Program-made: the position numbers and the translations under genes | NCBI RefSeq assembly: GCF_000026545.1 | Contig: NC_011601.1 | Reading direction: 5' to 3' (one strand) | DNA from: Escherichia coli O127:H6 str. E2348/69 | Lineage (GTDB): Bacteria > Pseudomonadota > Gammaproteobacteria > Enterobacterales > Enterobacteriaceae | Length of the DNA stretch: 64,000 bases | Notes under the pieces: model-generated | The model's input: the letters and a program-made list of their open reading frames with translations, nothing else | The model's database searches: none | Told to the model about the DNA's origin: nothing | Shown: one piece after another, positions 1 through 64,000 of the stretch | Position numbering within the stretch: position 1 is the first letter of the stretch | Layout: each line of letters opens with the position of its first letter

Positions 1-524
1 CTGGCGATTTCCAGCGCCGCCCGGTCAGGGCGCAGGGTGAAACCTGTCATCACCTGTAAACCGTGCATCGGCTCCGTTTCGCCGACCCACACCGTCTGTG
101 CGCCGTCGTCATGGGCTTCGAGGGTGAAATCAACGGGCATAAAGGTAGTCGGGCGATGGTGTTGCGGCCAGTTAAACTCAATCCCGCCGGAGATCCACGG
201 CCCCAGCAGTCCCACCAGCGCCGGTTTAATGACTTCATTGTGATAAACAAAATCGCGCTGTTTCACTTTATCCCACGCGCGATGCACCCGACCGCCCAGT
301 TCCGGCAGGATCATCACTTTGATGTAGTCGTTTTCCAGCCACACCGCCTGCCAGGATTTCAGGGTTTTCTGCTCGCTCAGCGTATCGGTCACGCCGTAGG
401 GATAAACCGCGCCGGACGATCCCTGATAAACGCGATTTTCCAGGAACATGGGATGTATATCCTGCGGCCCGGTTTCATAGGTCGGGATCTCAACGCGCTC
501 TTGCCACACTTTTACTGGAGTCAT
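1..524 (-). CDS. yphG: N-terminal part of a large conserved protein (gene continues beyond window start); reverse-strand ATG at 522-524
   Basis: Reverse translation from 524 gives MTPVKVWQERVEIPTYETGPQDIHPMFLENRVYQG with no stops to the window edge; position upstream of and divergent from yphH fits K-12 synteny. Symbol assigned from synteny, not from verified sequence identity. Confidence 0.6.
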   Translation of the reverse strand, partial: MTPVKVWQERVEIPTYETGPQDIHPMFLENRVYQGSSGAVYPYGVTDTLSEQKTLKSWQAVWLENDYIKVMILPELGGRVHRAWDKVKQRDFVYHNEVIKPALVGLLGPWISGGIEFNWPQHHRPTTFMPVDFTLEAHDDGAQTVWVGETEPMHGLQVMTGFTLRPDRAALEIA

Positions 525-641
525 GGTGCCCTCAATATTAACAAGACATACTGAATTAAAAGATTTGTGGCAGTGTATTGAACAATCTGGCAATGTTTTC
601 GCGGAATAATCACGCAATTAACTAAACAAGGTTTAGTGAAG

Positions 642-1835
642 ATGAGAGCCTGCATTAACAATCAACAGATTCGCCACCATAACAAATGCGTGATTCTGGA
701 ACTGCTGTACCGGCAAAAGCGCGCCAATAAATCAACGCTGGCCCGGCTGGCGCAAATTTCGATTCCGGCGGTCAGTAATATTTTGCAGGAACTGGAAAGC
801 GAAAAACGGGTGGTGAATATCGACGATGAAAGCCAGACGCGCGGGCATAGTAGCGGTACATGGCTGATTGCGCCGGAAGGAGACTGGACGCTGTGCCTGA
901 ACGTGACGCCCACCAGCATTGAGTGTCAGGTCGCTAATGCCTGTTTAAGTCCGAAAGGCGAATTTGAACGCTTTCAGATTGACGCTCCAACGCCGCAGGC
1001 GCTGCTGTCCGAAATCGAAAAATGCTGGCATCGCCACCGTAAATTGTGGCCGGACCGCACCATCAATCTGGCTCTGGCAATCCACGGTCAGGTTGATCCA
1101 GTGACCGGCGTGTCGCAAACCATGCCGCAAGCGCCGTGGGCAACACCGATTGAGGTGAAGTACCTGCTGGAAGAGAAGCTGGATATTCGGGTAATAGTCG
1201 ATAATGACTGCGTGATGCTGGCGCTGGCGGAGAAATGGCAAAATAATTCGCAAGTGCGTGATTTCTGCGTAATCAACGTTGATTACGGCATTGGCTCGTC
1301 GTTCGTGATTAACGAACAAATTTATCGCGGCAGTTTGTATGGCAGTGGACAGATTGGCCACACCATCGTTAATCCGGATGGCGTCGTCTGCGACTGCGGG
1401 CGTTATGGCTGCCTGGAAACCGTCGCCTCGTTAAGCGCATTAAAAAAACAGGCGCGGGTATGGCTAAAATCACAACCGGTTAATACTCAGCTTGATCCTG
1501 AAAAATTGACTACCGCGCAGTTAATCGCTGCCTGGCAGAGTGGAGAACCGTGGATCACCAGTTGGGTTGACCACAGTGCCAACGCCATTGGTTTGAGTCT
1601 GTATAACTTCCTCAACATCCTCAATATTAATCAGATTTGGTTGTACGGTCGCAGTTGTGCCTTTGGTGAGAACTGGCTTAATACCATTATTCGCCAGACG
1701 GGATTTAACCCGTTCGACCGCGACGAAGGACCGAGCGTGAAAGCGACACAGATTGGCTTTGGGCAATTAAGCCGCGCACAACAGGTACTGGGAATTGGCT
1801 ATTTGTATGTTGAGGCGCAGTTACGGCAGATTTGA
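642..1835 (+). CDS. yphH: ROK/NagC-family transcriptional regulator (397 aa)
   Basis: ORF track 636..1835; ATG at 642 gives 397 aa; N-terminal HTH-like region plus ROK-type CxCGxxGCxE motif (CDCGRYGCLE); synteny next to glyA. Confidence 0.85.
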   Translation: MRACINNQQIRHHNKCVILELLYRQKRANKSTLARLAQISIPAVSNILQELESEKRVVNIDDESQTRGHSSGTWLIAPEGDWTLCLNVTPTSIECQVANACLSPKGEFERFQIDAPTPQALLSEIEKCWHRHRKLWPDRTINLALAIHGQVDPVTGVSQTMPQAPWATPIEVKYLLEEKLDIRVIVDNDCVMLALAEKWQNNSQVRDFCVINVDYGIGSSFVINEQIYRGSLYGSGQIGHTIVNPDGVVCDCGRYGCLETVASLSALKKQARVWLKSQPVNTQLDPEKLTTAQLIAAWQSGEPWITSWVDHSANAIGLSLYNFLNILNINQIWLYGRSCAFGENWLNTIIRQTGFNPFDRDEGPSVKATQIGFGQLSRAQQVLGIGYLYVEAQLRQI

Positions 1836-1852
1836 TGGCGCGATAACGTAGA

Positions 1853-1878
1853 AAGGCTTCCCGAAGGAAGCCTTTTTT
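1853..1878 (+). terminator. Intrinsic terminator after yphH: 9 bp stem aaggcttcc/ggaagcctt, loop cgaa, then T6
   Basis: Hairpin plus T-run read directly from sequence between convergent yphH and glyA. Confidence 0.7.
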
Positions 1879-1898
1879 CAACAGATTAACCGTTTCGC

Positions 1899-3152
1899 TT
1901 ATGCGTAAACCGGGTAACGTGCGCAGATGTCGAGAACTTTACCTTTGATGCGCTCGATAACGGCTTCATCATTGATGCTATCCAGCACGTCACACATCCA
2001 GCCAGCCAGTTCTTTCGCTTCGGCTTCTTTAAAGCCACGACGGGTAATCGCCGGAGTACCTACACGAATACCGGAAGTCACAAATGGGCTCTTCGGATCG
2101 TTCGGTACGCTGTTTTTGTTGACGGTGATGTTAGCACGGCCCAGAGCGGCGTCTGCTTCTTTACCGGTCAGGTTTTTATCAACCAGATCAACCAGGAACA
2201 GGTGGTTATCAGTACCACCAGAAACCACTTTGTAGCCGCGTTCGAGGAACACTTCTACCATCGCTTTGGCGTTTTTCGCGACCTGCTGCTGGTAAGTTTT
2301 GAACTCAGGTTCCATTGCTTCTTTCAGAGCAACCGCTTTACCGGCGATTACGTGCATCAACGGACCGCCCTGACCACCAGGGAAAACGGCAGAGTTCAGT
2401 TTTTTGTACAGCTCTTCGCTACCACCTTTCGCCAGGATCAGGCCGCCGCGCGGACCCGCCAGGGTTTTGTGAGTGGTGGTAGTTACTACGTGAGCATGAG
2501 GAACCGGGTTAGGGTAGACGCCAGCGGCAACCAGGCCCGCAACGTGCGCCATATCAACGAACAGGTAAGCACCGATGCTGTCAGCGATTTCACGCATTTT
2601 CGCCCAGTCCACCACGCCGGAATATGCAGAGAAGCCACCGATAATCATTTTCGGTTTGTGTTCTTTGGCTTGTTTTTCCAGATCGGCGTAGTCGATATGA
2701 CCGGTAGCATCGATACCGTAAGGAACGATGTTGTACAGTTTACCGGAGAAGTTAACCGGAGAACCGTGAGTCAGGTGACCGCCATGCGCCAGATTCATAC
2801 CCAGAACGGTATCGCCTGGTTCCAGCAACGCGGTGTAGACCGCAAAGTTAGCCTGGGAGCCGGAGTGCGGCTGGACGTTAGCGTAGTCAGCGCCGAACAG
2901 TTCTTTCGCACGATCGATCGCCAGTTGTTCAACGATATCAACATACTCGCAACCGCCGTAGTAGCGTTTGCCCGGATAACCTTCAGCATATTTGTTGGTC
3001 AGCTGAGAACCCTGCGCCTGCATTACGCGCGGGCTGGTGTAGTTTTCGGAGGCGATCAGTTCGATGTGCTCTTCCTGACGTACTTTTTCCTGCTCCATAG
3101 CCTGCCACAGTTCGGCATCATAATCGGCAATGTTCATTTCACGCTTTAACAT
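1899..3152 (-). CDS. glyA: Serine hydroxymethyltransferase (417 aa)
   Basis: ORF track 1899..3158; translation [70 protein letters not shown] matches GlyA; start taken at the Met giving 417 aa. Confidence 0.97.
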
Positions 3153-3430
3153 CCGCATCTCCTGACTCAGCTAACAATAAAATTTTTGGCCTTTATAGGC
3201 GGTCCTGTTGGACAACGGCGAACAGTATAACCGAATCATTGTGCGATAACAGGTCTTGACAAAGGAATTTACGCAAACGATTACCTTCAGGCTACGCAAG
3301 GCTTTGGAGAATAAAGAGCTTGCAACCGGAAACGGATTTCTTTTCAGGTTTGTGATGCAAATTTTTCACTTCATCACATTCTTTCTGAAAAACACCAAAG
3401 AACCATTTACATTGCAGGGCTATTTTTTAT

Positions 3431-3453
3431 AAGATGCATTTGAGATACATCAA
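3431..3453 (+). promoter_or_regulatory. Candidate NsrR operator in the hmp promoter (aagatgcatttgagatacatcaa)
   Basis: AAGATGCATTT half-site with imperfect inverted partner about 30 bp upstream of hmp ATG; NsrR repression of hmp is established, exact site assignment here is by pattern only. Confidence 0.45.
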
Positions 3454-3479
3454 TTAAGATGCAAAAAAAGGAAGACCAT

Positions 3480-4670
3480 ATGCTTGACGCTCAAACCATC
3501 GCTACAGTAAAAGCCACCATCCCTTTACTGGTGGAAACGGGCCCAAAGTTAACCGCCCATTTCTACGACCGTATGTTTACTCATAACCCAGAACTCAAAG
3601 AAATTTTTAACATGAGTAACCAGCGTAATGGCGATCAACGTGAAGCCCTGTTTAACGCTATTGCCGCCTACGCCAGCAATATTGAAAACCTGCCTGCGCT
3701 GCTGCCAGCGGTAGAAAAAATCGCGCAGAAGCACACCAGTTTCCAGATCAAACCGGAACAGTACAACATCGTCGGTGAACACCTGTTGGCAACGCTGGAC
3801 GAAATGTTCAGCCCGGGACAGGAAGTGCTGGACGCGTGGGGTAAAGCCTATGGCGTACTGGCTAATGTATTTATCAATCGCGAGGCGGAAATCTATAACG
3901 AAAACGCCAGCAAAGCCGGTGGTTGGGAAGGAACTCGCGATTTCCGCATTGTGGCTAAAACACCACGCAGCGCACTTATCACCAGCTTCGAACTGGAGCC
4001 GGTCGACGGTGGCGCAGTGGCAGAATACCATCCGGGGCAATATCTCGGCGTCTGGCTGAAGCCGGAAGGTTTCCCGCATCAGGAAATTCGTCAGTACTCT
4101 TTGACTCGCAAACCGGATGGCAAAGGCTATCGTATTGCGGTGAAACGCGAAGAGGGTGGGCAGGTATCCAACTGGCTGCACAATCACGCCAATGTTGGCG
4201 ATGTCGTGAAACTGGTCGCTCCGGCAGGTGATTTCTTTATGGCTGTCGCAGATGACACACCAGTGACGTTAATCTCTGCCGGTGTCGGTCAAACGCCAAT
4301 GCTGGCAATGCTCGACACGCTGGCAAAAGCAGGCCACACAGCACAAGTGAACTGGTTCCATGCGGCAGAAAATGGCGATGTTCACGCCTTTGCTGATGAA
4401 GTTAAGGAACTGGGGCTGTCACTGCCGCGCTTTACCGCGCACACCTGGTATCGTCAGCCGAATGAAGCCGATCGCGCTAAAGGTCAGTTTGATAGCGAAG
4501 GTCTGATGGATTTGAGCAAACTGGAAGGTGCGTTCAGCGATCCGACAATGCAGTTCTATCTCTGCGGCCCGGTTGGCTTCATGCAGTTTGCCGCGAAACA
4601 GTTAGTGGATCTGGGCGTGAAGCAGGAAAACATTCATTACGAATGCTTTGGCCCGCATAAGGTGCTGTGA
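3480..4670 (+). CDS. hmp: Flavohemoprotein / nitric oxide dioxygenase (396 aa)
   Basis: ORF track 3459..4670; translation from [33 protein letters not shown] with globin, FAD and NAD domains; length 396 aa from ATG at 3480. Confidence 0.97.
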
Positions 4671-4676
4671 TTTGAT

Positions 4677-4702
4677 GTTGCCGGATGGAAACATCCGGCA
4701 AC
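4677..4702. other. Hairpin gttgccggatg-gaaa-catccggcaac between convergent hmp and glnB (terminator-like, no strong U-run)
   Basis: 11 bp perfect inverted repeat seen in sequence. Confidence 0.4.
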
Positions 4703-4714
4703 CCTTGACGCGTT

Positions 4715-5089
<375 letters not shown>

Positions 5090-5113
5090 CTAAACGTAAC
5101 ACATAACGCCAAT

Positions 5114-6448
5114 TCATTCCTTGAAATCGTTTGCATCCAGTTCGTGTCGGGAAAGCAGTTTATAAAATTCTGTCCGGTTGCGCCCCGCCATTCTCGCCGC
5201 GTGGGTGACGTTGCCTTTGGTGATTTGCAGCAGCTTACGCAAATAGTTGAGTTCAAACTGATTACGTGCCTCTACAAAAGTTGGCAGCGCCGTATTTTCC
5301 CCCTCCAGCGCCTGCTCTACTAATGCATCGCTAATCACCGGAGATGATGTCAGCGCCACGCACTGTTCAATCACGTTGACCAACTGGCGCACATTACCCG
5401 GCCAGCTCGCGGTCATCAGGCGTTTCATCGCATCGGTGGAGAACGCGCGGACAAACGGTTTATGTCGCTCTGCCGCCTGGCGCAACAGGTGATTTGCCAG
5501 TAGCGGAATGTCTTCTGTGCGCTCCGCCAGTGCCGGAATTTTCAGGCTGACAACATTGAGGCGGTAATAAAGATCTTCACGGAATTCCCCACGCGCCATC
5601 GCTTTTGGCAGGTCGCGGTGAGTGGCGGAAATAATCCGCACGTCAATATCAATATCGCGGTTACTGCCCAGCGGGCGCACTTTACGCTCCTGCAACACGC
5701 GCAGCAGTTTGACCTGCAACGGTGCGGGCATATCGCCAATCTCATCGAGAAATAGCGTACCGCCTTCCGCCGCCTGGAATAAACCTTCGCGATTGCTGAC
5801 AGCGCCAGTAAACGCGCCACGCGCATGACCAAATAGCTCCGACTCCAGCAATTGCTCGGGTAATGCGCCACAGTTAATAGCAATAAATGGCTTGCTGTTG
5901 CGCGGGCTGGCGTTGTGGATAGCCTGGGCGAAAATCTCTTTCCCGGTGCCGCTCTGGCCGTTAATCAAAACGCTAACGTCTGATTGTGCCACCAGCCGCG
6001 CCTGTTCCAGCAAGCGCAGCATCAGCGGGCTGCGGGTGACAATCGCCTCGCGCCAACGTTCGTCGGTGGCTGGCGCGGATTGTTCCAGCGCATCGTCAAT
6101 TGCCTGATATAGCGCATCTTTATCGACAGGCTTGGTGAGAAAACTGAACACGCCCTGCTGTGTTGCAGCAACGGCATCAGGAATAGAACCATGCGCGGTA
6201 AGAATAATTACTGGCATTCCCGGCTGCACTTTCTGGATTTCAGCAAACAGCTGCATACCGTCCATTTCATCCATCCGCAGGTCGCTGATGACTAAATCTA
6301 CTTTTTCGCGATTCAGTACCCGCAATCCTTCAGCACCACTTTCCGCCGTGACCACACTGTAGCCTTCGCTGGTCAGGCGCAGGCCAAGCAGTTTCAGCAA
6401 TCCCGGATCGTCATCGACCAGTAATAAATGCGCAGGTTTATGGCTCAT
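5114..6448 (-). CDS. glrR: Sigma54-dependent response regulator GlrR (444 aa)
   Basis: ORF track 5114..6550; receiver domain ([17 protein letters not shown]), AAA+ sigma54-activator motifs (GESGTGKE-like) and C-terminal HTH; start placed at [14 protein letters not shown] giving 444 aa. Confidence 0.95.
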
Positions 6449-7151
6449 CAGGAGTGACCTCATCGGTGGATGGCGCGGGCTTTTCACTCTCGTGCGGCGT
6501 ATCCGGCGAGAAATTTCCAGCCGGTTTGCGGGTCGAGAGCTGGCGTTCAATATCGGTCAGGTTTTCCAGCTTGCGGGTAGTGAGTTCCAGTTGCTGTTGT
6601 AGAACGTGATGTTGCTGGCGCAAAGTATCCAGCTCGCTGTCGCTGGACTGCTGGAGTTTGCTGTAGCGTTGGCGCTCTTCCACCAGTTGCAGTTGCAGCG
6701 CCTGACCGTCGCGCCAAAGTTGATACAGTGGGCGAACCTGTGCCGGGATCTTGGTACTTAGCGCATCAATGCGCGCGACCAGCTGGCGGCGCTCATACGG
6801 CGTAATTTTGGCGTCGGCGAGCAAAATCCCTTGTTTAAAGGTATTTTGCCAGTTGCCGTCGTCATATTGGCGGGCTTGCTGACGCGACTGCGCAGGCATT
6901 AAACGATCAGCACAATCCATCGCCCGCAGCCAGTAAAGCGGATTGGTTTCGGTTGATTTACCTTGCAGCGCCCAGATGTCGCTACATTCAGTAGAAAGAT
7001 AGTCAGCCAGTTGATAAACCGGAATTTTTTCTTCTGCTGGCGTATCAATGGCTGGCTTATTGTGACTCTGCACGCAACCCAGCAATGCCAGACATGGCAG
7101 CCCTGCCAGCCACAGCCGTCGGGGCAATAATCGTTGAAAAATGTGTCGCAT
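6438..7151 (-). CDS. qseG: Outer-membrane lipoprotein QseG/YfhG (237 aa)
   Basis: ORF track 6438..7157; signal/lipobox LAGLPCLALLGCVQ; 3' end overlaps glrR start, consistent with the glrK-qseG-glrR operon. Confidence 0.9.
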   Translation of the reverse strand: MRHIFQRLLPRRLWLAGLPCLALLGCVQSHNKPAIDTPAEEKIPVYQLADYLSTECSDIWALQGKSTETNPLYWLRAMDCADRLMPAQSRQQARQYDDGNWQNTFKQGILLADAKITPYERRQLVARIDALSTKIPAQVRPLYQLWRDGQALQLQLVEERQRYSKLQQSSDSELDTLRQQHHVLQQQLELTTRKLENLTDIERQLSTRKPAGNFSPDTPHESEKPAPSTDEVTPDEP

Positions 7152-7315
7152 ATTCACCAGACTTAAAGCCTATCCCAGTGGGCGTAATTGTTGCAGGCAG
7201 TTTGGACATGGACAGCGCGGAGAAACCGGAGCGTACATGTCGTACGTGAAGATTTCGAGCACTGCCCGGGGCCAAACTGGCAAATAAAATAGCCTGATGG
7301 GATAGGCTGTTAGCA

Positions 7316-8743
7316 TTATTTCGTGTTTTTCGACGACGGTAATTCAATGCGGAAACAAACATCTTGCCCGCTCTCGTCGACCAGATACAGTTCCCCTTGC
7401 ATACGGCGAATACAATCCCTGGCAATGCTTAATCCCAGACCGCTGCCCTTCACCGCCCCTTTTCGCTGGTGGCTTCCCTGAAAAAAGGGTTCGAAGATCA
7501 TGGCGCGTTCCTCTTGCGGAATGGGCGTGCCTGTATTGATGACATCAATATAAACCCGCGCACCATGTAAACTGCTGCGAAGGCAAATGTTACCGGATTC
7601 AGCCCCGTAGTGCACCGCATTGGAGTAAAGATTATCCAGTACGCTCATCAGCAGCATTGGCTCCGCCAGGCAAGCTGTTGCTTTGAGATCAACGTCGGTA
7701 TGCATCATTTTAGCCCGTGCGGGCAGGCTATGAGCAGAAACCACTGTCTCCACCAGCGGTGCTAACTCAACATTCTCCAGTTCCACCGCACTGTCCGCCT
7801 GTTTACGGTTGTAATCAAGCAGTTGTTCGATCAGCTTTTGCAAATTGCGGCTGCTGCTATCAAGAATGCTCACCACCTCTTTTTGCTCTGGCGTAAGCGG
7901 CCCGACAACCTGATCAGCCAGTAATTCAGTGCCCTCGCGCATACTCGCCAGTGGCGTTTTTAATTCATGAGATAAATGTCTTAAAAATTGATGGCGTTGG
8001 GATTCCAGCCATGACAGGCGCTCACTTAACCAAAGAATACGTTGCCCAACCGAGCGTAACTCGCTCGGTCCACTGAACGAGACGCTATTGCCCAGAGAAC
8101 GCCCTTCCCCCAGCCGGTTGATCATGCGCTCGATATTTTTCACCGGACCGATAATCATCCTCGTGAAAAGCAGTACCATCACCAGACTCACCAGAAATAG
8201 CACCAGCGATTGCCAACCAAAATATTGCCCACGTTCGGCGATTTCACGCTGAAGTTGCTGCCCACGAGAGAACACTACTGTGCGCGTGGCCTGCACCATT
8301 TCGGTATTGGCACTGGCAAAGGCTTCCAGACGCGCGGCGGCAGCAGCATCGGGACCGCTGTTGTTACACTGAAGTTGAGCCAGATTGTTCAAATCCTGAC
8401 GTAATGCCTGGTAGAGTTTATCGTCCGGCAGCACGCCTGCGTGGGCATCGAGCATTTCGCTGTAACGCTTGCGCTGGCTTTGATAAACCTTCGCAAGCGT
8501 AGGGTCGTCCAGCACGCAGTACTGACGATAGCTGCGCTCCATCTCCAGTGCCGCGTTGGTCATCGCTTCACTGCGCCGGGCATCAATAAGCGTAGTGCGG
8601 TTAACCAGCGCCGCCTGATCGCTAAGTGCATTCAGGCTTTGCCAGGCTTGCCATGCCAGCACCAACAGGGGCAGCAGAATCAGCAAAAATGCCAGCATTA
8701 CCAGTTGTCGTAATGAGCGGGGAAAAACGGGCCAGCGTTTCAA
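7316..8743 (-). CDS. glrK: Sensor histidine kinase GlrK (475 aa), TTG start
   Basis: ORF track 7316..8806; HisKA H-box (HELKTPL) and HATPase motifs; the 475 aa product starting (M)KRWPVFPRSL requires the TTG at 8741-8743. Confidence 0.93.
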   Translation of the reverse strand: MKRWPVFPRSLRQLVMLAFLLILLPLLVLAWQAWQSLNALSDQAALVNRTTLIDARRSEAMTNAALEMERSYRQYCVLDDPTLAKVYQSQRKRYSEMLDAHAGVLPDDKLYQALRQDLNNLAQLQCNNSGPDAAAAARLEAFASANTEMVQATRTVVFSRGQQLQREIAERGQYFGWQSLVLFLVSLVMVLLFTRMIIGPVKNIERMINRLGEGRSLGNSVSFSGPSELRSVGQRILWLSERLSWLESQRHQFLRHLSHELKTPLASMREGTELLADQVVGPLTPEQKEVVSILDSSSRNLQKLIEQLLDYNRKQADSAVELENVELAPLVETVVSAHSLPARAKMMHTDVDLKATACLAEPMLLMSVLDNLYSNAVHYGAESGNICLRSSLHGARVYIDVINTGTPIPQEERAMIFEPFFQGSHQRKGAVKGSGLGLSIARDCIRRMQGELYLVDESGQDVCFRIELPSSKNTK

Positions 8744-8797
8744 GGCGTTACTCTCGTCAGACGCGAATAGCCTGATGCTAACCGAGGGGAAGTTCAG

Positions 8798-8985
8798 ATA
8801 CAACAAAGCCGGGAATTACCCGGCTTTGTTACGGAATAAGGCGGTGCCTAACTCGACGTTTCGCCCGATGGTTGATATAGCTACGCTGATATCAGAAGTT
8901 GGACGGCAGGCACCTTGTTGTGCGTCATTCGAATTTTATGTAGCACGTCCCGAAGGGGCTGACATAAGTCGGTGAATGAGCCACT
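8798..8985 (-). ncRNA. glmY: Small RNA GlmY
   Basis: Reverse complement reads AGTGGCTCATTCACCGACTTATGTCAGCCCCTTCGGGACGTGCTACATAAAATTCGAATGACGCACAACAAGGTGCC..., ending in hairpin AAAGCCGGGTAATTCCCGGCTTTGTT; recognised as glmY by sequence and by position upstream of glrK. Confidence 0.9.
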
Positions 8986-8996
8986 GCTTACTATTA

Positions 8997-9012
8997 TGCA
9001 GTAACTGTGCCA
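8997..9012 (-). promoter_or_regulatory. Sigma54 promoter of glmY (TGGCAC-N5-CTGCA), 12 nt upstream of the glmY 5' end
   Basis: Reverse complement tggcacagttactgca matches the -24/-12 consensus with correct spacing to the glmY start at 8985. Confidence 0.85.
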
Positions 9013-9101
9013 ATAAAGAAAATAGTTTGGTAACATACTGATTATACGCTGCTTTGAGGGGTTTATGGCTTCTCCGCTATTTGAATGTAAATCAGCCACT
9101 G

Positions 9102-9215
9102 TGTCGCTAAAAAGAGACAACTTAAGATAAACTTATTAGATAATATTAAAATCAATGAGTTAAGTGTCACCAAAAAGCGACACGGCAAACCACCCATTGT
9201 CGTGATTTAAAGACA
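9102..9215 (-). promoter_or_regulatory. Three GlrR-type boxes TGTC-N10-GACA (9102-9119, 9165-9182, 9198-9215) upstream of the glmY sigma54 promoter
   Basis: tgtcgctaaaaagagaca, tgtcaccaaaaagcgaca and tgtcgtgatttaaagaca read directly; the arrangement matches the known GlrR activator sites of glmY. Confidence 0.8.
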
Positions 9216-9241
9216 CAAAAAAGCTCCCGAAGTTGGGAGCT
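9214..9241 (-). terminator. Intrinsic terminator of purL (stem agctccc/gggagct then U-run on minus strand)
   Basis: Hairpin followed by A6 on the plus strand (T6 on minus), downstream of the purL stop. Confidence 0.75.
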
Positions 9242-9261
9242 CATAATAGCGGTTGGTGCTT

Positions 9262-9296
9262 AATGCCGGATGCGGCGTGAATGCCTCATCCGGGCT
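9262..9296. repeat. REP (repetitive extragenic palindrome) element
   Basis: gccggatgcggcgtgaatgcctcatccgggc matches the REP consensus GCCGGATGCGGCGTGAACGCCTTATCCGGCCTAC. Confidence 0.8.
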
Positions 9297-9318
9297 GCAA
9301 TACCAATGGGTTGACGAC

Positions 9319-12300
9319 TTACCCCAACTGCTTACGTGCATTGCGGAAAATGCGCATCCATGGGCCATCCTCGCCCCAGTTTTCCGGATGCCAGGAGTTG
9401 CTGACAGTACGGAAAACACGTTCCGGGTGCGGCATCATAATGGTGACTCGACCACTTTCAGTCGTGACTGCCGTAATACCGTTCGGTGAACCGTTCGGGT
9501 TAGCCGGGTAGGTTTCAGTGACTTTGCCGAAGTTATCGACATAGCGCAGTGCCACCAGCCCTTTGCTTTCCAGTGCCGCCAGATGCGCCGCATCGCGCAC
9601 TTCAACGCGCCCTTCACCGTGAGAGACAGCAATCGGCATCTGCGAGCCCACCATCCCCTGCAACAGCAGCGACGGGCTTTGGGTTACTTCTACCAGACTG
9701 AAACGCGCTTCAAAGCGATCGGAGGTGTTACGCACAAAACGTGGCCACAACTCGCTACCTGGGATCAGTTCACGCAGATTAGACATCATCTGGCAACCGT
9801 TACATACCCCCAGCGCCAGCGTTTGCGGACGATGGAAGAAGGTTGCAAACTCATCGCGTACACGGTCATTGAACAGGATAGACTTCGCCCAACCTTCACC
9901 AGCGCCCAGCACATCACCGTAGGAAAAACCACCGCACGCGACCAGGGCGTGGAAACCCTCCAGGCCCGTGCGTCCAGCCAGCAGATCGCTCATATGCACG
10001 TCGATAGCATCGAAGCCTGCACGGTGGAAAGCTGCCGCCATTTCAACATGCGAGTTCACGCCCTGCTCACGCAGCACGGCAACTTTCGGGCGCGCGCCAG
10101 TGGCAATAAACGGTGCTGCCACATCTTCGTTGATATCGAACGACAGTTTTACATTCAGGCCCGGATCGGCGTCGTTTGATTTCGCCTGGTGCTCCTGGTC
10201 AGCACACTCCGGGTTGTCACGCAGGCGCTGCATCTGCCAGGTAGTTTCTGCCCACCAGACACGCAACGTGGTGCGGCTTTCGCTAAATACAGTCTGCCCG
10301 TTGGCGGTAATCACAAAACGGTCACCGGAAACCGCCTGCCCAACATAATGGACGCAATCAGCAAGCCCATGCTGTGCCAGTACCGCTTCAACGGCTTCAC
10401 GGTCAGCGGCTCGCACCTGAATCACCGCACCCAGTTCTTCGCTAAACAATGCAGCCAGGCGATCGTCACCCAGAGTGGCGATATCCGCGTCAATGCCACA
10501 ATGACCAGCAAAGGCCATTTCCGCCAGCGTTACCAGCAGGCCGCCATCAGAGCGGTCGTGATACGCCAGCAGCTTACGCTGTGCAACCAGCGCCTGAATC
10601 GCGTCATAGAAGCCTTTCAGTTGGGCAACATCGCGTACATCTGCCGGTTTGTCGCCAAGCTGACGATAAACCTGCGCCAGTGCCGTTGCGCCCAGCGCGT
10701 TATTGCCTTTGCCCAAATCAATCAGCAACAGTGCGTTATCTTCGGTAGAAAGCTGCGGCGTAATGGTGTGACGTACATCTTCCACGCGGGCAAATGCGGA
10801 AATCACCAGCGACAACGGCGACGTCATTTCGCGCTCTTCGTTACCTTCCTGCCAGCGGGTTTTCATCGACATAGAGTCTTTACCCACCGGTATCGTCAGG
10901 CCCAGCGCCGGACAAAGTTCTTCGCCCACAGCTTTAACGGCTTCATACAGGCCCGCATCTTCACCAGGGTGGCCTGCCGCCGCCATCCAGTTGGCGGAAA
11001 GTTTAATGCGTTTGATATCGCCAATTTGTGTTGCGGCGATGTTGGTTAGCGCTTCACCGACTGCCAGACGGGCAGAAGCGGCGAAATCCAGCAGCGCAAC
11101 TGGCGCACGTTCGCCAATTGCCATCGCTTCGCCATAGTAGCTGTCGAGGCTGGCGGTAGTGACCGCGCAGTTAGCGACCGGCACCTGCCACGGCCCCACC
11201 ATCTGATCGCGCGCCACCATGCCGGTTACGCTGCGGTCACCGATGGTCACCAGGAAAGTTTTCTCCGCCACGGTCGGCAGATGCAGCACGCGTTTCACCG
11301 CGTCAGCGATGGTGATCCCTTCACGGGCCAGCGCGTCGCCTTTCGCTTTCAGCGTTTGTACATCGCGGGTCATCTTCGGCGTTTTGCCAAGCAGTACGTC
11401 CAGCGGTAGATCAATCGGCTGATTATCAAAATGACGATCGTGCAAAGAAAGATGCAGTTCTTCGGTCGCTTCACCAATCACCGCGTAGGGTGCGCGCTCA
11501 CGCTTACACAGTTCGTCAAACAGCGGTAACTGATCGGCAGCAACCGCCAGCACGTAGCGTTCCTGGGATTCGTTACACCAGATTTCCAGCGGGCTCATGC
11601 CCGGTTCGTCGCTCAGGATATCGCGCAGTTCAAATTTACCGCCGCGCCCGCCGTCGCTCACCAGTTCCGGCATGGCGTTAGAAAGACCGCCTGCGCCAAC
11701 GTCGTGGATAAACAGGATTGGGTTGGCATCACCAAGCTGCCAGCAACGGTCGATCACTTCCTGGCAGCGACGCTCCATCTCCGGGTTGTCGCGCTGTACG
11801 GAAGCAAAGTCGAGGTCGGCATCAGACTGACCAGATGCCATGGAAGACGCCGCGCCGCCGCCAAGACCGATGTTCATTGCCGGGCCGCCGAGAACGACCA
11901 GCTTCGCACCAACGTTGATCTCGCCTTTTTGTACGTGATCGGCGCGAATGTTGCCGATCCCACCCGCCAGCATGATCGGTTTGTGATAACCGCGCAGCTC
12001 TTCGCCATTGTGGCTGTTCACTTTTTCTTCATAAGTACGGAAGTAGCCGTTCAGTGCCGGACGACCAAATTCGTTGTTAAACGCCGCACCGCCCAGCGGG
12101 CCTTCGGTCATGATGTCCAGCGCGGTAACAATGCGCTCAGGTTTACCGAAATCTTCTTCCCACGGCTGTTCGAAGCCAGGAATTCGCAGGTTGGATACGG
12201 AGAAACCAACCAGACCGGCTTTCGGCTTTGCGCCACGTCCGGTGGCACCTTCATCGCGGATTTCACCGCCGGAACCGGTCGCCGCGCCCGGCCACGGAGA

Positions 12301-13206
12301 AATCGCCGTCGGGTGGTTGTGAGTTTCGACTTTCATCAGAATATGCGCCGGTTCCTGATGGAAATCGTAGCGGCCCGTTTCGTGGTCAGCAAAGTAGCGG
12401 CCCACTTCAGAACCTTCCATTACGGCGGCGTTATCTTTATAAGCAGAGAGAACGTGATCCGGCGTGGTTTCGAAGGTGTTTTTGATCATCTTAAATAGCG
12501 ATTTCGGCTGCTGTTCACCATCGATAACCCAGTCGGCGTTAAAAATTTTGTGGCGGCAGTGCTCGGAATTCGCCTGGGCAAACATATACAGTTCGATGTC
12601 GTTCGGGTTACGACCAAGCTTTGTGAAAGCATCCTGCAAATAGTCAATTTCATCTTCCGCCAGTGCCAGGCCAAGACGCAGGTTAGCGTCGATTAGCGCC
12701 TGACGGCCCTGCCCCAGCAAATCAACGCTGGTGACCGGAGTCGGTTGATGGTGTGCAAACAGCTGCTCTGCATCATCTAAAGCAAAAAAGACCGTTTCCA
12801 TCATGCGGTCGTGCAGTTCAGCGGTAACCTGCTGCCATTGTTCATTGGTCAGCGTACCGGCTTCTATATAGTAAGCCACGCCGCGCTCAAGGCGGTTTAC
12901 CTGTTGCAGCCCGCAGTTATGGGCAATATCGGTCGCTTTCGAAGACCAGGGAGAGATGGTGCCAGGACGCGGGGTCACCAGCAGGAGTTTGCCTTGCGGG
13001 GCGTGGCTGGCGAGTGCCGGGCCATATTTCAGCAGGCGTTCAAGTTGTGCGTGCTCATCATCGTTTAACGGCGCATTGAGGTCAGCAAAATGGACATACT
13101 CGGCGTAAATAGTGTGAACCGGGAGCCTGGCAGCCTGAAAACGTGCCAGCAGTTTGTTGATTCGGAATGCCGACAATGCAGGCGAACCACGCAGAATTTC
13201 CATCAT
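9319..13206 (-). CDS. purL: Phosphoribosylformylglycinamidine synthase (1295 aa)
   Basis: ORF track 9319..13362; start placed at [20 protein letters not shown] giving 1295 aa; C-terminal glutamine amidotransferase domain. Confidence 0.97.
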
Positions 13207-13283
13207 AAGTCTCTCGTCTTCTAAGCTTTCGGTGTACCCAAGGGGGGGGAAACGGGCGTCATTATAAAGAATCTGATGCGCTG

Positions 13284-13299
13284 ACGAAACCGTTTGCGT
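13284..13299 (-). promoter_or_regulatory. PurR operator (pur box) upstream of purL
   Basis: Reverse complement ACGCAAACGGTTTCGT matches the pur-box consensus ACGCAAACGTTTTCGT. Confidence 0.7.
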
Positions 13300-13464
13300 G
13301 GAAATAAAATCACCATCGTGAATTAGCAACGCGTGCCGCCAATGGCTGTAATAAGTTGCCAACTGGCGCAGGTTTACGCAAAATGCCGCTCATTTATGAG
13401 TAAACCTTTCACTATTATTACGTTTTTTCAAGCTGGGACGCGCACGACACAGAGAATTAACTAA

Positions 13465-15566
<2,102 letters not shown>

Positions 15567-15578
15567 CTATGCTTTACT

Positions 15579-16214
15579 CTATTCCAGTTGCTGGAGTTCA
15601 CCGCGCGGGGTTACTCGCCAACGATGCTGACAGAAATAAAGCAGCGGGTTGTCCTGATTACTGTCGCTATAGCCACTGTACAGCCGCAGCGGCGTGCCGA
15701 TTTTGCGCTCCAGTTGCGCGACCTTTTCATGTCCCAGACAACGCATCGTCAATACCCAACCACCATAGCCACGCTGAATCTGACTGGCGATAAGATTAAC
15801 CCGCGGCAGCCAGGGCGTATCGAAATAAACCGCTTCAACCAGCGACTGCGGAGAGCCGGTAATCAACCAGATATCAGCATCGGAACTTAACAGGTAGGTG
15901 GTTAATCGCTCCTGAACCAGCGGAAAGGCGGTAACATTGTCACGAAACCAACGTACGAAATCGGCCTGCAACGCCTGCAAACGCGCTTCATTGTGACCAA
16001 AAGTGCATCCCCACAGAAGCAGACTCATCGGCCAGCGTGCCGCACGACCTTTTATCAATAACGCAATGGCTATGATCGGCAACAACGGCAGAACAAGTAA
16101 CGCATTCAGCGGTTGGCGACGCAGTAAATAACGCAAAAAACTGCCGAACATATCCTGCTGATGCAATGTTCCATCTAAGTCAAAAAACACCACACGACGC
16201 TCGTGAGTTGCCAA
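15579..16214 (-). CDS. pgpC: Phosphatidylglycerophosphatase C (211 aa)
   Basis: ORF track 15579..16214; HAD-like DLDGT motif (VVFFDLDGTLHQQD). Confidence 0.9.
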   Translation of the reverse strand: MATHERRVVFFDLDGTLHQQDMFGSFLRYLLRRQPLNALLVLPLLPIIAIALLIKGRAARWPMSLLLWGCTFGHNEARLQALQADFVRWFRDNVTAFPLVQERLTTYLLSSDADIWLITGSPQSLVEAVYFDTPWLPRVNLIASQIQRGYGGWVLTMRCLGHEKVAQLERKIGTPLRLYSGYSDSNQDNPLLYFCQHRWRVTPRGELQQLE

Positions 16215-16422
16215 ACCATACTCCTCTGGACTGAAACATCCTGATTAATTTTCGCTACTACATAGCCTAACAGATAGATCATCACTTTTCCGGCAACAAT
16301 CGACCGCATCATGGCTAACTGGAATTTTTAATTCATGGCAATTAGCGGCAATGGAATATAAAATTCACTCGCGTTTGTCTCATATTGCCTGTTGTCGCCA
16401 CTATTTCATCGCGAGGAAAGAT

Positions 16423-17271
16423 ATGAACGGCTTACTTCGTATCCGTCAGCGTTACCAGGGGCTTGCCCAGAGTGATAAAAAACTGGCGGATTATCTGCTG
16501 CTACAACCTGATACGGCGCGCCATTTAAGCTCTCAGCAACTGGCCAACGAAGCCGGAGTCAGTCAGTCCAGCGTCGTGAAGTTCGCGCAAAAACTCGGCT
16601 ATAAAGATTTTCCGGCACTAAAGTTGGCGTTGAGTGAAGCGCTGGCAAGCCAGCCGGAATCTCCCTCCGTGCCCATTCATAACCAAATCCGCGGTGATGA
16701 TCCGTTACGGCTGGTCGGCGAAAAACTGATTAAAGAAAATACTGCCGCTATGTACGCAACGTTAAACGTTAATAGTGAAGAGAAACTGCATGAATGCGTG
16801 GCAATGTTGCGCTCTGCGCGGCGGATAATTCTGACCGGTATTGGCGCTTCGGGTCTGGTGGCGCAAAACTTTGCCTGGAAGCTGATGAAGATTGGCTTCA
16901 ATGCTGCCGCAGTGCGCGATATGCATGCGCTACTCGCTACAGTACAGGCGTCGTCCCCTGACGATCTGTTATTAGCCATTTCCTACACCGGTGTACGACG
17001 CGAGTTAAACCTGGCGGCAGATGAGATGCTGCGAGTGGGCGGAAAAGTGCTGGCTATTACCGGCTTTACTCCCAATGCCCTGCAACAGCGTGCTTCTCAT
17101 TGCCTGTATACCATTGCCGAAGAACAAGCGACAAACAGTGCTTCAATCTCTGCTTGTCACGCGCAGGGAATGTTAACGGATTTGCTGTTCATTGCGCTGA
17201 TTCAGCAGGATCTGGAACTGGCACCAGAACGTATTCGTCATAGCGAAGCGCTGGTGAAAAAACTGGTCTGA
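16423..17271 (+). CDS. yfhH: RpiR/MurR-family transcriptional regulator (282 aa)
   Basis: ORF track 16351..17271; N-terminal HTH and SIS domain; start placed at MNGLLRIRQRYQG giving 282 aa. Confidence 0.88.
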   Translation: MNGLLRIRQRYQGLAQSDKKLADYLLLQPDTARHLSSQQLANEAGVSQSSVVKFAQKLGYKDFPALKLALSEALASQPESPSVPIHNQIRGDDPLRLVGEKLIKENTAAMYATLNVNSEEKLHECVAMLRSARRIILTGIGASGLVAQNFAWKLMKIGFNAAAVRDMHALLATVQASSPDDLLLAISYTGVRRELNLAADEMLRVGGKVLAITGFTPNALQQRASHCLYTIAEEQATNSASISACHAQGMLTDLLFIALIQQDLELAPERIRHSEALVKKLV

Positions 17272-17290
17272 GTAAAGAATGCGCGTATAA

Positions 17291-17587
<297 letters not shown>

Positions 17588-17780
17588 TATTCTGCTCTGG
17601 AAGTAGAGTGTTAATTATTTTATAGGAAAATCTTAACGCTATTATATTTATTTAAATGATGATATTAGCATAATGATTCACTAAGTTAATTTATATAGTA
17701 TCTGCCCAGACACTTATTTATAGTTATTAAAGGCGCGTCCGATTGGTTCACCGGACGCACCTTAAGTACGTTTCCTTGTG

Positions 17781-17861
17781 TTATAAGAACAAAAGGAGCA
17801 GCTGTAAAACAGCAATGATGATTTTGATGACCCGTTTAATCAGGTATCGGCAATCAGTCAT
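17781..17861 (-). CDS. shoB: Type I toxin small membrane peptide ShoB (26 aa)
   Basis: Reverse-strand ORF atgactgattgccgatacctgattaaacgggtcatc... translates to MTDCRYLIKRVIKIIIAVLQLLLLFL; hydrophobic 26-mer recognised as ShoB; not in the ORF track because of its size. Confidence 0.85.
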   Translation of the reverse strand: MTDCRYLIKRVIKIIIAVLQLLLLFL

Positions 17862-18179
17862 TCGTTTTTCCTTAAACAAGGAATGCAGCCGTTCAGATTA
17901 GCCCTTACATCTCCCCAAAACTGAACGTGCGAGTTATTGGAATCGAGTGCTGCACTCCACACCAGAGCTTTGACGACACCACTCGTTTCAATGGGGGAAT
18001 TCAGTGGCATGGTGTAAAGCACAGCAAAATTGCCAATAACGAAACCGATTTTAATGTACTTATCAAAAAGCGGTCACGTTAATCTTTTCATCAATGTCGA
18101 TTTCTTCGTAAAGGCTCGCGTTTTTTATGTCAGAGATTGCAAGTTGCTTGTACAGGTCAACGAAATTGATCCATAATCA

Positions 18180-18262
18180 TTTTCGTTGGAATCGTGTGCT
18201 GCACAAAATTAAAGTTAAAAAGTAAAACCCCCGTTCCTTACCAGTTCGGGGGTTTTACTTTA
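18180..18262 (+). ncRNA. ohsC: Candidate antitoxin sRNA OhsC (approximate ends), ending at hairpin aaaacccccg...cgggggtttt plus T-run
   Basis: A 19 nt segment (18186-18204) is an 18/19 direct repeat of 17937-17955 in the shoB 5' UTR, so a plus-strand transcript here is complementary to shoB mRNA; a possible -10 (cataat, about 18170) and an intrinsic terminator at 18226-18262 bracket it. Ends are inferred. Confidence 0.5.
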
Positions 18263-18281
18263 TAAAGAGAACGGTATTATT

Positions 18282-18662
18282 TTAACTTTCAATAATTACC
18301 GTGGCACAAGCATAGTGGCGCTCATCGGCAAGCGTTACATGCATATTTACAACGCCGAGCTTTTCCGCCAGTTTTAATGCCTCACCCCATAGCCGTAGCC
18401 GTGGTTTGCCGAGCTCATCATTGAATACTTCAAACTGATTAAACGCCAGACCATTGCGGATCCCTGTGCCAAATGCTTTTGCCGCCGCTTCTTTCACAGC
18501 AAAACGCTTCGCCAGAAAACGCACTGGCTGGTGGTGCGTTTTCCAGATTTCCCATTCGTTATCGCTTAATACGCGGCGTGCCAGGCGTTCACCGGATCGG
18601 GCGATCACCGCTTCTATGCGAGCGATCTCCACAATATCCGTACCTAAACCTAATATTGCCAT
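18282..18662 (-). CDS. acpS: Holo-ACP synthase (126 aa)
   Basis: ORF track 18282..18662; [32 protein letters not shown]. Confidence 0.96.
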
Positions 18663-19393
18663 TAGCCACGCGCTTCCAGCATCAGACGCTTCATTTCTGC
18701 CACCGCATCTTTCAGTCCGGTCATCACTGCACGACCAATAATGGCATGACCGATATTCAGTTCATGCATCTCAGGGATGGCAGCAATAGCTTTCACGTTG
18801 TGATAGGTCAGACCGTGACCAGCGTTAACTTTCAGACCGAGACTGGCGGCAAAGGTCGCGGCTTTGGCGATACGCGCCAGCTCTTGCGCCTGTTCGGCGT
18901 CAGTTTTGGCATCAGCATAGCAACCTGTGTGGATCTCGATAAACGGTGCGCCAACCTCTGCCGCAGCTTTGATCTGCTCTTCATCGGCGTCGATAAACAG
19001 AGAAACCTGGATCCCGGCCTCCGCCAGACGTTTACAGGCATCGCGCATTTTGTCACGCTGCCCTGCGACGTCCAGGCCGCCTTCGGTTGTTACTTCCTGA
19101 CGCTTTTCCGGTACCAGACAGCAAAAATGTGGCTTCGTCTCAACGGCGATCGCCAGCATCTCTTCGGTCACCGCCATCTCCAGATTCATGCGGGTATCCA
19201 GCGTCTGACGCAGGATGCGCACATCGCGGTCGGTAATGTGGCGGCGATCTTCACGTAAATGCACGGTAATGCCGTCTGCTCCCGCCTGCTCGGCAATAAA
19301 CGCCGCCTGCACCGGATCCGGGTAAGCAGTACCGCGTGCGTTACGCAGCGTTGCAATATGGTCAATGTTGACGCCTAACAGTAATTCAGCCAT
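18662..19393 (-). CDS. pdxJ: Pyridoxine 5'-phosphate synthase (243 aa)
   Basis: ORF track 18662..19408; start placed at [21 protein letters not shown]; stop overlaps acpS start. Confidence 0.96.
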
Positions 19394-19404
19394 GACAATC
19401 CTCA

Positions 19405-20133
19405 TCATTCATAATGTGTTTTCACCGTTCGCTTAGGCATAAACTGCCGGAACAGTTCCCTGCTCTTTAATGGTTTACCGCCAAGATACGGCTTAAGCGC
19501 CATGCGGGTAAAGCGTTTCGCGGCGCGCAGTGTGTCTGCGTCAGGAAATTCCCGCGCGTTTAACGCTTTTAACTGCCTTCCGGTGAACGTTTTATTGTCG
19601 ATAACGACGCTTGCGATAAACCCTTTTTCTTCGCGATAACGATACGTCATGGTGTCATCTACCGGCTCGCCGCTACCCACACAATGGGTAAAATTGACGC
19701 CATAGCCCAGATGCCCGAGCAGTGCCAGTTCAAAGCGGCGCAGCGCGGGTTCTGGCGTACCAGTGGCACCTGCAAGTGACTGAATGCAGTGCAAGTAATC
19801 GAAAAAGAGTTCAGAGAAGCGCGTCTCGTATTCCAGTACGCGGGAGAGAAGTTCGTTGATGTACAGACCGCTGTAAAGCGTGATACCGCTTAATGGCAGC
19901 GCCAGCGAGACGGCTTCAGCACTGCGCAGCGTTTTTACTTCGCCACGCCCGCCGAAACGTAGCAAGAGAGGGGTGAAAGGCTGTAATGCACCTTTCAGAG
20001 TAGAGCGTTTAGAGCGTGCGCCTTTGGCAACCAGACGCACGCGACCCGATTCCTCCGTGAAGACGTCCAGCATCAGGCTGGTTTCGCTCCACGGGCGACT
20101 ATGCAGGACAAATGCGCGCTGCCAGCCTTCCAT
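19405..20133 (-). CDS. recO: DNA repair protein RecO (242 aa)
   Basis: ORF track 19405..20133; [41 protein letters not shown]. Confidence 0.96.
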
Positions 20134-20144
20134 CGGAGTTACTC

Positions 20145-21757
<1,613 letters not shown>

Positions 21758-21997
21758 TCAGCACACGAAACAGACCTGATATACATGGCTCGGCTAACTG
21801 CTTCACTGCAGTTTCAGTTTACCGGTATATGGGGACCAACGCTGTTTCGTGTGCCGTGGCAACCTGGAGGTGCCAACCTTAAACTTCGGGGGAATATTCT
21901 ATACACAACGACGGGGGATGTCGTTAGCCACGGGAGATTTATCTCATAAATAATTCACGTTGTCGCCATAACGGCGACAACGTGACGAAGATGGCTA

Positions 21998-22972
21998 TTA
22001 ATGGATACCGCCAATGCGACTTAAGCGCACACCAGTCGGCCATTCGCCTTCTTGCTTATCGAAGCTCATCCAGATAGCCGTTGCCCGACCGACCAGATTC
22101 GCTTCAGGCACAAAGCCCCAGTAACGGCTGTCCGCGCTGTTGTCGCGGTTGTCGCCCATCATGAAGTATTGTCCCGGCGGAACAATCCAGGTTGCCAGTT
22201 GTTGCCCTGGCTGCTGGTAATACATCCCCACCTGGTCCTGCGCAATCGGCACTGTCAGAATGCGGTGCGTCACATCACCCAATGTCTCTTTACGCTCGGA
22301 AAGACGAATTCCATTTTCTTTGGTTTCGTTTTTCGGCACTTCAAAGAATCCGCTGGTCGCTTCCCCACCATTACGGCGTGAGAAGGTCTGAACGAAATCG
22401 CTCGGTTCCACGTTGGAGTAAGTGACCGGTAGCGCGTTTTCGCACGCCTGGCCGGAACTGCATCCCGGTTGAATCGTCAGCTCTTTTGAGACCGGATCAT
22501 AAGTGACTTTATCGCCCGGCAAACCCACCGCGCGCTTGATGTAATCAAGCTTTGGATCTTCCGGATATTTAAAGACCACGATATCGCCGCGTTTCGGATG
22601 ACCGGTTTCGATCAGCGTTTTCTGGTAGATAGGATCTTTAATGCCATAAGCAAACTTCTCTACCAGAATAAAATCACCGATTAACAGAGTCGGCATCATC
22701 GAACCTGACGGGATCTGGAACGGTTCATAAATAAACGAACGCACAATCAATACGATAGCCAGCACCGGAAAAACAGAAGCACCGGTTTCCAGCCAGCCAG
22801 GCTTCGGCGCAACTTTCTTCAGCGTTGCTTTATCCAGTGAGTCACCGGCAGCCGCCTGCGCCGCTGCCTGACGTTCCCGCCGTTTAGGTGCGAAAAAGAA
22901 TTTATCCACGCACCATAAAATGCCCGTCACCAGTGTGGCAATCACCAGAATCAGGGCAAACATATTCGCCAT
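21998..22972 (-). CDS. lepB: Signal peptidase I (324 aa)
   Basis: ORF track 21998..22972; catalytic Ser box (IPSGSMMPTL) and Lys box. Confidence 0.97.
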   Translation of the reverse strand: MANMFALILVIATLVTGILWCVDKFFFAPKRRERQAAAQAAAGDSLDKATLKKVAPKPGWLETGASVFPVLAIVLIVRSFIYEPFQIPSGSMMPTLLIGDFILVEKFAYGIKDPIYQKTLIETGHPKRGDIVVFKYPEDPKLDYIKRAVGLPGDKVTYDPVSKELTIQPGCSSGQACENALPVTYSNVEPSDFVQTFSRRNGGEATSGFFEVPKNETKENGIRLSERKETLGDVTHRILTVPIAQDQVGMYYQQPGQQLATWIVPPGQYFMMGDNRDNSADSRYWGFVPEANLVGRATAIWMSFDKQEGEWPTGVRLSRIGGIH

Positions 22973-22987
22973 GCCAACTCCTAAGGG

Positions 22988-24787
<1,800 letters not shown>

Positions 24788-24984
24788 AAAGTATGATTAT
24801 TGTGCCTTAATGCCCGGTTAACCAGGCTTTTAGAAGTCGCTGTTCTGAGCTTAACGTCTGTATTAATAGAAACGCCGCATTCTACACTACAACATTGAGG
24901 CGAGGAAATGTTCATACCGTATGGATTGTGGTATCTGGAAACGTCCTCGCATTTGTTATGCAAAATGCAACAAAGCCAGTGAAA

Positions 24985-25464
24985 TCACTGGCTCGCGTCT
25001 TCCGAAGATGTTTCAAATCGCACAAGGCCAGGCGGCAATGCCACGCTTAAGATGATCGGTTGCCATTCAGACCGGGCAGCAAACTTTCGAGAGCAGCCAC
25101 GTGCAATCAGGAATCCACCAACGCCACCGAGAATCGCACCGCATAATGCTGCAATATCTGAAGCAAAGAGTAGCTGAAATAGTGAAGCGATGAGGAATAG
25201 TCCCATCAACGGCGACATATAAACCAGTAATGCGGAGCTAAGCAGGCTGCCTTCGGCGATTCCTAATTCTACTTTTTGCCCCGGCACTAACGGCTCATCA
25301 CAGGGTACGACAATGGTATGCGTGGTTTGCGGGCCAAGTTTATTCAACACGCGGCTACCGCAACCGGCACGTGAAGCGCAGCTGCTGCATGAGGCTTTAA
25401 CATCACAACTGACCAGCGCCTGCCCGTTTTCCCAGGAGACGACGGTAGCCCACTCTTTGATCAT
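24985..25464 (-). CDS. rseC: SoxR-reducing system / sigma-E regulatory protein RseC (159 aa)
   Basis: ORF track 24985..25464; operon position after rseB. Confidence 0.93.
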   Translation of the reverse strand: MIKEWATVVSWENGQALVSCDVKASCSSCASRAGCGSRVLNKLGPQTTHTIVVPCDEPLVPGQKVELGIAEGSLLSSALLVYMSPLMGLFLIASLFQLLFASDIAALCGAILGGVGGFLIARGCSRKFAARSEWQPIILSVALPPGLVRFETSSEDASQ

Positions 25465-26417
25465 TGCGCTGCCCCGAACTTAATATTCTCGGCAATGCGT
25501 TTCGCCGTTTGCGGCGGCAGTTCACCGACAATGGTGATTTCGGCGTTATCACGTACGCTTGTACTGACGGTTCTGCGTCCGGTGCGCAACATCTGATCGG
25601 TGCTCGATGGCGTAGCGCGGTTAACGTTTACCGAAAAGCTGAATAATCCGTCGGAATAGAGACGTGATTCGATAGGCATGTTGTCCATCGTCGGTAGCGG
25701 ACGTCGGCTACTGGAAACTTCGCTAAAACCCTGTGGCAACCAGGTTGGCGTCCAGCTGAATTTAGCTTTTTCACCTACAGGAACAGAAAGCAACGGCGGC
25801 AAATTTGCCTTCGCCAGCGTCTGCATACTGCTGCTGATATCCTGATTGACATTAAAAGCAATCACGCGAAATTGTTCCAGCGTTTCACCATCGCGATCAA
25901 GGAGATCAACCCTCATCGGTAATTTCGATTCGGTGTCCATCCACACGATGTAGCTGTAGCGTGTACCATCTCGGGCAACCACGCGAATAACTTCGCAAAG
26001 ACGATCAGCAATACGCGTGCGCCCGACGGAGATAAAGTCGTAGTAAGGAGAAAGGCGTTTGAAATCGGTATAGATGAGCGATGGCAGAGAATCAACAATG
26101 TAATCGCCATTAAGCGTGAACGGTTCAAGTCCCGGTTCAAAATAGCTGATTTCATTGCCGCGCTGTACCACTTCCCGGCGCGGGCCATCCATTTGCAACA
26201 ATTGTGCAAGAGGACGGTTATCGAGGCGTGCATGTCGATAACGCAGAGACTCAACACCCTGTTTATTGATGCTGATGAATGACAGCTCGTAATTCAGTGA
26301 CTGACTGGCCAGGTTCATCTGCTGTAATAACGCCCCGGACGCGGGAGTGGCCGAGGCGTTAGCAGAGAATAACAGGCTACCTGTCACTAATGACATGGCA
26401 AACCAAAGTTGCTTCAT
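25461..26417 (-). CDS. rseB: Sigma-E regulatory protein RseB (318 aa)
   Basis: ORF track 25461..26417; signal peptide MKQLWFAMSLVTGSLLFSANASA; operon position. Confidence 0.95.
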   Translation of the reverse strand: MKQLWFAMSLVTGSLLFSANASATPASGALLQQMNLASQSLNYELSFISINKQGVESLRYRHARLDNRPLAQLLQMDGPRREVVQRGNEISYFEPGLEPFTLNGDYIVDSLPSLIYTDFKRLSPYYDFISVGRTRIADRLCEVIRVVARDGTRYSYIVWMDTESKLPMRVDLLDRDGETLEQFRVIAFNVNQDISSSMQTLAKANLPPLLSVPVGEKAKFSWTPTWLPQGFSEVSSSRRPLPTMDNMPIESRLYSDGLFSFSVNVNRATPSSTDQMLRTGRRTVSTSVRDNAEITIVGELPPQTAKRIAENIKFGAAQ

Positions 26418-40212: not shown

Positions 40213-41568
40213 ATGTTGTCAAAATTTAAGCGTAATAAACATCAACAACACCTTGCCCAACTACCCAAGATTTCTCAATCAGTTGATGATGTCGATTTCT
40301 TTTACGCTCCCGCCGACTTCCGGGAGACGCTGCTGGAAAAAATAGCCAGCGCGAAGCAGCGCATTTGCATTGTCGCCCTGTATCTCGAACAGGATGACGG
40401 TGGCAAAGGCATTCTGAACGCGTTGTATGAGGCTAAAAGGCAGCGTCCGGAACTGGATGTGCGGGTGCTGGTCGACTGGCATCGTGCACAACGTGGACGC
40501 ATTGGCGCTGCGGCATCTAACACTAACGCTGACTGGTACTGCCGCATGGCGCAGGAAAATCCGGGCGTAGATGTTCCGGTTTATGGCGTTCCAATCAATA
40601 CCCGTGAAGCCCTTGGTGTTCTGCACTTTAAAGGCTTTATCATCGACGATAGCGTACTTTATAGCGGTGCCAGCCTGAACGATGTTTACCTGCATCAGCA
40701 CGATAAATATCGCTACGACCGTTATCATCTGATCCGTAACCGTAAGATGTCAGACATTATGTTTGAATGGGTTACACAGAATATTATGAATGGCCGCGGC
40801 GTTAATCGTCTGGATGATGTTAATCGGCCAAAAAGCCCGGAAATCAAGAACGACATTCGCCTGTTCCGCCAGGAGCTGCGTGATGCCGCTTATCATTTCC
40901 AGGGCGATGCCGACAACGATCAGCTTTCCGTAACGCCGCTAGTGGGGCTGGGGAAATCGAGTCTGTTGAACAAGACCATTTTCCATCTTATGCCTTGTGC
41001 CGAGCAGAAACTAACCATCTGTACGCCATACTTCAACCTGCCAGCAATCCTTGTGCGCAATATTATCCAGTTGCTGCGCGAAGGGAAAAAGGTCGAAATT
41101 ATTGTTGGTGATAAAACCGCGAACGACTTCTACATTCCGGAAGATGAACCTTTCAAGATAATTGGCGCATTGCCTTATCTCTATGAGATCAATCTGCGTC
41201 GTTTCCTGAGCCGTTTGCAGTATTACGTCAATACTGACCAGCTAGTGGTTCGGTTATGGAAAGATGACGACAACACCTATCACCTAAAAGGGATGTGGGT
41301 TGATGATAAGTGGATGTTGATCACCGGTAATAACCTGAACCCGCGCGCCTGGCGTCTGGATCTGGAAAACGCCATTTTGATCCACGATCCACAACTGGAG
41401 CTTGCGCCGCAGCGAGAGAAAGAACTGGAGCTGATCCGCGAGCATACCACCATCGTTAAGCACTATCGCGATCTGCAAAGTATTGCCGATTATCCGGTGA
41501 AGGTTCGTAAACTCATCCGCCGTCTGCGCCGTATCCGCATCGACCGATTAATTAGCCGCATCCTGTAA
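40213..41568 (+). CDS. pssA: CDP-diacylglycerol--serine O-phosphatidyltransferase (451 aa)
   Basis: ORF track 40210..41568 (GTG then ATG at 40213); PLD-type HKD motifs (HFKGFIIDD, HLKGMWVDD). Confidence 0.95.
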   Translation: MLSKFKRNKHQQHLAQLPKISQSVDDVDFFYAPADFRETLLEKIASAKQRICIVALYLEQDDGGKGILNALYEAKRQRPELDVRVLVDWHRAQRGRIGAAASNTNADWYCRMAQENPGVDVPVYGVPINTREALGVLHFKGFIIDDSVLYSGASLNDVYLHQHDKYRYDRYHLIRNRKMSDIMFEWVTQNIMNGRGVNRLDDVNRPKSPEIKNDIRLFRQELRDAAYHFQGDADNDQLSVTPLVGLGKSSLLNKTIFHLMPCAEQKLTICTPYFNLPAILVRNIIQLLREGKKVEIIVGDKTANDFYIPEDEPFKIIGALPYLYEINLRRFLSRLQYYVNTDQLVVRLWKDDDNTYHLKGMWVDDKWMLITGNNLNPRAWRLDLENAILIHDPQLELAPQREKELELIREHTTIVKHYRDLQSIADYPVKVRKLIRRLRRIRIDRLISRIL

Positions 41569-41572
41569 TCAC

Positions 41573-41600
41573 AACCCCGTCCTGTACGGGGTTTGTTTTT
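41573..41600 (+). terminator. Intrinsic terminator after pssA (aaccccgt-cctg-tacggggtt then T-run)
   Basis: Hairpin plus tgtttttt; the yfiM Shine-Dalgarno ggagg follows immediately. Confidence 0.75.
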
Positions 41601-41613
41601 TGGAGGCCACGTT

Positions 41614-41937
41614 TTGCGTATTCTTTTTGTCTGTTCGCTATTATTACTTTCTGGATGCAGCCATATGGCTAACGATAGCTGGAGCGGGCAGGATAAAGCT
41701 CAACACTTTATCGCCTCGGCGATGCTTTCCGCCGCCGGAAATGAATATTCACAGCATCAGGGGATGAGCCGGGATCGCAGTGCCATGTTCGGATTAATGT
41801 TCTCTGTCAGTTTGGGGGCGTCAAAAGAGCTTTGGGATAGCCGCCCCGAAGGGAGCGGCTGGAGCTGGAGGGATTTGGCCTGGGATGTCGCCGGTGCAAG
41901 CACCGGCTATACCGTCTGGCAACTGACCCGTCACTAA
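41614..41937 (+). CDS. yfiM: Lipoprotein YfiM (107 aa), TTG start
   Basis: ORF track 41593..41937; lipobox LLLSGCS; TTG at 41614 preceded by ggagg at 41602-41606 gives 107 aa. Confidence 0.85.
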
Positions 41938-43232
41938 AGACGCATCCCCTTCCCTTTGCGATGTAGCATCAAAGAAACCAGAAACGCCACCACGGCCATC
42001 AAGGTCACATACCAGAAGAAGGCTGTTTCCATTCCTATTGATTTCAGCGACAACGCTACGTACTCCGCCGAACCACCAAATATAGCATTAGCGACCGCAT
42101 ATGACAGACCAACGCCTAATGCGCGAACCTGTGCCGGGAACATCTCAGCCTTCAGTATTCCACTGATTGAAGTATAAAAACTCACGATCAGCAGGGCGCA
42201 CATCACCAGACCAAAAGCGGCATAAGGCGAGGAAACGTTCTGCAATGCTGAGAGAATAGGAACGGTAAAAATGGCTGCCAGAGAACCGAAACATAACATT
42301 GAGGTACGACGACCAATCTTATCCGACAGCGCGCCAATAAGTGGTTGAATAAGCATGAATACAAACAATGCGGCAGTCATAATGCCACTCGCCACGTTGG
42401 CATGCATTCCCGCAGTATTTACCAGATACTTCTGCATATAAGTGGTGAAGGTATAGAAACAAAGGGAGCCCGCAGCGGTAAAACCGAGAACCATGATGAA
42501 TGCACGGCGATTGCGCCATAATCCTTTCAGAGATCCAGCTTCTTTTAAAGCGCGTGTTTCTTGTTGTGAAGTTTCATCTAACTGACGACGTAACCACAAC
42601 GCCACAACAGCTAACACAGCCCCTAACGCGAAAGGAATACGCCATCCCCACTCTCTGAGTACAGCGTCTTCCATGGTGTGTTGTAAAACCACGACAACCA
42701 GTAGAGCTAGCAGTTGCCCGCCGATCAACGTCACATACTGAAATGATGCGTAAAAACCTTTGCGCCCTTCAACGGCAACTTCACTCATATAGGTGGCGCT
42801 GGTGCCATATTCTCCGCCAACGGATAATCCCTGGAATAAACGCGCGAGAAGCAATAATGCCGGAGCCCAGGTACCGATTGTTTCGTAGCCTGGCAAACAG
42901 GCGATAACCAGTGAGCCGAAACACATCATACACACCGATAACAACATCGATTTTTTGCGACCATGTTTATCGGCTATGCGGCCAAATAGCCAACCGCCTA
43001 TTGGGCGCATCAGAAATCCTGCAGCAAAAACACCTGCTGTTTGCAGTAGTTGAGTCGTCGTGTTCCCGGAAGGGAAGAAGATGTGGGCGAAGTAGAGTGA
43101 ACAGAACGAGTAGACATAGAAATCGAACCACTCGACCAGATTACCTGAAGAGGCCCCAACAATTGCCCAAATGCGGCGACGAGTATCACTACTTGTCAGT
43201 TTGCTGTCTGCCGTTACAGTACTTTCAGCCAT
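41934..43232 (-). CDS. kgtP: Alpha-ketoglutarate permease, MFS transporter (432 aa)
   Basis: ORF track 41934..43232; 12-TM MFS with metabolite:H+ symporter signature. Confidence 0.96.
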
Positions 43233-43568
43233 GCCATTATGTCTCCTGCCGTAATCCGATGCTTTTGTCGGTCGCTTTTGTTCATTTTTTTGGTAAAGAA
43301 AATGTTATACATTTGTTGCGTATCATTATGCAACCTTAACCATGAATTTAGTTAGCAGGAAAATGGTTATTAAGGAGCTTAAGGATAGATTTCTGGTAAG
43401 GAGGAAGTATGGAAGTGGGCAATTTGGGGAAGACGTATTCGCTGGCGTATGTGGAGGAATAAGCTGCCTCTACCGTGCTTGCGTAGGCCGATGTGATGGA
43501 CACCTCCCGCCTTACGGCATCAATGTGCCAGACTGAGGCGTACCCAGTTCCCAGGTGGAGGTGTCCGT

Positions 43569-44686
43569 CATGAATATTAAGCGTATTGGTCTCGATCTTG
43601 CAAAAACGTTTTTCAGATCCACGGCGTTGATCACCATGAAAAAGTGGTACTGCGAAAAAGGCTGCGCCGTCCCCACATGATGACGTTTTTCTCCGGGCTT
43701 TCTCCCTGCCTCATCGGCATCGAAGCCTGTGGCTCTTCTCATTACTGGGCCCGCGAGCTCACCCGTATGGGCCATACCGTGCGCATTATTCCACCGAAAC
43801 TTGTCAAACCTTATCTCAAAGGTAACAAAAACGACGCCAATGATACAGCCGCCATCTGTGGGGCCATCAGCAGGCCCGGCATGCGATTTGTTGCCCTCAA
43901 ATCGGAAGCCCAGCAGACGCTGCAGGCAGAGCACCGGGTCCGGGTCCGGGTCCGGGTCCGGGTCCGGGTCCGGGTCCGGGTCCGGGTCCGGGTCCGGGTC
44001 CGGGTCCGGGTCCGGGTCCGGGTCCGGGTCCGGGTCCGGGCAAGAATCATCCGCGAGCGAACGGCACTGTGCAATGAAATCCGGGGGCTGTTAAGTGAGT
44101 TTGGTCTGGTGCTGCCCGTGGGGATAAGGCATGTGCGTAAAATCCTGCCGGAAATCCTGTCACAACAGGAGCAGTGGAATGACCGCTTCATCCGTTTGTT
44201 GTGCGAACTGTCAGAGGAAATGCAGATGCTAGATGAACGCATATCGCGTTATGACCGCCGTCCTCATGAGGCTGCAAGGGATGATATCCGTATTAAACGG
44301 CTGATGGAAATAGAGAGTTTTGGCCCGATAGTAGCGAGCGCTTTGTAGCCGCCGTAGGGGATGCGAAGCAATTTAAAAACGGGTGGGAAATGTCAGCCTT
44401 TATTGGGCTGGTTCCGCGACAGCATTCCAGCGGCGGAAAAGAGCGGTTGGGTCATATAAGCAAACGGGGCGACAGTTACCAGAGAACGCTGATAATCCAC
44501 GGTCCCCCCGCAGTACTGAGATTCAGCGCCGGAAAAACAGACAGGCGCAGTCGCTGGCTACAGTCGGTGGCAGAAAGACGCAATAACAATATTGCCGTGG
44601 TGGCGCTGGCAAATAAAAACATCAGGATAGCGTAGGCGATATTAAATCGTGGTGAAGAGTACTGTGGGGTGCCGAATGCGGCGTAA
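43569..44686 (+). pseudogene. IS110-family (DEDD) transposase/recombinase pseudogene: -1 frameshift at A5 run 43601-43605, in-frame 102 bp hexamer expansion, 1 bp deletion near 44345, in-frame TAG at 44633
   Basis: Joined frames read MNIKRIGLDLAK|NVFQIHGVDHHEKVVLRKRLRRPHMMTFFSGLSPCLIGIEACGSSHYWARELTRMGHTVRIIPPKLVKPYLKGNKNDANDTAA...QAEH(RV)17RARIIRERTAL...ESFGPIVASAL|VAAVGDAKQFKNGWEMSAFIGLVPRQHSSGGKERLGHISKRGDSYQRTLIIHG...ANKNIRIA*AILNRGEEY; N- and C-terminal motifs are characteristic of IS110-family recombinases (ORF track 43644..44348 and 44390..44635). Confidence 0.8.
43934..44040. repeat. Perfect hexanucleotide tandem repeat (CCGGGT)x17.8, 107 bp, in frame within the IS110-family tnp pseudogene
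   Basis: Directly visible; encodes (RV)17 in the tnp frame, (GS)n and (PG)n in the other plus frames, (TR)n on the minus strand (see ORF track 43644, 43729, 43811). Confidence 0.98.
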
Positions 44687-44965
44687 ACAGCACTGACCAC
44701 CTTGTAAGTAAACGAGTAATAAACCTGCCGTAAGCGTACAAAGTTATAAAAAACTGATGTGTAACAGGTAAGACCGACATCTGATAAATCCGACCTTATC
44801 CATGGCTCCCTGTAAAGCAAAGCCGGCAGGCCGAAAGGAAACAGATGCGCAGATAACATCATGGCCGGGAACGACGGTACCGTAAGAGAGGCCGGATATA
44901 CGAATGCAACTTACTCCCGTTACACAGATGAAAAATAACTTGCGCAACGGGAGTTGTCCATATAT

Positions 44966-44996
44966 GGATAAGACGTGCCAGCGTCGCATCCGGCAT
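44966..44996. repeat. REP element next to the rrnG terminator
   Basis: Reverse complement gccggatgcgacgctggcacgtcttatcc matches the REP consensus. Confidence 0.7.
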
Positions 44997-45013
44997 TTAT
45001 TCCGCACCAACGC

Positions 45014-45039
45014 AAAAAAGCCCAGTCTTCCGACTGGGC
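45014..45039 (-). terminator. rrnG operon terminator (gcccagtc-ttcc-gactgggc, U-run on minus strand)
   Basis: Hairpin with A6 on the plus strand, immediately downstream of the 5S rRNA on the minus strand. Confidence 0.85.
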
Positions 45040-45054
45040 CTTTCGCTAAATTTG

Positions 45055-45174
45055 ATGCCTGGCAGTTCCCTACTCTCGCATGGGGAGACCCCACACTACC
45101 ATCGGCGCTACGGCGTTTCACTTCTGAGTTCGGCATGGGGTCAGGTGGGACCACCGCGCTAAGGCCGCCAGGCA
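45055..45174 (-). rRNA. rrfG: 5S ribosomal RNA (120 nt)
   Basis: Reverse complement reads TGCCTGGCGGCCTTAGCGCGGTGGTCCCACCTGACCCCATGCCGAACTCAGAAGTGAAACGCCGTAGCGCCGATGGTAGTGTGGGGTCTCCCCATGCGAGAGTAGGGAACTGCCAGGCAT; operon named rrnG by synteny (kgtP/clpB flanks). Confidence 0.97.
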
Positions 45175-45272
45175 AATTCTGTTTTATCAACACGTCACGT
45201 TATGACCTGTCGATTTAATCTGTATCAGGCTGAAAATCTTCTCTCAATCCGCCAAAACATCTTCGGCGTTGT

Positions 45273-48176
<2,904 letters not shown>

Positions 48177-48369
48177 TCACAACCCGAAGATGTTTCTTGC
48201 GATTCATCATCGTGCTGCGAAAATTTGAGAGACTCACGAACAACTCTCGTTGTTCAGTGTTTCAATTTTCAGCTTGATCCAGATTTTTAAAGAGCAAATA
48301 TCTCAAACATCACCCGAAGATGAGTTTTGAGATATTAAGGCAGGTGACTTTCACTCACAAACCAGCAAG

Positions 48370-48445
48370 TGGCGTCCCCTAGGGGATTCGAACCCCTGTT
48401 ACCGCCGTGAAAGGGCGGTGTCCTGGGCCTCTAGACGAAGGGGAC
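48370..48445 (-). tRNA. gltW: tRNA-Glu (UUC) in the 16S-23S spacer
   Basis: Reverse complement GTCCCCTTCGTCTAGAGGCCCAGGACACCGCCCTTTCACGGCGGTAACAGGGGTTCGAATCCCCTAGGGGACGCCA (76 nt, anticodon TTC in the CTTTCAC loop). Confidence 0.95.
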
Positions 48446-48530
48446 GTATCAGTCTGCTTCGCAAGACGCCTTGCTTTTCACTTTCTATCAGACAATCTGT
48501 GTGAGCACTGCAAAGTACGCTTCTTTAAGG

Positions 48531-50072
<1,542 letters not shown>

Positions 50073-50253
50073 AAAAGTTTGATGCTCAAAGAATTAAACT
50101 TCGTAATGAATTACGTGTTCACTCCTGAGACTTGGTATTCATTTTTCGTCTTGCGACGTTAAGAATCTGTATCTTCGAGCGCCCACACAGATTGTCTGAT
50201 AAATTGTTAAAGAGCAGTGCCGCTTCGCTTTTTCTCAGCGGCGCGGGGTGTAC

Positions 50254-50281
50254 ATAATACACTTTCCCGCTACAGAGTCAA
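50254..50281 (-). promoter_or_regulatory. rrn P2 promoter (-35 TTGACT, 16 bp spacer, -10 TATTAT)
   Basis: Reverse complement ttgactctgtagcgggaaagtgtattat. Confidence 0.8.
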
Positions 50282-50371
50282 GCATTTTTTTGCTTTTCTC
50301 TGTTGAGATTCTCAGGAGAACCCCGCTGACCCGGCGGCGTGCTTGCCGTTGTTCCGTGTCAGTGGTGGCGC

Positions 50372-50399
50372 ATTATAGGGAGTTATTCCGGCCTGACAA
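50372..50399 (-). promoter_or_regulatory. rrn P1 promoter (-35 TTGTCA, 16 bp spacer, -10 TATAAT, GC-rich discriminator GCGCCACC); AT-rich UP/Fis region extends to about 50470
   Basis: Reverse complement cttgtcaggccggaataactccctataatgcgccaccact is the classic rrn P1 core. Confidence 0.85.
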
Positions 50400-50485
50400 G
50401 CGAAAAATATAAAAACTTTATCGTTCGCTCATTTTTCAGGCAAAATATCTTAAATATAGTCTTTCCCGTCTAACTTATAGACAAA

Positions 50486-50510
50486 AACGAGCCCCAAAGG
50501 GCTCGTTTTA
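50486..50510 (-). terminator. Intrinsic terminator of clpB (aaaacgagccc-caaa-gggctcgtttt)
   Basis: Hairpin with flanking A/T runs immediately after the clpB stop. Confidence 0.8.
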
Positions 50511-50513
50511 TCA

Positions 50514-53087
50514 TTACTGGACGGCGACAATCCGGTCTTCATTAACTTCCAGGCGAATAACTTTACCCGGAACCAATTCACCTGACAGTATTTGCTGTGC
50601 CAACGGGTTTTCGATCTGCTGCTGGATAGCACGTTTCAGAGGACGTGCACCATAGACCGGATCGTAACCGTTCTCGCTCAGCAGTTTCAGCGCCTCGTCA
50701 GAAATGTGGATTTCATAACCACGTTCTTCCAGACGTTTGTACAGACGTTTCAACTGAATCTGCGCAATCGACGCAATGTGCTGTTCACCCAGCGGATGGA
50801 AGACCACCACTTCATCGATACGGTTAATGAATTCCGGACGGAAGTTATGGCTTACCACACCGAGCACCAGCTCTTTCATGTGCGCATAATCCAGTTCACC
50901 GAAGCGTTCCTGAATCAAATCGGAACCGAGGTTAGAGGTCATAATGACAACCGTATTACGGAAGTCGACCGTTCTCCCCTGTCCGTCAGTCAGACGCCCA
51001 TCATCCAGTACCTGCAACAGAATGTTGAAGACATCCGGATGCGCTTTTTCAACTTCATCCAGCAGAATGACGGAATACGGACGACGACGCACCGCTTCGG
51101 TCAGGTAGCCACCTTCTTCATAACCGACATATCCCGGAGGCGCACCAACCAGACGAGACACCGAGTGTTTCTCCATAAACTCGGACATATCGATACGGAC
51201 CATCGCCTCGTCGCTATCAAACATAAAGTTCGCTAGCGCCTTACAAAGCTCAGTTTTCCCCACACCGGTTGGGCCGAGGAACAGGAATGAACCAATCGGG
51301 CGATTTGGATCCGCCAGCCCCGCACGGCTACGACGAATAGCGTTAGATACCGCATCAACCGCTTCGTTCTGACCAATAACGCGATGGTGCAGTTCTTGCT
51401 CCATACGCAGCAGTTTTTCGCGCTCGCTTTCCATCATGCGAGAAACCGGAATCCCCGTCCAACGCGCCAGCACTTCAGCAATTTCGGCATCGGTCACTTT
51501 ATTACGCAACAGACGCATAGTTTTGCCTTCGAGCTGCGTTGCGGCTTCCAGTTGCTTTTCCAGTTCCGGGATTTTGCCGTATTGCAGTTCAGACATCCGC
51601 GCCAGGTCCCCCACACGGCGAGCCTGTTCAATAGCGATTTTCGCCTGTTCCAGTTCCGCTTTAATGGTCTGTGTACCAGAAAGCGATGCTTTCTCTGCTT
51701 TCCACTCTTCTTCTAACTCGGAGTACTGACGTTCTTTGTCGCTCAGTTCTTCGTTGAGCATATCCAGGCGTTTTTTACTGGCTTCATCAGACTCTTTCAT
51801 TAACGCCTGTTGTTCCAGTTTAAGCTGGATGATACGGCGATCGAGTCGGTCGAGTTCTTCTGGTTTTGAGTCAATCTGCATACGAATGCTGGATGCTGCT
51901 TCATCGATCAGGTCGATGGCTTTATCCGGCAGCTGACGGTCAGCAATGTAGCGATGAGACAACGTCGCCGCTGCAACAATTGCCGGGTCAGTAATTTGCA
52001 CATGGTGGTGCAACTCATAACGTTCTTTCAGGCCACGCAGAATAGCAATGGTATCTTCAACAGAAGGCTCGGCAACAAACACTTTCTGGAAACGACGTTC
52101 CAGCGCAGCATCTTTTTCGATGTACTGGCGATATTCGTCAAGCGTCGTGGCACCTACGCAGTGCAATTCACCACGCGCCAGTGCCGGTTTCAGCATGTTT
52201 CCGGCGTCCATTGCGCCATCGGCTTTACCCGCGCCGACCATGGTATGTAATTCGTCGATAAACAGGATGACGTTGCCTTCCTGTTTGGCAAGATCGTTAA
52301 GTACGCCTTTTAAACGTTCTTCAAACTCACCGCGATATTTCGCCCCAGCCACCAGCGCGCCCATATCCAGCGCCAGTACGCGGCGGCCTTTCAACCCTTC
52401 GGGCACTTCGCCGTTGATAATACGCTGCGCCAGACCTTCAACGATGGCAGTTTTACCGACGCCGGGTTCACCAATCAATACCGGGTTATTTTTAGTACGA
52501 CGTTGCAGCACCTGAATGGTACGGCGAATTTCTTCATCACGACCAATCACCGGATCAAGTTTGCCTTGTTCGGCTCGTTCGGTAAGGTCGATGGTATATT
52601 TTTTCAAAGCCTGACGTTGGTCTTCAGCACCCTGATCGTTCACGCTTTCACCTCCACGCATTTGTTCAATCGCTTGAGTAATGTTGGCGGTGGTCGCCCC
52701 TGCTGCTTTCAGGATGTCGGCCAGTGTGCCGCGAGACTCAAGTGCCGCCAGAACGAACAGTTCTGACGAGATAAAGTTATCACCACGTTTTTGCGCCAGC
52801 TTGTCGCAAAGATTAAGAACGCGCACCAGATCCTGTGATGGCTGGACATCACCACCAGTACCTTCAACCTGTGGTAAACGATTTAATGCCTGATTGATAT
52901 CTGTGCGCAACTGGCCAGCATTAATGCCAGCGGATGTTAATAAAGGACTAACCGAACCCCCTTCCTGATTCAGCAGGGCGCTCATTAAATGAAGTGGTTC
53001 GATGAATTGGTTGTCGTGCCCGAGTGCAAGTGATTGGGCATCGGCAAGAGCAAGCTGGAATTTATTAGTAAGACGATCCAGACGCAT
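50514..53087 (-). CDS. clpB: Disaggregase chaperone ClpB (857 aa)
   Basis: ORF track 50514..53099; two AAA+ modules with Walker A ([16 protein letters not shown]); start placed at [18 protein letters not shown] giving 857 aa. Confidence 0.97.
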
Positions 53088-53125
53088 AACTCCTCCCATA
53101 ACGGATCAAAGTTGCTACTGGAGAT

Positions 53126-53155
53126 TAAATGAGGTCATCCCTCAATTATTCAAGG
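53126..53155 (-). promoter_or_regulatory. Sigma-32 heat-shock promoter of clpB (-35 CTTGAA, -10 CCTCATTTA)
   Basis: Reverse complement ccttgaataattgagggatgacctcatttaatc matches sigma-32 consensus TTGAAA-N13-15-CCCCATnT. Confidence 0.75.
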
Positions 53156-53216
53156 TTATTGACCAGATTAATGTGAAAAGAAAATCACGCGTACCGGATC
53201 GTCTTGATTCTTTAGG

Positions 53217-53948
53217 TTATATCAGCCAAATGAAACTTGCCATACGACCGGTGGTCTTGTCGCGACGATAAGAGAAGAAAGTCTCATTTTCCGTATATGT
53301 ACAACGGTCACCGCCAAAAATTTGTTCAACACCAACGCTCGCCAGACGCTGCCGGGCAAGCTGATAAATATCCGCCAGATACTTATCACCATGCTGAATG
53401 AAAGCTGTACTCGCTTTGGCATCTACTGCCATAAACGCCTCGCGAACCTCCGCCCCCACTTCAAACGCGCGTGGACCAATTGCCGGCCCTAACCAGGCGA
53501 GAATATTTTCCGGATTATCAGCAAAACAGGAAACCGTCTCTTCCAACACGCCTGCGCACAGTCCACGCCAGCCTGCATGAGCGGCGGCGACCTCCGTTCC
53601 CGCACGATTGCAAAACAGCACGGGCAGGCAGTCGGCAGTCATCACTGCGCAAACCGTGCCAGGCGTATTGCTATAAGAGGCATCTGCTCGTTTTGAGGCA
53701 TAAGGTTCGCCAATAAGCTTAAGCACATCTTTGCCGTGTACCTGCTCAAGCCAGACCGGTTTAGAAGGCAAATTGCCCGCAGCAAAAAGTCGCTTGCGAT
53801 TCTCCTCAACGTGATCCGGGTTATCACCACAATGAGCGCCAAGGTTGAGAGAGTCGTAAGGCGGCAAGCTCACGCCGCCGATACGGGTAGAGCTACAGGC
53901 CGCAACACCTTTTGGCAGCGGCCACTGCGGGACAATCAGCTTACTCAT
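53217..53948 (-). CDS. yfiH: Laccase-domain (DUF152) purine nucleoside phosphorylase-type protein (243 aa)
   Basis: ORF track 53217..53948; start overlaps rluD stop by 4 bp. Confidence 0.9.
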   Translation of the reverse strand: MSKLIVPQWPLPKGVAACSSTRIGGVSLPPYDSLNLGAHCGDNPDHVEENRKRLFAAGNLPSKPVWLEQVHGKDVLKLIGEPYASKRADASYSNTPGTVCAVMTADCLPVLFCNRAGTEVAAAHAGWRGLCAGVLEETVSCFADNPENILAWLGPAIGPRAFEVGAEVREAFMAVDAKASTAFIQHGDKYLADIYQLARQRLASVGVEQIFGGDRCTYTENETFFSYRRDKTTGRMASFIWLI

Positions 53949-54925
53949 AACCAGTCCACTTCATCCTTATGCTCTTCGAAATCGGCGCGCATCTCCTCAA
54001 TCAGCTCCACCATATCTTGTGGAATAGGCGCATGCCATTCCATTTCGATGCCGGAGATCGGATGATAAAGACGCAGCATGGTTGCATGAAGCGCCTGACG
54101 GTCAAACTTACGTAGCGTGGAGATAAACGCTTCCGAAGCACCTTTTGGCGGACGCGGACGTCCACCATAAACCGGATCGCCCACCAGCGGATGAGTGATA
54201 TGGGCCATATGCACGCGGATCTGGTGCGTACGTCCAGTTTCCAGACGCAACCGCAGACGCGTGTGCACACGGAAGTGTTCCATGATGCGATAGTGAGTGA
54301 CCGCCGGTTTACCCATCGGATGCACCGCCATGTGAGTACGTTTGGTCGGGTGGCGGCTGATTGGTTCATCTACTGTACCGCCAGCGGTCATATGACCAAT
54401 TGCCACCGCTTCATACTCACGTGTAATTTCACGCCGTTGCAAAGATTCGACTAAACGCGTCTGAGCCGGAACGGTTTTTGCCACAACCATCAGGCCGGTG
54501 GTGTCTTTATCCAGACGATGGACGATGCCCGCACGCGGTACATCGGCAATGGGCGGATAGTAATGAAGCAACGCATTCAGTACCGTACCATCCGGGTTAC
54601 CCGCGCCAGGATGTACCACCAGGTCGCGTGGTTTATTAATGACGATGATATCTTCATCTTCATAGACGATATCCAGCGGGATATCCTGCGGTTCAAAACG
54701 CGCTTCTTCTTCAATCTCAGCGTTGATGGCCACCTGCTCGCCACCCAATACTTTTTCTTTCGGCTTATCACAAACTTTGCCGTTAACCAGCACGCGCTGG
54801 TCGAGGATCCATTCTTTTATTCGCGAACGTGAATAATCCGGGAACATTTCGGCCAAAGCCTGATCTAAGCGTTGACCGAGTTGGTTTTCGGACACCGTTG
54901 CAGTGAGCTGTACTCGTTGTGCCAT
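53945..54925 (-). CDS. rluD: 23S rRNA pseudouridine(1911/1915/1917) synthase (326 aa)
   Basis: ORF track 53945..54925; S4 domain and RluA-family catalytic motif HRLDKDTTG. Confidence 0.96.
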   Translation of the reverse strand: MAQRVQLTATVSENQLGQRLDQALAEMFPDYSRSRIKEWILDQRVLVNGKVCDKPKEKVLGGEQVAINAEIEEEARFEPQDIPLDIVYEDEDIIVINKPRDLVVHPGAGNPDGTVLNALLHYYPPIADVPRAGIVHRLDKDTTGLMVVAKTVPAQTRLVESLQRREITREYEAVAIGHMTAGGTVDEPISRHPTKRTHMAVHPMGKPAVTHYRIMEHFRVHTRLRLRLETGRTHQIRVHMAHITHPLVGDPVYGGRPRPPKGASEAFISTLRKFDRQALHATMLRLYHPISGIEMEWHAPIPQDMVELIEEMRADFEEHKDEVDWL

Positions 54926-55059
54926 ATATACTGCTTCTTCGTTTATCGTTGGGGTTTTACGGCTTTGCCGTTTAATATAGTGTGCTATTGTAGCTGGTCT
55001 TAACCGGGAGCAGGAACAGAGAATCTCCCGTATTACATTTTGAGGAAAGTCAAAACGTC

Positions 55060-55797
55060 ATGACGCGCATGAAATATCTGGTGGCAGCCGCCACACTAAG
55101 CCTGTTTTTGGCGGGTTGCTCGGGGTCAAAGGAAGAAGTACCTGATAATCCGCCAAATGAAATTTACGCGACTGCACAACAAAAGCTGCAGGACGGTAAC
55201 TGGAGACAGGCAATAACGCAACTGGAAGCGTTAGATAATCGCTATCCGTTTGGTCCGTATTCGCAGCAGGTGCAGCTGGATCTCATCTACGCCTACTATA
55301 AAAACGCCGATTTGCCGTTAGCACAGGCTGCCATCGATCGTTTTATTCGCCTTAACCCGACCCATCCGAATATCGATTATGTCATGTACATGCGTGGCCT
55401 GACCAATATGGCGCTGGATGACAGTGCGCTGCAAGGGTTCTTTGGCGTTGACCGTAGCGATCGCGATCCTCAACATGCACGAGCTGCGTTTAGTGACTTT
55501 TCCAAACTGGTGCGCGGCTATCCGAACAGTCAGTACACCACCGATGCCACCAAACGTCTGGTATTCCTGAAAGATCGTCTGGCGAAATATGAATACTCCG
55601 TGGCCGAGTATTATACAGAACGTGGTGCATGGGTTGCTGTCGTTAACCGCGTAGAAGGCATGTTGCGCGACTATCCGGATACCCAGGCTACGCGTGATGC
55701 GCTGCCGCTGATGGAAAATGCATACCGTCAGATGCAGATGAATGCGCAAGCTGAAAAAGTAGCGAAAATCATCGCCGCAAACAGCAGCAATACATAA
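55060..55797 (+). CDS. bamD: Outer-membrane protein assembly factor BamD (245 aa)
   Basis: ORF track 55060..55797; lipobox LFLAGCSG and TPR repeats. Confidence 0.96.
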
Positions 55798-55820
55798 CAG
55801 AAACCTGAAACACAAAACGG

Positions 55821-55833
55821 CAGCCTTGAGCTG
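55821..55833. repeat. Left 13 bp target-site duplication of the IS4 insertion (cagccttgagctg)
   Basis: Identical 13-mer at 56923-56935 immediately flanks the other IS4 end. Confidence 0.85.
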
Positions 55834-56922
55834 TAATGCCAGTCAGTTAAGGATCAGTTGACCGATCCAGTGGCTGTGTAAGAATCCGGAAACGCTCACT
55901 CGTTTCCGGATTTTTTTATGCTCATTGGGCAGGCACTTGATTTGGTATCCCGTTACGATTCTCTGCGTAACCCACTGACTTCTCTGGGGGATTACCTCGA
56001 CCCCGAACTCATCTCTCGTTGCCTTGCCGAATCAGGTACTGTAACGCTACGCAAGCGCCGTCTTCCCCTCGAAATGATGGTCTGGTGTATTGTTGGCATG
56101 GCGCTTGGGCGTAAAGAACCTCTTCACCAGATTGTGAATCGCCTGGACATCATGCTGCCGGGCAATCGCCCCTTCGTTGCCCCCAGTGCCGTTATTCAGG
56201 CCCGCCAGCGTCTGGGAAGTGAGGCTGTCCGCCGCGTGTTCACGAAAACAGCGCAGCTCTGGCATAACGCCACGCCGCATCCGCACTGGTGCGGCCTGAC
56301 CCTGCTGGCCATTGATGGTGTGTTCTGGCGCACACCGGATACACCAGAGAACGATGCAGCCTTCCCCCGCCAGACACATGCCGGGAACCCGGCGCTCTAT
56401 CCGCAGGTCAAAATGGTCTGCCAGATGGAACTGACTAGCCATCTGCTGACGTCGATGACGGACGCCATGCGCTTCCCCGGAGGAGAAATGGCGGATCTGT
56501 ACAGTCATCGCTGGGAAATCGAACTGGGATACAGGGAGATAAAACAGACGATGCAACTGAGCAGGCTGACGCTGAGAAGTAAAAGCCGGAGCTTGTGGAG
56601 CAAGAGCTGTGGGGTGTCTTACTGGCTTATAAACTGGTGAGATATCAGATGATTAAAATGGCGGAACATCTGAAAGGTTACTGGCCGAATCAACGGAGTT
56701 TCTCAGAATCATGCGGAATGGTGATGAGAATGCTGATGACATTGCAGGGCGCTGCACCGGGACGTATACCGGAGCTGATGCACGATCTTGCAAGTATGGG
56801 ACAACCAGTGAAATTACCGACAAGAAGGGAAAGGGCCTTCCCGAGAGTGGTAAAGGAGAGGCCCTGGAAATAACCCACAGCCCCGAAAAAGAGCCAGTCA
56901 GTTGCTTAACTGATCGGCATTA
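55834..56922 (+). mobile_element. IS4 derivative, 1089 bp, with 18 bp imperfect terminal inverted repeats (taatgccagtcagttaag / taatgccgatcagttaag) and an internal deletion
   Basis: Termini, 16/18 IR identity and 13 bp flanking direct repeat read directly. I recall canonical IS4 as 1426 bp, so this copy lacks about 337 bp. Confidence 0.85.
55918..56873 (+). pseudogene. IS4 transposase pseudogene: about 336 bp in-frame internal deletion (junction near 56441-56452) plus -1 frameshift in the A4 run at 56581-56584
   Basis: ORF track 55918..56640 (MLIGQALDLVSRYDSLRNPLTSLGDYLDPELISRCLAESG...QMELTSHLLT|SMTDAMRFPGGEM...) and 56595..56873 (MEQELWGVLLAYKLVRYQMIKMAEHLKGYWPNQ...) are the N- and C-terminal parts of an IS4-family DDE transposase in different frames; the central segment I recall from IS4 Tnp is absent. 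Confidence 0.8.
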
Positions 56923-56935
56923 CAGCCTTGAGCTG
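56923..56935. repeat. Right 13 bp target-site duplication of the IS4 insertion (cagccttgagctg), followed by the T-run of the split bamD terminator
   Basis: Identical to 55821-55833. Confidence 0.85.
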
Positions 56936-57113
56936 CCGTTTTTTATTCTGTTAGTTGTGAAACTGAAGCGATTTAGTCACTATCGATCTCATCAAATATG
57001 GCTCGCTTTGAGATATTCCTCAAGTAAAAAAACTCATCTTCCTGCGATTTCTCACAAAAAAGATTCGTTGACAAAAAGTGACAAAATTATGAGATTTCCA
57101 TCACACATTTTGA

Positions 57114-57509
<396 letters not shown>

Positions 57510-57533
57510 TCCTTTATATTGAGTGTATCGCCA

Positions 57534-57556
57534 ACGCGCCTTCGGGCGCGTTTTTT
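57534..57556 (+). terminator. Intrinsic terminator after raiA (cgcgcc-ttcg-ggcgcg then T6)
   Basis: GC hairpin with tetraloop and T-run. Confidence 0.85.
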
Positions 57557-57612
57557 GTTGACAGCGTGAAAACAGTACGGGTACTGTACTAAAGTCACTT
57601 AAGGAAACAAAC

Positions 57613-57660
57613 ATGAAACACACACCGTTTTTCTTCGCATTCTTTTTTACCTTCCCCTGA
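57613..57660 (+). CDS. pheL: pheA leader peptide (15 aa, Phe-rich): MKHTPFFFAFFFTFP
   Basis: Small ORF with seven Phe codons directly upstream of pheA; classic attenuation leader. Confidence 0.92.
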   Translation: MKHTPFFFAFFFTFP

Positions 57661-57706
57661 ATGGGAGGCGTTTCGTCGTGTGAAACAGAATGCGAAGACG
57701 AACAAT

Positions 57707-57736
57707 AAGGCCTCCCAAATCGGGGGGCCTTTTTTA
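57707..57736 (+). terminator. pheA attenuator terminator (aaggcctccc-aaatc-ggggggcctt then T6)
   Basis: Hairpin plus T-run between pheL and pheA. Confidence 0.9.
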
Positions 57737-57758
57737 TTGATAACAAAAAGGCAACACT

Positions 57759-58919
57759 ATGACATCGGAAAACCCGTTACTGGCGCTGCGAGAGAAAATC
57801 AGCGCGCTGGATGAAAAATTATTAGCATTACTGGCAGAGCGACGCGAACTGGCCGTCGAGGTGGGAAAAGCCAAACTGCTCTCGCATCGCCCGGTACGTG
57901 ATATTGATCGTGAACGCGATTTGCTGGAAAGATTAATTACGCTCGGTAAAGCGCACCATCTGGACGCCCATTACATTACTCGCCTGTTCCAGCTCATCAT
58001 TGAAGATTCCGTATTAACTCAGCAGGCTTTGCTCCAGCAACATCTCAATAAAATTAATCCGCACTCAGCACGCATCGCTTTTCTCGGGCCCAAAGGTTCT
58101 TATTCCCATCTTGCGGCGCGCCAGTATGCTGCTCGTCACTTTGAGCAATTCATTGAAAGTGGCTGCGCCAAATTTGCCGATATTTTTAATCAGGTGGAAA
58201 CCGGCCAGGCCGACTATGCCGTCGTACCGATTGAAAATACCAGCTCCGGTGCCATAAACGACGTTTACGATCTGCTGCAACATACCAGTTTGTCGATTGT
58301 TGGCGAGATGACGTTAACTATCGATCATTGTTTGTTGGTCTCCGGCACTACTGATTTATCCGCCATCAATACGGTCTACAGCCATCCGCAGCCATTCCAG
58401 CAATGCAGCAAATTCCTTAATCGTTATCCGCACTGGAAGATTGAATATACCGAAAGTACGTCTGCGGCAATGGAAAAGGTTGCACAGGCAAAATCACCGC
58501 ATGTTGCTGCGTTGGGAAGCGAAGCTGGCGGCACTTTGTACGGTTTGCAGGTAATGGAGCGTATTGAAGCGAATCAGCGACAAAACTTCACCCGATTTGT
58601 GGTGTTGGCACGTAAAGCCATTAACGTTTCTGACCAGGTTCCGGCTAAAACGACGTTGTTAATGGCGACCGGACAACAAGCTGGTGCACTGGTTGAAGCG
58701 TTGCTGGTACTGCGCAACCACAGTCTGATTATGACCCGTCTGGAATCACGTCCGATTCACGGTAATCCGTGGGAAGAGATGTTTTATCTGGATATTCAGG
58801 CCAATCTTGAATCAGCGGAAATGCAAAAAGCATTGAAAGAGTTAGGGGAAATCACCCGTTCGATGAAGGTATTGGGCTGTTACCCAAGTGAGAACGTAGT
58901 GCCTGTTGATCCAACCTGA
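57759..58919 (+). CDS. pheA: Bifunctional chorismate mutase / prephenate dehydratase (386 aa)
   Basis: ORF track 57759..58919; [39 protein letters not shown]. Confidence 0.97.
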
Positions 58920-58926
58920 TGAAAAA

Positions 58927-58954
58927 GTGCCGGATGATGTGAATCATCCGGCAC
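58927..58954. terminator. Bidirectional hairpin between convergent pheA and tyrA (gccggatgat-gtgaat-catccggc)
   Basis: 10 bp perfect stem seen directly. Confidence 0.7.
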
Positions 58955-58961
58955 TGGATTA

Positions 58962-60083
58962 TTACTGGCGATTGTCATTCGCCTGACGCAATAACACGCG
59001 GCTTTCACTCTGAAAACGCTGTGCGTAATCACCGAACCAGTGCTCCACCTTGCGGAAACTGTCAATAAACGCCTGCTTATCGCCCTGCTCCAGCAACTCA
59101 ATCGCCTCGCCGAAACGCTTATAGTAACGTTTGATTAACGCCAGATTACGCTCTGACGACATAATAATGTCGGCATAAAGCTGCGGATCCTGAGCAAACA
59201 GTCGCCCGACCATCGCCAGCTCAAGGCGGTAAATCGGCGAAGAGAGCGCCAGTAGTTGCTCAAGCTGAACATTTTCTTCTGCCAGGTGCAGCCCATAAGC
59301 AAAAGTAGCAAAGTGGCGCAAAGCCTGAATAAACGCCATATTCTGATCGTGCTCGACAGCGCTAATACGATGCAACCGAGCGCCCCAGACCTGAATTTGC
59401 TCCAGAAACCATTGGTATGCTTCCGGCTTACGTCCATCACACCAGACCACAACTTGCTTTGCCAGGCTACCGCTGTCCGGGCCGAACATCGGGTGTAACC
59501 CCAGCACCGGGCCATCGTGCGCCGCCAGCATGGCCTGTAATGGCCCATTTTTCACCGATGCCAGATCAACCAGAATACAATCTTTCGGTAAAGGCGGTAA
59601 TTTGCCGATAACTTGCTCAGTAACGTGGATGGGCACACTAACAATCACCATTCCGGCATCGGCAACAATATCAGCCGCTCGATCCCAGTCATGTTGCTCC
59701 AGAATCCGCACCTGATAACCCGAGAGTGTCAGCATCTTCTCGAACAGACGCCCCATCTGACCGCCACCACCGACGATAACCACCGGGCGCAGTGACGGAC
59801 AAAGCGTTTTAAATCCTTTGTCGTTTTCACTGGAGTAAGATTCACGCATCACCCGACGCAAAACATCCTCAATCAGATCTGGCGGTACACCCAGAGCTTC
59901 CGCCTCTGCACGACGCGAGGCCAACATAGATGCCTCGCGCTCCGGAACATAAATAGGCAGTCCAAAGCGGCTTTTCACCTCGCCCACTTCAGCAACCAGT
60001 TCCAGACGCTTCGCTAATAAATTCAGCAGCGCTTTATCGACTTCATCAATTTGATCGCGTAATGCGGTCAATTCAGCAACCAT
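58962..60083 (-). CDS. tyrA: Bifunctional chorismate mutase / prephenate dehydrogenase (373 aa)
   Basis: ORF track 58962..60083; [37 protein letters not shown]. Confidence 0.97.
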
Positions 60084-60093
60084 AATAAACCTC

Positions 60094-61164
60094 TTAAGCC
60101 ACGCGAGCCGTCAGCTGCCCGTTCAGATCCTGATGAATTTCACGCAGCAAGGCATCGGTCATTTCCCAGCTAATGCAGGCATCGGTTACGGATACACCGT
60201 ATTTCATTTCACTGCGCGGTTGCTCGGAAGACTGATTGCCCTCGTGGATATTACTTTCGATCATCAGACCAATAATTGAGCGATTGCCATCTTTGATTTG
60301 AGCAACCACGGATTCTGCCACCGCAGGCTGACGACGATAATCTTTATTGGAATTACCGTGGCTGCAATCTACCATCAGAGACGGGCGCAGTCCCGCCTGT
60401 TCCATCTCTTTTTCACATTGCGCAACATCCGCAGGGCTATAGTTTGGCGCTTTACCACCGCGCAGGATCACATGCCCGTCCGGATTCCCCTGAGTTTGTA
60501 GCAACGCAACCTGCCCTGCCTGGTTAATGCCAACAAAACGGTGCGGCTGGGCGGCGGCACGCATAGCGTTAATTGCCGTTGCAAGGCTGCCGTCGGTGCC
60601 GTTTTTAAAACCAACCGGCATGGAAAGCCCGGAGGCCATTTCACGGTGAGTTTGCGATTCCGTTGTACGAGCACCAATTGCTGACCAGCTAAACAGATCG
60701 CCCAGGTATTGCGGGCTATTCGGATCTAACGCTTCCGTCGCCAGTGGCAGTCCCATATTCACCAGCTCAAGCAGCAATTTACGCGCGATCTGCAGCCCGG
60801 CTTCTACATCAAAAGAGCCATCCATATGGGGATCGTTAATTAACCCTTTCCAGCCGACAGTGGTACGGGGTTTTTCAAAATAGACGCGCATTACCAGATA
60901 GAGGCTATCGCTGACCTCTGCGGCAAGGGCTTTAAATCGACGAGCATATTCCAGAGCAGTTTCCGGATCATGAATGGAACAAGGACCACATACTACCAGC
61001 AGACGAGGATCGCGCCCGGCGATAATATCTGAAATGGTTTTACGCGAGTCAGCAATCTGGGCTTCTTGTTGCAGGCTTAATGGAAAAGCGGCCTTCAGTT
61101 GTTCCGGAGTCATTAAAACCTGTTCGTCGGTAATATGTACGTTATTCAGCGCGTCTTTCTGCAT
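60094..61164 (-). CDS. aroF: Tyr-sensitive DAHP synthase (356 aa)
   Basis: ORF track 60094..61233; start placed at [30 protein letters not shown] giving 356 aa; TyrR-box-like TGTAAA/TTTACA motifs lie at about 61240-61320. Confidence 0.96.
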
Positions 61165-61374
61165 GATGGCGATCCTGTTTATGCTCGTTTGCGATAGTTG
61201 ATCCTCAGCGAGGATGACGTAACGATAACACATAAAGTAAAGTTTTCAATCCATATTTCGTACGCATTTCTTTACACAGGCAATTTATTCGCGCTTTTTT
61301 ACCCTTATTTATGTATATATAAATTTACACCATCTATAAAAATAATCCGCTATGCTTTGAAAAAGGAGAAAGAA

Positions 61375-61740
61375 ATGATGAAAAAATTTATCGCCCCCTT
61401 GTTGGCTTTACTGGTTAGCGGATGTCAGATTGATCCTTATACTTACGCGCCAACCTTAACCAGCACCGACTGGTATGATGTTGGTATGGAAGATGCGATA
61501 TCGGGCAGCGCCATTAAAGATGACGATGCATTTAGCGATTCACACGCGGATCGCGGTCTATACCTTAAAGGATATGCCGAAGGGCAAAAGAAAACTTGCC
61601 AGACTGATTTTACTTATGCCCGGGGACTTTCTGGTAAAAGCTTTCCTGCCAGCTGCAATAATGTTGAAAATGCCAGCCAACTGCATGAAGTATGGCGAAA
61701 AGGGGCTGATGAAAATGCCAGCACAATACGATTAAATTAA
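61375..61740 (+). CDS. yfiL: Lipoprotein YfiL (121 aa)
   Basis: ORF track 61198..61740; start at ATG 61375 after aaggag; lipobox LLVSGCQ. Confidence 0.85.
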   Translation: MMKKFIAPLLALLVSGCQIDPYTYAPTLTSTDWYDVGMEDAISGSAIKDDDAFSDSHADRGLYLKGYAEGQKKTCQTDFTYARGLSGKSFPASCNNVENASQLHEVWRKGADENASTIRLN

Positions 61741-61887
61741 TTACTCACCCAAATAAATTAAGCATGAGATTTTACTCATTATGTTTTATTTCTCACATTG
61801 ATGACGACCGCATGAAAGGATGATATTTTAATGAGCATTCTGAAAAAATATCGATGCATTTCGAGCGAAGATGGTGAGGATCCCTGA

Positions 61888-62406
61888 ATGCGTTTTTCTC
61901 ACCGACTGTTCTTACTGCTGATTCTCCTGCTGACGGGAGCACCAATACTCGCTCAGGAACCTTCTGACGTTGCGAAAAACGTGCGTATGATGGTTTCCGG
62001 TATTGTCAGTTACACCCGCTGGCCTGGGCTATCAGGGCCACCAAAGTTATGTATCTTTTCATCTTCACGTTTTAGTACCGCCTTACAAGAAAATGCTGCT
62101 ACATCTTTACCTTATCTGCCTGTCATCATTCATACTCAACAAGAGGCGATAATTTCAGGCTGCAATGGTTTTTATTTTGGCAACGAGTCACCGACATTCC
62201 AGATGGAATTAACCGAACAATATCCGTCAAAGGCGTTATTATTAATTGCCGAACAAAATACCGAGTGCATTATTGGTAGCGCCTTTTGTCTGATCATCCA
62301 AAATAATGACGTCAGATTTGCCGTAAACCTGGATGCCTTATCGCGTAGCGGTGTAAAGGTCAACCCGGATGTCTTAATGCTCGCACGGAAGAAAAATGAT
62401 GGATAA
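61888..62406 (+). CDS. yfiR: Periplasmic repressor of DgcN (172 aa)
   Basis: ORF track 61888..62406; signal peptide; stop overlaps dgcN start. Confidence 0.9.
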
Positions 62407-63622
62407 CGATAATTCTCTTCATAAGCGCCCCACGTTTAAAAGAGCATTACGCAACATCAGCATGACCAGCATATTTATCACTATGACGCTGATCTGGCTG
62501 CTGCTTTCCGTGACGTCAGTGCTAACCCTGAAACAATACGCGCAAAAAAACCTGGCACTGACAGCAGCAACAATGACTTACAGTCTGGAAGCAGCTGTCG
62601 TTTTTGCCGATGGCCCTGCAGCAACTGAAACACTGGCAGCGCTGGGCCAGCAAGGCCAATTTTCAACTGCAGAAGTGCGTGATAAGCAGCAAAATATTCT
62701 GGCATCCTGGCATTACACCCATAAGGAACCAGGCGATACTTTCAGCAATTTCATAAGCCACTGGCTCTTCCCTGCCCCCATCATTCAGCCGATTCGCCAC
62801 AATGGTGAAGCCATTGGCGAAGTACGCTTAACTGCTCGCGACAGTTCAATCAGCCATTTTATCTGGTTTTCGCTCGCTGTCCTGACCGGTTGTATTCTGC
62901 TGGCATCAGGCATCGCAATTACCCTCACCCGCCATTTGCACAATGGCCTGGTGGAAGCGCTGAAAAATATCACCGATGTCGTACATGATGTGCGTTCTAA
63001 CCGCAATTTTTCCCGACGAGTTTCGGAAGAACGTATCGCTGAGTTTCACCGCTTCGCTCTCGACTTCAACAGTCTGCTGGATGAAATGGAAGAGTGGCAG
63101 CTTCGTTTACAGGCCAAAAATGCGCAGCTTCTACGTACCGCGCTACATGACCCATTAACCGGACTGGCTAACCGCGCAGCGTTTCGTAGCGGCATCAACA
63201 CGTTGATGAACAATTCCGATGCCCGAAAAACGTCGGCGTTACTATTTCTTGATGGCGATAATTTCAAATATATCAATGATACCTGGGGTCATGCGACGGG
63301 CGATAGAGTCTTGATTGAAATAGCAAAACGGTTAGCTGAATTTGGCGGGCTGCGACATAAAGCATACCGCCTGGGCGGCGATGAATTCGCTATGGTGCTC
63401 TATGATGTACAGTCGGAATCTGAAGTGCAGCAGATATGCTCAGCACTGACACAAATTTTTAATCTCCCATTTGATCTTCATAATGGCCATCAGACTACCA
63501 TGACATTAAGCATTGGTTACGCGATGACCATTGAGCACGCCTCTGCGGAAAATTTACAAGAGCTTGCCGATCACAATATGTATCAGGCCAAACACCAGCG
63601 TGCCGAAAAGCTGGTGAGATAA
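62396..63622 (+). CDS. dgcN: Diguanylate cyclase DgcN/YfiN (408 aa)
   Basis: ORF track 62396..63622; two TM segments, HAMP and GGDEF domain (RLGGDEF). Confidence 0.93.
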
Positions 63623-63637
63623 CAAGGATATATCGAT

Positions 63638-64000
63638 ATGATAAAGCACCTGGTAGCCCCCCTGATTTTCACCTCGCTAATACTTACTGGCTGCCAGTCC
63701 CCTCAGGGAAAGTTTACTCCTGAGCAAGTCGCCGCTATGCAATCTTATGGATTTACTGAATCCGCCGGCGACTGGTCGCTGGGCTTATCAGATGCCATTC
63801 TGTTCGCAAAAAATGACTACAAATTGCTCCCGGAAAGCCAGCAACAAATCCAAACCATGGCAGCCAAATTGGCCTCGATAGGGCTAACACATGCCCGTAT
63901 GGATGGACACACCGACAACTATGGTGAAGACAGTTACAACGAAGTCTTATCATTAAAACGGGCGAATGTCGTGGCCGATGCATGGGCTATAGGTGGACAA
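63638..64000 (+). CDS. yfiB: OmpA-family outer-membrane lipoprotein YfiB, N-terminal part (continues beyond window end)
   Basis: ATG at 63638 after a plausible RBS; MIKHLVAPLIFTSLILTGCQ lipobox; frame open to the window end (not in the ORF track because it runs off the edge). Confidence 0.85.
   Translation, partial: MIKHLVAPLIFTSLILTGCQSPQGKFTPEQVAAMQSYGFTESAGDWSLGLSDAILFAKNDYKLLPESQQQIQTMAAKLASIGLTHARMDGHTDNYGEDSYNEVLSLKRANVVADAWAIGGQ

What the first reader, a model, noticed from the sequence alone, without database searches (positions are those of the whole stretch)
8798..9215. glmY sRNA with sigma54 promoter and three TGTC-N10-GACA GlrR boxes (known module, not in ORF track)
The glrK-purL intergenic region is not empty. 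It carries the GlmY small RNA on the minus strand, a -24/-12 promoter correctly spaced to its 5' end, and three evenly spaced TGTC-N10-GACA boxes upstream, next to the glrK-qseG-glrR operon that encodes the cognate two-component system. Listed so this 575 bp stretch is not mistaken for unexplained sequence.
Basis: partly seen in the sequence, partly recalled or inferred. Interest (0 to 1): 0.15.

Follow-up and report, generated by a model that had tools for sequence, protein, structure and literature searches.

The report
Known glmY small RNA control module
The stretch between glrK/qseE and purL holds the well-studied E. coli small RNA gene glmY with its published sigma-54 promoter, three GlrR (QseF) binding boxes and two IHF sites, so it is ordinary, already-explained sequence that gene-calling pipelines simply leave unannotated.

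Summary
The finding is correct and already known. Window 3700-14330 is base-for-base identical to E. coli E2348/69, an EPEC O127:H6 strain.

**glmY.** Rfam GlmY (RF00128) matches 8838-8985 on the minus strand at 147 bits, against a gathering score of 33. The curated K-12 glmY (b4441, 184 nt) aligns without gaps to 8802-8985, with 182 of 184 bases identical.

**Promoter.** TGGCACAGTTACTGCA lies at 9012-8997, placing GG at -26/-25 and GC at -14/-13.

**GlrR boxes.** The only three TGTC-N10-GACA matches in the whole 64 kb are at 9102-9119, 9165-9182 and 9198-9215.

**Flanking genes.** glrR, qseG and glrK/qseE lie directly downstream of glmY on the minus strand, at lower window coordinates.

- The boxes are not evenly spaced. 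Centre-to-centre distances are 63 and 33 bp, and this uneven spacing is conserved across enterobacterial genera.
- The annotated 3' end is 8802, not 8798.

The rest of the 575-bp gap holds the qseEGF promoter region, the purL terminator and a REP element. Novelty: none. Interest is low.

The parts
8802..8985 (-). glmY primary transcript (184 nt). The +1 base is A at 8985.
   Evidence: Gap-free alignment to the K-12 ncRNA glmY b4441 (L002 5158-5341, -) with 182/184 identity. The two substitutions are at 8932 (U in the window, A in K-12) and 8832 (G in the window, A in K-12). MFE is -64.2 kcal/mol with z = -4.7 against shuffles.
8838..8985 (-). GlmY core, equal in length to the 148-nt processed, active form.
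   Evidence: Rfam RF00128 match at 147.1 bits covering the full model. The 184-nt and 148-nt lengths are stated in PMC4152352. Across 21 enterobacterial sequences the consensus structure has 98.6% of cells paired and 6 pairs with compensatory changes.
8802..8830 (-). glmY terminator hairpin: AACAAAGCCGGG / CCCGGCUUUGUU with a 5-nt loop.
   Evidence: A 12-bp stem occupies the last 29 nt of the MFE fold. The simple terminator scan did not call it because there is no T-run after the stem.
8997..9012 (-). Sigma-54 (-24/-12) promoter TGGCACAGTTACTGCA.
   Evidence: GG lies at -26/-25 and GC at -14/-13. TGGCA and TGC are invariant in a 14-species promoter alignment. An equivalent motif sits at -27 or -28 in 25 of 26 glmY loci from other species.
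8993..8998 (-). Overlapping sigma-70 -10 hexamer CATAAT (-13 to -8).
   Evidence: Read directly from the sequence. The published -10 element of the E. coli glmY sigma-70 promoter is described in PMC3045617. It is conserved in Escherichia, Citrobacter, Enterobacter, Kluyvera and Pluralibacter. It is absent in Erwinia, Pantoea, Photorhabdus and Hafnia.
9031..9043 (-). Promoter-proximal IHF consensus site AATCAGTATGTTA (-58 to -46).
   Evidence: Exact match to WATCARNNNNTTR. It forms a conserved island, ATCA..GTTA, in the promoter alignment. The paper reports two IHF-like sites flanking ABS3.
9102..9119 (.). GlrR/QseF box ABS3, promoter-proximal (-134 to -117).
   Evidence: Exact TGTC-N10-GACA match. 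It sits at -134 in most Enterobacteriaceae examined.
9150..9162 (+). Distal IHF consensus site AATCAATGAGTTA (-177 to -165), between ABS2 and ABS3.
   Evidence: Exact match to WATCARNNNNTTR. The same orientation and the same -177 position recur in many genera. TTGAT is nearly invariant in the promoter alignment.
9165..9182 (.). GlrR/QseF box ABS2 (-197 to -180).
   Evidence: Exact TGTC-N10-GACA match. It is the most conserved of the three boxes across genera.
9198..9215 (.). GlrR/QseF box ABS1, distal (-230 to -213).
   Evidence: Exact TGTC-N10-GACA match. It is conserved at -230 in the relatives examined.
8744..8801 (-). qseEGF (glrK) promoter and 5' leader. The inferred transcription start is near 8768.
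   Evidence: [quoted passage not shown] The coordinate is my inference from the start codon at 8743. TAGCAT at 8779-8774 is a possible -10 element, read from the sequence only.
7316..8743 (-). glrK/qseE sensor kinase gene.
   Evidence: RefSeq annotation of the identical sequence. Pfam finds HAMP, HisKA and HATPase_c.
6438..7151 (-). qseG (yfhG) lipoprotein gene.
   Evidence: RefSeq annotation. Pfam Lipoprotein_20/YfhG, E = 1.4e-80.
5114..6448 (-). glrR/qseF, the sigma-54-dependent response regulator (enhancer-binding protein).
   Evidence: RefSeq annotation. Pfam finds Response_reg, Sigma54_activat (E = 7e-74) and AAA_lid_14.
9221..9242 (-). purL intrinsic terminator: GAGCTCCCAACTTCGGGAGCTT followed by TTTTGTGTCT.
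   Evidence: Terminator scan: 8 pairs plus a T-run, 77 bp downstream of the purL stop codon.
9265..9295 (.). REP-type palindrome GCCCGGATGAGGCATTCACGCCGCATCCGGC. Bases 9269-9286 are absent from K-12.
   Evidence: Read from the sequence. The 18-bp gap appears in the K-12 alignment. There is a sub-threshold similarity to the REP-derived family naRNA4, 22.5 bits against a gathering score of 59.5.

Best explanation
This is the glmY locus of E. coli; the sequence is identical to EPEC strain E2348/69.

**Transcription.** glmY is transcribed on the minus strand from 8985 to a terminator hairpin ending at 8802, giving a 184-nt RNA. Two superimposed promoters share this start site. One is a sigma-54 promoter (9012-8997). 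The other is a weak sigma-70 promoter whose -10 element, CATAAT (8998-8993), overlaps the sigma-54 -12 element.

**Activation.** The sigma-54 promoter is switched on by phosphorylated GlrR (QseF), an enhancer-binding protein encoded downstream in the glrK(qseE)-qseG-glrR(qseF) operon. GlrR binds three TGTC-N10-GACA boxes centred at -125.5, -188.5 and -221.5. IHF bound at sites flanking the proximal box bends the DNA so that GlrR can contact the polymerase.

**RNA function.** The RNA is trimmed at its 3' end to 148 nt. That form acts as a decoy: it sequesters the RNase E adaptor protein RapZ. This protects the homologous sRNA GlmZ, which then activates glmS translation when glucosamine-6-phosphate is scarce.

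**Shown here:** the identity of the RNA, its structure, all the DNA motifs with their positions and conservation, and the neighbouring genes.

**Taken from published work on K-12, not tested here:** GlrR and IHF binding, the dual-promoter activity, 3' processing and the RapZ decoy mechanism.
For: - **RNA family.** Rfam GlmY_tke1 matches 8838-8985 (-) at 147.1 bits against a gathering score of 33.
- **K-12 identity.** 182/184 identity, gap-free, to the curated K-12 glmY b4441.
- **Strain and synteny.** Window 3700-14330 is 100% identical to the E2348/69 chromosome. The gene order there is glnB, glrR, qseG, qseE, then the gap, then purL.
- **Conservation in E. coli.** The intergenic region is present in 5425 of 5426 complete E. 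coli genomes.
- **Fold.** MFE z-score of -4.7.
- **Structure across species.** In 21 enterobacterial sequences, 98.6% of cells are paired, against 27-40% when partners are slid. Six pairs carry compensatory changes, reached by 1 of 500 shuffles.
- **GlrR boxes.** The only 3 TGTC-N10-GACA matches in 64 kb lie within 114 bp here.
- **Promoter position.** Sigma-54 motif with GC at -14/-13.
- **IHF sites.** Two exact IHF consensus matches flank the proximal box.
- **Independent retrieval.** I retrieved related loci with a pattern lying only inside the RNA. In those loci the sigma-54 motif sits at -27 or -28 in 25 of 26, and the boxes keep 32-33 and 62-63 bp spacing from Citrobacter to Yersinia and Photorhabdus.
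- **Footprinting.** Invariant columns in the 14-species promoter alignment fall on the boxes, the IHF sites and the -24/-12 elements, while overall identity is only 53%.
- **Activator domains.** GlrR carries a receiver domain and a Sigma54_activat domain.
[quoted passage not shown] PMC4152352 gives the 184-nt and 148-nt lengths and the RapZ decoy role. PMC6075780 covers the qseEGF promoter.
Against: Nothing found contradicts this reading. Five caveats apply.

- The sigma-54 motif by itself is no rarer than chance in this window: 3 matches found against 3.6 expected.
- The terminator lacks a clean U-run, and the simple scan did not call it.
- The outer helix of stem 1 was fixed by my retrieval pattern, so its invariance across loci is uninformative.
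- A convincing sigma-70 -35 hexamer is not evident; the candidates are TTCTTT, TTTCTT and TTTTCT.
The window also differs from K-12 at position -2 (G in place of C) and at two positions within the RNA.
Confidence: 0.97

Rival explanations
1. The RNA is the paralogous sRNA GlmZ (same Rfam clan, CL00011) rather than GlmY. In that case it would act by base-pairing with the glmS mRNA rather than as a decoy.
For: GlmY and GlmZ are homologous and share a structure. A lower-scoring overlapping match from the same clan was suppressed in the Rfam output.
Against: GlmY_tke1 is the best-scoring clan member, at 147 bits. The sequence is 182/184 identical to the K-12 glmY gene b4441. It occupies the glmY-specific position between purL and glrK/qseE. 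E. coli glmZ has a sigma-70-only promoter with no GlrR or IHF sites (PMC3045617), whereas this locus has all of them.
Confidence: 0.01
2. The region encodes a small protein, from one of the mechanical ORFs at 8775-8975 (+, 66 aa) or 8881-9120 (-, 79 aa), and the RNA match is incidental.
For: Both ORFs appear in the six-frame listing.
Against: Neither ORF is annotated in the curated K-12 record or in the listed RefSeq records. Close relatives carry 1-nt and 4-nt indels inside the region (Citrobacter youngae +1, Enterobacter cloacae -1, Pseudocitrobacter -4), and these would break any reading frame. Substitutions are compensatory in RNA stems rather than following a codon pattern. The minus-strand ORF would have to start upstream of the transcription start and run across the promoter.
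Confidence: 0.01
3. In this strain the sigma-54/GlrR arm is vestigial, and glmY is made only from the overlapping sigma-70 promoter. The boxes would then be conserved remnants, or would serve another regulator.
For: E. coli glmZ has lost sigma-54 control in favour of sigma-70 (PMC3045617), so such a loss has precedent. E. albertii shows degenerate boxes, with GACG in place of GACA. The window differs from K-12 at position -2 and in the spacers of ABS1 and ABS2.
Against: All twelve TGTC/GACA half-site bases, the -24 and -12 elements and both IHF cores are intact here. They are identical to K-12, where GlrR, sigma-54 and IHF dependence was shown experimentally. The differences from K-12 lie only in non-consensus positions. 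The glrK-qseG-glrR genes are intact.
Confidence: 0.02

Closest known systems
E. coli K-12 glmY (b4441; formerly SroF/Tke1; Rfam RF00128) with its sigma-54/sigma-70 dual promoter, three GlrR(QseF) ABS boxes and IHF sites (Reichenbach et al. 2009, as cited in PMC3045617; Gopel et al. 2011, PMC3045617)
   Same: - Same gene in the same position between purL and glrK.
- 182/184 identity in the RNA.
- Identical sigma-54 element, CATAAT -10 element, box half-sites, IHF cores and distances: boxes at -230, -197 and -134.
   Different: Only strain-level polymorphism separates the two:
- G in place of C at position -2.
- U54 and G154 in the RNA (both A in K-12).
- Three substitutions in the N10 spacers of ABS1 and ABS2.
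- One substitution in the N4 of the proximal IHF site.
- An 18-bp longer REP element next to the purL terminator.
GlmZ (SraJ, Rfam clan CL00011), the base-pairing paralogue
   Same: Homologous sequence and stem-loop architecture. Both RNAs bind RapZ (PMC4152352).
   Different: GlmZ sits at a different locus. In E. coli it has a sigma-70-only promoter without GlrR or IHF sites. It base-pairs with glmS, whereas GlmY acts as a decoy.
Sigma-54 rpoEP2 promoter of rpoE, the other reported QseF/GlrR target
   Same: It uses the same activator and sigma factor, and the paired rpoEP2/rpoEP3 promoters use the same transcription start site, as at glmY (PMC6358824, PMC6075780). rpoE lies in this same window at 27100-27675 (-).
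   Different: It controls a protein-coding gene. Upstream of it only relaxed TGT-N12-ACA motifs are present, with no perfect TGTC-N10-GACA.

Membership tests
GlmY sRNA (Rfam RF00128 GlmY_tke1) | Covariance-model score above the curated gathering threshold over the full model | tested here: met
   147.1 bits against 33, covering model positions 1-163 of 163, at 8838-8985 (-).
GlmY sRNA (Rfam RF00128 GlmY_tke1) | Orthology to the curated E. coli K-12 glmY gene (b4441) | tested here: met
   Gap-free alignment of 184 nt with 182 bases identical.
GlmY sRNA (Rfam RF00128 GlmY_tke1) | Conserved synteny: located between purL and the glrK(qseE)-qseG-glrR(qseF) operon, on the same strand | tested here: met
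   Seen in the RefSeq annotation of the identical sequence. The same synteny holds in the enterobacterial loci that extend far enough to show both flanking genes.
GlmY sRNA (Rfam RF00128 GlmY_tke1) | Conserved stem-loop architecture: a 5' stem-loop, a central stem-loop and a terminator | tested here: met
   MFE fold with z = -4.7. The consensus structure has 98.6% of cells paired and 6 covarying pairs. Helix 1 was fixed by the retrieval pattern and is therefore uninformative.
GlmY sRNA (Rfam RF00128 GlmY_tke1) | 3' processing to a ~148-nt active form; RapZ binding and decoy action; no Hfq-dependent pairing with glmS | not testable with these tools
   Taken from the literature only (PMC4152352). 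The Rfam match length of 148 nt agrees with the processed form but does not demonstrate processing.
Sigma-54 promoter activated by the enhancer-binding protein GlrR/QseF | -24 GG and -12 GC elements (TGGCAC-N5-TTGCA) at the correct distance from the transcription start | tested here: met
   TGGCACAGTTACTGCA at 9012-8997, with GG at -26/-25 and GC at -14/-13. Conserved at -27 or -28 in 25 of 26 related loci.
Sigma-54 promoter activated by the enhancer-binding protein GlrR/QseF | Three upstream TGTC-N10-GACA activator binding sites more than 100 bp upstream | tested here: met
   Three exact matches at -134, -197 and -230, the only ones in 64 kb, against 0.68 expected. The 33 and 63 bp spacing is conserved across genera.
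Sigma-54 promoter activated by the enhancer-binding protein GlrR/QseF | IHF site(s) between or around the activator sites and the promoter | tested here: met
   Two exact WATCARNNNNTTR matches flank ABS3, as described in PMC3045617. These are sequence matches only; binding was not tested.
Sigma-54 promoter activated by the enhancer-binding protein GlrR/QseF | Cognate activator with receiver, sigma-54-interaction AAA+ and DNA-binding domains, together with its kinase, encoded nearby | tested here: met
   GlrR has Response_reg, Sigma54_activat and AAA_lid_14. GlrK has HAMP, HisKA and HATPase_c. The C-terminal HTH did not reach the Pfam threshold in this scan.
Sigma-54 promoter activated by the enhancer-binding protein GlrR/QseF | In vivo dependence on rpoN, glrR, glrK and ihfAB; binding of GlrR~P | not testable with these tools
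   Shown for K-12 in PMC3045617. Not shown for this strain.
Overlapping sigma-70 promoter of glmY | -10 hexamer CATAAT overlapping the sigma-54 -12 element, with the same start site | tested here: met
   CATAAT at 8998-8993, which is -13 to -8. It matches the published element.
Overlapping sigma-70 promoter of glmY | Recognisable -35 hexamer 16-18 bp upstream | tested here: inconclusive
   Only weak candidates are present: TTCTTT, TTTCTT and TTTTCT. The generic scan did not call this promoter. The literature describes it as weak.

The most novel reading that the evidence does not exclude
The few strain-specific differences from K-12 might measurably change GlmY level, 3' processing or read-through into qseEGF in this EPEC strain, and so tune QseEF/GlmY-dependent virulence regulation. 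The differences are G at position -2, U54 and G154 in the RNA (G154 lies just upstream of the terminator hairpin, in the 3' tail that processing removes), and the spacer changes in ABS1 and ABS2. Nothing in the sequence data argues for this; it is simply not excluded.
Probability: 0.04. Interest if true: 0.2.

Novelty: already known. Interest (0 to 1): 0.04.

Why it matters
Its value is bookkeeping, not discovery. The 575-bp glrK-purL gap is fully accounted for by the glmY gene and its control region, the qseEGF promoter, the purL terminator and a REP element.

It also illustrates a practical gap. Of the 40 PGAP-annotated E. coli records listed, none shows a feature over glmY, so ORF-based tracks make a well-characterised regulatory module look like empty DNA.

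The cross-genus check independently reproduces the published promoter architecture. It also shows that the uneven 33 and 63 bp box spacing, about 3 and 6 helical turns, is a conserved property of the module.

Tried and rejected
1. **Genome contigs pattern scan.** The pattern GCTCATTCAN{25,55}TCGAATGA was too permissive. About 95 of the 120 returned loci were chance matches in unrelated phyla. I kept only the 26 enterobacterial glmY loci (25 picked out by blastn, plus Yersinia artesiana L025, kept on organism name and confirmed by synteny). L106 was also examined and rejected as a chance hit with no synteny and no motifs.
2. **Sigma-54 consensus as stand-alone evidence.** I rejected this because there are 3 matches against 3.6 expected by chance. 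Only position and conservation make it meaningful.
3. **Generic promoter and terminator scans.** They found neither the glmY promoters nor its terminator. The one minus-strand sigma-70-like hit (GTGACA..TAATAT, 9170-9143) lies inside the upstream activator region, is not conserved as a promoter, and was set aside.
4. **Sub-threshold Rfam hits.** The rpfG hit (17 bits) merely reflects the sigma-54 promoter sequence. The naRNA4 hit (22.5 bits) reflects the REP element. Neither is a member of its family.
5. **Strict sigma-54 motif upstream of rpoE.** I looked for one to accompany the relaxed QseF-type motifs there and found none with my simple criterion. I did not pursue it.
6. **Edwardsiella hoshinae (L059).** It showed no promoter or boxes at the expected offsets. 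Its 5' end differs (GGTT...), so my assumed start may be misplaced. This was left unresolved.

Full report
**Observation**

The stretch lies between two minus-strand genes. Window 3700-14330 is base-for-base identical to the chromosome of E. coli E2348/69 (EPEC O127:H6, NZ_CP059840.2), so that record's annotation transfers exactly:

| Gene | Window coordinates (minus strand) |
|---|---|
| glnB | 4715-5053 |
| glrR | 5114-6448 |
| qseG | 6438-7151 |
| qseE/glrK | 7316-8743 (TTG start) |
| purL | 9319-13206 |

No feature is annotated over this gap in that record or in any of the other RefSeq (PGAP) records listed. Only the curated K-12 record carries an ncRNA there.

**The RNA**

A scan of the whole window against Rfam returns GlmY_tke1 (RF00128) at 8838-8985 on the minus strand. 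The score is 147.1 bits against a gathering score of 33, E = 8e-33, and the whole model is covered (repeated).

The curated K-12 glmY gene (b4441, 184 nt; L002 5158-5341, minus) aligns without any gap to window 8802-8985. Of 184 bases, 182 are identical. The two substitutions are at 8932 (U54) and 8832 (G154).

The 184-nt RNA folds into a 5' stem-loop, a central branched stem-loop and a 12-bp terminator hairpin (8802-8830). Its MFE is -64.2 kcal/mol, 4.7 standard deviations below dinucleotide shuffles.

The Rfam match is 148 nt long. That equals the published length of the processed, active GlmY; the primary transcript is 184 nt (PMC4152352).

**The promoter and upstream sites**

Reading upstream of +1 (A at 8985) on the minus strand, the following elements are present.

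- **Sigma-54 promoter.** TGGCACAGTTACTGCA lies at 9012-8997, with GG at -26/-25 and GC at -14/-13.
- **Sigma-70 -10 element.** Overlapping the -12 element is CATAAT at 8998-8993. This is the published -10 of the weak sigma-70 promoter that shares the same start site (PMC3045617).
- **GlrR boxes.** TGTC-N10-GACA has exactly three matches in the whole 64-kb window, at 9102-9119, 9165-9182 and 9198-9215. A dinucleotide-preserving shuffle expects 0.68 for the entire window. From those numbers, three matches inside one 575-bp gap would have a chance probability of order 1e-8; this figure is my inference.
- **IHF sites.** Two exact matches to the IHF consensus WATCARNNNNTTR lie at 9031-9043 (-) and 9150-9162 (+). 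They flank the promoter-proximal box, exactly as Gopel et al. describe ('two additional regions flanking ABS3').

**A correction on spacing**

The boxes are not 'evenly spaced'. Centre-to-centre distances are 63 bp (ABS3 to ABS2) and 33 bp (ABS2 to ABS1), or about 6.0 and 3.1 helical turns. The sites are therefore roughly in phase on one face of the helix, but they are not equidistant.

**Related sequences**

I scanned the genome collection with a pattern lying entirely inside the RNA, so that the upstream region was not pre-selected. The pattern was too loose, and most hits were chance matches in unrelated phyla. I recovered 26 enterobacterial glmY loci: 25 by blastn, plus Yersinia artesiana (L025), kept on organism name and confirmed by synteny.

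- **Synteny.** Where the locus extends far enough, purL lies upstream and glrK downstream.
- **Sigma-54 motif.** In 25 of the 26 loci a TGGCA(C/T)-N6-TGC motif sits at -27 or -28.
- **Box positions.** The boxes sit at -230, -197 and -134 in Citrobacter, Enterobacter, Kluyvera and their allies.
- **Box spacing.** In Erwinia, Pantoea, Photorhabdus and Yersinia the boxes are displaced by indels but keep the same 32-33 and 62-63 bp spacing.
- **Sigma-70 -10 element.** CATAAT is present in Escherichia, Citrobacter, Enterobacter, Kluyvera and Pluralibacter. It is absent in Erwinia, Pantoea, Photorhabdus and Hafnia. This matches the three-group scheme of the paper.
- **Footprinting.** A 14-species alignment of the 260 bp upstream has only 53% mean identity. 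Its invariant columns fall on the TGT/GAC half-sites of the three boxes, the IHF cores, TGGCA and TGC.
- **RNA structure.** For the RNA core, 21 distinct sequences give a consensus structure with 98.6% of cells paired, against 27-40% when partners are slid by 1-3 columns. Six pairs carry compensatory changes, a count reached by 1 of 500 shuffles. Helix 1 was fixed by my retrieval pattern and counts for nothing.
- **Reading frames.** Indels of 1 and 4 nt among close relatives inside the RNA exclude the two mechanical ORFs that overlap the region.

**The cognate system**

- GlrR has a receiver domain, a Sigma54_activat AAA+ domain (E = 7e-74) and an AAA lid domain.
- QseG is a YfhG lipoprotein.
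- GlrK has HAMP, HisKA and HATPase_c domains.

[quoted passage not shown] This places the start near 8768. The coordinate is my inference.

**Mechanism**

Shown here by sequence are the identity, structure, positions and conservation of all parts.

Established for K-12 in the literature and inferred for this strain:

- GlrK phosphorylates GlrR.
- GlrR~P binds the three boxes.
- GlrR activates sigma-54 RNA polymerase at the -24/-12 promoter.
- The overlapping sigma-70 promoter gives basal expression and is partly repressed by sigma-54 binding.
- The 184-nt transcript is trimmed to 148 nt.
- The trimmed RNA sequesters the RNase E adaptor RapZ. This spares GlmZ, which activates glmS translation when glucosamine-6-phosphate is limiting.

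**The rest of the gap**

- Bases 9221-9242 (-) form the purL intrinsic terminator.
- Bases 9265-9295 form a REP-type palindrome. Its 18 central bases (9269-9286) are missing in K-12.
- Bases 8744-8801 hold the qseEGF promoter and leader.

Nothing in the 575 bp is left unexplained.

**Rivals**

- **GlmZ rather than GlmY.** Excluded by the best clan score, the identity to b4441, the synteny and the promoter type.
- **A small protein.** Excluded by frame-breaking indels, the lack of annotation and the RNA-type covariation.
- **A vestigial sigma-54 arm in this strain.** Unlikely, because every consensus base is intact and identical to K-12. All differences from K-12 lie in non-consensus positions: -2 G/C, the spacers of ABS1 and ABS2, and the N4 of the proximal IHF site.

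**Verdict**

The module is already known in full detail and is present in 5425 of 5426 complete E. coli genomes. Novelty: already known. Interest is very low.

Noticed in passing
window 27980-28080 (upstream of rpoE 27100-27675, minus strand; rseD 27672-27827; nadB 28083-29705, plus strand): Two relaxed QseF/GlrR-type motifs, TGT-N12-ACA, lie in the rpoE-nadB intergenic region at 27985-28002 and 28059-28076. The literature reports a QseF-activated sigma-54 promoter (rpoEP2) for rpoE. I found no perfect TGTC-N10-GACA there, and no strict TGGCAC-N5-TTGCA with my simple scan.
   Followed up: partly
window 9265-9295 (18-bp difference at 9269-9286): The REP-type palindrome next to the purL terminator is complete in this strain. 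It has an 18-bp internal deletion in K-12, which accounts for the intergenic length of 575 bp here against 557 bp in K-12. Many E. coli genomes break the alignment at this point.
   Followed up: partly
L014 (Escherichia albertii) 9693-9952: The three GlrR boxes upstream of E. albertii glmY are degenerate. ABS1 and ABS2 end in GACG in place of GACA, and ABS3 reads AGTC...GACG. The -24 element is TGGCAT. The CATAAT sigma-70 -10 element is intact. This may indicate weakened GlrR control in that species.
   Followed up: no
L059 (Edwardsiella hoshinae) around 2190-2350: A glmY homologue sits between purL and glrK, but no sigma-54 motif or TGTC-N10-GACA box was found within 260 bp of my assumed start. 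The 5' end reads GGTT in place of AGTT, so the start may be misplaced.
   Followed up: no
window 8802-8985, and the RefSeq records listed: None of the 40 PGAP-annotated E. coli records listed shows a feature over glmY. Only the curated K-12 record does. This is despite a 147-bit Rfam match and presence of the region in 5425 of 5426 genomes.
   Followed up: yes
window 24669-25500 (+), 21673-21887 (-), 53068-53206 (-), 18185-18261 (+), 57612-57737 (+), 45057-50072 (-): Other Rfam matches above gathering score in the window:
- AsrC, antisense to rseC. It overlaps the coding sequence of rseC and the 3' end of rseB, which may contribute to the score.
- The rncO leader of rnc.
- RyfD.
- ohsC antitoxin RNA.
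- The Phe leader.
- A complete rRNA operon (16S, tRNA, 23S, 5S) with StyR-44 in the spacer.
   Followed up: no
window 8966-9011 (-): A sub-threshold Rfam hit to the Xanthomonas 'rpfG RNA' family (17 bits against a gathering score of 75.9). It aligns only through GGCACAG-TACTGCATA, that is, through the sigma-54 promoter sequence itself. It is a promoter look-alike, not an RNA homologue.
   Followed up: yes

Follow-up and report, generated by a model that had tools for sequence, protein, structure and literature searches.

A length-variable poly-C tract at the start of the Escherichia coli purL leader is probably a slippage-prone, nearly neutral repeat

RESULTS

A poly-C tract near the 5' end of the purL leader varies from C5 to C11 among 5,425 complete Escherichia coli genomes, and we read it, with a probability of roughly 0.65, as a slippage-prone, nearly neutral repeat that expanded from a conserved pyrimidine-rich transcript start. 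We infer both that replication slippage is the cause and that the length changes are nearly neutral; nothing in the evidence gathered shows that the observed changes alter purL expression.

Position of the tract in the purL leader

In the 64-kb stretch of strain E2348/69 DNA analyzed here (the window), the + strand at 13242-13249 reads a-GGGGGGGG-a, and this G8 on the purL template strand is C8 in the purL sense. Sequence and translation place it 36 to 43 nt 5' of the purL ATG (13206, − strand), as the original prediction had proposed. The purL coding sequence (9319..13206, − strand) specifies phosphoribosylformylglycinamidine synthase, a protein of 1,295 aa whose translation starts MMEILRG, according to the open reading frame list, the translation, and the RefSeq annotation of matching genomes. 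The tract was also said to lie between a pur box and the purL start, and it does: the PurR operator ACGCAAACGGTTTCGT (purL sense; 13284..13299) covers positions -46 to -31, counted from the inferred start, with an overlap of the -35 region; its + strand 16-mer ACGAAACCGTTTGCGT at 13284-13299 matches exactly the motif that ChIP-chip in K-12 gave for PurR at purL (Cho et al. 2011, PMC3159470). The purL promoter thus has the organization of a PurR-regulated promoter, with a 16-bp pur box overlapping promoter elements.

A spacer of 17 nt (13283..13267, − strand) separates the pur box from a perfect TATAAT -10 hexamer (13261..13266, − strand), which is the same -10 as that assigned in K-12 as TTTATAAT (PMC2760140) and is followed by a GC-rich discriminator, GACGCCC (13254..13260, − strand). 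The likely start, G(+1), is at 13253 (− strand), 8 nt past TATAAT; next come a T3 run (13250..13252, − strand; UUU at +2 to +4), the poly-C tract (13242..13249, − strand; +5 to +12 of the mRNA), and the remaining 35 nt of the 5' untranslated region (13207..13241, − strand), which holds a conserved GAAGACGAGAGA at 13221..13210 beside the Shine-Dalgarno region. The start site comes from 454 5'-RACE in K-12, which places it at -46 from the ATG (Mendoza-Vargas 2009, PMC2760140 supplementary file 3), and because K-12 carries C7, this position is exactly the G before TTT. The purL transcript therefore appears to start G-UUU-C(n)-UUGGG, an assignment that derives from one high-throughput 5'-RACE entry; the supplement text of Ettwiller 2016 and that of Kim 2012, in the parts available, have no entry for the purL start. 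With this start the tract is within the leader transcript, as predicted, at +5 to +11 in K-12 and +5 to +12 in E2348/69.

The purL -10 was assigned from sequence and literature rather than from a consensus promoter scan, which missed the purL promoter, probably because a pur box stands where a recognizable -35 would be. The scan returned two weak sigma-70-like sites only, both on the + strand and facing mltF (13281-13310 and 13356-13384), the first of which overlaps the pur box. A role for the tract in mltF regulation is unlikely, as the tract precedes both these promoter-like sites and the mltF start, the latter by 216 bp. A G-quadruplex was rejected from the sequence, in which the G run stands alone with no further runs of G3 or more in register, and Rfam has no family matching the purL leader.

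The expected gene order is purL-glmY-glrK, and the window is consistent with it. The GlmY sRNA gene (8838-8985, − strand; Rfam RF00128, 147 bits) is directly downstream of purL and upstream of an open reading frame at 7316-8806 (− strand). Elsewhere the window has a complete rRNA operon (45057-50072, − strand), with 16S at 48531-50072, a tRNA at 48373-48445, StyR-44 at 48184-48292, 23S at 45273-48176, and 5S at 45057-45172. Further Rfam matches above the gathering threshold are the ohsC antitoxin RNA (18185-18261, +), the rncO leader (21673-21887, −), the AsrC antisense RNA (24669-25500, +), the RyfD sRNA (53068-53206, −), and the Phe leader (57612-57737, +).

Rarity of long G/C runs

The purL-leader tract is the sole G/C run of at least 7 in the 64-kb window, where a base-composition model gives 7.2 (P = 0.006), and the depletion is strong for runs of at least 6, with 8 observed and 27.8 expected under the same model. 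We note that this model gives about 1.9 runs of at least 8 per 64 kb, under which a single such run is not improbable. Published surveys agree that tracts of eight G/C are uncommon in E. coli, in line with the original prediction: Escherichia G/C tracts of at least 6 have a mean length of 6.2 (SD, 0.6) and A/T tracts are about 12 times more common than G/C tracts (PMC8928963), and 8-bp G.C runs in K-12 have been termed outliers (PMC8510543).

Length variation among E. coli strains

Tract length was compared across strains, as the original prediction had suggested, and it is not invariant. The census used exact-match queries, with 36-nt flanks around C5 to C10 (77 to 82 nt), against complete E. 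coli genomes; at this size the 99% identity band is reached by an exact match only, and with queries longer than 100 nt identity bands cannot resolve one difference and mismatches near the query end are clipped. The purL-mltF intergenic locus was found in 5,425 of 5,426 complete genomes, the remaining one having no match to the region, and one genome has it at two places. C7 is the modal allele (4,458 genomes, 82%, K-12 included), followed by C6 (610 genomes, many of them O157:H7 and O121), C8 (252 genomes, 4.6%, including E2348/69, UTI89, NU14, UM146, and HS), C9 (64 genomes, including S88, IHE3034, SE11, SMS-3-5, and ATCC 11775), and C10 (7 genomes, including APEC O1). The extremes are C5 (O157 strain 493/89) and C11 (strain 48), each in one genome, and about 32 of the 5,425 were left unclassed through flank SNPs. 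The long alleles (C8 to C10) seem to cluster in some ExPEC/APEC strains, whether through adaptation or simply through clonal descent.

It is very improbable that this variation is a sequencing or assembly artifact of homopolymer miscalling around a tract that is truly invariant. Long-read and 454 assemblies do miscall homopolymers, C5 and C11 each come from a single assembly, and some of the rare alleles (C5, C11, and a few C9 and C10) could be homopolymer errors of long-read assemblies. The other alleles, however, are each common to many genomes (610 C6, 252 C8, and 64 C9), many O157:H7 and O121 genomes have C6, and the early finished references, which we take to be Sanger-sequenced, carry C7 (K-12), C8 (UTI89 and HS), C9 (S88, IHE3034, SE11, and SMS-3-5), or C10 (APEC O1). 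Metagenome contigs, an independent sample (n = 120; by their names mostly human-gut, short-read-style assemblies), give the same length spectrum, with 4 C6, 98 C7, 14 C8, 3 C9, and 1 T4C8. The last is a human-gut contig with coverage below 1x that has TTTT-C8 in place of TTT-C9, which would be explained by a C-to-T substitution where the two runs meet or by an error due to low coverage.

Recurrent change on identical flanks

UTI89 (C8), S88 (C9), and APEC O1 (C10) have identical 380-bp flanks and an identical PurL (WP_000970064.1, 1,295 aa), a protein also present in FDAARGOS_1295 (C8) and APEC 16-1068 (C9). A second flank haplotype carries C6 in O121, C7 in K-12, C9 in SE11, and C11 in strain 48, and C9 is present on three flank haplotypes. 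Different lengths on identical flanks with the same PurL indicate that the tract changes faster than any amino acid position of the 3.9-kb purL gene. The locus therefore behaves as a mononucleotide simple-sequence repeat, being an uninterrupted run of about 7 or more with whole-unit indels confined to the tract and recurrent changes (homoplasy). The predicted length variation is thus strongly borne out, with lengths from C5 to C11 and recurrent changes on identical flanks, and slippage is the likely cause. E. coli indel rates climb exponentially with homopolymer length (PMC8510543), and recurrent changes are thus the expected behavior of such a run; the supplement of a mutation-accumulation study of mismatch repair-deficient strains (Foster 2021) has no entry at the tract coordinates. 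The slippage rate is likely far below that of classical contingency loci, as the common alleles are each found in hundreds to thousands of genomes (610 for C6).

Leader folding and promoter geometry

The original prediction also held that length changes could alter leader structure or the spacing between the PurR operator and the ribosome binding site, and neither proposal is supported. When the leader was folded together with 45 nt of the coding sequence, with tracts of C3 to C12, a single predicted minimum free energy structure (-16.1 kcal/mol) was returned throughout, with the tract about 75 to 90% unpaired and the predicted accessibility of the Shine-Dalgarno sequence and AUG the same at every length. 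The spacing between operator and ribosome binding site is not a meaningful quantity here, as the operator at -46 to -31 acts on initiation and the tract is downstream of the -10 and of +1. Because the tract is downstream of all promoter and operator elements, the geometry of operator, -35, -10, and +1 is untouched by its length, and only the 5' untranslated region lengthens, by 1 to 4 nt.

This location also argues against a classical contingency switch, in which phase variation would flip purL between on and off states at a high rate. The tract is a G/C homopolymer beside a promoter and is polymorphic in the population, as such a switch would be, but its place is neither an open reading frame nor a -35/-10 spacer, and it does not separate an activator site from the promoter. 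Moreover, purL serves a housekeeping biosynthetic function, and its RefSeq annotation is the same 3,888 bp in all strains looked at; when the window and eight strains were aligned over 331 bp, including the first 57 nt of purL, the indels (C5 to C9) all fell inside the tract. That C6, C7, and C8 are each common to hundreds to thousands of genomes (610 for C6) speaks against very high switching rates, and we regard a contingency switch as highly unlikely.

Conservation of the transcript start in other species

When one genome per species was scanned for a pur box, 14 to 20 nt, and TAWAAT, 120 loci were returned, 95 of which precede a purL starting M(M)EILRG. Among these 95 Enterobacterales purL promoters, 91 have a T run and then a C run beginning 5 to 10 nt past the -10 (the T run being preceded by G in 86 of these 91), and 84 have at least T3 and at least C3, compared with 0.2% of shuffled leaders. 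A G-T3-4-C3-6 motif is at the equivalent place in about 90% of the 95, and the distance from -10 to pur box is 17 nt in nearly all Enterobacterales matches. Leader length ranges from 37 to 82 nt among the 95 promoters; the middle of the leader is not conserved, in contrast to the T/C block at the 5' end, and a GAAGACGAGAGA block is present no more than 22 nt from the start codon in 88 of 95. Pasteurellaceae purL promoters keep A-TTTT(T) and lack the C run. Each Photorhabdus genome has a second locus with a pur box and TAAAAT that is not upstream of purL, and this is presumably another PurR-type operator.

The C run is 2 to 6 outside Escherichia and 7 in E. albertii. Citrobacter leaders equal the E. 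coli C7 allele in length but read TTT-CCCCCAC-TTGGG, and the Kluyvera leader, again of the C7 length, has an interrupted pyrimidine block, TTCTCCCCCA. These comparisons suggest that the conserved pyrimidine block lost its interruption in Escherichia, giving the present run, which would be mutable for that reason.

The other K-12 pur promoters were also compared. The purT, cvpA-purF, purMN, purHD, and purL promoters all have GC-rich discriminators after the -10, and runs near the likely +1 are present in purMN (GAATTTTATTTTTC) and purHD (GAAAAAT, beginning GAAAAATAAGG), making three pur promoters with purL. A C run is absent from the other K-12 pur promoters inspected, and among them the poly-C is peculiar to purL.

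Possible effects on initial transcription

Conservation of the transcript start leaves room for a different reading, in which the tract is a heritable tuning element at initial transcription, and reiterative transcription (UTP/CTP-sensitive) or altered promoter escape sets the productive purL yield, graded by C length. With a GUUU-C7-8 start, RNA polymerase would copy two homopolymer blocks while in the initiation complex. A homopolymer of 3 nt or more, situated at the start site or immediately past it, is a requirement of reiterative transcription, which occurs on G/C and T/A templates alike (PMC8812562); purL has T3 at +2 to +4 and C8 at +5 to +12, given the start at -46. The carAB P1 promoter, with the start GUUUGC, is regulated by reiterative transcription (PMC6245113), and purL starts GUUUC, a likeness that is a resemblance only. 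A start of purine and then T3-5 is conserved in Enterobacterales, as is A-TTTT(T) in Pasteurellaceae; the mid-leader, by contrast, is variable, with leader lengths of 37 to 82 nt. The runs near +1 in purMN and purHD point the same way.

Nevertheless, we consider such tuning unlikely, if worth keeping in view. The C run starts at +5 and not +1, UTP-dependent repression of a purine gene is without obvious physiological logic, tolerance of the C6 to C10 alleles suggests weak effects, and literature searches found no report of reiterative transcription for purL. It is more speculative still, and in our judgment improbable, that the purine-T3-5-C(n) start is an NTP-sensing device, in which reiterative transcription or promoter escape dependent on pyrimidine nucleotides would link purine synthesis to the UTP and CTP pools with no protein factor involved, with the E. 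coli poly-C acting as a heritable tuning knob and C8 to C10 favored in some extraintestinal and avian pathogenic clones.

DISCUSSION

The history that we favor for this slippage-prone, nearly neutral repeat begins with an ancient G-T3-4-C3-6 pyrimidine block that would have been kept at the purL transcript start across the Enterobacterales. In the Escherichia lineage the block may have become an unbroken C7, Citrobacter having C5AC at equal total leader length, and C7 would be long enough for replication slippage to gain and lose C's repeatedly. The tract is at least 20 nt upstream of the Shine-Dalgarno region, predicted to be unpaired, and downstream of the promoter elements, and this position outside the control elements, together with the predicted unpaired state, would allow the C6 to C10 alleles to be tolerated as a nearly neutral polymorphism rather than a switch. 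There are two counterpoints to neutrality. The deep conservation of the T/C motif implies that the transcript 5' end matters, and length changes could affect expression; and the C7 peak (82%) could come from stabilizing selection rather than shared ancestry.

The tract is a hotspot for recurrent ±1 indels within an intergenic part of the core genome, and false or homoplasious variant calls are to be expected there in E. coli SNP/indel typing and in assembly polishing. It could also be usable as a fast-evolving within-clone marker, as ST95-type strains differ only there across 380 bp. The likely origin of the tract illustrates how a conserved leader motif can become a mutable repeat when a single substitution takes away an interruption (C5AC to C7). 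The C-length alleles are moreover a natural allelic series for testing the effects of the initially transcribed sequence, and if the doubtful tuning reading were true, a purine gene would be added to the few whose promoters are controlled by transcript slippage.

Several known systems share parts of this arrangement. Phase-variable poly-G and poly-C tracts at Neisseria porA and opc and at Bordetella fim occupy the -35/-10 spacer or the stretch from an activator site to the -10, and their length sets promoter strength. The purL tract is like these in being a G/C homopolymer near a promoter that changes length, probably by slippage, but unlike them it lies past +1, where its length has no bearing on promoter geometry. 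The carAB P1 (GUUUGC), pyrBI, codBA, and upp promoters have, as purL does, a +1 purine and, directly after it in the initially transcribed region, a run of three or more T, and purL, carAB, and codBA share a GC-rich discriminator and a PurR box. The purL T run, however, precedes a long C run rather than a G, the gene belongs to a purine and not a pyrimidine pathway, and the likeness is one of sequence. Relative to the PurR-repressed promoters of the pur regulon, purL has the same arrangement of a pur box overlapping the -35, with an operator identical to the published one, and adds the poly-C tract.

Literature searches found no report of this polymorphic locus in the purL leader, but the class to which it belongs is a known one: the tract is a polymorphic mononucleotide repeat of non-coding E. 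coli DNA. Simple-sequence repeats of this kind were reportedly described by Gur-Arie et al. in 2000 and Diamant et al. in 2004. Like those repeats, the purL tract is uninterrupted and intergenic, and its recurrent, whole-unit indels are consistent with slipped-strand mispairing. It differs from typical Escherichia simple-sequence repeats in being of the rarer G/C type and in lying inside the mapped 5' untranslated region of a core metabolic gene.

What the first reader, a model, noticed from the sequence alone, without database searches (positions are those of the whole stretch)
17781..18262. shoB-ohsC type I toxin-antitoxin locus with a 19 nt near-perfect direct repeat giving trans complementarity
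A 26-codon hydrophobic ORF (MTDCRYLIKRVIKIIIAVLQLLLLFL) on the minus strand is the ShoB toxin. The segment 18186-18204 (ttggaatcgtgtgctgcac) is an 18/19 direct repeat of 17937-17955 in the shoB 5' UTR. A short plus-strand RNA ending at the strong terminator at 18226-18262 would therefore pair with the shoB leader, the arrangement described for divergent type I systems. This is known biology, but the small gene is absent from the ORF track and easy to miss; the exact ohsC ends and the single central mismatch are worth confirming.
Basis: partly seen in the sequence, partly recalled or inferred. Interest (0 to 1): 0.3.

Follow-up and report, generated by a model that had tools for sequence, protein, structure and literature searches.

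The report
Known shoB-ohsC toxin-antitoxin locus, variant allele
This is the already described E. coli shoB-ohsC small-toxin/antisense-RNA pair, correctly read by the first stage; the one added point is that this strain carries a second, co-changed version of the RNA-RNA pairing site, which shows that the pairing is kept by natural selection.

Summary
The 26-codon ShoB ORF lies at 17781-17861 (-). The 18/19 direct repeat (17937-17955 / 18186-18204) is real and non-random. Rfam's ohsC model matches 18185-18261 (+) at 101 bits against a cut-off of 50, which aligns with the K-12 ohsC annotation (window 18185-18263). The window is identical to E. coli E2348/69.

It is the known shoB-ohsC type I toxin-antitoxin locus. 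OhsC nt 1-20 pair with shoB mRNA nt about +86 to +105, 75 nt upstream of the AUG.

New detail: compared with K-12, an 8-nt block inside both repeat copies is swapped in concert.
- Among 5,426 complete E. coli genomes, about 1,687 carry the window-type ("W") pair.
- About 3,000 carry the K-12 pair, and about 616 carry a G·U variant of it.
- Chimeric queries found 0 and 1 genomes with mismatched combinations.
- The central mismatch is a U·U. It is fixed in the W lineage, with 0 "repaired" genomes.
- E. albertii adds a G-C / G·U / A-U series at one pair.

Predicted folds place the target's conserved flanks in a helix with the mRNA 5' end. They also show a dinQ-like alternative helix that opens the ribosome-binding site only in the processed mRNA.

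Verdict: already known, low-to-moderate interest.

The parts
17781..17861 (-). shoB coding sequence (26 codons plus stop)
   Evidence: ORF present; annotated shoB in the identical E2348/69 sequence; 25/26 identical to K-12 ShoB (L22 instead of I22)
17868..17873 (-). shoB Shine-Dalgarno AAGGAA
   Evidence: read from the sequence; RBS AAGGAA reported as 100% conserved in PMC11264685
17878..17883 (-). anti-SD UUCCUU, which closes the SD in a hairpin
   Evidence: predicted in all folds; invariant in 15 haplotypes
17880..17889 (-). 'sequence 3' GCUGCAUUCC (mRNA nt 153-162), alternative partner of the target's conserved half
   Evidence: the helix with nt 84-93 scores -16.7 kcal/mol. It costs +14 kcal/mol in the full-length RNA and +2.7 in the +42 form. 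Prediction only.
17937..17955 (-). OhsC target in the shoB 5' UTR (mRNA nt about +87 to +105); left copy of the direct repeat
17940..17947 (-). variable specificity cassette in the target (W: GAATCGAG on the + strand; K-12: AGGGTGCA)
18010..18040 (-). 5' end of the primary shoB transcript (nt 2-32), predicted to pair with both conserved flanks of the OhsC target
   Evidence: pair 9:102 occurs as G-C, G·U and A-U across haplotypes
18048..18077 (-). shoB promoter (-35 GTGACC at 18077-18072; -10 TAAAAT at 18053-18048); transcription start inferred at about 18041
   Evidence: the same hexamers are reported in PMC11264685. The start site is inferred, not mapped here.
17730..17763 (-). shoB terminator hairpin
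   Evidence: (I3)
18148..18177 (+). ohsC promoter (-35 TTGTAC, -10 CATAAT)
   Evidence: PMC11264685 reports TTGTAC in 33.1% of strains and CATAAT in 100%
18185..18263 (+). ohsC sRNA gene
   Evidence: Rfam RF02495 match at 18185-18261, 101.3 bits, cut-off 50; the K-12 annotation b4608 maps to 18185-18263
18186..18204 (+). OhsC pairing region; right copy of the direct repeat (cassette at 18189-18196)
18219..18261 (.). palindromic terminator of ohsC, placed to also terminate convergent acpS
   Evidence: I2; structure line and the sub-threshold minus-strand hit

Best explanation
This is the chromosomal shoB-ohsC type I toxin-antitoxin locus of E. coli, in the allele carried by B2/E/F-type strains. 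shoB (-) is transcribed from about 18041 as a roughly 317-nt mRNA with a 180-nt leader. ohsC (+) is transcribed divergently from 18185 as a 79-nt sRNA. OhsC nt 1-20 pair with shoB mRNA nt about +86 to +105: 18 Watson-Crick pairs, one terminal G·U, and one central U·U.

Inferred mechanism:
1. In the primary transcript, the mRNA's own 5' end (nt 2-32) holds the conserved flanks of the target in a long helix. That form is neither translated nor a good OhsC partner.
2. After the reported 5' processing at +41, the target region is free. Its conserved half (GGAGUGCAGC) can pair with the anti-SD region and open the ribosome-binding site.
3. OhsC binding takes that half away, so the SD hairpin stays closed. 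The duplex is then a substrate for RNase III.

What is shown here: sequence identity, gene order, ends by homology, complementarity, and covariation. What comes from the literature on K-12: toxicity, repression, the +41 end, and RNase III sites. What is inferred from predicted folds: the structural switch.
For: Identity of the locus:
- The window is 100% identical to E2348/69, with shoB annotated.
- The K-12 annotation of shoB and ohsC is syntenic between yfhL and acpS.
- The Rfam ohsC match scores 101 bits.
- The promoter hexamers are as published.

Pairing energies:
- Duplex energies are -34.2 (W/W) and -41.4 (K/K), against -21.5 and -23.0 for cross pairs.
- Net cofold gain on the +42 mRNA is -20.1 and -24.0 for cognate pairs, against -2.2 and -12.0 for cross pairs. 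On the full-length mRNA it is only -8.9 and -14.3.

Selection on the pairing:
- 6 of 20 intermolecular pairs show changes on both sides, and 97.5% of cells are paired, against 24-47% when the register is slid.
- W/W occurs in 1,687 genomes, K/K in 3,000 and K/K' in about 616. W-target/K-ohsC occurs in 0 genomes and K-target/W-ohsC in 1.

Structure:
- The 5'-end:target helix appears in both alleles and in the 15-sequence consensus.
- The alternative SD-opening helix costs +14/+10 kcal/mol in the full-length RNA but +2.7/+1.0 after removal of 41 nt.

Literature:
- The 5' end of OhsC has 19 nt of complementarity to the shoB 5' UTR (PMC3919570).
- The full-length mRNA is inert and the +41 form is translated; a dinQ-like fold has been suggested for shoB (PMC5066626, PMC5397157).
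- An RNase III site lies in the shoB/OhsC duplex region in vivo (PMC6212723).
Against: - No transcript data exist for this strain, so both transcript 5' ends are inferred by homology and promoter spacing.
- In equilibrium folding the SD hairpin stays closed (P unpaired 0.08-0.22) in every state, including the processed form. The switch therefore rests on a suboptimal structure 1-3 kcal/mol above the minimum.
- Nearly all intramolecular pairs are invariant, so they give no covariation support.
- The near-absolute matching of target and sRNA alleles could owe much to their being only 249 bp apart. A control marker about 140 bp on the other side shows three of four gametes, so it gives no evidence of recombination there.
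- The primary paper (Fozo et al. 2008) could not be read.
Confidence: 0.95

Rival explanations
1. Same locus, different mode of repression. OhsC blocks a ribosome standby site in the single-stranded target region, as IstR-1 does on tisB. It does not redirect the fold of the leader, and the RBS stays sequestered throughout.
For: The SD hairpin is predicted closed in all states. The target lies 75 nt upstream of the AUG. The target becomes more open after 5' trimming: P unpaired rises from 0.17 to 0.32 in W and from 0.33 to 0.43 in K. Reviews propose this for shoB (PMC4147584, PMC5397157).
Against: A near-isoenergetic SD-opening helix uses part of the target. This would explain why the half TGCTGCAC never varies. 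No experiment on shoB supports a standby site. The two modes are not mutually exclusive.
Confidence: 0.35
2. The direct repeat is a leftover of a local duplication or a chance match. The plus-strand element is only the acpS terminator, with no regulatory pairing.
For: The terminator is palindromic and is placed to serve acpS as well. Deleting type I antitoxins often gives no phenotype (PMC11264685).
Against: Chance expectation for the repeat is 0.01 matches. Both copies changed in concert at 7-8 positions, and discordant combinations are almost absent. The full-length Rfam match includes the 5' part. The ohsC promoter is conserved. An RNase III site in the duplex region is reported in vivo.
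Confidence: 0.02
3. shoB translation is coupled to a 54-codon leader ORF (18022..17858, -) whose stop overlaps the shoB AUG (AUGA). OhsC would act on that ORF, as Sok acts on mok.
For: The ORF is open in E. coli W, K and K', in E. whittamii and in E. albertii, and ends in the AUGA overlap.
Against: No Shine-Dalgarno precedes its GUG or AUG. Both candidate starts lie in the 5' helix and are removed by the +41 processing that yields the translated form. The few substitutions are mostly nonsynonymous. The sequences are about 97% alike, so an open frame is weak evidence.
Confidence: 0.04

Closest known systems
shoB-ohsC of E. coli K-12 (b4687 / b4608; Fozo et al. 2008; Rfam RF02495)
   Same: Same position between yfhL and acpS, same strands, same promoter hexamers, same sRNA length, and ShoB 25/26 identical. 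The 5' end of OhsC pairs with the same place in the leader.
   Different: An 8-nt block in both the target and the OhsC 5' end is replaced: GAATCG[A/T]G here, AGGGTGCA in K-12. The pairing has one U·U mismatch instead of being perfect. The K-12 5' hairpin of OhsC (GUGCA/UGCAC) is largely lost. The ohsC promoter spacer and discriminator are about 60% different, including the region called CB2.
zorO-orzO / zorP-orzP (E. coli O157:H7)
   Same: Divergent type I pair. The sRNA 5' end pairs with a long 5' UTR. A short variable block ('V1') decides which sRNA represses which toxin: OrzP, with 15 of 18 nt complementary, does not repress zorO (PMC3919570).
   Different: In zor/orz the two specificities are tandem paralogues in one genome. 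Here they are alternative alleles of one locus in different strains. Discrimination between the OhsC alleles has not been tested.
dinQ-agrB (E. coli)
   Same: The primary transcript is inert and a 5'-processed form is active. Four sequence elements form mutually exclusive helices, and the sRNA binds element 2. This was suggested for shoB in PMC5066626 and fits the energies.
   Different: For shoB the switch is only predicted. There is no SHAPE or mutational support.
tisB-istR-1 (E. coli)
   Same: Divergent arrangement. The 5' end of the sRNA pairs about 100 nt upstream of a sequestered RBS. RNase III cleaves the duplex. The processed mRNA is the active form.
   Different: tisB is under LexA control and uses a proven standby site. 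A standby site has not been shown for shoB.

Membership tests
shoB-ohsC type I toxin-antitoxin locus | 26-aa hydrophobic ShoB toxin ORF | tested here: met
   25/26 identical to K-12 ShoB; annotated shoB in the identical E2348/69 sequence. No Pfam or NCBIfam model exists for it.
shoB-ohsC type I toxin-antitoxin locus | sRNA matching the OhsC covariance model above Rfam's gathering score | tested here: met
   RF02495, 101.3 bits against a cut-off of 50, full length 1-77, window 18185-18261 (+)
shoB-ohsC type I toxin-antitoxin locus | Divergent, non-overlapping genes between yfhL and acpS | tested here: met
shoB-ohsC type I toxin-antitoxin locus | About 19 nt of complementarity between the OhsC 5' end and the shoB 5' UTR | tested here: met
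   18 of 19 plus a terminal G·U; duplex -34.2 kcal/mol; compensatory changes at 6 pairs across alleles and species
shoB-ohsC type I toxin-antitoxin locus | Published promoter elements of both genes | tested here: met
   shoB GTGACC/TAAAAT and ohsC TTGTAC/CATAAT, as listed in PMC11264685
shoB-ohsC type I toxin-antitoxin locus | Both RNAs are made, with the stated ends, in this strain | not testable with these tools
   No transcript data. Ends are taken from the K-12 annotation by alignment.
shoB-ohsC type I toxin-antitoxin locus | ShoB is toxic when overproduced, and OhsC represses its synthesis | not testable with these tools
   Known for K-12 from the literature only
Divergent type I systems with an inert primary transcript (tisB, zorO, dinQ type) | The 5' end of the primary mRNA sequesters the antitoxin target and/or keeps the RBS closed, and 5' trimming activates it | tested here: inconclusive
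   Predicted helix nt 2-32 with 78-109 in both alleles. Net OhsC binding is about 10 kcal/mol better on the +42 form. The SD-opening helix is reachable only after trimming. All of this is prediction; the pairs are invariant.
Divergent type I systems with an inert primary transcript (tisB, zorO, dinQ type) | RNase III cleavage of the sRNA-mRNA duplex | not testable with these tools
   Reported for K-12 in PMC6212723. The effect of the U·U mismatch is unknown.

The most novel reading that the evidence does not exclude
The 8-nt cassettes define two mutually non-cognate OhsC/shoB specificity classes, W and K. Selection against mismatched recombinants keeps each class matched. The W class, with its saturated divergence in the ohsC promoter spacer and discriminator, entered E. 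coli by introgression from an unsampled Escherichia lineage. Its fixed central U·U mismatch tunes repression or RNase III cleavage and is not neutral.
Probability: 0.35. Interest if true: 0.45.

Novelty: already known. Interest (0 to 1): 0.28.

Why it matters
The locus itself is textbook. The allele comparison has some value. [quoted passage not shown]

The counts here show that pairing is preserved genome by genome. They rest on concerted changes at six base pairs and a G-C / G·U / A-U series, with 1 discordant genome in 5,426. That is natural-variation evidence that the OhsC-shoB interaction is under selection, even though deletions show no phenotype.

The comparison also supplies three ready-made experimental materials: a pair of probably orthogonal antitoxin/target alleles, a natural mismatched recombinant, and a natural repeat-to-repeat deletion.

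Finally, it explains the pattern of conservation. The invariant half of the repeat has three predicted partners. The variable half has only OhsC.

Tried and rejected
- Fozo et al. 2008 could not be read by PubMed id or by PMC id. The K-12 experimental facts are therefore cited second-hand.
- The AcpS-anchored scan of species genomes returned 80 Enterobacterales loci. shoB/ohsC was present only in Escherichia, and the E. albertii contig was cut inside ohsC. This was rescued by an exact-protein look-up. E. fergusonii, E. marmotae and E. ruysiae were not reached.
- Pfam and NCBIfam have no model that matches ShoB.
- Linkage control: a two-SNP marker in the shoB 3' coding end gave only three gametes, so it cannot separate selection from tight linkage.
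- Equilibrium folding did not show the SD opening in the processed mRNA. Only an enforced suboptimal helix does.
- The cofold of OhsC(W) with shoB(K) used a second site in the coding region. I treat this as a prediction artefact.
- Literature searches for OhsC with 'phylogroup' or 'compensatory' found nothing relevant.

Full report
**Observation**

The window around 17500-18600 reads yfhL (+), then a minus-strand ORF at 17781..17879, then acpS and pdxJ (-). The ORF's internal ATG at 17861 gives MTDCRYLIKRVIKIIIAVLQLLLLFL.

The repeat finder reports the two 19-nt copies, 17937-17955 and 18186-18204, at 95% identity and 249 nt apart. A search of the whole window on both strands, allowing up to 3 mismatches, finds only these two sites. 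Shuffles give 0.01 expected matches.

The simple terminator scan missed it because of its 13-nt loop.

**Identity**

The 701-nt stretch is 100% identical to E. coli E2348/69 and other B2 strains, and it is present in 5,425 of 5,426 complete E. coli genomes. RefSeq annotates shoB at exactly this ORF in E2348/69.

K-12 carries shoB at 2700117-2700197 (-) and the ncRNA ohsC at 2700520-2700598 (+), between yfhL and acpS. Through the pairwise alignment, the K-12 ohsC maps to window 18185-18263. Rfam's ohsC_RNA model matches 18185-18261 (+) over its full length at 101.3 bits, against a gathering score of 50. A 35-bit minus-strand match is the palindromic terminator.

The consensus scan finds the promoter hexamers that a 2024 survey lists. 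For shoB these are -35 GTGACC and -10 TAAAAT. For ohsC they are -35 TTGTAC (the 33% variant) and -10 CATAAT.

These hexamers place the ohsC start at G18185, one base before the repeat. They place the shoB start near 18041. The target then lies at about +87 to +105 of a roughly 317-nt mRNA, 75 nt upstream of the AUG.

**What the K-12 comparison adds**

The two sequences are 95% identical overall, but both repeat copies differ from K-12 in the same 8-nt block.

| Allele | Target (+ strand) | OhsC 5' end |
|---|---|---|
| Window ("W") | TTGGAATCGAGTGCTGCAC | TTGGAATCGTGTGCTGCAC |
| K-12 ("K") | TTGAGGGTGCATGCTGCAC | TTGAGGGTGCATGCTGCAC |

In K-12 the two copies are a perfect 19/19 match.

Duplex energies are -34.2 kcal/mol (W/W) and -41.4 (K/K) for cognate pairs. 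Cross pairs give -21.5 and -23.0.

**Counting allele combinations**

The identity distribution of the 371-nt core is bimodal: 1,736 genomes at 95% or more, and 3,669 at 80-90%. To count combinations within genomes I used 90-nt chimeric queries, made of 45 nt around the target joined to 45 nt around the OhsC 5' end. Megablast's 28-nt word makes each half allele-specific.

| Combination (target / ohsC) | Genomes | Call |
|---|---|---|
| W / W | 1,687 | 19 |
| K / K | 3,000 | 20 |
| K / K' (A12 to G, giving a G·U wobble) | about 616 | 47 (506 with one flank variant) |
| W / K | 0 | 38 |
| K / W | 1 | 39 |

- The single K/W case is strain Z1323CEC0015. It is a real recombinant with its breakpoint in the ohsC promoter, and its duplex energy is -19.5 kcal/mol.
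- All 22 E. coli loci fetched and read individually agree with these classes.
- A query with the mismatch "repaired" at either site found no genome. The U·U mismatch is therefore fixed in the W lineage and is not a strain-specific error.

**Outgroups**

An AcpS-anchored scan of species genomes recovered shoB/ohsC only in Escherichia. It was absent from Citrobacter, Enterobacter, Klebsiella and the other genera among the 80 loci. This matches the published distribution (PMC2887945).

- E. whittamii has the K target with the K' OhsC.
- E. albertii has the K' OhsC, and its target carries C opposite G12 and U opposite G8.
- Pair 12 is therefore G-C in E. albertii and W, G·U in K', and A-U in K.

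I counted pairs on concatenated OhsC::target rows. Of all cells, 97.5% form standard pairs, against 24-47% when the register is slid. Six of 20 pairs show changes on both sides. This is direct comparative evidence for the intermolecular helix.

**How far this shows selection**

The two sites are only 249 bp apart, so linkage alone could keep them matched.

- A marker about 140 bp to the left, the two-SNP I22/L22 haplotype, shows only three of four gametes. It does not demonstrate nearby recombination.
- The haplotype table does show mosaic flanks just to the right of ohsC. acpS protein alleles are also shared between the W and K' classes.
- I therefore rate selection for matched pairs as likely but not proven.

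**Mechanism**

Predicted folds of the full-length mRNA of both alleles are far more stable than shuffles, with z-scores of -6.7 and -5.8. The 15-haplotype consensus agrees with them.

- In these folds, nt 2-9 pair with 102-109 and nt 16-32 pair with 78-94.
- The mRNA's own 5' end therefore covers both conserved flanks of the OhsC target.
- The variable cassette (nt 95-101) sits in an internal loop with no intramolecular partner.
- Pair 9:102 occurs as G-C, G·U and A-U. All other pairs are invariant and so uninformative.

The literature on K-12 reports that the roughly 320-nt transcript is not translated, while a form starting 41 nt downstream is. It also suggests a dinQ-like set of four elements for shoB (PMC5066626, PMC5397157).

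The calculations here are consistent with that.

- The net cofold gain for cognate OhsC is -20.1 and -24.0 kcal/mol on the +42 form, against -8.9 and -14.3 on the full-length form.
- A helix between nt 84-93 (GGAGUGCAGC, overlapping the target) and nt 153-162 (GCUGCAUUCC, overlapping the anti-SD) scores -16.7 kcal/mol and leaves the SD unpaired.
- That helix costs +14.0 (W) or +10.3 (K) kcal/mol in the full-length RNA. It costs only +2.7 or +1.0 in the +42 form.
- OhsC binding would remove that partner and keep the SD hairpin closed.

Against this, plain equilibrium folding keeps the SD closed in all states. A standby-site mode like that of tisB remains a serious alternative. RNase III cleavage in the duplex region has been detected in vivo in K-12 (PMC6212723).

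This anatomy would explain why TGCTGCAC never varies and the adjacent 8 nt do. The conserved half has three predicted partners: the mRNA 5' end, the anti-SD region, and OhsC. The variable half has only OhsC.

**Comparison and novelty**

The locus is the known shoB-ohsC system. The nearest analogue for the allele behaviour is zor/orz, where a short variable block (V1) decides which sRNA represses which toxin. There, 15 of 18 complementary nucleotides are not enough (PMC3919570).

The 2024 survey saw variation in the pairing regions but left open whether pairing holds within each genome. No paper in the held library describes the concerted alleles.

I file the finding as already known. The added note on allelic covariation has modest specialist interest.

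Noticed in passing
L007 (E. coli E1620, NZ_CM180509.1), corresponding to window 17956-18204: A natural 249-bp deletion lies exactly between the two 19-nt direct repeats. It removes both promoters and the first roughly 85 nt of the shoB leader and fuses the shoB target to the OhsC body.
   Followed up: partly
L018 (E. coli Z1323CEC0015, NZ_CP148423.1): This is the only genome of 5,426 with a K-type shoB target and a W-type ohsC. The recombination breakpoint is in the ohsC promoter. The predicted duplex is only -19.5 kcal/mol.
   Followed up: partly
L017 (E. coli EC96, NZ_CP060748.1): An IS1 abuts the ohsC -10 and shoB is gone. This is an antitoxin-only strain of the kind mentioned in PMC11264685.
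   Followed up: partly
L109 and L111 (E. albertii, including GCA_000155105.1): An IS1 (777 bp including the target duplication) is inserted about 14 nt upstream of the shoB -35, between the two divergent promoters.
   Followed up: partly
window 17858-18022 (-): A 54-codon ORF in the shoB leader ends with a UGA that overlaps the shoB AUG (AUGA). It is open in all Escherichia sampled. It has no SD, its substitutions are mostly nonsynonymous, and its start codons are removed by the +41 processing.
   Followed up: partly
window 18154-18184: The ohsC promoter spacer and discriminator differ from K-12 at about 60% of positions. The -35, the extended -10 (TGATCCATAATC) and GTTG are kept. This covers the region called CpxR box CB2 in K-12, so CpxR control of ohsC may differ in W-type strains.
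   Followed up: no
window 18219-18261: The OhsC terminator is a near-perfect palindrome lying 20 nt from the acpS stop, so it is placed to terminate convergent acpS as well. It produces a sub-threshold Rfam ohsC hit (35 bits) on the minus strand.
   Followed up: partly
window 18185-18204 versus L002 1521-1540: K-12 OhsC has a 5-bp 5' hairpin (GUGCA-UGC-UGCAC) that underlies the Rfam consensus structure. The W allele largely lacks it, so the pairing region is predicted to be more open.
   Followed up: partly
L008 (E. coli O99:H6 CU42ET-1) and L006 (E. coli FCI1): These are rare W-type target variants. L008 has G to T in the invariant half (GTGATGCAC), which weakens the duplex to -25.5 kcal/mol. 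L006 has a 2-nt insertion in the target (-27.6 kcal/mol) and may be an assembly error.
   Followed up: no
window 17625-17760 versus L004, L015, L019: The yfhL-shoB spacer of one K' sub-haplotype is very divergent from both the window and K-12, which shows a mosaic of recombined segments around the locus.
   Followed up: no

Follow-up and report, generated by a model that had tools for sequence, protein, structure and literature searches.

The spacer between kgtP and rrnG of Escherichia coli O127:H6 E2348/69 very probably holds a dead ISCro5-like insertion sequence (IS110 family, IS1111 subgroup) that entered the CG of a REP sequence, has RNA-guided live relatives and carries a slipping tandem array in its broken transposase gene. 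The stretch of DNA analysed, referred to here as the window, is 64,000 nucleotides long and is matched at 100% by the E2348/69 record NZ_LT827011.1. Measured from the start codon of kgtP (43232) as far as the 5S end (45057), the interval is 1,824 bp in E2348/69, compared with 322 bp in K-12 and 323-356 bp in four further strains. A preliminary description of this DNA had given 1822 bp (43233-45054), had put K-12 at about 0.3 kb, leaving some 1.5 kb extra, and had interpreted the surplus as a degraded IS110-family element between kgtP and the 5S of rrnG. The measured sizes uphold this account, and the interpretation agrees with RefSeq, in which the pseudogene at this locus is annotated as "IS110 family transposase, frameshifted" (NZ_LT827011.1) and part of it, in a later E2348/69 assembly, as "IS110 family RNA-guided transposase". 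Seven of 5,426 complete E. coli genomes carry the element, all at the kgtP-rrfG locus, and none of the 5,426 has an intact copy; a relic 86-88% identical, adjoining ugpB and with a different 3' half, is present in about 212 of them.

Ends of the element and its REP target

Genomes in which the site is empty fix the ends of the element to within the 2-nt ambiguity of a CG, the unique body being that given in the table. In these genomes the native sequence extends as far as GCGTAGGCCG (43481-90) and is found again from GGATAAGACGTGCC (44966 on); one of them (L008) has the unbroken site GCGTAAGCTGGATAAGACGCGCCAGCGTCGCATCCGGCA, which is rebuilt when the element and one CG are taken out. As read from the two flanks, the REP is split at GTAGGC-CG-GATAAG by an insertion in the + orientation, its right half beginning at 44967, and the target is flanked on one side by the rrnG terminator and on the other by the region upstream of yfiS/kgtP. 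As the sequence comparison shows, the element entered the CG of GTAGGC-CG-GATAAGACG in a forebear of a narrow E. coli lineage to which the EPEC strain E2348/69 belongs. The left half of the split REP is missing from K-12 and from the strains whose flanks are most similar, strain CFSAN018748 has an uninterrupted REP (...TGCGTAAGCTGGATAAGACGCGCCAGCGTCGCATCCGGCA) with TG at this unoccupied site, and in strain EC21Z-151 the same REP of the kgtP-rrfG spacer is occupied by IS1397. The window was scanned for other intact AGGCCGGATAAG targets and has none.

Coordinates of the element, its parts and its neighbours in the window
Feature	Position	Strand	Remarks
pssA, yfiM, kgtP (in that order)	kgtP start codon 43232	minus	
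yfiS-like small ORF	43409-43462		native spacer, not element
Left half of split REP, GCGTAGGC, with left junction dinucleotide CG (43489-90)	43481-43490	+	empty-site genomes
IS1111-type element body	43491-44964	+	1,474 bp; ends shared with relatives, limits set by empty-site genomes
Left subterminal inverted repeat, GGACACCTCCC	43498-43508	+	preceded by 7-nt extension ATGTGAT (43491-97)
Transposase pseudogene	43570-44686	+	DEDD/RuvC-like N domain; Transposase_20 C domain with GLVPRQHSSGG
A5 run, -1 frameshift at codon 12/13	43602-43606	+	A6 in intact L011 and L073
Perfect (CCGGGT)17.8 array	43934-44040	+	107 bp, in frame, encodes (RV)n; TRF, 100% matches
Lost G, second -1 frameshift (TTGGTA to TTGTA)	44345-44346	+	restoring G gives ...ASALVAAVGDAKQFKNG..., invariant in relatives
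In-frame TAG for invariant Trp324	44633-44635	+	alignment A3; polarised as window-branch change
Predicted bridge/seek RNA	44761-44923	+	in 3' noncoding region 44687-44964; consensus folds
Predicted outer stem	44761-72 / 44910-23	+	consensus fold
Predicted target loop stem	44777-83 / 44842-48	+	consensus fold, covariation
Putative T-match, CCTTATCCA	44794-802	+	fits insertion site
Predicted target-loop hairpin	44804-24	+	consensus fold
Putative B-match, CAGGCCGA	44827-34	+	fits insertion site
Putative donor loop segments	ACATCA 44856-61; ATATACGA 44896-903	+	
Predicted donor loop hairpin	44867-81	+	consensus fold
Right subterminal inverted repeat, GGGAGTTGTCC	44949-44959	+	followed by 5-nt extension ATATA (44960-64)
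Right junction TG (44965-66), then right REP part, GATAAGACGTGCCAGCGTCGCATCCGGCA	44965-44995	+	empty-site genomes
rrfG (5S)	45057-45172	minus	Rfam; followed by 23S, tRNA, 16S

These limits differ from those first proposed. The preliminary description had placed the element at 43340-44840, but the segment 43340-43490 is present in the empty-site genomes and is therefore native spacer outside the element, and the right limit was 125 bp short. It had also held that the boundaries could not be fixed, IS110-family elements being without terminal inverted repeats; here they are set by the 11-bp subterminal repeats together with the empty sites. The REP it had noticed on the right (44966-44996) is indeed there, but it is one part of a REP split by the element, with the left half at 43481-90, and the 9-bp-stem hairpin (44917-44959) thought to mark the target region is internal: its arms, ACTCCCGTT (44913-21) and AACGGGAGT (44946-54), lie within the element and are kept in close relatives.

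The subterminal repeats pair at 10 of 11 positions in this copy (one mismatch) and at all 11 in relatives. Noncoding DNA amounts to 79 nt upstream of the gene and 278 nt downstream of it (44687-44964). The element thus combines subterminal repeats, a long 3' noncoding region and site-specific insertion with no target duplication beyond the junction bases, which are the features that define the IS1111 subgroup (PMC11187229). When 96 bp of repeat growth and two 1-bp losses are undone its length is about 1,380 bp, and intact relatives measure 1,362-1,385 bp. The relatives came from a species-representative scan, which supplied distant ones (38-57% identity) and one partial Klebsiella match, and from exact-protein look-ups, which supplied the closer ones. 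The ends ATGTGAT-GGACACCTCCC ... GGGAGKTGTCC-ATATA recur in relatives from E. coli, Klebsiella, Salmonella bongori and metagenomes. More than 10 independent loci are occupied at the same REP position in an AGGC-CG-GATAAG context; the copies lying between ...AGGC-CG and CG-GATAAG... include five identical S. bongori copies, Klebsiella copies (with GGGTAAG on the right), the two nearest intact copies L010 and L011, and L073, the last an E. coli draft-genome copy adjoining yghU. Since these loci are unrelated, the clade inserts at the CG of the REP core GGCCGGATAAG.

A predicted two-loop RNA and the loss of mobility

The 3' noncoding region is predicted to encode a two-loop bridge/seek RNA, by analogy with ISEc11, ISPa11 and ISKpn4 and from comparison of the region itself, which can be aligned in relatives down to 38-57% protein identity. 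The consensus fold of 25 sequences consists of a stem, internal loop and hairpin, followed by a second such unit. Of the cells at the specified pairs 91% are paired, compared with 28-46% when the partners are slid, and the covariation score, 0.63, lies well above that of the slid controls, which reach 0.16 at most. Compensatory changes occur in 8 of 8 pairs of the target-loop stem; the outer stem and most donor-loop pairs are invariable, which makes covariation uninformative for them, and the inner hairpin pairs of the target loop were left uncounted because the MAFFT alignment is out of register between clades there. Comparative analysis alone was informative, the single-sequence fold of the noncoding region being no better than shuffles (z = -0.9). 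Rfam 15, at gathering thresholds and at E values up to 10, gave chance matches alone in the noncoding region and the repeat, which reflects the content of the library and not the element. A simple promoter and terminator scan found nothing above shuffle expectation.

The loops themselves correspond to the target and to the element ends. The 5' side of the first loop is the reverse complement of the right flank and its 3' side equals the left flank, and both vary with the target: on the left TAGCCCG versus CAGGCCG, on the right TTTACCCG with CGGGTAAG and TTTATCCG with CGGATAAG, and in distant relatives the strings are other ones altogether. Against its own flanks an element scores on average 5.8 and 5.7 matches of 7, compared with 4.3 and 4.2 against the flanks of other elements; 0 of 10,000 permutations did as well, a figure inflated by relatedness. 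In the second loop ACATC[A/G] matches the left end ATGT, with CCAT where the end is ATGG, and ATATACG corresponds to ATATA of the right end together with the junction bases. In this copy two stem pairs, A.C and A.A, are broken, and the alignment of close relatives shows no other breaks.

The junctions are unequal. The left one is CG and the right one is TG here and CG in close relatives; across the family the right junction is CG, TG, CA or TA, and in distant relatives the two differ as YA on the left versus YG on the right. The crossover point, as judged from the junction sequences, is constrained only to the shared CG. The TG may have arisen by mutation after the insertion, or it may be left over from donor and target cores that were not equal, and the putative guide of this copy carries an A that would pair with the T of TG.

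For the live members we infer, from the family and with support from the sequences compared here, the following course of transposition. The element would leave as a circle, whose junction in an intact relative would read CCATATA-CG-ATGTGATGG. The joined ends are probably a promoter, with a -35-like TTGCRY contributed by the right end and, 17 nt further on, a -10-like TA-YR-AT that spans the joint; the conservation of these two motifs at this distance suggests a junction promoter like that of ISEc11. Transcription would then cover the transposase gene and the 3' noncoding region, whose RNA would take the two-loop form. Its target loop may pair with both strands of the REP, CCUUAUCCA with the top-strand TGGATAAGG and CAGGCCGA with the bottom strand of AGGCCG, while the donor loop would pair with the element ends. 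The DEDD/Ser recombinase would finally swap strands at the shared dinucleotide without duplicating the target, and an intact relative would thus insert at the CG of the REP target GTAGGCCGGATAAGACG.

The copy in E2348/69 cannot move. Its gene is disrupted by two -1 frameshifts, by a stop in place of Trp, by the 96-bp expansion and by six or more substitutions at invariant sites; two stem pairs of its predicted RNA are broken and its right inverted repeat has a mismatch; and the 5,426 complete E. coli genomes contain no intact helper copy. Could a related transposase acting in trans nevertheless mobilise its ends or RNA, or make use of the RNA? The seekRNA of IS1111 members does act in trans and with diverged transposases (PMC11187229), the target-matching segments of the RNA are intact and fit the site, and a 95%-identical copy in an E. 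coli draft genome is open up to the contig end. We nevertheless consider this improbable, given the broken stem pairs, a right inverted repeat and right junction base that are off consensus, and the restriction of the element to a single locus in all seven carriers.

Less credible still is that the element belongs to the IS110 subgroup and, like IS621, has its bridge RNA upstream of the gene, as a start at 43340 would imply. IS621 is the best-known REP-targeting E. coli element of the IS110 family, and 230 nt separate 43340 from the ATG. IS621 reportedly encodes its RNA upstream of the gene, has no subterminal repeats and uses the core CT. The empty-site alignment refutes such a reading here: only the last 79 of these nucleotides are element, the subterminal repeats, the long noncoding region and the covarying RNA are all on the 3' side, and the IS621 transposase is distant (E = 1e-5, C-terminal half). 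Equally hard to credit is that the 1.5-kb segment was ancestrally present and that almost all other E. coli have lost it by deletion, an idea to which the polymorphism of the spacer, with K-12-type spacers without the left REP half, lends some colour. It was rejected on the rarity of carriers, on the uninterrupted REP rebuilt by removing the segment, as in L008 and L009, and on the ends of the segment, which are typical of the family and found at many unrelated loci.

The decayed transposase gene and its hexamer array

To read the pseudogene as a protein, one A was added to the A5 run, the G at 44345/6 was restored, TAG was changed to TGG and the tandem array was collapsed. The repaired protein has 340 aa and shares 95% and 94% aa identity with two intact 340-aa proteins (P0001 and P0002). 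The joined frames match NCBIfam NF033542, 'IS110 family RNA-guided transposase', with 324 bits (cutoff 140), and the repaired protein matches both Pfam families that the preliminary description had named for checking, DEDD_Tnp_IS110 (PF01548, E = 2.8e-13) and Transposase_20 (PF02371, E = 2.3e-19). Its recognition of an IS110-type DEDD recombinase was thus correct, and the peptides it quoted are present; an intact non-IS gene does not occupy the interval in all E. coli genomes, the other observation that was to have overturned it. D9, E52, D89 and D92 are invariant in the alignment with intact relatives (A3). So is GLVPRQHSSGG, which fits the GL-P----S(T)G motif defined for the C domain of the IS110 family (PMC11187229).

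No intact reading frame is left, the gene having two frameshifts, one stop codon and the 96-bp expansion. Three of these lesions had already been seen and all are real: the -1 slip in the A5 run (given as 43601-43605, one position too low), the 1-bp loss near 44345, which is the G missing from TTG^TA, and the TAG at 44633, which replaces an invariant Trp. At these positions the intact copies read A6, TTGGTA and Trp. Both frameshifts and the TAG are common to all seven carriers, and their recurrence across seven independent assemblies excludes sequencing error. The notion of an intact gene spoiled by sequencing or assembly errors, which could appeal to a lesion in a homopolymer run, a classic error site, has accordingly next to no likelihood and was rejected, the assemblies stemming from different laboratories and hosts and the copy having in addition at least six invariant-residue substitutions and a 36-108 bp in-frame array. 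These substitutions, at residues invariant in seven aligned intact relatives, are E98G, G218S, R241W, L273Q, A281P and R282P; L200P is also present in the repaired protein, at a site conserved in relatives and outside the invariant list.

Polarised substitutions on the window branch number 37 synonymous versus 15 nonsynonymous, so the greater part of the 9-10% by which this copy differs from the nearest intact relatives accumulated while selection still acted on the gene, ahead of its inactivation. The insertion had been called old. This holds in that the lesions precede the common ancestor of the seven carriers, but it does not in that just 7 of 5,426 genomes carry it.

The largest lesion of the gene, the hexamer array, had gone unmentioned. 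Relatives have CCGGGTCCGGG at its site, equal to 1.8 units, so sixteen units (96 bp) have been added in frame here. The seven carriers have 6, 7, 8, 9, 17, 17 and 18 full units (the terminal partial CCGGG left out), and apart from the array their copies are told apart by only 5 SNPs. Folded as single-stranded DNA, the array forms one long hairpin (-37.9 kcal/mol, z = -3.5), which fits slippage; its length changes through replication slippage, probably aided by hairpins of the CCGG palindromes. Two E2348/69 assemblies have 17 versus 18 units, a difference that could be an assembly error. A literature search on E2348 with IS110, on kgtP with VNTR and on ISCro5 returned nothing relevant to the element or to the VNTR.

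A bolder, two-part reading is that (CCGGGT)n is an active hypermutable VNTR and that the unequal junctions are the fossil of a heteroduplex resolved between differing donor and target cores. We regard the pair of claims as speculative and rather unlikely. If the array is hypermutable it could allow tracking of EPEC O127:H6 and its relatives at the level of laboratory stocks, and this hexanucleotide VNTR is a possible marker for E2348/69, a widely used EPEC reference strain. If the junctions are such a fossil, natural IS1111-type recombination would tolerate a Y/R wobble at the core.

Known relatives and significance

The nearest named transposase is that of ISCro5 from Citrobacter rodentium (ISfinder: IS110 family, IS1111 group), with 75% aa identity over 333 residues in the ISfinder-derived set of PMC11187229; the copy described here differs in being a pseudogene. 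At 75% identity the two would count as different IS species by the usual ISfinder criterion, and the element may already bear a name. The ISCro5-type protein clade, represented by Klebsiella P0014 and S. bongori P0016 (336 aa, like ISCro5), has the same ends, noncoding RNA and REP target, GGC-CG-GATAAG.

ISPa11, ISEc11 and ISKpn4 are members of the IS1111 family for which seekRNA has been shown experimentally (Siddiquee et al. 2024, PMC11187229). They resemble the present element in their subterminal inverted repeats, 7-nt left extension, long noncoding region downstream of tnp and lack of target duplication, and in having the top-strand match 5' of the bottom-strand match, with an overlap where insertion takes place. 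Their RNA was demonstrated by experiment, whereas the RNA proposed here is deduced from covariation. ISPa11 also targets REP sequences and its transposase is 56% identical, but its host and REP sequence differ.

The only solved structures that match the transposase are those of the distant IS621 and ISCro4. IS621 (IS110 subgroup; bridge RNA, Durrant et al. 2024 and Hiraizumi et al. 2024; PDB 8wt6) is likewise a REP-targeting E. coli element with a DEDD and Ser recombinase and a two-loop guide RNA for target and donor. Its protein is distant, matching in the C-terminal half only. IS1397, a REP/BIME-specific member of the IS3 family, targets the same REP, but with an unrelated DDE transposase, by another mechanism and at another position within the REP.

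As an IS pseudogene the element is ordinary and already annotated; its kind is not new, and the mechanism of its family was published in 2024. A lineage-specific, annotated relic of this sort has little importance for biology at large. Its by-products are the exact ends and the REP target of the enterobacterial ISCro5-like clade, together with a comparative model of the predicted bridge/seek RNA in which guide and target covary over about 20 different targets.

The kgtP-rrfG spacer and its occupants

At least two forms of the kgtP-rrfG spacer were found when window positions 43233-43490 were compared with five loci from other genomes (L005, L006, L008, L009 and L072). The left REP half is present in CFSAN018748, AH04 and the E2348/69 lineage and absent from K-12 and ESC53083, and the spacers of the latter two therefore lack the IS target. 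The native part of the spacer carries a small yfiS-like ORF (see table), and at the equivalent position in K-12 yfiS itself is annotated (b4783, 20 aa). The preliminary description had counted this stretch as part of the element, within a range of 43340-44840; it is instead native spacer, ending 28 nt short of the IS body.

The REP of this spacer is occupied in strain EC21Z-151 by IS1397, a REP-specific element of the IS3 family. Two unrelated REP-targeting elements have thus entered one REP in different strains.

Features of the spacer, the left end of the element and related loci
Feature	Sequence	Coordinates	Strand	Product or motif
yfiS-like small ORF	window	43409-43462	+	peptide MEVGNLGKTYSLAYVEE*
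Left subterminal repeat	window	43498-43507		GGACACCTCC
Shine-Dalgarno segment	window	43557-43566		GGAGGTGTCC
IS1397 locus, EC21Z-151	L007, NZ_CP101197.1	857-909		
ugpB-side relic	L002, NZ_CP013025.1	2501-3589		
E. coli copy in draft genome	L073, GCA_013520565.1, JACDVK010000038.1	2420-3231		

Junctions and left end

Among distant relatives of the element (L012-L036), the left junction dinucleotide is CA or TA and the right one CG or TG, so that the two have only their first base in common. Position 43490 of the window is G in E2348/69, A25 and DCE7, and A in two Korean isolates (L062, L064), in both of which the left dinucleotide is CA. Just inside this junction, the left subterminal repeat is complementary to a segment containing the transposase Shine-Dalgarno sequence, 4 nt upstream of the ATG, and this complementarity is kept in all close relatives. 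In read-in transcripts the two could form a hairpin sequestering the ribosome binding site.

Related copies elsewhere

About 212 complete E. coli genomes harbour a second relic of this IS clade, with ugpB on one side and a phytase-like gene on the other. Its identity to window 43483-44308 is 86-88%, and its left junction (GTAGGCCG/ATGTGAT) is that of the window element; past this segment, a blastn comparison at word size 7 showed no nucleotide similarity between its 3' half and that element. In RefSeq the pseudogene is entered as a single IS110-family gene, and the relic may be a chimera or recombinant.

A copy in an E. coli draft genome (L073), located in a REP downstream of yghU, is 95% identical to the window element and has A6, that is, it is free of the first frameshift; the contig ends within it. 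Some E. coli may therefore carry copies that are apparently live. In Salmonella bongori CP074592.1, five copies (L050-L054), each encoding an identical 336-aa transposase, occupy five different REP-like sites (N-AGGC-CG-GATAAG), and there the element is probably active.

What the first reader, a model, noticed from the sequence alone, without database searches (positions are those of the whole stretch)
43934..44040. Perfect (CCGGGT)x17 hexanucleotide microsatellite embedded in frame in the IS110-family recombinase gene
A 107 bp run of perfect CCGGGT units is very unusual for an enterobacterial chromosome. It is in frame and adds an (Arg-Val)17 tract between ...QAEH and RARIIRERTAL; the flanking sequence looks like a single RV-RA motif, so about 16 units appear to have been gained by slipped-strand expansion. 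Because the unit is 6 bp, length changes would not switch the frame, so this looks like a VNTR-type hypermutable locus rather than an on/off phase switch. The same tract on the minus strand encodes (Thr-Arg)n and is GC-rich with CCGG sites, which could affect local structure or methylation.
Basis: seen in the sequence. Interest (0 to 1): 0.6.

Follow-up and report, generated by a model that had tools for sequence, protein, structure and literature searches.

The report
Hexanucleotide VNTR in dead IS110 copy
A perfect 6-bp repeat inside a dead insertion-sequence gene of the E. coli E2348/69 lineage is a real, fast-changing length marker made by replication slippage, an ordinary kind of bacterial repeat with no sign of a function.

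Summary
Window 43934-44040 is a perfect (CCGGGT)x17.83 tract, far beyond any other simple repeat in the window. The window is E. coli O127:H6 E2348/69.

The tract lies in a single-copy IS110-family element inserted between kgtP and the 5S rRNA gene of the adjacent rRNA operon (rrnG by K-12 synteny). Only 7 of 5,426 complete E. coli genomes carry it there.

Intact and diverged copies of the same IS all have CCGGGTCCGGG (1.83 units), which encodes the conserved H-R-V-R motif. None of 120 homologues has an RV tract.

At this one locus I found perfect alleles of 1.83, 2.83, 3.83, 5.83, 6.83, 7.83, 8.83, 9.83, 17.83 and 18.83 units, plus 4.83 inferred from protein records. The flanks are more than 99.5% identical, and different lengths occur on each flanking haplotype. 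It is therefore a genuine hypermutable VNTR.

Two -1 frameshifts and a TAG stop are shared by every allele examined, including the unexpanded one, so inactivation preceded expansion and the (Arg-Val)17 tract has no recombinase to affect.

Six-bp VNTRs of this length are well documented in E. coli O157:H7. This is a new member of a known kind, of low to moderate interest.

The parts
43934..44040 (+). Perfect (CCGGGT)x17.83 hexanucleotide VNTR. 96 bp (16 units) are extra relative to the ancestral 11-bp CCGGGTCCGGG.
   Evidence: TRF; sequence; alleles of 1.83-18.83 units at the same locus; ancestral state.
43570..44686 (+). IS110-family (DEDD/RuvC-like plus Transposase_20) recombinase pseudogene. 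It runs from ATG 43570 to the original TAA at 44684-44686. RefSeq annotates 43570-44635 as 'IS110 family transposase, frameshifted'.
   Evidence: Annotation. The reconstructed 340-aa product hits PF01548 (residues 6-145) and PF02371 (211-288). It is 95% identical to the intact 340-aa homologue P0001.
43602..43606 (+). Lesion 1: a -1 frameshift. An A5 run stands where the intact copy has A6 (codon 11).
   Evidence: Alignment to intact gene L010. Present in every carrier that covers the site.
44343..44346 (+). Lesion 2: a -1 frameshift. One G is missing relative to the intact copy (codon 227). The local ORF then ends at TAG 44346-44348.
   Evidence: ORF list. Present in all carriers, including the 1.83-unit allele.
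44633..44635 (+). Lesion 3: a TAG stop where homologues have Trp (…NIRIA*AILNRGEEY against …NIRIAWAILNRGEEY).
   Evidence: Sequence; homologue sequences. In L003 and L006 the 25-nt diagnostic string did not match because of an adjacent SNP at 44631, so the TAG was not confirmed directly in those two.
43483..44967 (+). The whole IS110-family element, about 1.39 kb without the expansion. Independent copies begin to match at 43483 (GTAGGCCGAT...). K-12 homology stops at 43444 and resumes at 44968. The true left end lies between 43483 and 43492.
   Evidence: blastn against the K-12 empty site and other copies; junction alignments.
44966..45000 (.). REP-like sequence at the right junction (GGATAAGACGTGCCAGCGTCGCATCCGGC). 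Together with GTAGGCCG at the left junction it looks like one REP split by the IS.
   Evidence: That this is a REP rests on my knowledge of the REP consensus, so it is an inference.
41934..43232 (-). kgtP (alpha-ketoglutarate permease), the left neighbour.
45057..45172 (-). 5S rRNA gene of the adjacent rRNA operon (rrnG by synteny with K-12), the right neighbour.
   Evidence: Rfam; annotation.

Best explanation
The tract is a selectively neutral, slippage-driven hexanucleotide VNTR that arose inside a decayed insertion sequence.

An IS110-family element inserted once, into a REP-like sequence between kgtP and the 5S rRNA gene, in an ancestor of the E2348/69-related EPEC lineage. Two -1 frameshifts and a nonsense mutation inactivated it.

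The codons for its conserved His-Arg-Val-Arg motif happen to read C-CGG-GTC-CGG-G, an 11-bp proto-microsatellite of 1.83 units. Once the gene was no longer under selection, rare slipped-strand mispairing during replication added whole 6-bp units. Mispairing is probably helped by the GC-rich imperfect hairpins that both strands can form.

Each added unit makes further slippage more likely. The tract now changes much faster than point mutations accumulate and stays sequence-pure. It reached 17-18 units in E2348/69. It does not switch any gene on or off and has no demonstrated function.

Shown: the tract, its polymorphism, the ancestral state, the pseudogene lesions and their order relative to expansion. 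Inferred: polymerase slippage as the mechanism, neutrality, and the role of hairpins.
For: - Allelic ladder at one locus. Perfect tracts of 1.83 (L134, L135), 2.83 (L136-138), 3.83 (L139-141), 5.83 (L133), 6.83, 7.83, 8.83, 9.83 (L007, L006, L004, L003, L132), 17.83 (window, L001, L002) and 18.83 (L005) units were read from DNA. The 1.6 kb around them is more than 99.5% identical. 4.83 and 5.83 units also follow from proteins P0129, P0131, P0139, P0121 and P0132.
- Same synteny for the low-copy alleles, pssA-yfiM-kgtP | IS.
- Length varies within every haplotype. E2348/69 assemblies show 17.83 against 18.83 with 0 SNPs in 4.3 kb. A25 and DCE7 show 9.83 against 7.83 with 0 SNPs. Two Korean isolates show 8.83 against 6.83 with 1 SNP. 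Three protein-level haplotypes each carry several lengths.
- Ancestral state of 1.83 units in intact or independent copies. It is stable: 57 genomes sampled across about 209 carrying the 87%-identical relative all span exactly 301 bp.
- No homologue has an RV tract.
- Both frameshifts and the TAG are already present in the 1.83-unit allele.
- Both strands fold into a full-length imperfect hairpin, -36.2 and -35.5 kcal/mol against about -29.4 for shuffles (z = -3.7 and -2.5).
- Behaviour matches measured E. coli 6-bp VNTRs: whole-unit changes, 4.4e-5 to 1.8e-3 per generation, faster above about 13 units, 59% insertions (PMC3777172).
Against: - No mutation rate was measured for this locus.
- Alleles of 10-16 units were not found, so a single large jump, or unequal recombination, on the way to 17-18 units cannot be excluded.
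- Several low-copy alleles come from short-read draft or metagenome assemblies. Tracts of 35 bp or less should assemble correctly, but I could not check reads.
- Neutrality is inferred from the pseudogene state and intergenic-like position. It was not tested, and expression of the 234-aa ORF that contains the tract was not examined.
- The one-unit difference between E2348/69 assemblies could be a sequencing error rather than a real change.
Confidence: 0.87

Rival explanations
1. Assembly or sequencing artefact: the long perfect tract does not exist, or does not have this length, in the real chromosome.
For: Two assemblies of the 'same' strain differ by one unit (17.83 against 18.83). Exact look-ups for ORF products with 17 or 18 RV units found no independent record. 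Raw reads could not be inspected.
Against: The tract occurs at the same place in 7 complete genomes from different laboratories, hosts and countries, always perfect and always differing by whole units. It also occurs in metagenome and draft assemblies. At 107 bp it is shorter than ordinary read lengths, so collapse or inflation is unlikely (inference).
Confidence: 0.03
2. Native low-complexity linker: the IS110 subfamily naturally encodes an Arg-Val repeat at this position, and the tract belongs to a working recombinase.
For: The tract is locally in frame, and its unit is a multiple of 3.
Against: All 120 best homologues are 336-347 aa apart from a few fragments and one protein with an N-terminal extension. 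They carry a single H-R-[V/I]-R, and the longest RV/VR run is 4 residues. Intact copies have 1.83 units. The gene here has two frameshifts and a stop. The motif (His122) lies inside the DEDD catalytic domain, Pfam residues 6-145.
Confidence: 0.01
3. Functional repeat: tract length is under selection. It might act as a DNA structure (hairpin, cruciform or G-quadruplex: the + strand is G3-N3 repeated 18 times) that affects replication or transcription next to the rRNA operon or kgtP. Alternatively, the 234-aa ORF might yield an Arg-rich dipeptide-repeat product.
For: Both strands have strong hairpin potential. The sequence itself matches the canonical G-quadruplex motif. An ORF of 234 aa spans the tract. 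E2348/69 stands out at 17-18 units while close relatives have 1.83-3.83.
Against: Lengths scatter over 1.83-18.83 with no preferred value and vary within each haplotype, as expected for drift. The tract lies more than 700 bp from the kgtP start codon and about 1 kb beyond the 5S gene at the 3' end of the rRNA operon, inside a dead mobile element. No expression or fitness data exist.
Confidence: 0.05
4. Expansion by RecA-dependent unequal recombination or gene conversion rather than polymerase slippage.
For: The gap between 9.83 and 17.83 units could reflect one large step. Multi-unit events of up to 23 units are reported at the O157-10 locus (PMC3777172).
Against: The ladder of single-unit steps from 1.83 to 9.83, and 17.83 against 18.83. 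Tracts of 113 bp or less give very little homology for RecA (established knowledge, not tested here). There is only one copy of the element per genome.
Confidence: 0.04

Closest known systems
Hexanucleotide VNTR loci of E. coli O157:H7 used in MLVA (TR3, TR4, TR7, O157-3, O157-10 and others)
   Same: Same species and same unit length (6 bp). Alleles differ by whole units. Arrays reach more than 15-20 units. Long alleles are more unstable and there is a slight insertion bias (PMC3777172). The locus here shows the same whole-unit ladder and variation within a haplotype.
   Different: This is a different locus and lineage. It sits in an IS110 pseudogene at kgtP-rrf and is present in only 7 of 5,426 complete genomes, so it cannot belong to a generic E. 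coli scheme. I found no paper describing it. No rate has been measured here.
Simple-sequence contingency loci (phase-variable genes of Haemophilus, Neisseria, Campylobacter)
   Same: A hypermutable tandem repeat located within a coding frame, changing by slipped-strand mispairing.
   Different: The unit is a multiple of 3, so no frame switching occurs. The host gene is already dead, with two frameshifts and a stop that predate expansion. No surface or restriction-modification gene is involved.
IS110-family (bridge/seek-RNA-guided) recombinases such as IS621 and ISCro4
   Same: The host gene has the DEDD_Tnp_IS110 and Transposase_20 domains and is annotated 'IS110 family RNA-guided transposase' in RefSeq. 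The element sits in a REP-like target, as I recall is reported for IS621.
   Different: Only weak similarity, restricted to the C-terminal domain, to the solved IS621 and ISCro4 proteins (E = 1e-5 and 7e-7). The copy is inactive. The long non-coding part lies 3' of the gene (280 nt) rather than 5' (87 nt), which looks more like the IS1111 layout. No guide RNA was demonstrated.
(CCGGGT)n tracts in high-GC bacteria and archaea
   Same: The same hexamer, perfect, with at least 5 units in at least 120 stretches of species-representative genomes. One reaches 19.5 units.
   Different: Those lie in loci of at least 58% GC (median 71%), mostly in long ORFs as Gly-Pro, Asp-Pro, Gly-Ser, Arg-Val or Arg-Thr repeats. 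None is next to an IS110 homologue. No Enterobacterales appear among the loci listed.

Membership tests
Bacterial VNTR / microsatellite (SSR) locus | Head-to-tail tandem copies of a short unit | tested here: met
   Period 6, 17.8 copies, 100% matches.
Bacterial VNTR / microsatellite (SSR) locus | Copy number differs between strains at the same locus, in whole units, with conserved flanks | tested here: met
   Alleles of 1.83-18.83 units. The immediate flanks are identical in the seven complete genomes and in L132, with one flank SNP in L133. Surroundings are more than 99.5% identical, and low-copy alleles share the synteny.
Bacterial VNTR / microsatellite (SSR) locus | Mutates faster than surrounding sequence | tested here: met
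   Lengths differ by 1-2 units between genomes with 0-1 SNPs in 4.3 kb, and several lengths occur on each haplotype. The absolute rate was not measured.
Published E. coli MLVA schemes | The locus is one of the described typing loci | tested here: inconclusive
   No paper in the searchable library mentions this locus or sequence. Key MLVA papers are in subscription journals that were not searched. Presence in only 7 of 5,426 genomes argues against use in a generic scheme.
Phase-variable contingency locus | Repeat changes shift the reading frame or promoter spacing of a functional gene | tested here: not met
   A 6-bp unit keeps the frame. The gene is a pseudogene irrespective of tract length.
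IS110 family (host element) | N-terminal DEDD (RuvC-like) domain plus C-terminal Transposase_20 domain | tested here: met
   PF01548, residues 6-145, E = 2.8e-13. PF02371, residues 211-288, E = 2.3e-19. Both on the frameshift-corrected protein.
IS110 family (host element) | Intact recombinase reading frame, meaning a potentially active copy | tested here: not met
   Two -1 frameshifts and a TAG relative to the intact 95%-identical copy. RefSeq marks it 'frameshifted'.
IS110 family (host element) | Non-coding guide (bridge/seek) RNA encoded in the element's end | tested here: inconclusive
   The 280-nt 3' non-coding region is 93% identical to that of intact copy L010. There is no Rfam match, and the fold is not better than shuffles (z = -1.0).

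The most novel reading that the evidence does not exclude
The tract is not neutral. Its expansion to 17-18 units in E2348/69 creates a stable hairpin or G-quadruplex-forming block, or an expressed Arg-rich dipeptide-repeat peptide from the 234-aa ORF. This would measurably affect replication or transcription at the junction between kgtP and the rRNA operon, or cell physiology, making length variation a tunable trait in the prototype EPEC strain.
Probability: 0.04. Interest if true: 0.55.

Novelty: new member of a known kind. Interest (0 to 1): 0.22.

Why it matters
The practical value is modest.

- The locus is a ready-made, highly discriminating length marker for the E2348/69-related EPEC lineage. 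It could distinguish laboratory sub-lines of the prototype strain, since two assemblies already differ by one unit.
- It is a clean natural example of how a microsatellite is born. An 11-bp proto-repeat imposed by a conserved protein motif stays fixed at 1.83 units in hundreds of genomes. It then runs away stepwise to 18.83 units in one copy, where the gene was already inactivated.
- Every rung from 1.83 to 9.83 units still exists in nature on near-identical flanks. This makes the locus a convenient system for measuring length-dependent slippage thresholds in E. coli.

It does not reveal a new mechanism or a new kind of element.

Tried and rejected
- Native RV linker. Rejected: 120 homologues have none.
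- Recurrent hotspot in IS110 genes of other species. Rejected: tblastn of the recombinase against the 120 loci with (CCGGGT) of 5 units or more found no hit.
- Expansion in the 87%-identical E. coli relative near ugpB. Not seen in 57 genomes sampled across about 209.
- Filling the 10-16-unit gap and finding independent records of the 17- and 18-unit alleles. Exact look-ups of ORF products with 6-25 RV units were all negative (ATG start; 65, 66, GTG start given as M). Searches were flawed because a DNA reference translates GTG as V. These nulls are uninformative, because the 17-unit allele certainly exists. Long alleles are probably annotated as pseudogenes.
- Literature. Searches for E2348 plus VNTR, for the repeat string (which returned only synthetic GPGPG vaccine linkers), for in-vitro evolution of E2348/69, and for kgtP plus MLVA found nothing on this locus. 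The Microcolony-seq EPEC paper mentions a different microsatellite, in lrhA.
- Mapping the HRVR motif onto solved IS621 and ISCro4 structures. Only the C-terminal domain aligns by sequence.
- Guide RNA in the IS ends. No Rfam hit and a non-significant fold.
- Strand asymmetry of hairpin stability as an explanation for expansion bias. The two strands fold about equally well (-36.2 against -35.5 kcal/mol), so no asymmetry argument can be made.

Full report
**Observation.** Tandem Repeats Finder reports one outstanding array in the window: 43934-44040, period 6, 17.8 copies, 100% matches, no indels, score 214. The next-best array scores 48. The sequence reads ...GCAGAGCA(CCGGGT)17CCGGG CAAGAATCATCC.... 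No other perfect repeat of unit 1-9 bp in the 64 kb exceeds 18 bp.

**Where it is.** The region is 100% identical to E. coli O127:H6 E2348/69, accession NZ_LT827011. The tract lies in a gene that RefSeq annotates as 'IS110 family transposase, frameshifted'. Its neighbours are kgtP (minus strand) and the 5S-23S-16S rRNA operon (minus strand). Compared with the K-12 empty site, about 1.5 kb (window 43445-44967) replaces 23 bp. Independent copies of the same IS begin to match at 43483. The junctions look like the two halves of a REP sequence, GTAGGCCG | GATAAGACG...; that this is a REP is my inference from the consensus. The element is single-copy. It occupies this site in only 7 of 5,426 complete E. 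coli genomes.

**The host gene is dead.** I reconstructed a 340-aa product by correcting the frame. It hits Pfam DEDD_Tnp_IS110 (residues 6-145) and Transposase_20 (211-288). It is 95% identical to an intact 340-aa homologue, P0001. Alignment to that intact gene (L010) shows three lesions:
- a -1 frameshift in an A run at 43602-43606 (codon 11);
- a -1 frameshift at about 44344 (codon 227);
- a TAG at 44633-44635 where homologues have Trp.

So the tract is 'in frame' only within the local 234-aa ORF (43644-44348). There is no functional recombinase for an Arg-Val tract to modify. The tract starts at the third base of His122, in the conserved H-R-V-R motif inside the DEDD domain.

**Ancestral state.** Three independent copies of the IS all read CA(C/T) CGG GTC CGG GCC, that is CCGGGTCCGGG or 1.83 units. 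They are an intact copy from a Logan assembly (L010), a copy in another E. coli draft genome (L011) and the 87%-identical relative next to ugpB (L008). I sampled 57 genomes evenly across the roughly 209 that carry the relative. All span exactly 301 bp for a 301-bp query, so none has expanded. Among the 120 best homologues in a 5.8-billion-protein collection, the motif is always a single H-R-[V/I]-R, and the longest RV/VR run is 4 residues. Lengths are 336-347 aa apart from a few fragments and one protein with an N-terminal extension.

**It is a true VNTR.** The seven complete genomes carry 6.83, 7.83, 8.83, 9.83, 17.83 (twice) and 18.83 units, all perfect and with identical immediate flanks.
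- A protein search with the tract-containing ORF found a cluster of 27 E. coli sequences, including strains named DEC1E, DEC2C, 2362-75 and TW07793. These have 1, 2, 3, 4 or 5 RV units and the same frameshift-truncated C-terminus.
- Their contigs show the same pssA-yfiM-kgtP | IS synteny.
- A flank-anchored scan of metagenome contigs added alleles of 9.83 and 5.83 units.
- With the repeat collapsed, all 17 loci are at least 99.5% identical to the window over 1.6 kb. The 1.83-unit allele (L134, L135) differs by a single base from E2348/69 and includes the kgtP-side junction.

The full series is 1.83, 2.83, 3.83, 4.83 (protein records only), 5.83, 6.83, 7.83, 8.83, 9.83, 17.83 and 18.83 units, all pure where the DNA was read.

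**Length changes much faster than substitutions.** Three comparisons within flanking haplotypes show this:
- E2348/69 assemblies: 17.83, 17.83 and 18.83 units with 0 SNPs in 4.3 kb.
- Monkey isolate A25 and pig isolate DCE7: 9.83 against 7.83 with 0 SNPs.
- Two Korean human isolates: 8.83 against 6.83 with 1 SNP.

In addition, three protein-level flank haplotypes each carry several lengths.

**Order of events.** Both frameshifts and the TAG-containing segment are present in the unexpanded 1.83-unit allele and in every other allele that covers those sites. In L003 and L006 the TAG diagnostic string failed only because of a neighbouring SNP. The gene was therefore inactivated first, and the tract expanded afterwards. 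This fits relaxed selection on a motif-encoding proto-repeat (inference).

**Mechanism.** The pattern is the signature of slipped-strand mispairing: whole-unit steps, purity, a stable sub-threshold proto-repeat and instability that grows with length.
- Both strands can fold into a full-length imperfect hairpin: CCGG paired, with two mismatches per unit. The energies are -36.2 and -35.5 kcal/mol against about -29.4 for shuffles. Such hairpins would stabilise slipped intermediates. Because the two strands are about equal, no strand-bias argument is justified.
- The + strand also matches the G3-N3 G-quadruplex motif 18 times. This is seen in the sequence and was not tested.
- GC skew is negative on the + strand throughout the window, and the rRNA operon is on the minus strand. 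The + strand is therefore probably the lagging strand (inference).
- Measured behaviour of E. coli O157:H7 6-bp VNTRs matches: whole-unit changes, 4.4e-5 to 1.8e-3 per generation, higher rates above about 13 units, 59% insertions and alleles above 22 units (PMC3777172).

**How unusual is it?** The tract is unusual within this genome, and it is among the longest of its sequence type. All lie in loci of at least 58% GC (median 71%), mostly Streptomyces and other actinomycetes. Only one is longer, at 19.5 units. Those tracts sit mostly in long ORFs as dipeptide repeats. None is near an IS110 homologue, so the HRVR codons are not a recurrent hotspot. As a class, however, long hexanucleotide VNTRs in E. 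coli are well known.

**Literature.** No paper in the searchable library describes this locus. Subscription-journal MLVA papers were not searchable.

**Rivals.**
- An assembly artefact is very unlikely given many independent assemblies, although the exact E2348/69 count (17.83 against 18.83) needs reads or PCR.
- A native linker is refuted.
- A functional DNA structure or peptide is not excluded but has no support. Lengths scatter without a preferred value.
- Unequal recombination could account for the unfilled 10-16-unit gap, but it is not needed for the single-step ladder.

**Verdict.** The important correction is that it sits in a pseudogene that died before the expansion. It is a new member of a known kind. 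Its value lies in lineage or strain typing and as a tidy natural example of microsatellite birth, and its interest is low to moderate.

Noticed in passing
window 43445-43492 and 44960-45000: The IS110-family element appears to be inserted in a REP-like sequence: GTAGGCCG(A) at the left junction and GGATAAGACGTGCCAGCGTCGCATCCGGC at the right. Three independent copies (window, L011, L008) share sequence from GTAGGCCGAT onward, so the IS end and the target cannot be separated.
   Followed up: partly
window 44687-44967: A 280-nt non-coding stretch lies 3' of the recombinase stop, against only 87 nt 5' of the ATG. It is 93% identical to the intact copy L010. This IS1111-like layout makes it a candidate region for the guide (bridge/seek) RNA. 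There is no Rfam match, and the fold is no better than shuffles (z = -1.0).
   Followed up: partly
L005 (NZ_CP059840.2) 1955-2067 compared with window 43934-44040: Assemblies of the same strain, E2348/69, differ by one repeat unit (18.83 against 17.83) with no SNP in 4.3 kb of flank. This is either real drift between laboratory stocks or a sequencing difference.
   Followed up: partly
L012-L131 (species-representative genomes): Perfect (CCGGGT)n tracts of 5-19.5 units occur in at least 120 stretches of high-GC bacterial and archaeal genomes (truncated list). They lie mostly inside long ORFs as Gly-Pro, Asp-Pro, Gly-Ser, Arg-Val or Arg-Thr repeats, and some genomes have several.
   Followed up: partly
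L008 (NZ_CP013025.1) 2588-3589 and about 209 other E. coli genomes: An 87%-identical relative of this IS sits next to ugpB in about 4% of complete E. coli genomes, many of them avian isolates. It is also annotated as frameshifted or carrying an internal stop. Homology to the window copy ends at window 44308, so its 3' part is diverged or rearranged.
   Followed up: no
protein P0002 (homologue, 94% identical): This otherwise intact homologue has H-R-G-R instead of H-R-V-R at the proto-repeat, a point change within the motif that seeds the microsatellite.
   Followed up: no
window 48184-48292 (minus strand): An Rfam StyR-44 match (120.8 bits) lies immediately upstream of the 23S rRNA gene (5' end at 48176, minus strand), between it and the spacer tRNA. 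It looks like an ordinary feature of enterobacterial rRNA operons.
   Followed up: no

Follow-up and report, generated by a model that had tools for sequence, protein, structure and literature searches.

The window, the whole 64,000-nucleotide stretch of Escherichia coli O127:H6 strain E2348/69 DNA that was analyzed, contains three genes interrupted by frameshifts: eamB (yfiK), the transposase gene (tnp) of a decayed IS110/IS1111-type insertion sequence, and the transposase gene of an IS4 remnant. The PGAP/RefSeq annotation was read from NZ_LT827011.1, which is 100% identical to the window over 64 kb. It marks exactly these three genes as frameshifted and leaves the other 53 CDS unflagged, so the list of frameshifted genes is complete. 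The genes and their lesions are as follows.

32910..33496, + strand: eamB (yfiK) pseudogene of 587 bp (intact length, 588 bp), annotated as 'frameshifted' by PGAP in LT827011.1 and CP059840.2
33143..33146, + strand: G4 run in eamB, ancestrally G5, 1-base deletion (alignment to CFT073 eamB)
43489..44964, + strand: decayed IS110/IS1111-type insertion sequence in the REP-containing spacer from kgtP to rrfG (homology to the intact relatives L012 and L013)
43570..44686, + strand: IS110-type transposase pseudogene, giving a 340-aa protein on conceptual repair
43602..43606, + strand: A5 run, ancestrally A6, first IS110-type frameshift, 1-base deletion (alignment to L012 and L013)
43934..44040, + strand: (CCGGGT)17.8 array, an in-frame 96-bp expansion (TRF, 100% matches)
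44345..44345, + strand: single G in place of the GG of intact relatives, second IS110-type frameshift, 1-base deletion (alignment to intact relatives)
44633..44635, + strand: TAG nonsense codon replacing the TGG (Trp) of intact relatives (alignment and repaired translation)
55834..56922, + strand: IS4 remnant of 1,089 bp (1,426 − 336 − 1), delimited by the IS4 termini and target duplication
56438..56451, + strand: junction of a 336-bp in-frame deletion in the IS4 remnant, marked by the one remaining copy of a 14-bp direct repeat, GCCATCTGCTGACG
56581..56584, + strand: A4 run, ancestrally A5, IS4 frameshift, 1-base deletion (alignment to intact IS4)

Alignment to intact alleles localized each of the four frameshifts in the 64-kb window at the nucleotide level. 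All were 1-base deletions and none was an insertion; at every site the flanks were unchanged and the length differed by exactly one base. The first site in the IS110-type gene reads GC-AAAAA-CG in the window versus GCAAAAAATG in two intact 340-aa relatives, and the second reads GCTTT-GTAGCC versus GCTCTGGTAGCT in the intact relatives. The eamB site reads GGGC-GGGG-CGGC versus GGGCGGGGGCGGC in CFT073, and the IS4 site reads AGT-AAAA-GCC versus AGTAAAAAGCC in the intact gene. The first-pass annotation had placed disabling indels at these four sites, and all of them were present, with the A5 run of the IS110-type gene lying at 43602-43606 and not at 43601-43605, a displacement of one base. Its statement that all localizable frameshifts occur in homopolymers or GC runs was too strong, as three of the four are in mononucleotide runs (ancestrally A6, G5, and A5) and the one at 44345 is in a plain GG dinucleotide. 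In the three ancestral genes, 2.8 to 5.6% of the bases lie in runs of at least 5, and the probability that three or more of four random deletions in these genes would land in such runs is 2.9 × 10^-4. Runs of at least 2 bases take in 46% of the bases of the window, so the 2-base run at 44345 lends no support to an association with homopolymers, and slippage is a weak explanation for a site that has no real homopolymer.

The IS110-type element was detected at the kgtP-rrfG site in only seven genomes, and the site is empty in CFT073. Its end positions of 43489 and 44964 are approximate, having been placed from subterminal inverted repeats, and its family subgroup is putative. These repeats (14 nt, 93% complementary) lie at 43496-43509 and 44948-44961, and tnp is flanked by ∼80 bp of noncoding sequence upstream of the ATG and ∼280 bp downstream of the stop codon. 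An IS1111-type layout consists of subterminal inverted repeats of ∼11 to 13 bp and a long noncoding region downstream of tnp (PMC11187229). The repaired transposase was 95% identical to two intact 340-aa proteins of the same length (P0001 and P0002) and matched the Pfam domains DEDD_Tnp_IS110 (PF01548, 1.2e-13) and Transposase_20 (PF02371, 9.8e-20). On sequence criteria, the two domains and the IS1111-type layout place the element in the IS110/IS1111 family. It resembles the IS621/ISEc11-like members of this family, which insert into REP, in lying within a REP-containing spacer, but the copy in the window is dead, its transposase gene having been frameshifted twice, interrupted by a stop codon, and lengthened by a 32-codon repeat insertion. 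An Rfam search of 43300-45250 detected 5S rRNA and a single chance match below threshold but no curated bridge/seek RNA family. A paralogous IS110-type copy near ugpB was rejected as a reference, being 87% identical yet itself a pseudogene. The mention of LT903847.1 in PMC11187229 refers to ISEc21, which is at a different locus and is not the kgtP-rrfG element.

The A5 run, the single G, and the TAG codon were invariant in seven assemblies of five strains from four countries, namely, three assemblies of E2348/69 and those of A25 (monkey, Mexico), DCE7 (pig, China), and two Korean human isolates. The carrier strains can be told apart by flanking single nucleotide polymorphisms (SNPs) and by the copy number of the hexamer array, a variable-number tandem repeat (VNTR). 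Intact relatives carry only CACCGGGTCCGGGCC, a 1.8-copy proto-repeat of CCGGGT, at the position of this array, and 6, 7, 8, 9, 17, or 18 copies were present across the assemblies.

The IS4 remnant has the termini TAATGCC...GGCATTA and is flanked by a 13-bp target duplication, CAGCCTTGAGCTG, at 55821-55833 and 56923-56935. At the same site, other strains have a full-length IS4 in which insG is intact, and the remnant is ∼98% identical to this element. Its terminal repeats, a duplication within the 11- to 13-bp range, and homology to insG together identify it, at the sequence level, as IS4. By comparison with the full-length element, the copy in the window is dead, having lost 336 bp and one further base. 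Intact IS4 contains two copies of the 14-bp repeat, 336 bp apart, and a single copy is present in the window. The A4 allele was found in 13 of 5,426 complete genomes, which came from several projects, and was accompanied by the 336-bp deletion in each of the five genomes that were aligned. One of the supporting assemblies, LR778152.1, is error prone, since its bamD gene is flagged as frameshifted.

Three lesions in the IS genes were absent from the earlier inventory: the TAG at 44633-44635, the 96-bp hexamer expansion, and the 336-bp IS4 deletion. Their addition corrects the inventory for both genes. Each gene is inactivated several times over, so a one-base repair would not revive either of them, and several independent lesions per IS gene are as expected of real decay.

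Homopolymer-biased errors of sequencing or assembly, with all three genes intact in the cell, would also place deletions in runs. Mononucleotide runs are the classic context for such errors and hold three of the four sites, and the G4 allele of eamB appears sporadically in three unrelated assemblies. Against this explanation, the lesions recur in 7 (IS110-type), 13 (IS4), and 3 (eamB) assemblies, across varied strains, laboratories, and years. When the window was compared with CP059840.2, an E2348/69 genome that was assembled separately and differs in size, the only differences over 64 kb were two rRNA SNPs and a single hexamer copy; all 250 runs of at least 5 bases agreed, and there was no homopolymer mismatch. 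The three E2348/69 assemblies likewise differ mutually in size and VNTR copy number. Housekeeping genes were not hit, as none of the 156 runs of at least 5 bases in the 53 intact CDS was shifted, which bears out the earlier view of about 50 intact genes and good sequence quality. Furthermore, the TAG codon and the 336-bp deletion would keep the IS genes dead whatever the lengths of the runs. Sequencing error is thus a very improbable source of the frameshifts. The earlier caution that the pseudogene calls were provisional has largely been removed by these comparisons, whereas its preferred reading, that the region is well sequenced and the slippage mutations are real, gained support from the presence of the same lesions in other assemblies and strains.

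The eamB lesion has a narrower distribution. Alignment of the window copy with the intact CFT073 gene showed one gap and one SNP. The G4 allele was present in 6 of 5,426 genomes, comprising all three E2348/69 assemblies and three unrelated assemblies (the O6:H16 ETEC strain 2011EL-1370-2, CREC-544, and the laboratory K-12 derivative ER1709). Support within E2348/69 comes from three assemblies of one strain, and LT827011.1 and LT903847.1 may share one project, which effectively reduces the number of independent witnesses to two. Nevertheless, coincident errors in three assemblies are implausible given a background G4 frequency of 3 in ∼5,420 other genomes. In A25 and Z1323HEC0423, two relatives that also carry the IS110-type insertion, eamB is intact at 588 bp. 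This distribution points to a deletion that is probably recent and limited to the E2348/69 lineage.

A real G5-to-G4 deletion could also have arisen during laboratory passage of E2348/69 and been missing from the original 1969 isolate. Such an origin would fit the confinement of the allele within the clade to E2348/69, its occurrence in laboratory strain ER1709, and the divergence of E2348/69 stocks, which carry 17 versus 18 hexamer copies. However, the allele is common to all three E2348/69 assemblies and therefore predates the split of these stocks, and at that depth a natural and an early laboratory origin are indistinguishable. We consider a laboratory origin unlikely. The sporadic G4 alleles in the three unrelated assemblies indicate that the eamB run either tends to mutate recurrently or is now and then called in error. 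That the G5 tract is a recurrent inactivation hotspot, with loss of this cysteine/O-acetylserine exporter possibly selected rather than neutral, seems less likely still.

The location of the lesions in A and G runs raises the question of functional switches, in which the runs would promote programmed ribosomal frameshifting in the IS genes or act as phase-variable contingency tracts. A-rich slippery sites are used by some IS families (IS1 and IS3). The intact relatives, however, do not have the two overlapping open reading frames (ORFs) and slippery site of a programmed frameshift: IS110-type relatives have one uninterrupted 340-aa ORF, and intact IS4 has the single insG ORF. Nor do the tracts behave as contingency loci, being merely 4 to 6 bases long, with A-run lengths that were fixed in all carriers of the IS genes. 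For eamB, the run length among probe-matching assemblies was G5 in 4,883, G4 in 6, and G6 in none. The G6 probe was seeded on the G5 allele (right flank of 28 bases), making its hit count uninformative, and only matches at ≥99% identity were used; no G6 allele was matched at this level in the genomes probed. The extra inactivating lesions in the IS genes are a further argument against a switch, and this explanation is the least credible of those considered, with almost no chance of being correct.

The reading that we favor, with a probability of roughly 0.9, is that the frameshifts are genuine single-base deletions produced by replication strand slippage in genes that purifying selection constrains little or not at all. 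The positions, the sequence contexts, the sharing of alleles across assemblies, and the enrichment in runs are observed; the slippage mechanism and the relaxed selection are inferred. Streisinger-type misalignment at replication would have caused the single-base losses, and the targets would have been two already dead IS copies and a dispensable exporter gene, eamB. The lesions resemble Streisinger slippage in E. coli runs in being one-base changes in A or G runs of ancestral length 5 to 6, with unchanged flanks and an enrichment far above the share of bases in such runs; they differ from the classical pattern in the 2-base run at 44345 and in consisting of deletions only. The IS110/IS1111-type and IS4 lesions are probably old, having been fixed before the carrier lineages split and then passed on through vertical descent or recombination. 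Repeat-mediated misalignment of the same general kind would account for the other length changes, namely, the expansion of the hexamer array and the loss of 336 bp between 14-bp direct repeats, and taken together, the lesions point to ordinary, stepwise pseudogene decay.

The finding is correct but routine, a case of ordinary pseudogene decay that leaves knowledge of mutation mechanisms unchanged. Its main value is in quality control: there was no sign of homopolymer-biased error in the assembly, and the three E2348/69 pseudogene calls can be treated as real and not as provisional.

The hexamer array arose inside the dead IS110-type gene and evolves fast; as a marker, it already separates laboratory stocks of E2348/69. 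It is similar to the hexanucleotide VNTRs of E. coli multiple-locus VNTR analysis (MLVA) (CVN loci) in being a perfect 6-bp array with copies that vary among strains, but it differs from them in lying inside a dead transposase gene and in being limited to the seven genomes with the IS copy. Identity with CVN014 was rejected, as that locus has been typed in ST131, ST648, and other lineages without this IS copy. The array may have a minor practical use in telling apart E2348/69 stocks and close relatives.

The window was identical, base for base over 64 kb, to positions 2871214-2935213 of NZ_LT827011.1 (E. coli O127:H6 EPEC E2348/69 'variety 2') and extended from yphG to yfiB, including the rrnG operon. 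The RefSeq/PGAP annotation of this span flagged exactly three frameshifted pseudogenes (eamB, an IS110-family tnp and an IS4-family tnp) and left the remaining 53 CDS unflagged; hence, the first-pass annotation, which had named the same three, had a complete inventory of frameshifted genes.

Conceptual repair of the IS110-type tnp produced a 340-aa protein with the Pfam domains DEDD_Tnp_IS110 and Transposase_20. Two intact transposases of exactly 340 aa, P0001 and P0002, exhibited 94 to 95% identity to this protein, and nucleotide alignment of the window copy to their DNA (L012 and L013) located four lesions in the gene. These and the other features were as follows.

33143-33146, eamB frameshift, G5 to G4, the sole gap relative to CFT073, within GGGCGGGGGCGGC
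43496-43509 and 44948-44961, 14-nt subterminal inverted repeats of the IS110-type element
43602-43606, first frameshift of the IS110-type tnp, GCAAAAAATG to GCAAAAACG, A6 to A5 (alignment to L012/L013)
43934-44040, perfect (CCGGGT) array of 17.8 copies inside the dead IS110-type tnp; intact relatives have only CCGGGTCCGGG
44345, second frameshift of the IS110-type tnp, CTGGTAGC to TTGTAGC, a GG pair minus one G (alignment to L012/L013)
44633-44635, nonsense codon of the IS110-type tnp, TAG for the TGG (Trp) of intact relatives (alignment to L012/L013)
55834-56922, IS4 remnant, 1089 bp (1426 - 336 - 1)
56438-56451, surviving copy of GCCATCTGCTGACG in the IS4 remnant, the deletion junction
56581-56584, IS4 tnp frameshift, AGTAAAAAGCC to AGTAAAAGCC, A5 to A4

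Runs of at least 5 bases contained 2.1% of the window and 2.8 to 5.6% of the three ancestral genes, while runs of at least 2 contained 46% of the window. For four deletions placed at random, the probability of three or more landing within runs of at least 5 was 2.9e-4. The homopolymer enrichment is real at three sites, and the GG site at 44345 is uninformative, so that the earlier statement that every frameshift lies in a homopolymer or GC run was overstated. That observation was correct in substance, with this one site overstated and one coordinate off by one: the A-run frameshift in the IS110-type tnp is present, and the 43601-43605 originally assigned to its run lies one base too far to the left. 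The phenomenon itself is well-known biology.

The best explanation for the observed positions, contexts and cross-genome sharing of the lesions is ordinary slippage during replication of short mononucleotide runs, the DNA concerned being under relaxed selection and the slipped alleles then being inherited; we infer both the mechanism and the relaxed selection. The hexamer expansion and the loss of sequence between the 14-bp direct repeats of IS4 are misalignments of the same broad kind. Programmed frameshifting and phase variation at the runs were rejected because intact relatives have single continuous ORFs, the tracts are just 4 to 6 bases long, run lengths are fixed in all carriers and the IS genes contain further inactivating lesions. 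Several lesions had arisen independently in each IS gene, the hallmark of genuine decay in steps.

Sequencing error as the source of the indels is very unlikely. The IS110-type element was found at this site in seven assemblies: three of E2348/69, A25 (monkey, Mexico), DCE7 (pig, China) and two Korean human isolates. Over 4.7 kb of alignment these were many flanking SNPs apart and varied in hexamer number, but no differences were detected among them at 43602-43606, 44345 or 44634; the IS110-type lesions are thus inherited. The IS4 A4 allele was detected with an allele-specific 45-mer in 13 of 5426 complete genomes. CP059840.2, an E2348/69 assembly differing in total size from NZ_LT827011.1, agreed with the window at 250/250 runs of at least 5; intact CDS contain 156 such runs, and all of these were unshifted. 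The sole differences of CP059840.2 from the window over the 64 kb were an additional hexamer copy and two rRNA-operon substitutions, at 47241 and 49037; one lies in the 23S and one in the 16S rRNA gene of rrnG, and operon-copy heterogeneity, gene conversion or assembly collapse are possible causes. One assembly supporting the IS4 A4 allele, LR778152.1 (L015, an environmental isolate), should be down-weighted as a witness: its essential gene bamD is flagged by PGAP as frameshifted, probably through assembly error, and it illustrates an error-prone assembly, to which nothing in the window is comparable. These comparisons answer most of the question of real mutation versus artefact. They support the original reading of real slippage mutations, and the accompanying caveat that the pseudogene calls were provisional can largely be dropped.

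Sequencing error keeps a small residual probability at eamB, for which the supporting assemblies all come from a single strain. The gene is 587 bp in the window versus 588 bp in CFT073. An allele-specific 45-mer detected the G4 allele in six genomes: all three E2348/69 assemblies, ER1709, O6:H16 2011EL-1370-2 and CREC-544. No G6 allele was found among the genomes searched. The G run is a site at which -1 events tend to recur or miscalls occasionally arise. As eamB is intact (588 bp) in A25 and Z1323HEC0423, relatives sharing the IS110-type insertion, and G4 is present in all E2348/69 assemblies, the deletion is recent and E2348/69-specific; a laboratory origin of the allele is conceivable. ER1709, 2011EL-1370-2 and CREC-544 (hits H116, H117 and H121) are unrelated complete genomes.

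The (CCGGGT) array is an in-frame expansion of 96 bp from the 1.8-copy proto-repeat of intact relatives and constitutes a lineage-restricted VNTR. Copy numbers across the seven assemblies were 6, 7, 8, 9, 17, 17 and 18, with 17 versus 18 in two E2348/69 assemblies and 6, 7, 8 or 9 in related strains. The TAG codon, absent from the first-pass annotation, removes the last 17 codons of the transposase and was common to 7/7 assemblies. With its subterminal inverted repeats and a longer non-coding stretch downstream of tnp, the element has the IS1111-type layout (PMC11187229). It occupies the REP-containing spacer from kgtP to rrfG, which is empty in CFT073. REP-like sequence was present on both sides of the element (43440-43490 and 44965-45000). 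The empty site of CFT073 has one REP, and the left flank of the window does not simply match CFT073; one clean insertion is therefore too simple a history for the element.

Many genomes carry a full-length IS4 with intact insG at the bamD-raiA site. Relative to this, the window IS4, flanked on either side by a 13-bp target duplication, lacks 336 bp in frame, and each end of the deletion coincides with a copy of the 14-bp direct repeat GCCATCTGCTGACG. The loss accompanied the A4 allele in 5/5 aligned carriers. In A25 (L025, NZ_CP028750.1 3401300-3403400, corresponding approximately to window 55800-57000), which is near-identical to E2348/69 around the shared IS110-type insertion, the bamD-raiA site is empty, without IS4. 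These unlike strain distributions of the two IS markers suggest recombination or mosaic ancestry of the region. Just beyond the right IS4 target duplication, an intergenic T run (56939-56944) was assembled at different lengths in different strains. The window has T6; 382634_2f, SC477 and Z1323PEC0014 have T5; Z1323HEC0423 and the strains with an intact IS4 have T7.

What the first reader, a model, noticed from the sequence alone, without database searches (positions are those of the whole stretch)
44917..44996. Hairpin and REP element at the right edge of the IS110-family insertion
A 9 bp-stem hairpin (actcccgtt ... aacgggagt, 44917-44959) is followed by a REP element (44966-44996) and then the rrnG terminator. 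Some IS110-family members are reported to target REP sequences, so this may be the insertion target or the junction, which would help place the undefined right end of the element.
Basis: inference. Interest (0 to 1): 0.3.

Follow-up and report, generated by a model that had tools for sequence, protein, structure and literature searches.

The report
RNA-guided IS splitting a REP element
The REP next to the insertion is the right-hand part of the element's own target, which it cut in two, and the hairpin belongs to the right end of a decayed RNA-guided IS1111-type insertion sequence; this is a tidy example of a known kind of mobile element, not a new one.

Summary
Both features exist. The hairpin lies at 44913-44921/44947-44955, 4 nt left of the stated coordinates. 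The REP remnant lies at 44965-44996.

The window is E. coli O127:H6 E2348/69. Between kgtP and rrfG sits a 1,476-bp IS1111-group (IS110 family) element, 43489-44964, with a frameshifted transposase.

It has 14-nt subterminal inverted repeats, a 7-nt left extension, a 3-nt right extension and a 278-nt non-coding region downstream of the transposase.

It is inserted inside a REP. GTAGGC lies at the left junction and TGGATAAGACGTGCCAGCGTCGCATCCGGCAT at the right. Joined, they form a complete REP hairpin.

Four other independent copies of the same lineage, plus two further left junctions, sit at the same REP position.

The downstream non-coding region folds into a covariation-supported two-domain seekRNA/bridge RNA. 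Its loop sequences match the flanks of each copy and the element's own ends.

The hairpin is inside the IS, just 3' of that RNA. It pairs the inner half of the right inverted repeat with an upstream complement and encloses the -35 box of the circle-junction promoter. It occurs only in the enterobacterial lineage, and its function is unproven.

Ordinary biology; new member of a known kind.

The parts
43483..43488 (+). Left fragment of the split REP (GTAGGC), chromosomal flank at the left junction
   Evidence: It is homologous to CCAGGC in the IS-free allele L004. The reconstructed empty site aligns in one piece with that allele over all 251 nt. The same GTAG(G/A/C)C precedes the IS in L008, L071, L084, L097, L021 and L003.
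43489..44964 (+). Whole IS1111-group (IS110 family) insertion sequence, 1,476 bp including a 96-bp repeat expansion. Non-functional copy.
   Evidence: The ends are defined by comparison with IS-free alleles and with 16 relatives that share the same end geometry. Intact lineage members are 1,369-1,370 bp.
43489..43495 (+). 7-nt left terminal extension CGATGTG. Its first two bases, CG, are the core-like dinucleotide.
   Evidence: Family alignment of ends: YAATGGK in relatives, CGATGTR in this lineage. The 7/3 convention comes from PMC11187229.
43496..43509 (+). Left subterminal inverted repeat ATGGACACCTCCCG
   Evidence: the repeat finder I1: 14 nt, 93% complementary to 44948-44961. Conserved across the family.
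43493..43571 (+). 5'-UTR hairpin that pairs the left inverted repeat with the Shine-Dalgarno and start-codon region of the transposase gene
   Evidence: I2. RNA fold -43.6 kcal/mol, z = -5.7, 0 of 200 shuffles. A third inverted-repeat-like copy lies next to the start codon in relatives too.
43570..44686 (+). Transposase pseudogene (DEDD/RuvC-like domain plus Transposase_20 domain). It has frameshifts near 43605 and 44348 and an internal TAG near 44633.
   Evidence: ORF list and three-frame translation. RefSeq annotates it as 'IS110 family transposase, frameshifted'. The repaired translation hits PF01548 and PF02371 and NF033542 at 324 bits.
43937..44038 (+). (GGTCCG)x17 in-frame hexanucleotide expansion inside the transposase gene
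   Evidence: the repeat finder D1. Unit counts are 17, 9, 7 and 1 in E2348/69, A25, DCE7 and the L003 remnant.
44778..44847 (+). seekRNA/bridge-RNA domain 1, the target-binding loop. Basal stem CATCTG/CAGATG, inner stem TCC/GGA, apical stem GGCT/AGCC, and two internal-loop strands.
   Evidence: RNAalifold consensus and pair counts on 16 family members. Helices 1-3 have 13 of 14 pairs with compensatory changes. Coordinates.
44795..44802 (+). Top-strand target guide CTTATCCA, complementary to the right flank TGGATAAG
   Evidence: I16. It covaries with the right flank: TTTATCCG with CGGATAA(A/G), TTTACCCG with CGGGTAAG.
44828..44833 (+). Bottom-strand target guide AGGCCG, identical to left flank AGGC plus core CG
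   Evidence: Family comparison of this loop with left flank plus core. Permutation of guide-flank pairings: 0 of 20,000 reach the observed score.
44849..44907 (+). seekRNA/bridge-RNA domain 2, the putative donor-binding loop. Stem ATCATGGCC/GGCCGGAT. Candidate donor guides are ACATC (44856-44860, complement of the left extension) and ATATACGA (44896-44903, matching the circle-junction sequence: right-end ATATA followed by CGA of the left extension).
   Evidence: Consensus structure. Guide bases covary with the left extension across the family. The stem itself is invariant, so it carries no covariation evidence.
44913..44955 (+). It is internal to the IS.
   Evidence: I4; z = -3.65. Present in lineage copies at other loci. 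Absent from 15 more distant relatives.
44940..44945 (+). -35 hexamer TTGCGC of the promoter formed only when the IS circularises (17-nt spacer, then -10 TACGAT spanning the right-left junction)
   Evidence: TTGCAA-N17-TAYAAT is found across the joined ends in 13 of 15 more distant relatives. Junction promoters are documented for IS1111 elements in PMC11187229.
44948..44961 (+). Right subterminal inverted repeat CGGGAGTTGTCCAT. Its inner 8 nt form most of the 3' arm of the hairpin.
   Evidence: I1. Family alignment.
44962..44964 (+). 3-nt right terminal extension ATA
   Evidence: Invariant in the 16 aligned relatives.
44965..44996 (+). Right part of the split REP: TGGATAAGACGTGCCAGCGTCGCATCCGGCAT
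   Evidence: REP consensus match. Weak naRNA4/REP-derived Rfam hit. Joined to 43483-43488 (modelled with a CG core) it folds as a REP hairpin, -12 kcal/mol, z = -3.6.
45016..45043 (-). rrnG terminator hairpin. Context only, not part of the element.
   Evidence: I10. A T-run follows on the minus strand. It lies downstream of the 5S rRNA gene at 45057-45172 (-).

Best explanation
The interval 43489-44964 is a dead copy of an IS1111-group member of the IS110 family of RNA-guided DEDD transposases. It integrated into a REP between kgtP and rrfG.

Shown: the insertion point lies two bases into the 5' arm of the REP stem, at GTAGGC | YGGATAAG.

Shown by covariation: target choice is explained by the 278-nt non-coding region downstream of the transposase gene. 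This region encodes a two-domain seekRNA/bridge RNA. In domain 1 (44778-44847), one internal-loop strand (CTTATCCA) is complementary to the top strand of the right flank. The other (AGGCCG) is identical to the left flank plus core.

Partly shown: domain 2 (44849-44907) carries short stretches that match the element's own terminal extensions.

Inferred by analogy with ISEc11 and ISPa11: the element excises as a circle, and the joined ends create a sigma-70 promoter (TTGCGC-N17-TACGAT).

Its 3' arm is the inner half of the right subterminal inverted repeat. Its 5' arm is a nearby complement, and its loop holds the -35 box.

Inferred, with low confidence: it forms in the non-coding-region transcript as a 3'-terminal stem-loop that marks or protects the RNA end, or masks the right-end sequence.
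For: - Identity: the window is 100% identical to E2348/69 and the ORF is annotated 'IS110 family transposase, frameshifted'. The repaired protein hits PF01548 and PF02371 and NF033542, 'IS110 family RNA-guided transposase', at 324 bits.
- Ends: 14-nt subterminal repeats (I1). The 7-nt and 3-nt extensions match 16 relatives and the published family rule.
- Target: the IS-free allele L004 shows that 43464-43488 is chromosomal. The reconstructed empty site aligns in one piece and folds as a REP.
- Independent copies: L008/L045, L071, L084 and L097 each sit in a different REP at the same position. The left junctions of L021 and L003 agree.
- RNA structure: 27 pairs, 93% of cells paired against 24-41% in the slid controls, 16 pairs with compensatory changes, 0 of 500 shuffles.
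- Guides: own-flank matches average 12.4 nt against 7.2 nt for other elements' flanks, 0 of 20,000 permutations. Within the lineage the guide changes from TTATCC to TTACCC with GGATAA and GGGTAA REPs.
- Donor guides covary with the left extension.
- Junction promoter: conserved in 13 of 15 more distant relatives.
- Hairpin: z = -3.65. It is carried inside the IS at other loci.
Against: - No exact empty-site allele exists among 5,426 complete E. coli genomes. The best is 92.9% identical, so the crossover is fixed only to within the 2-nt core. The left junction has CG and the right has TG.
- This copy is a pseudogene. Its top-strand guide loop has lost one base relative to the Klebsiella copy, and its two guides imply different cores (CA against CG).
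- No RNA, circle or transposition was observed. All mechanism is inferred from sequence and from published relatives.
- The domain 2 stem is invariant, so it has no covariation support. The donor-guide assignment rests on three classes of left extension and includes some mismatches.
- The hairpin is absent from 15 more distant family members. It shows no compensatory double substitution. In L071, an apparently intact copy, it is altered by two one-sided changes (z = -1.2). It may therefore have no function of its own.
Confidence: 0.88

Rival explanations
1. The hairpin has no function of its own. Its 3' arm is conserved because it is the right inverted repeat. Its 5' arm is a fortuitous or relic complement, for example a decayed extra copy of the left-repeat-like sequence ACCTCCCG, that persists by descent in a young lineage.
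For: It is absent from 15 more distant relatives whose right ends are otherwise conserved. No compensatory double change occurs among five lineage variants. In L071 two one-sided T-to-C changes weaken it to z = -1.2, although the transposase gene there is intact. The last ~160 nt of the IS are close to 90% identical between the E. coli and Klebsiella copies, so retention needs no selection on pairing.
Against: A stem is still predicted in all five variants, including a shifted, bulged one in L071. The energy is unusual for the composition in WIN and L008 (z = -3.65 and -4.1).
Confidence: 0.4
2. The hairpin is an intrinsic transcription terminator that stops transposase or seekRNA transcription from reading out of the IS, antisense into rrnG.
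For: It is a stable stem at the 3' end of the transcribed non-coding region. Its position is right for a 3' boundary.
Against: No T-run follows it: the next bases are TGTCCATATATGG. The loop is 25 nt. The terminator scan did not call it.
Confidence: 0.07
3. The 5' arm of the hairpin is an additional RNA guide that pairs with the top strand of the right end (AACGGGAGT), extending donor recognition into the inverted repeat. On this view it is not an intramolecular hairpin.
For: It has 9-nt complementarity to the right end and lies directly 3' of the putative donor-binding domain. Bridge RNAs do recognise donor DNA by base pairing (PMC11208160).
Against: The published donor sequences lie between the inverted repeats, not inside them. 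No equivalent complementarity exists in 15 relatives. In ISEc11, 33 bp of the right end and an RNA ending upstream of the last 46 bp are enough.
Confidence: 0.06
4. The REP is merely adjacent by chance, and the IS chose this site for another reason, for example proximity to the rrn terminator or the kgtP promoter.
For: There is only one insertion site in E. coli, shared by all seven genomes that carry the element, so E. coli alone gives no replication.
Against: Four other independent insertions of the lineage lie in different REPs at the same nucleotide position. The joined flanks rebuild a REP. The guide loops match the REP halves.
Confidence: 0.02

Closest known systems
ISPa11 (IS1111 family, Pseudomonas aeruginosa)
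   Same: An IS1111-type element with subterminal inverted repeats and a downstream non-coding region. It inserts at a fixed position in a REP. Its seekRNA co-purifies with the transposase and carries a top-strand match 5' of a bottom-strand match (PMC11187229).
   Different: The host and the REP family differ. I did not measure sequence relatedness to ISPa11. The copy here is a pseudogene, and its RNA is only predicted.
IS621 (IS110 group, E. coli; the bridge-RNA prototype)
   Same: An E. coli element of the same superfamily that inserts into REPs under RNA guidance, using target-binding and donor-binding loops (PMC11208160).
   Different: IS621 has its long non-coding end and its bridge RNA upstream of the recombinase gene. 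It has only 2-3-bp subterminal repeats and a CT core, and it targets ATCAGGCCTAC. The element here has the RNA downstream, 14-nt repeats and a YG core, and it cuts the REP at GTAGGC|YGGATAAG.
ISEc11 (IS1111 family, E. coli/Shigella)
   Same: It has a 7-nt left extension, a circle-junction promoter and a downstream non-coding region that is essential for circle formation and transposition. There is no target duplication.
   Different: ISEc11 targets a short linear sequence (GTGAAAATACTG), not a REP. Its relatedness to the element here was not measured.
IS4321/IS5075, ISEc66, ISShdy1 (named IS1111-group elements on enterobacterial plasmids)
   Same: Same transposase family. tblastn identities are 36% (IS4321/IS5075), 40% (ISEc66) and 45% (ISShdy1).
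   Different: All are below 60% identity and have different targets; IS4321 and IS5075 target Tn21-family terminal repeats. No named IS in the searched collections is close to this lineage.

Membership tests
IS1111 group of the IS110 family | DEDD/RuvC-like N-terminal domain plus IS110-type C-terminal domain in the transposase | tested here: met
   PF01548 (E = 1e-13) and PF02371 (E = 1e-19) on the frameshift-repaired translation. NF033542 at 324 bits against a cut-off of 140.
IS1111 group of the IS110 family | Subterminal inverted repeats of about 11-13 bp or more | tested here: met
   14 nt, 93% complementary, 43496-43509 and 44948-44961 (I1). The same repeat occurs in the aligned relatives.
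IS1111 group of the IS110 family | Asymmetric terminal extensions, 7 bp on the left and 3 bp on the right | tested here: met
   CGATGTG and ATA. This geometry is constant in the 16 aligned relatives and in 3 metagenome copies. The rule is quoted from PMC11187229.
IS1111 group of the IS110 family | The longer non-coding region lies downstream of the transposase gene | tested here: met
   278 nt downstream (44687-44964) against 81 nt upstream (43489-43569).
IS1111 group of the IS110 family | No target-site duplication | tested here: inconclusive
   The joined flanks rebuild a REP of normal length in all five insertions. No exact empty site for the E. coli insertion was found. A 2-nt core-like YG occurs at both junctions.
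IS1111 group of the IS110 family | A seekRNA/bridge RNA encoded in the non-coding region, with a top-strand match 5' of a bottom-strand match to the target | tested here: met
   Covariation-supported fold. Guide-flank matching gave 0 of 20,000 permutations. The order is top-strand guide (44795-44802), then bottom-strand guide (44828-44833). Expression of the RNA could not be tested.
IS1111 group of the IS110 family | A circular intermediate with a promoter assembled at the junction | not testable with these tools
   Sequence only: TTGCGC-N17-TACGAT across the joined ends, and TTGCAA-N17-TAYAAT in 13 of 15 more distant relatives.
REP (enterobacterial repetitive extragenic palindrome) | Match to the REP arm consensus GCCKGATGCGRCG, and an extragenic location | tested here: met
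   Exact match at 44982-44994 (-), with 0 of 100 shuffles reaching the observed count. It lies between kgtP and rrfG.
REP (enterobacterial repetitive extragenic palindrome) | An imperfect palindrome that forms a stem-loop with a GTAGGCC-type tail | tested here: met
   This holds only after the IS is removed in silico: 43483-43488 joined to the right REP part (CG core modelled) folds at -12 kcal/mol, z = -3.6. As it stands, the REP has lost the two basal pairs of its stem.
Rho-independent terminator (considered for the hairpin) | A GC-rich stem with a short loop, followed by a U-run | tested here: not met
   The loop is 25 nt, and the stem is followed by TGTCCATATATGG. The scan did not call it.
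IS110 group proper (IS621-like) | A long non-coding left end that encodes the bridge RNA, with very short or absent subterminal repeats | tested here: not met
   The RNA domain lies downstream of the transposase gene and the repeats are 14 nt.

The most novel reading that the evidence does not exclude
The hairpin may be a lineage-specific functional module added to the IS1111 seekRNA. One possibility is a 3' stem-loop that sets the RNA's end and stability. Another is an extra guide that pairs with the inner right inverted repeat, linking RNA processing or donor recognition to the sequence that also carries the -35 box of the circle-junction promoter. In addition, the enterobacterial lineage may exploit the 10-nt identity between its invariant donor-loop strand (AGGCCGGATA) and the REP target.
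Probability: 0.12. Interest if true: 0.5.

Novelty: new member of a known kind. Interest (0 to 1): 0.3.

Why it matters
It settles the boundaries of an IS that RefSeq annotates only as a frameshifted ORF, and it shows that the adjacent REP is its split target. It also adds an enterobacterial, REP-targeting IS1111-group lineage to the elements for which target guides, and more tentatively donor guides, can be read from sequence. Within that lineage the guide has naturally changed between two REP types (GGATAAG and GGGTAAG). Intact 1,369-1,370-bp copies (L071, L097) could be tested directly as programmable recombinases aimed at a multi-copy genomic site. The biology is otherwise expected from work published in 2024.

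Tried and rejected
- I first aligned the window with the commonest IS-free kgtP-rrfG allele (L001). This suggested a left breakpoint at 43463/43464 and a 5-bp ATAAG duplication. I rejected it when the L004 allele showed that 43464-43488 is chromosomal, and that the common allele carries a ~32-bp deletion between ATAAG/AGAAG repeats.
- I took AGGCCGGATA (44889-44898) for the bottom-strand target guide, because it equals the REP target over 10 nt. I rejected this because the motif GGCCGGATATA is conserved in nearly all family members, whatever their target. The true guide is the variable loop at 44825-44836.
- Rfam has no matching family at either the gathering or the E-value threshold.
- The right end is found in only 7 of 5,426 E. 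coli genomes, all at this one locus, so E. coli offers no second site.
- The metagenome 16-mer scan returned 120 loci, of which 115 were chance matches.
- The hairpin was tested as a family-wide feature and was not found outside the enterobacterial lineage.
- Partridge & Hall 2003 (PMC219399) is not held. The 7/3-bp rule is cited from PMC11187229 instead.
- The NRZ14408 remnant (L003) shares the left junction but has no recognisable right end.

Full report
**Observation**

The window is E. coli O127:H6 E2348/69, 100% identical over the queried interval. The landmarks are as follows.
- kgtP lies at 41934-43232 on the minus strand.
- The rrnG 5S rRNA gene lies at 45057-45172 on the minus strand.
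- A frameshifted 'IS110 family transposase' is annotated between them.

The hairpin is real. Folded alone it gives -15.0 kcal/mol, z = -3.65, and none of 200 shuffles folds as well.

The REP is real. GCCGGATGCGACG matches the REP arm consensus exactly at 44982-44994 on the minus strand. The rrnG terminator palindrome follows at 45016-45043 (I10).

**Locating the breakpoints**

I first aligned the window with the commonest IS-free kgtP-rrfG allele (L001). This suggested a left breakpoint at about 43463 and an ATAAG duplication. That reading is an artefact.

A second IS-free allele clarifies the junction. It is represented by L004, and 778 genomes match the reconstructed empty site over at least 80% of its length. 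It reads ...GGAGGAATAAGCTGCCCCTACCGTGCCTGCCCAGGCTGGAGAAGACGTGCCAGCG.... Window bases 43459-43488 are therefore chromosomal.

The junctions read GCGTAGGC | CGATGTGATGGACACC on the left and GTTGTCCATATA | TGGATAAGACGTGCC on the right. The IS spans 43489-44964.

The empty site, built by joining 43330-43488 to 44965-45056, aligns in one piece over all 251 nt with the L004-type alleles at 92.9% identity. The REP rebuilt from the two flanks (modelled with a CG core) folds as a typical REP hairpin, z = -3.6.

The IS therefore sits inside the REP, two bases into the 5' arm of its stem.

No exact empty site exists in the 5,426 genomes, so the crossover is fixed only to within a 2-nt core. That core reads CG at the left junction and TG at the right.

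**Independent insertions**

All seven E. coli genomes that carry this right end have it at this one locus. Replication had to come from outside E. coli.

| Copy | Source | Left flank | Right flank |
|---|---|---|---|
| L008/L045 | Klebsiella plasmid, 69% nt identity, also decayed | GTAGGC | CGGATAAAGCATTTATGCCGCCATCCGGC |
| L071 | metagenome contig | GTAGGC | CGGATAAGGCGGTCACGCCGCCATCCGGC |
| L084 | metagenome contig | GTAGGC | CGGGTAAGCGCAGCGCCACCCGGC |
| L097 | metagenome contig | GTAGAC | CGGGTAAGGCGAAGCCGCCACCCGGC |

Two further left junctions agree: a K. oxytoca contig, GTAGCC|CGATGTG, and an E. coli remnant beside ugpB, GTAGGC|CGATGTG.

L071 and L097 are 1,370 and 1,369 bp and encode intact 336-residue transposases.

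**Family assignment**

- The repaired translation hits PF01548 and PF02371 and NF033542, 'IS110 family RNA-guided transposase'.
- The ends carry 14-nt subterminal inverted repeats (I1), a 7-nt left extension and a 3-nt right extension.
- The long non-coding region is downstream of the transposase gene: 278 nt against 81 nt upstream.
- These are the published hallmarks of the IS1111 group (PMC11187229).
- A genome-contig scan found 32 relatives at 38-78% amino-acid identity. Fifteen of these, together with the Klebsiella plasmid copy L008, share the same inverted repeat, the same 7/3 geometry and the ATA right extension.
- Across the joined ends, 13 of the 15 more distant relatives form TTGCAA-N17-TAYAAT. 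The window forms TTGCGC-N17-TACGAT. This fits the circle-junction promoter known for the group.
- The nearest named elements are distant: ISShdy1 45%, ISEc66 40%, IS5075/IS4321 36%.

**The RNA that explains the target**

Aligning the last 190 nt of 16 elements gives a consensus fold of 27 pairs.
- 93% of cells are paired, against 24-41% when partners are slid by 1-3 columns.
- 16 pairs carry compensatory changes, against 3-7 in the slid controls.
- None of 500 shuffles reaches the observed values.

Domain 1 (window 44778-44847) is a stem, a two-sided internal loop and an apical stem.
- The 5' loop strand is complementary to the top strand of each element's right flank.
- The 3' loop strand is identical to each element's left flank plus core.
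- Own-flank matches average 12.4 nt, against 7.2 nt for other elements' flanks. None of 20,000 permutations reaches this.
- In the window the guides are CTTATCCA (44795-44802), pairing with TGGATAAG, and AGGCCG (44828-44833), matching AGGC plus CG.
- Within the lineage the first guide reads TTTATCCG where the REP has GGATAA and TTTACCCG where it has GGGTAA.
- The order, top-strand match before bottom-strand match, is the order reported for IS1111 seekRNAs.

Domain 2 (44849-44907) has an invariant stem, ATCATGGCC/GGCCGGAT. It is flanked by short stretches that track the element's own ends.
- The base after ATATA is C where the left extension starts with C and T where it starts with T, in 16 of 16 elements.
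- The upstream strand follows the reverse complement of the left extension: CCCATT, CTCAT and ACATC for CAATGGG, CAATGAG and CGATGTG.
- I read this as the donor-binding loop. The stem itself offers no covariation, and some guide positions mismatch.

**The hairpin itself**

It lies immediately 3' of the RNA domains and inside the IS, because it travels with the element to other loci.
- Its 3' arm is AA plus the inner 7 nt of the right inverted repeat.
- Its loop contains the -35 hexamer.
- It is predicted in all five lineage variants. In L071 two one-sided changes shift and weaken it to z = -1.2.
- It is absent from the 15 more distant relatives.
- No compensatory double substitution was seen.
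- It lacks a U-run, so it is not a classical terminator.

By analogy with ISEc11, neither the RNA nor the right end should need its 5' arm. In ISEc11, 33 bp of the right end and an RNA that stops before the last 46 bp are enough.

I judge two readings about equally likely, and I state the hairpin's function with low confidence:
- a 3' stem-loop of the non-coding-region transcript;
- a feature with no function of its own.

**State of this copy**

The transposase gene has two frameshifts and an internal stop. It also carries an in-frame (GGTCCG)17 expansion, which has 9 and 7 units in two other strains and 1 unit in the related remnant.

The first guide loop has lost one base relative to the Klebsiella copy. 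The element is a fossil.

**Verdict**

The REP is the target, and the right end abuts it at 44964/44965.

The mechanism is that of known IS1111 seekRNA/bridge-RNA elements. The lineage appears unnamed in the collections searched, so I rate it a new member of a known kind, of modest interest.

Noticed in passing
window 43937-44038: An in-frame hexanucleotide repeat, (GGTCCG)x17, lies inside the transposase pseudogene and encodes an Arg-Val run. The unit number varies between strains: 17 in E2348/69, 9 in A25, 7 in DCE7 and 1 in the related remnant L003. It therefore behaves as a variable-number tandem repeat.
   Followed up: partly
window 43493-43571: A very stable 5'-UTR hairpin (-43.6 kcal/mol, z = -5.7) pairs the left inverted repeat with a third inverted-repeat-like copy that contains the Shine-Dalgarno sequence and the start codon of the transposase gene. 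Relatives carry the same arrangement. It probably blocks translation of read-in transcripts.
   Followed up: partly
window 43459-43488, compared with L001, L004, L005, L006 and L007: The kgtP-rrfG spacer has at least three IS-free alleles. The commonest lacks about 32 bp between ATAAG/AGAAG repeats, including the left half of the REP. An alignment against that allele produces a false breakpoint and a false 5-bp duplication.
   Followed up: yes
window 44889-44898, compared with the rebuilt target GTAGGCCGGATAAG: The near-invariant 3' strand of RNA domain 2 (AGGCCGGATA in the window) is identical over 10 nt to the enterobacterial REP target. The motif is conserved even in relatives with unrelated targets, so this is either coincidence or a predisposition of this lineage toward REPs.
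   Followed up: no
window 44671-44683: A REP-like stretch, GCCGAATGCGGCGTAAAC (16 of 18 matches to the REP arm consensus as I recall it; one search confirms the first 13 bases with one mismatch), lies at the 3' end of the transposase ORF, inside the IS. The Klebsiella copy has a 16-nt gap there.
   Followed up: no
L003 1495-2600 (E. coli NRZ14408, downstream of ugpB): A second, more decayed relative of this IS has the same left junction (GTAGGC|CGATGTG) but no recognisable right end. Its 3' half diverges, as if it were a hybrid or a more distant element.
   Followed up: partly
L031 about 2475-2525: In an Oleiphilus-related relative the right end appears tandemly duplicated: ...CAAACTAGGAGGAGTCCATATA CAAACTAGGAGGAGTCCATATA CGG.
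   Followed up: no
L084 and L097, compared with L071 and L008: Natural retargeting occurs within the lineage. The guide loop reads TTTACCCG in copies that sit in GGGTAAG-type REPs and TTTATCCG in copies that sit in GGATAAG-type REPs.
   Followed up: yes
window 45016-45043 (-): The rrnG terminator hairpin followed by TTTTTT, visible by eye, was not reported by the consensus terminator scan, which listed only a weak site near kgtP.
   Followed up: no

Follow-up and report, generated by a model that had tools for sequence, protein, structure and literature searches.

The reference copy of IS4 in Escherichia coli K-12 (insG; IS4 family, IS4 subgroup) is annotated with a length of 1426 bp, and its intact transposase InsG has 442 aa, with the Pfam domains Nterm_IS4 at residues 18-109 and DDE_Tnp_1 at residues 126-352. 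The older literature gives AAA-N20-TTT as the target consensus of IS4, and work on its target specificity, on a hot spot in galT and on the pheST attenuator reportedly goes back to Klaer in 1981 and Mayaux in 1984. Fold-back control is known for IS10 and IS50, and the layout of candidate promoter and hairpin in IS4 resembles it. A further relative is the element annotated as ISZ/insZ in K-12, which is the relic lying between tdk and adhE and measures 1144-1145 bp in B2 strains including E2348/69. Among the rules that De Palmenaer (2008) gives for the IS4 family are D(60-110)D(100-150)E and Y(2)R(3)E(6)K.

Here, we analysed a window of 64,000 nucleotides from E. coli O127:H6 E2348/69 that carries a shortened IS4 copy between bamD and raiA (local gene order: yfiH-rluD on the minus strand, bamD, the IS4 pseudogene, raiA, pheL, pheA). 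The element is labelled "IS4 family transposase, frameshifted" in RefSeq, and its sequence is 100% identical in three E2348/69 (O127:H6, EPEC) assemblies. It is an ordinary, already annotated relic in a published genome, behaving as known for IS4, and by itself a dead insertion sequence of little consequence. We conclude with high confidence that IS4 entered the predicted terminator hairpin of bamD, decayed there and is now inherited and immobile. A literature search for IS4 in connection with bamD or raiA returned nothing relevant. The features of the locus, together with the related relics at tdk-adhE, are collected in Table 1.

Table 1. Features of the IS4 insertion downstream of bamD (window positions) and of the related tdk-adhE relics (positions in the loci named).
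Feature	Position	Strand	Remarks
bamD CDS	55060..55797	+	245 aa, intact; from the ORF list; RefSeq WP_000197686.1 in E2348/69
Left half of split predicted terminator	55814..55833	+	A-run, 5' arm acggcagc, loop cttga, gctg of 3' arm
Target duplication CAGCCTTGAGCTG	copy 1 55821-55833; copy 2 56923-56935		exact, 13 bp
IS4 relic	55834..56922	+	1089 bp; ~98% identity to K-12 IS4 over the kept parts; alignment and blastn
IS4 left inverted repeat TAATGCCAGTCAGTTAAG	55834..55851	+	from alignment to K-12 IS4; positions 8-9 AG, GA in K-12
Candidate transposase promoter	55858..55885	+	TTGACC-16-AAGAAT with TG; putative, by consensus match only
IS4-internal 15-bp hairpin and T-run	55880..55917	+	ends just before the transposase ATG; 47 bases into IS4
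Truncated, frameshifted transposase frame	55918..56640	+	240 aa; keeps N-terminal IS4 domain, D133 and Y-R-E-K block, then out of frame
Junction of 336-bp deletion	56438..56451	+	single remaining copy of the 14-bp direct repeat GCCATCTGCTGACG
A4 run, -1 frameshift	56581..56584	+	A5 in K-12 IS4 (nt 1084-1088)
TAA for TAC, InsG codon 431	56871..56873	+	nonsense; IS4 nt 1377 C>A, private to E2348/69
IS4 right inverted repeat CTTAACTGATCGGCATTA	56905..56922	+	tip dinucleotide TC, CT in K-12
Right half of split predicted terminator	56923..56944	+	duplication copy 2, then ccg, T6 run (56939-56944)
raiA CDS	57168..57509	+	232-bp spacer 3' of the insertion untouched; compared with K-12 spacer
tdk-adhE relic, E2348/69	L024 15300-16700		1144 bp, 281-bp deletion; annotated "frameshifted; internal stop"
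Same relic, Nissle	L012 3001-4145		
Same relic, RM14723	L013		
Same relic, K-12 (ISZ)	L014 1427-2406		

Insertion of IS4 into the predicted bamD terminator

A sequence-only reading of this stretch had described an element of 1089 bp, placed as in Table 1, with 18-bp imperfect inverted repeats and a flanking direct repeat, all of which agrees with the sequence, the 13-bp repeat being exact. The inverted repeats are complementary at 16 of 18 positions and begin with the IS4-type TAATGCC, and blastn against K-12 IS4 gave 98.1% identity over IS4 nt 1-618 and 97.5% over nt 941-1426. Near-identity to the reference, 18-bp terminal repeats and a 13-bp duplication are all present, and the element is a defective member of IS4, not autonomous.

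Joining the flanks of the element restores an 8-bp stem with a 5-nt loop followed by T6, the stem beginning 20 nt past the bamD stop codon, and this reconstructed empty site is found in strain SCU-115 with 100% identity over 198 of 200 nt; SCU-115 also carries the same BamD protein, WP_000197686.1. The site has two alleles, the 5-nt loop of the E2348/69 flanks and a 6-nt loop found in K-12, where the bamD-raiA spacer is uninterrupted (aaaacggcagcccttgagctgccgttttttt). The two alleles fold at -17.9 and -18.9 kcal/mol (z = -4.7 and -5.5; no shuffle equal), the 5-nt-loop site with z = -4.65 and 0 of 200 shuffles as good. A GC-rich 8-bp stem, a loop of 5 or 6 nt and T6-T7 just 3' of the stop codon have the anatomy of an intrinsic terminator, from which we infer that the empty-site hairpin is the terminator of bamD. 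The uninterrupted spacer that the earlier reading had suggested looking for was found in thousands of genomes, with the canonical hairpin and T-run after the bamD stop; the lack of any hairpin at the empty site, which it had named as evidence against itself, was looked at as well, and the hairpin at -17.9 kcal/mol is there. The 13-bp duplication covers the 5-nt loop and the four loop-proximal positions of either stem arm, so that the insertion is centred on the loop and not confined to it. The claim of an insertion in the loop of a terminator hairpin is thus right as to the hairpin, which is restored with its T6 and exact in SCU-115, and too narrow as to the loop.

The target at bamD reads aaaacgg[13]ccgtttttt, with the A-run upstream, the T-run downstream and the GC-rich centre of IS4 target arms. 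It can be written as AAA-N19/20-TTT with a palindromic centre, compared with AAA-N20-TTT at the K-12 IS4 site, acAAAcac[cagaaccaagat]gcctaTTTcg. The IS4 site of strain S21 is aaaaacgg[gaccctttggc]cccgttc and that of the adhE relic aaacgg[ccccttctgggg]ccgtttt. Scanning species-representative genomes gave 17 more IS4 left flanks, of which Kosakonia oryziphila REICA_142 supplied 16. Among 21 left flanks, A occupies positions -18, -17 and -16 in 18, 17 and 15 sites and G position -1 in 17, and in 16 of the 21 an AAA ends at -19 to -14. Judged from these flanks, the bamD site fits the target preference of IS4.

In the K. oryziphila REICA_142 draft, at least 16 contigs carry IS4 left ends, many of them breaking at or near these ends, with tips identical to those of K-12 IS4, which points to an expansion of IS4 outside Escherichia. 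One Kosakonia site (L041) resembles the bamD hairpin and was rejected as a counterpart, no BamD being found upstream of it by tblastn. Photorhabdus khanii NC19 also carries an IS4 copy (L026-L042 for the two genomes together). A contig of Methylobacterium mesophilicum (NZ_BPQU01000128.1, 265 bp; L025) has the left flank of the K-12 IS4 site, identical over the 45 nt compared, and is probably an E. coli K-12 contamination of the assembly.

Internal deletion and loss of the transposase

Alignment to the 1426-bp K-12 IS4 gave one 336-bp gap, one 1-bp gap and 23 substitutions, which reproduces exactly the earlier division of the 337 missing bp into a 336-bp in-frame deletion and one base of an A-run. 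The endpoints of the deletion, for which an alignment to the ISfinder IS4 had been proposed as a check, fall in this alignment in 14-bp direct repeats located in K-12 IS4 at nt 605-618 and 941-954 and encoding (S/C)HLLT. The junction had been put between short direct repeats at HLLT codons 56441-56452; the repeats are real, 14 bp long, and the HLLT codons lie one base earlier, at 56440-56451. A naturally short IS4-family element of ~1.09 kb was rejected, since the alignment shows a clean internal deletion against the 1426-bp IS4.

A sequence search with InsG against solved structures returned no match at E-values up to 10, so that the catalytic residues were located from the Pfam domain and the spacing of the motifs. 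The residues predicted in this way are D133, D209 (in LMDKGY) and E314, together with Y307, R310 and K321. The in-frame deletion removes 112 codons, InsG residues ~175-286, in the middle of DDE_Tnp_1; the predicted second Asp, D209, is gone, and the E2348/69 copy keeps D133 and Y307-R310-E314-K321. Even with a notional repair of the frameshift, the TAA at codon 431 would still stop translation, and no single intact DDE transposase gene is present. Because D209 is lost, the frame broken and a stop codon acquired, the copy cannot make transposase. The proposal that the deletion takes out the central catalytic region and leaves a non-autonomous copy is thereby borne out, with the frameshift and the stop as further lesions.

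Occupancy of the bamD site in E. coli

We searched 5,426 complete E. coli genomes with 200-nt junction queries covered over at least 80% of their length. The joined-flank query found the site empty in 5,007 of the 5,426. The left-junction query recovered IS4 at the identical position, in the E2348/69 orientation, in 336 genomes, and a query combining this flank with the other end of IS4 recovered it reversed in 70. Empty sites and both orientations together account for 5,413 of the 5,426 genomes. Besides E2348/69, 13 occupied loci from other strains were read, all with the identical insertion point. Full-length copies of 1426-1427 bp occur at bamD in MS20645, ZH063, 789, RM14723, APEC O2-211 and 2014C-3338, and full-length copies in the opposite orientation in IAI39 and EcPF7. 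The copies in 6-nt-loop alleles (789, RM14723, APEC O2-211 and 2014C-3338) have the 14-bp duplication CAGCCCTTGAGCTG on both sides, which matches that allele and hence indicates separate insertions into it.

The flanks of ZH063 and EcPF7 differ at 1 of ~3,100 positions, yet IS4 lies in opposite orientations in the two strains. An in-place inversion through the outer terminator arms was considered for the opposite-orientation copies and rejected, since the centre of their duplication, CTTGA, is unchanged. With both orientations present in near-identical flanks and inversion excluded, the bamD site was hit repeatedly. On these sequence comparisons, the predicted bamD terminator is a species-wide hot spot of IS4, of which the insertion in E2348/69 would be one instance. 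About 7.5% of complete E. coli genomes have IS4 in what we take as the terminator of the essential bamD gene, upstream of raiA, and this polymorphism is to be expected in 3' end studies, in work on raiA regulation and in typing schemes that include the locus. Moreover, the site offers a natural, well-replicated case of target choice by IS4, with both orientations and two site alleles.

Two of the compared genomes show peculiarities near the site. In isolate SC477 (L018 1826-2564), the essential bamD is annotated as frameshifted, which is better explained by a mistake in sequencing or assembly than by a genuine loss. In MFDS1022581 (L009 4149-5097), a DNA methyltransferase and a Com-family regulator stand 3' of raiA instead of pheL-pheA, and from these different genes the right flank is rearranged or has an insertion.

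Shortened forms and variant tips

The 1089-bp form is represented by 12 records, all at bamD. The four copies read (E2348/69, 382634_2f, Z1323HEC0423 and SC477) have in common the 336-bp deletion, the tip variants and the lost A (4 of 4), and the E2348/69 copy adds nine private substitutions. As they are common to the four strains, the deletion and the frameshift are older than the split of these strains. An 809/810-bp form, read at bamD in 2013C-4282, RMDEC465 and MFDS1022581, combines this 336-bp deletion with a second one of 281 bp (nt 980-1260), which lies between imperfect repeats GCGCTTC(C/A)CCGG. The relic at adhE-tdk has its 281-bp deletion at the same repeats, with the junction CCCC instead of CACC; the junctions being different, the 281-bp deletion arose at least twice, and the 336-bp deletion may, by analogy, be recurrent as well. 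Such repeated 336-bp and 281-bp deletions would mean that internal direct repeats drive a parallel decay of IS copies. Between MS20645 and 382634_2f, the IS copies differ at 14 positions and the flanks at 5 of ~3,100. The full-length copies at bamD belong to other IS4 sublineages, and thus no direct full-length progenitor was found among the copies read.

Four combinations of the tip dinucleotides (IS4 nt 8-9/1418-1419) were observed: GA/AG in K-12, AG/AG in the adhE relic, GA/GA in the RM14723-type copies at bamD and AG/GA in the E2348/69 copy. Of the two tip variants of E2348/69, the left one occurs in 964 records and the right one in 92, among them full-length IS4 at bamD. A swap of the tips as an event unique to the E2348/69 copy was therefore rejected in part, as to each variant by itself, both being present in other copies. 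In E2348/69, both duplication copies of the adhE relic read TTCT at their 4-nt centre; in Nissle and RM14723 the left copy has this centre flipped, to AGAA or ATAA, and in Nissle a perfect 36-nt inverted repeat results. Perhaps templated correction within a long quasi-palindrome, or else recombination between alleles, could lie behind both the tip states and the flipped adhE centre. The quasi-palindrome would comprise the arms of the terminator together with the duplication and both inverted repeats, with the tip dinucleotide and, at adhE in Nissle, the loop of one duplication copy as the flipped parts. A broader scheme can be drawn from this, in which the bamD terminator is a species-wide hot spot that received many independent hits in both orientations and two alleles, and in which IS4 copies in terminators decay in a stereotyped manner, by recurrent 336-bp and 281-bp deletions and by templated flipping in the quasi-palindrome. 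Taken as a whole, we put this scheme forward tentatively and consider it somewhat doubtful.

Transcription across the insertion

At the left junction no significant fold remains (-9.8 kcal/mol, z = +0.24), so that bamD would be left without a terminator of its own; at the right junction only a 4-bp stem, CAGC/GCTG, remains, plus the T-run. The hairpin inside IS4 folds at -24.4 kcal/mol with z = -5.83 and 0 of 200 shuffles as good, and it is likely to serve as a substitute terminator for read-through from bamD and as an insulator of the transposase gene. A substitute of this kind would explain why insertions beside an essential gene are frequently tolerated. The -10 hexamer of the candidate promoter overlaps the 5' arm of the same hairpin. 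Transcripts starting from it would be without this arm, and the layout would block external transcripts and not the element's own. Further downstream, the Phe leader upstream of pheA was recovered as expected (Rfam RF01859, 132 bits, 57612-57737), and a scan of 54000-59000 with Rfam gave nothing besides it.

History of the relic and alternative explanations

The history that we favour would have begun when IS4 transposed into an intrinsic terminator hairpin (AAAACGG-stem/loop-CCGTTTT) matching the arms that its transposase prefers. Cuts staggered by 13 bp and centred on the loop would have produced the 13-bp duplication. Slippage or recombination between the 14-bp direct repeats may then have lost 336 bp, that is 112 codons including the second catalytic Asp, after which the A-run would have lost one base and point mutations, among them the stop codon, would have built up. 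The relic would now be passed on like any other part of the chromosome in a small set of strains including EPEC E2348/69, with no self-mobility, and bamD transcripts probably stop ~90 nt further, at the IS4 hairpin and T-run before the transposase gene.

Two alternatives concern the way in which the element came to the site. The occupied bamD sites might all go back to a single old insertion that descent and homologous recombination then spread. All occupied loci examined have the same junction positions, and with relics ~2% diverged from modern IS4 at least some insertions are old; against this stand the existence of both orientations (336 and 70 genomes), the agreement of the 13-bp and the 14-bp duplication with the respective empty allele, the ZH063/EcPF7 pair with its near-identical flanks, and the presence of several IS4 sublineages at the site. 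We regard a single insertion as very improbable. It is also conceivable that the 1089-bp element arrived already deleted, being a non-autonomous, MITE-like element that an intact IS4 had mobilised in trans. Both of its inverted repeats are kept, and the 336-bp deletion recurs in the 809-bp form with different tips, so that a deleted element could have circulated. However, the 1089-bp form is known from one locus only, in 12 records, whereas a MITE-like element would be found at several loci; the 809-bp form examined is at bamD as well, and the 281-bp deletion recurred independently with different crossovers, for which recurrent slippage in place is sufficient. An arrival in the deleted state therefore appears unlikely, and decay after insertion at bamD remains our reading.

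A third alternative concerns the upkeep of the relic, whose truncated 240-aa product, with the N-terminal DNA-binding domain, might be selectively maintained, for instance to inhibit incoming IS4. The distinct changes at nt 85-604 in six relic copies comprise 9 synonymous and 6 non-synonymous ones, where 24.7% would be expected to be synonymous under uniform mutation (P = 0.004). Changes common to the relics may, however, be older than the inactivation, and those private to relic lineages are 5 synonymous and 5 non-synonymous, which is not significant (hand calculation). Moreover, non-conservative changes (E64G, G156E, P120L) are found in E2348/69 and other relic lineages, and the 240-aa frame ends in out-of-frame sequence. 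Selection on the truncated frame is not convincing, and we give it hardly any credence; the element is best taken as a decayed and inherited IS4 copy.

Comparison with known IS4 elements

The E2348/69 chromosome has two IS4-related places only, bamD and tdk-adhE. No intact IS4 was found in it, so that, as far as the chromosome is concerned, the bamD relic is stranded. A plasmid search showed IS4 to be common on plasmids of Shigella, Escherichia and Klebsiella. Near trpA, E2348/69 carries ISEc13, another member of the IS4 family, in two intact copies (L023 2325-3698 and 40771-42144), which flank a prophage with nleA, nleH1-2 and nleF that disrupted ompW.

With K-12 IS4, the E2348/69 copy has in common the 18-bp terminal repeats, the N-terminal domain, the first Asp and the Y-R-E-K block. 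It differs by the absence of nt 605-940 and of one A at nt 1084, by a stop codon among its substitutions and by tip dinucleotides that are exchanged between the two ends. Its 13-bp duplication, about one turn of the helix, falls within the 11-14 bp range of the IS4 sites examined, the others having 11, 12 and 14 bp. Other IS4 alleles at the bamD site have the identical insertion point, but belong to other sublineages and show other tip states. ISZ, too, is a pseudogene of IS4 that lies in a terminator hairpin (AAACGG-CCCCTTCTGGGG-CCGTTTT); its target duplication measures 12 bp, short direct repeats bound its internal deletion, and it has several substitutions and the AG left tip in common with the bamD copy. 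Unlike the latter, it occupies another locus, lacks 281 bp (IS4 nt about 980-1260) and has perfect inverted repeats.
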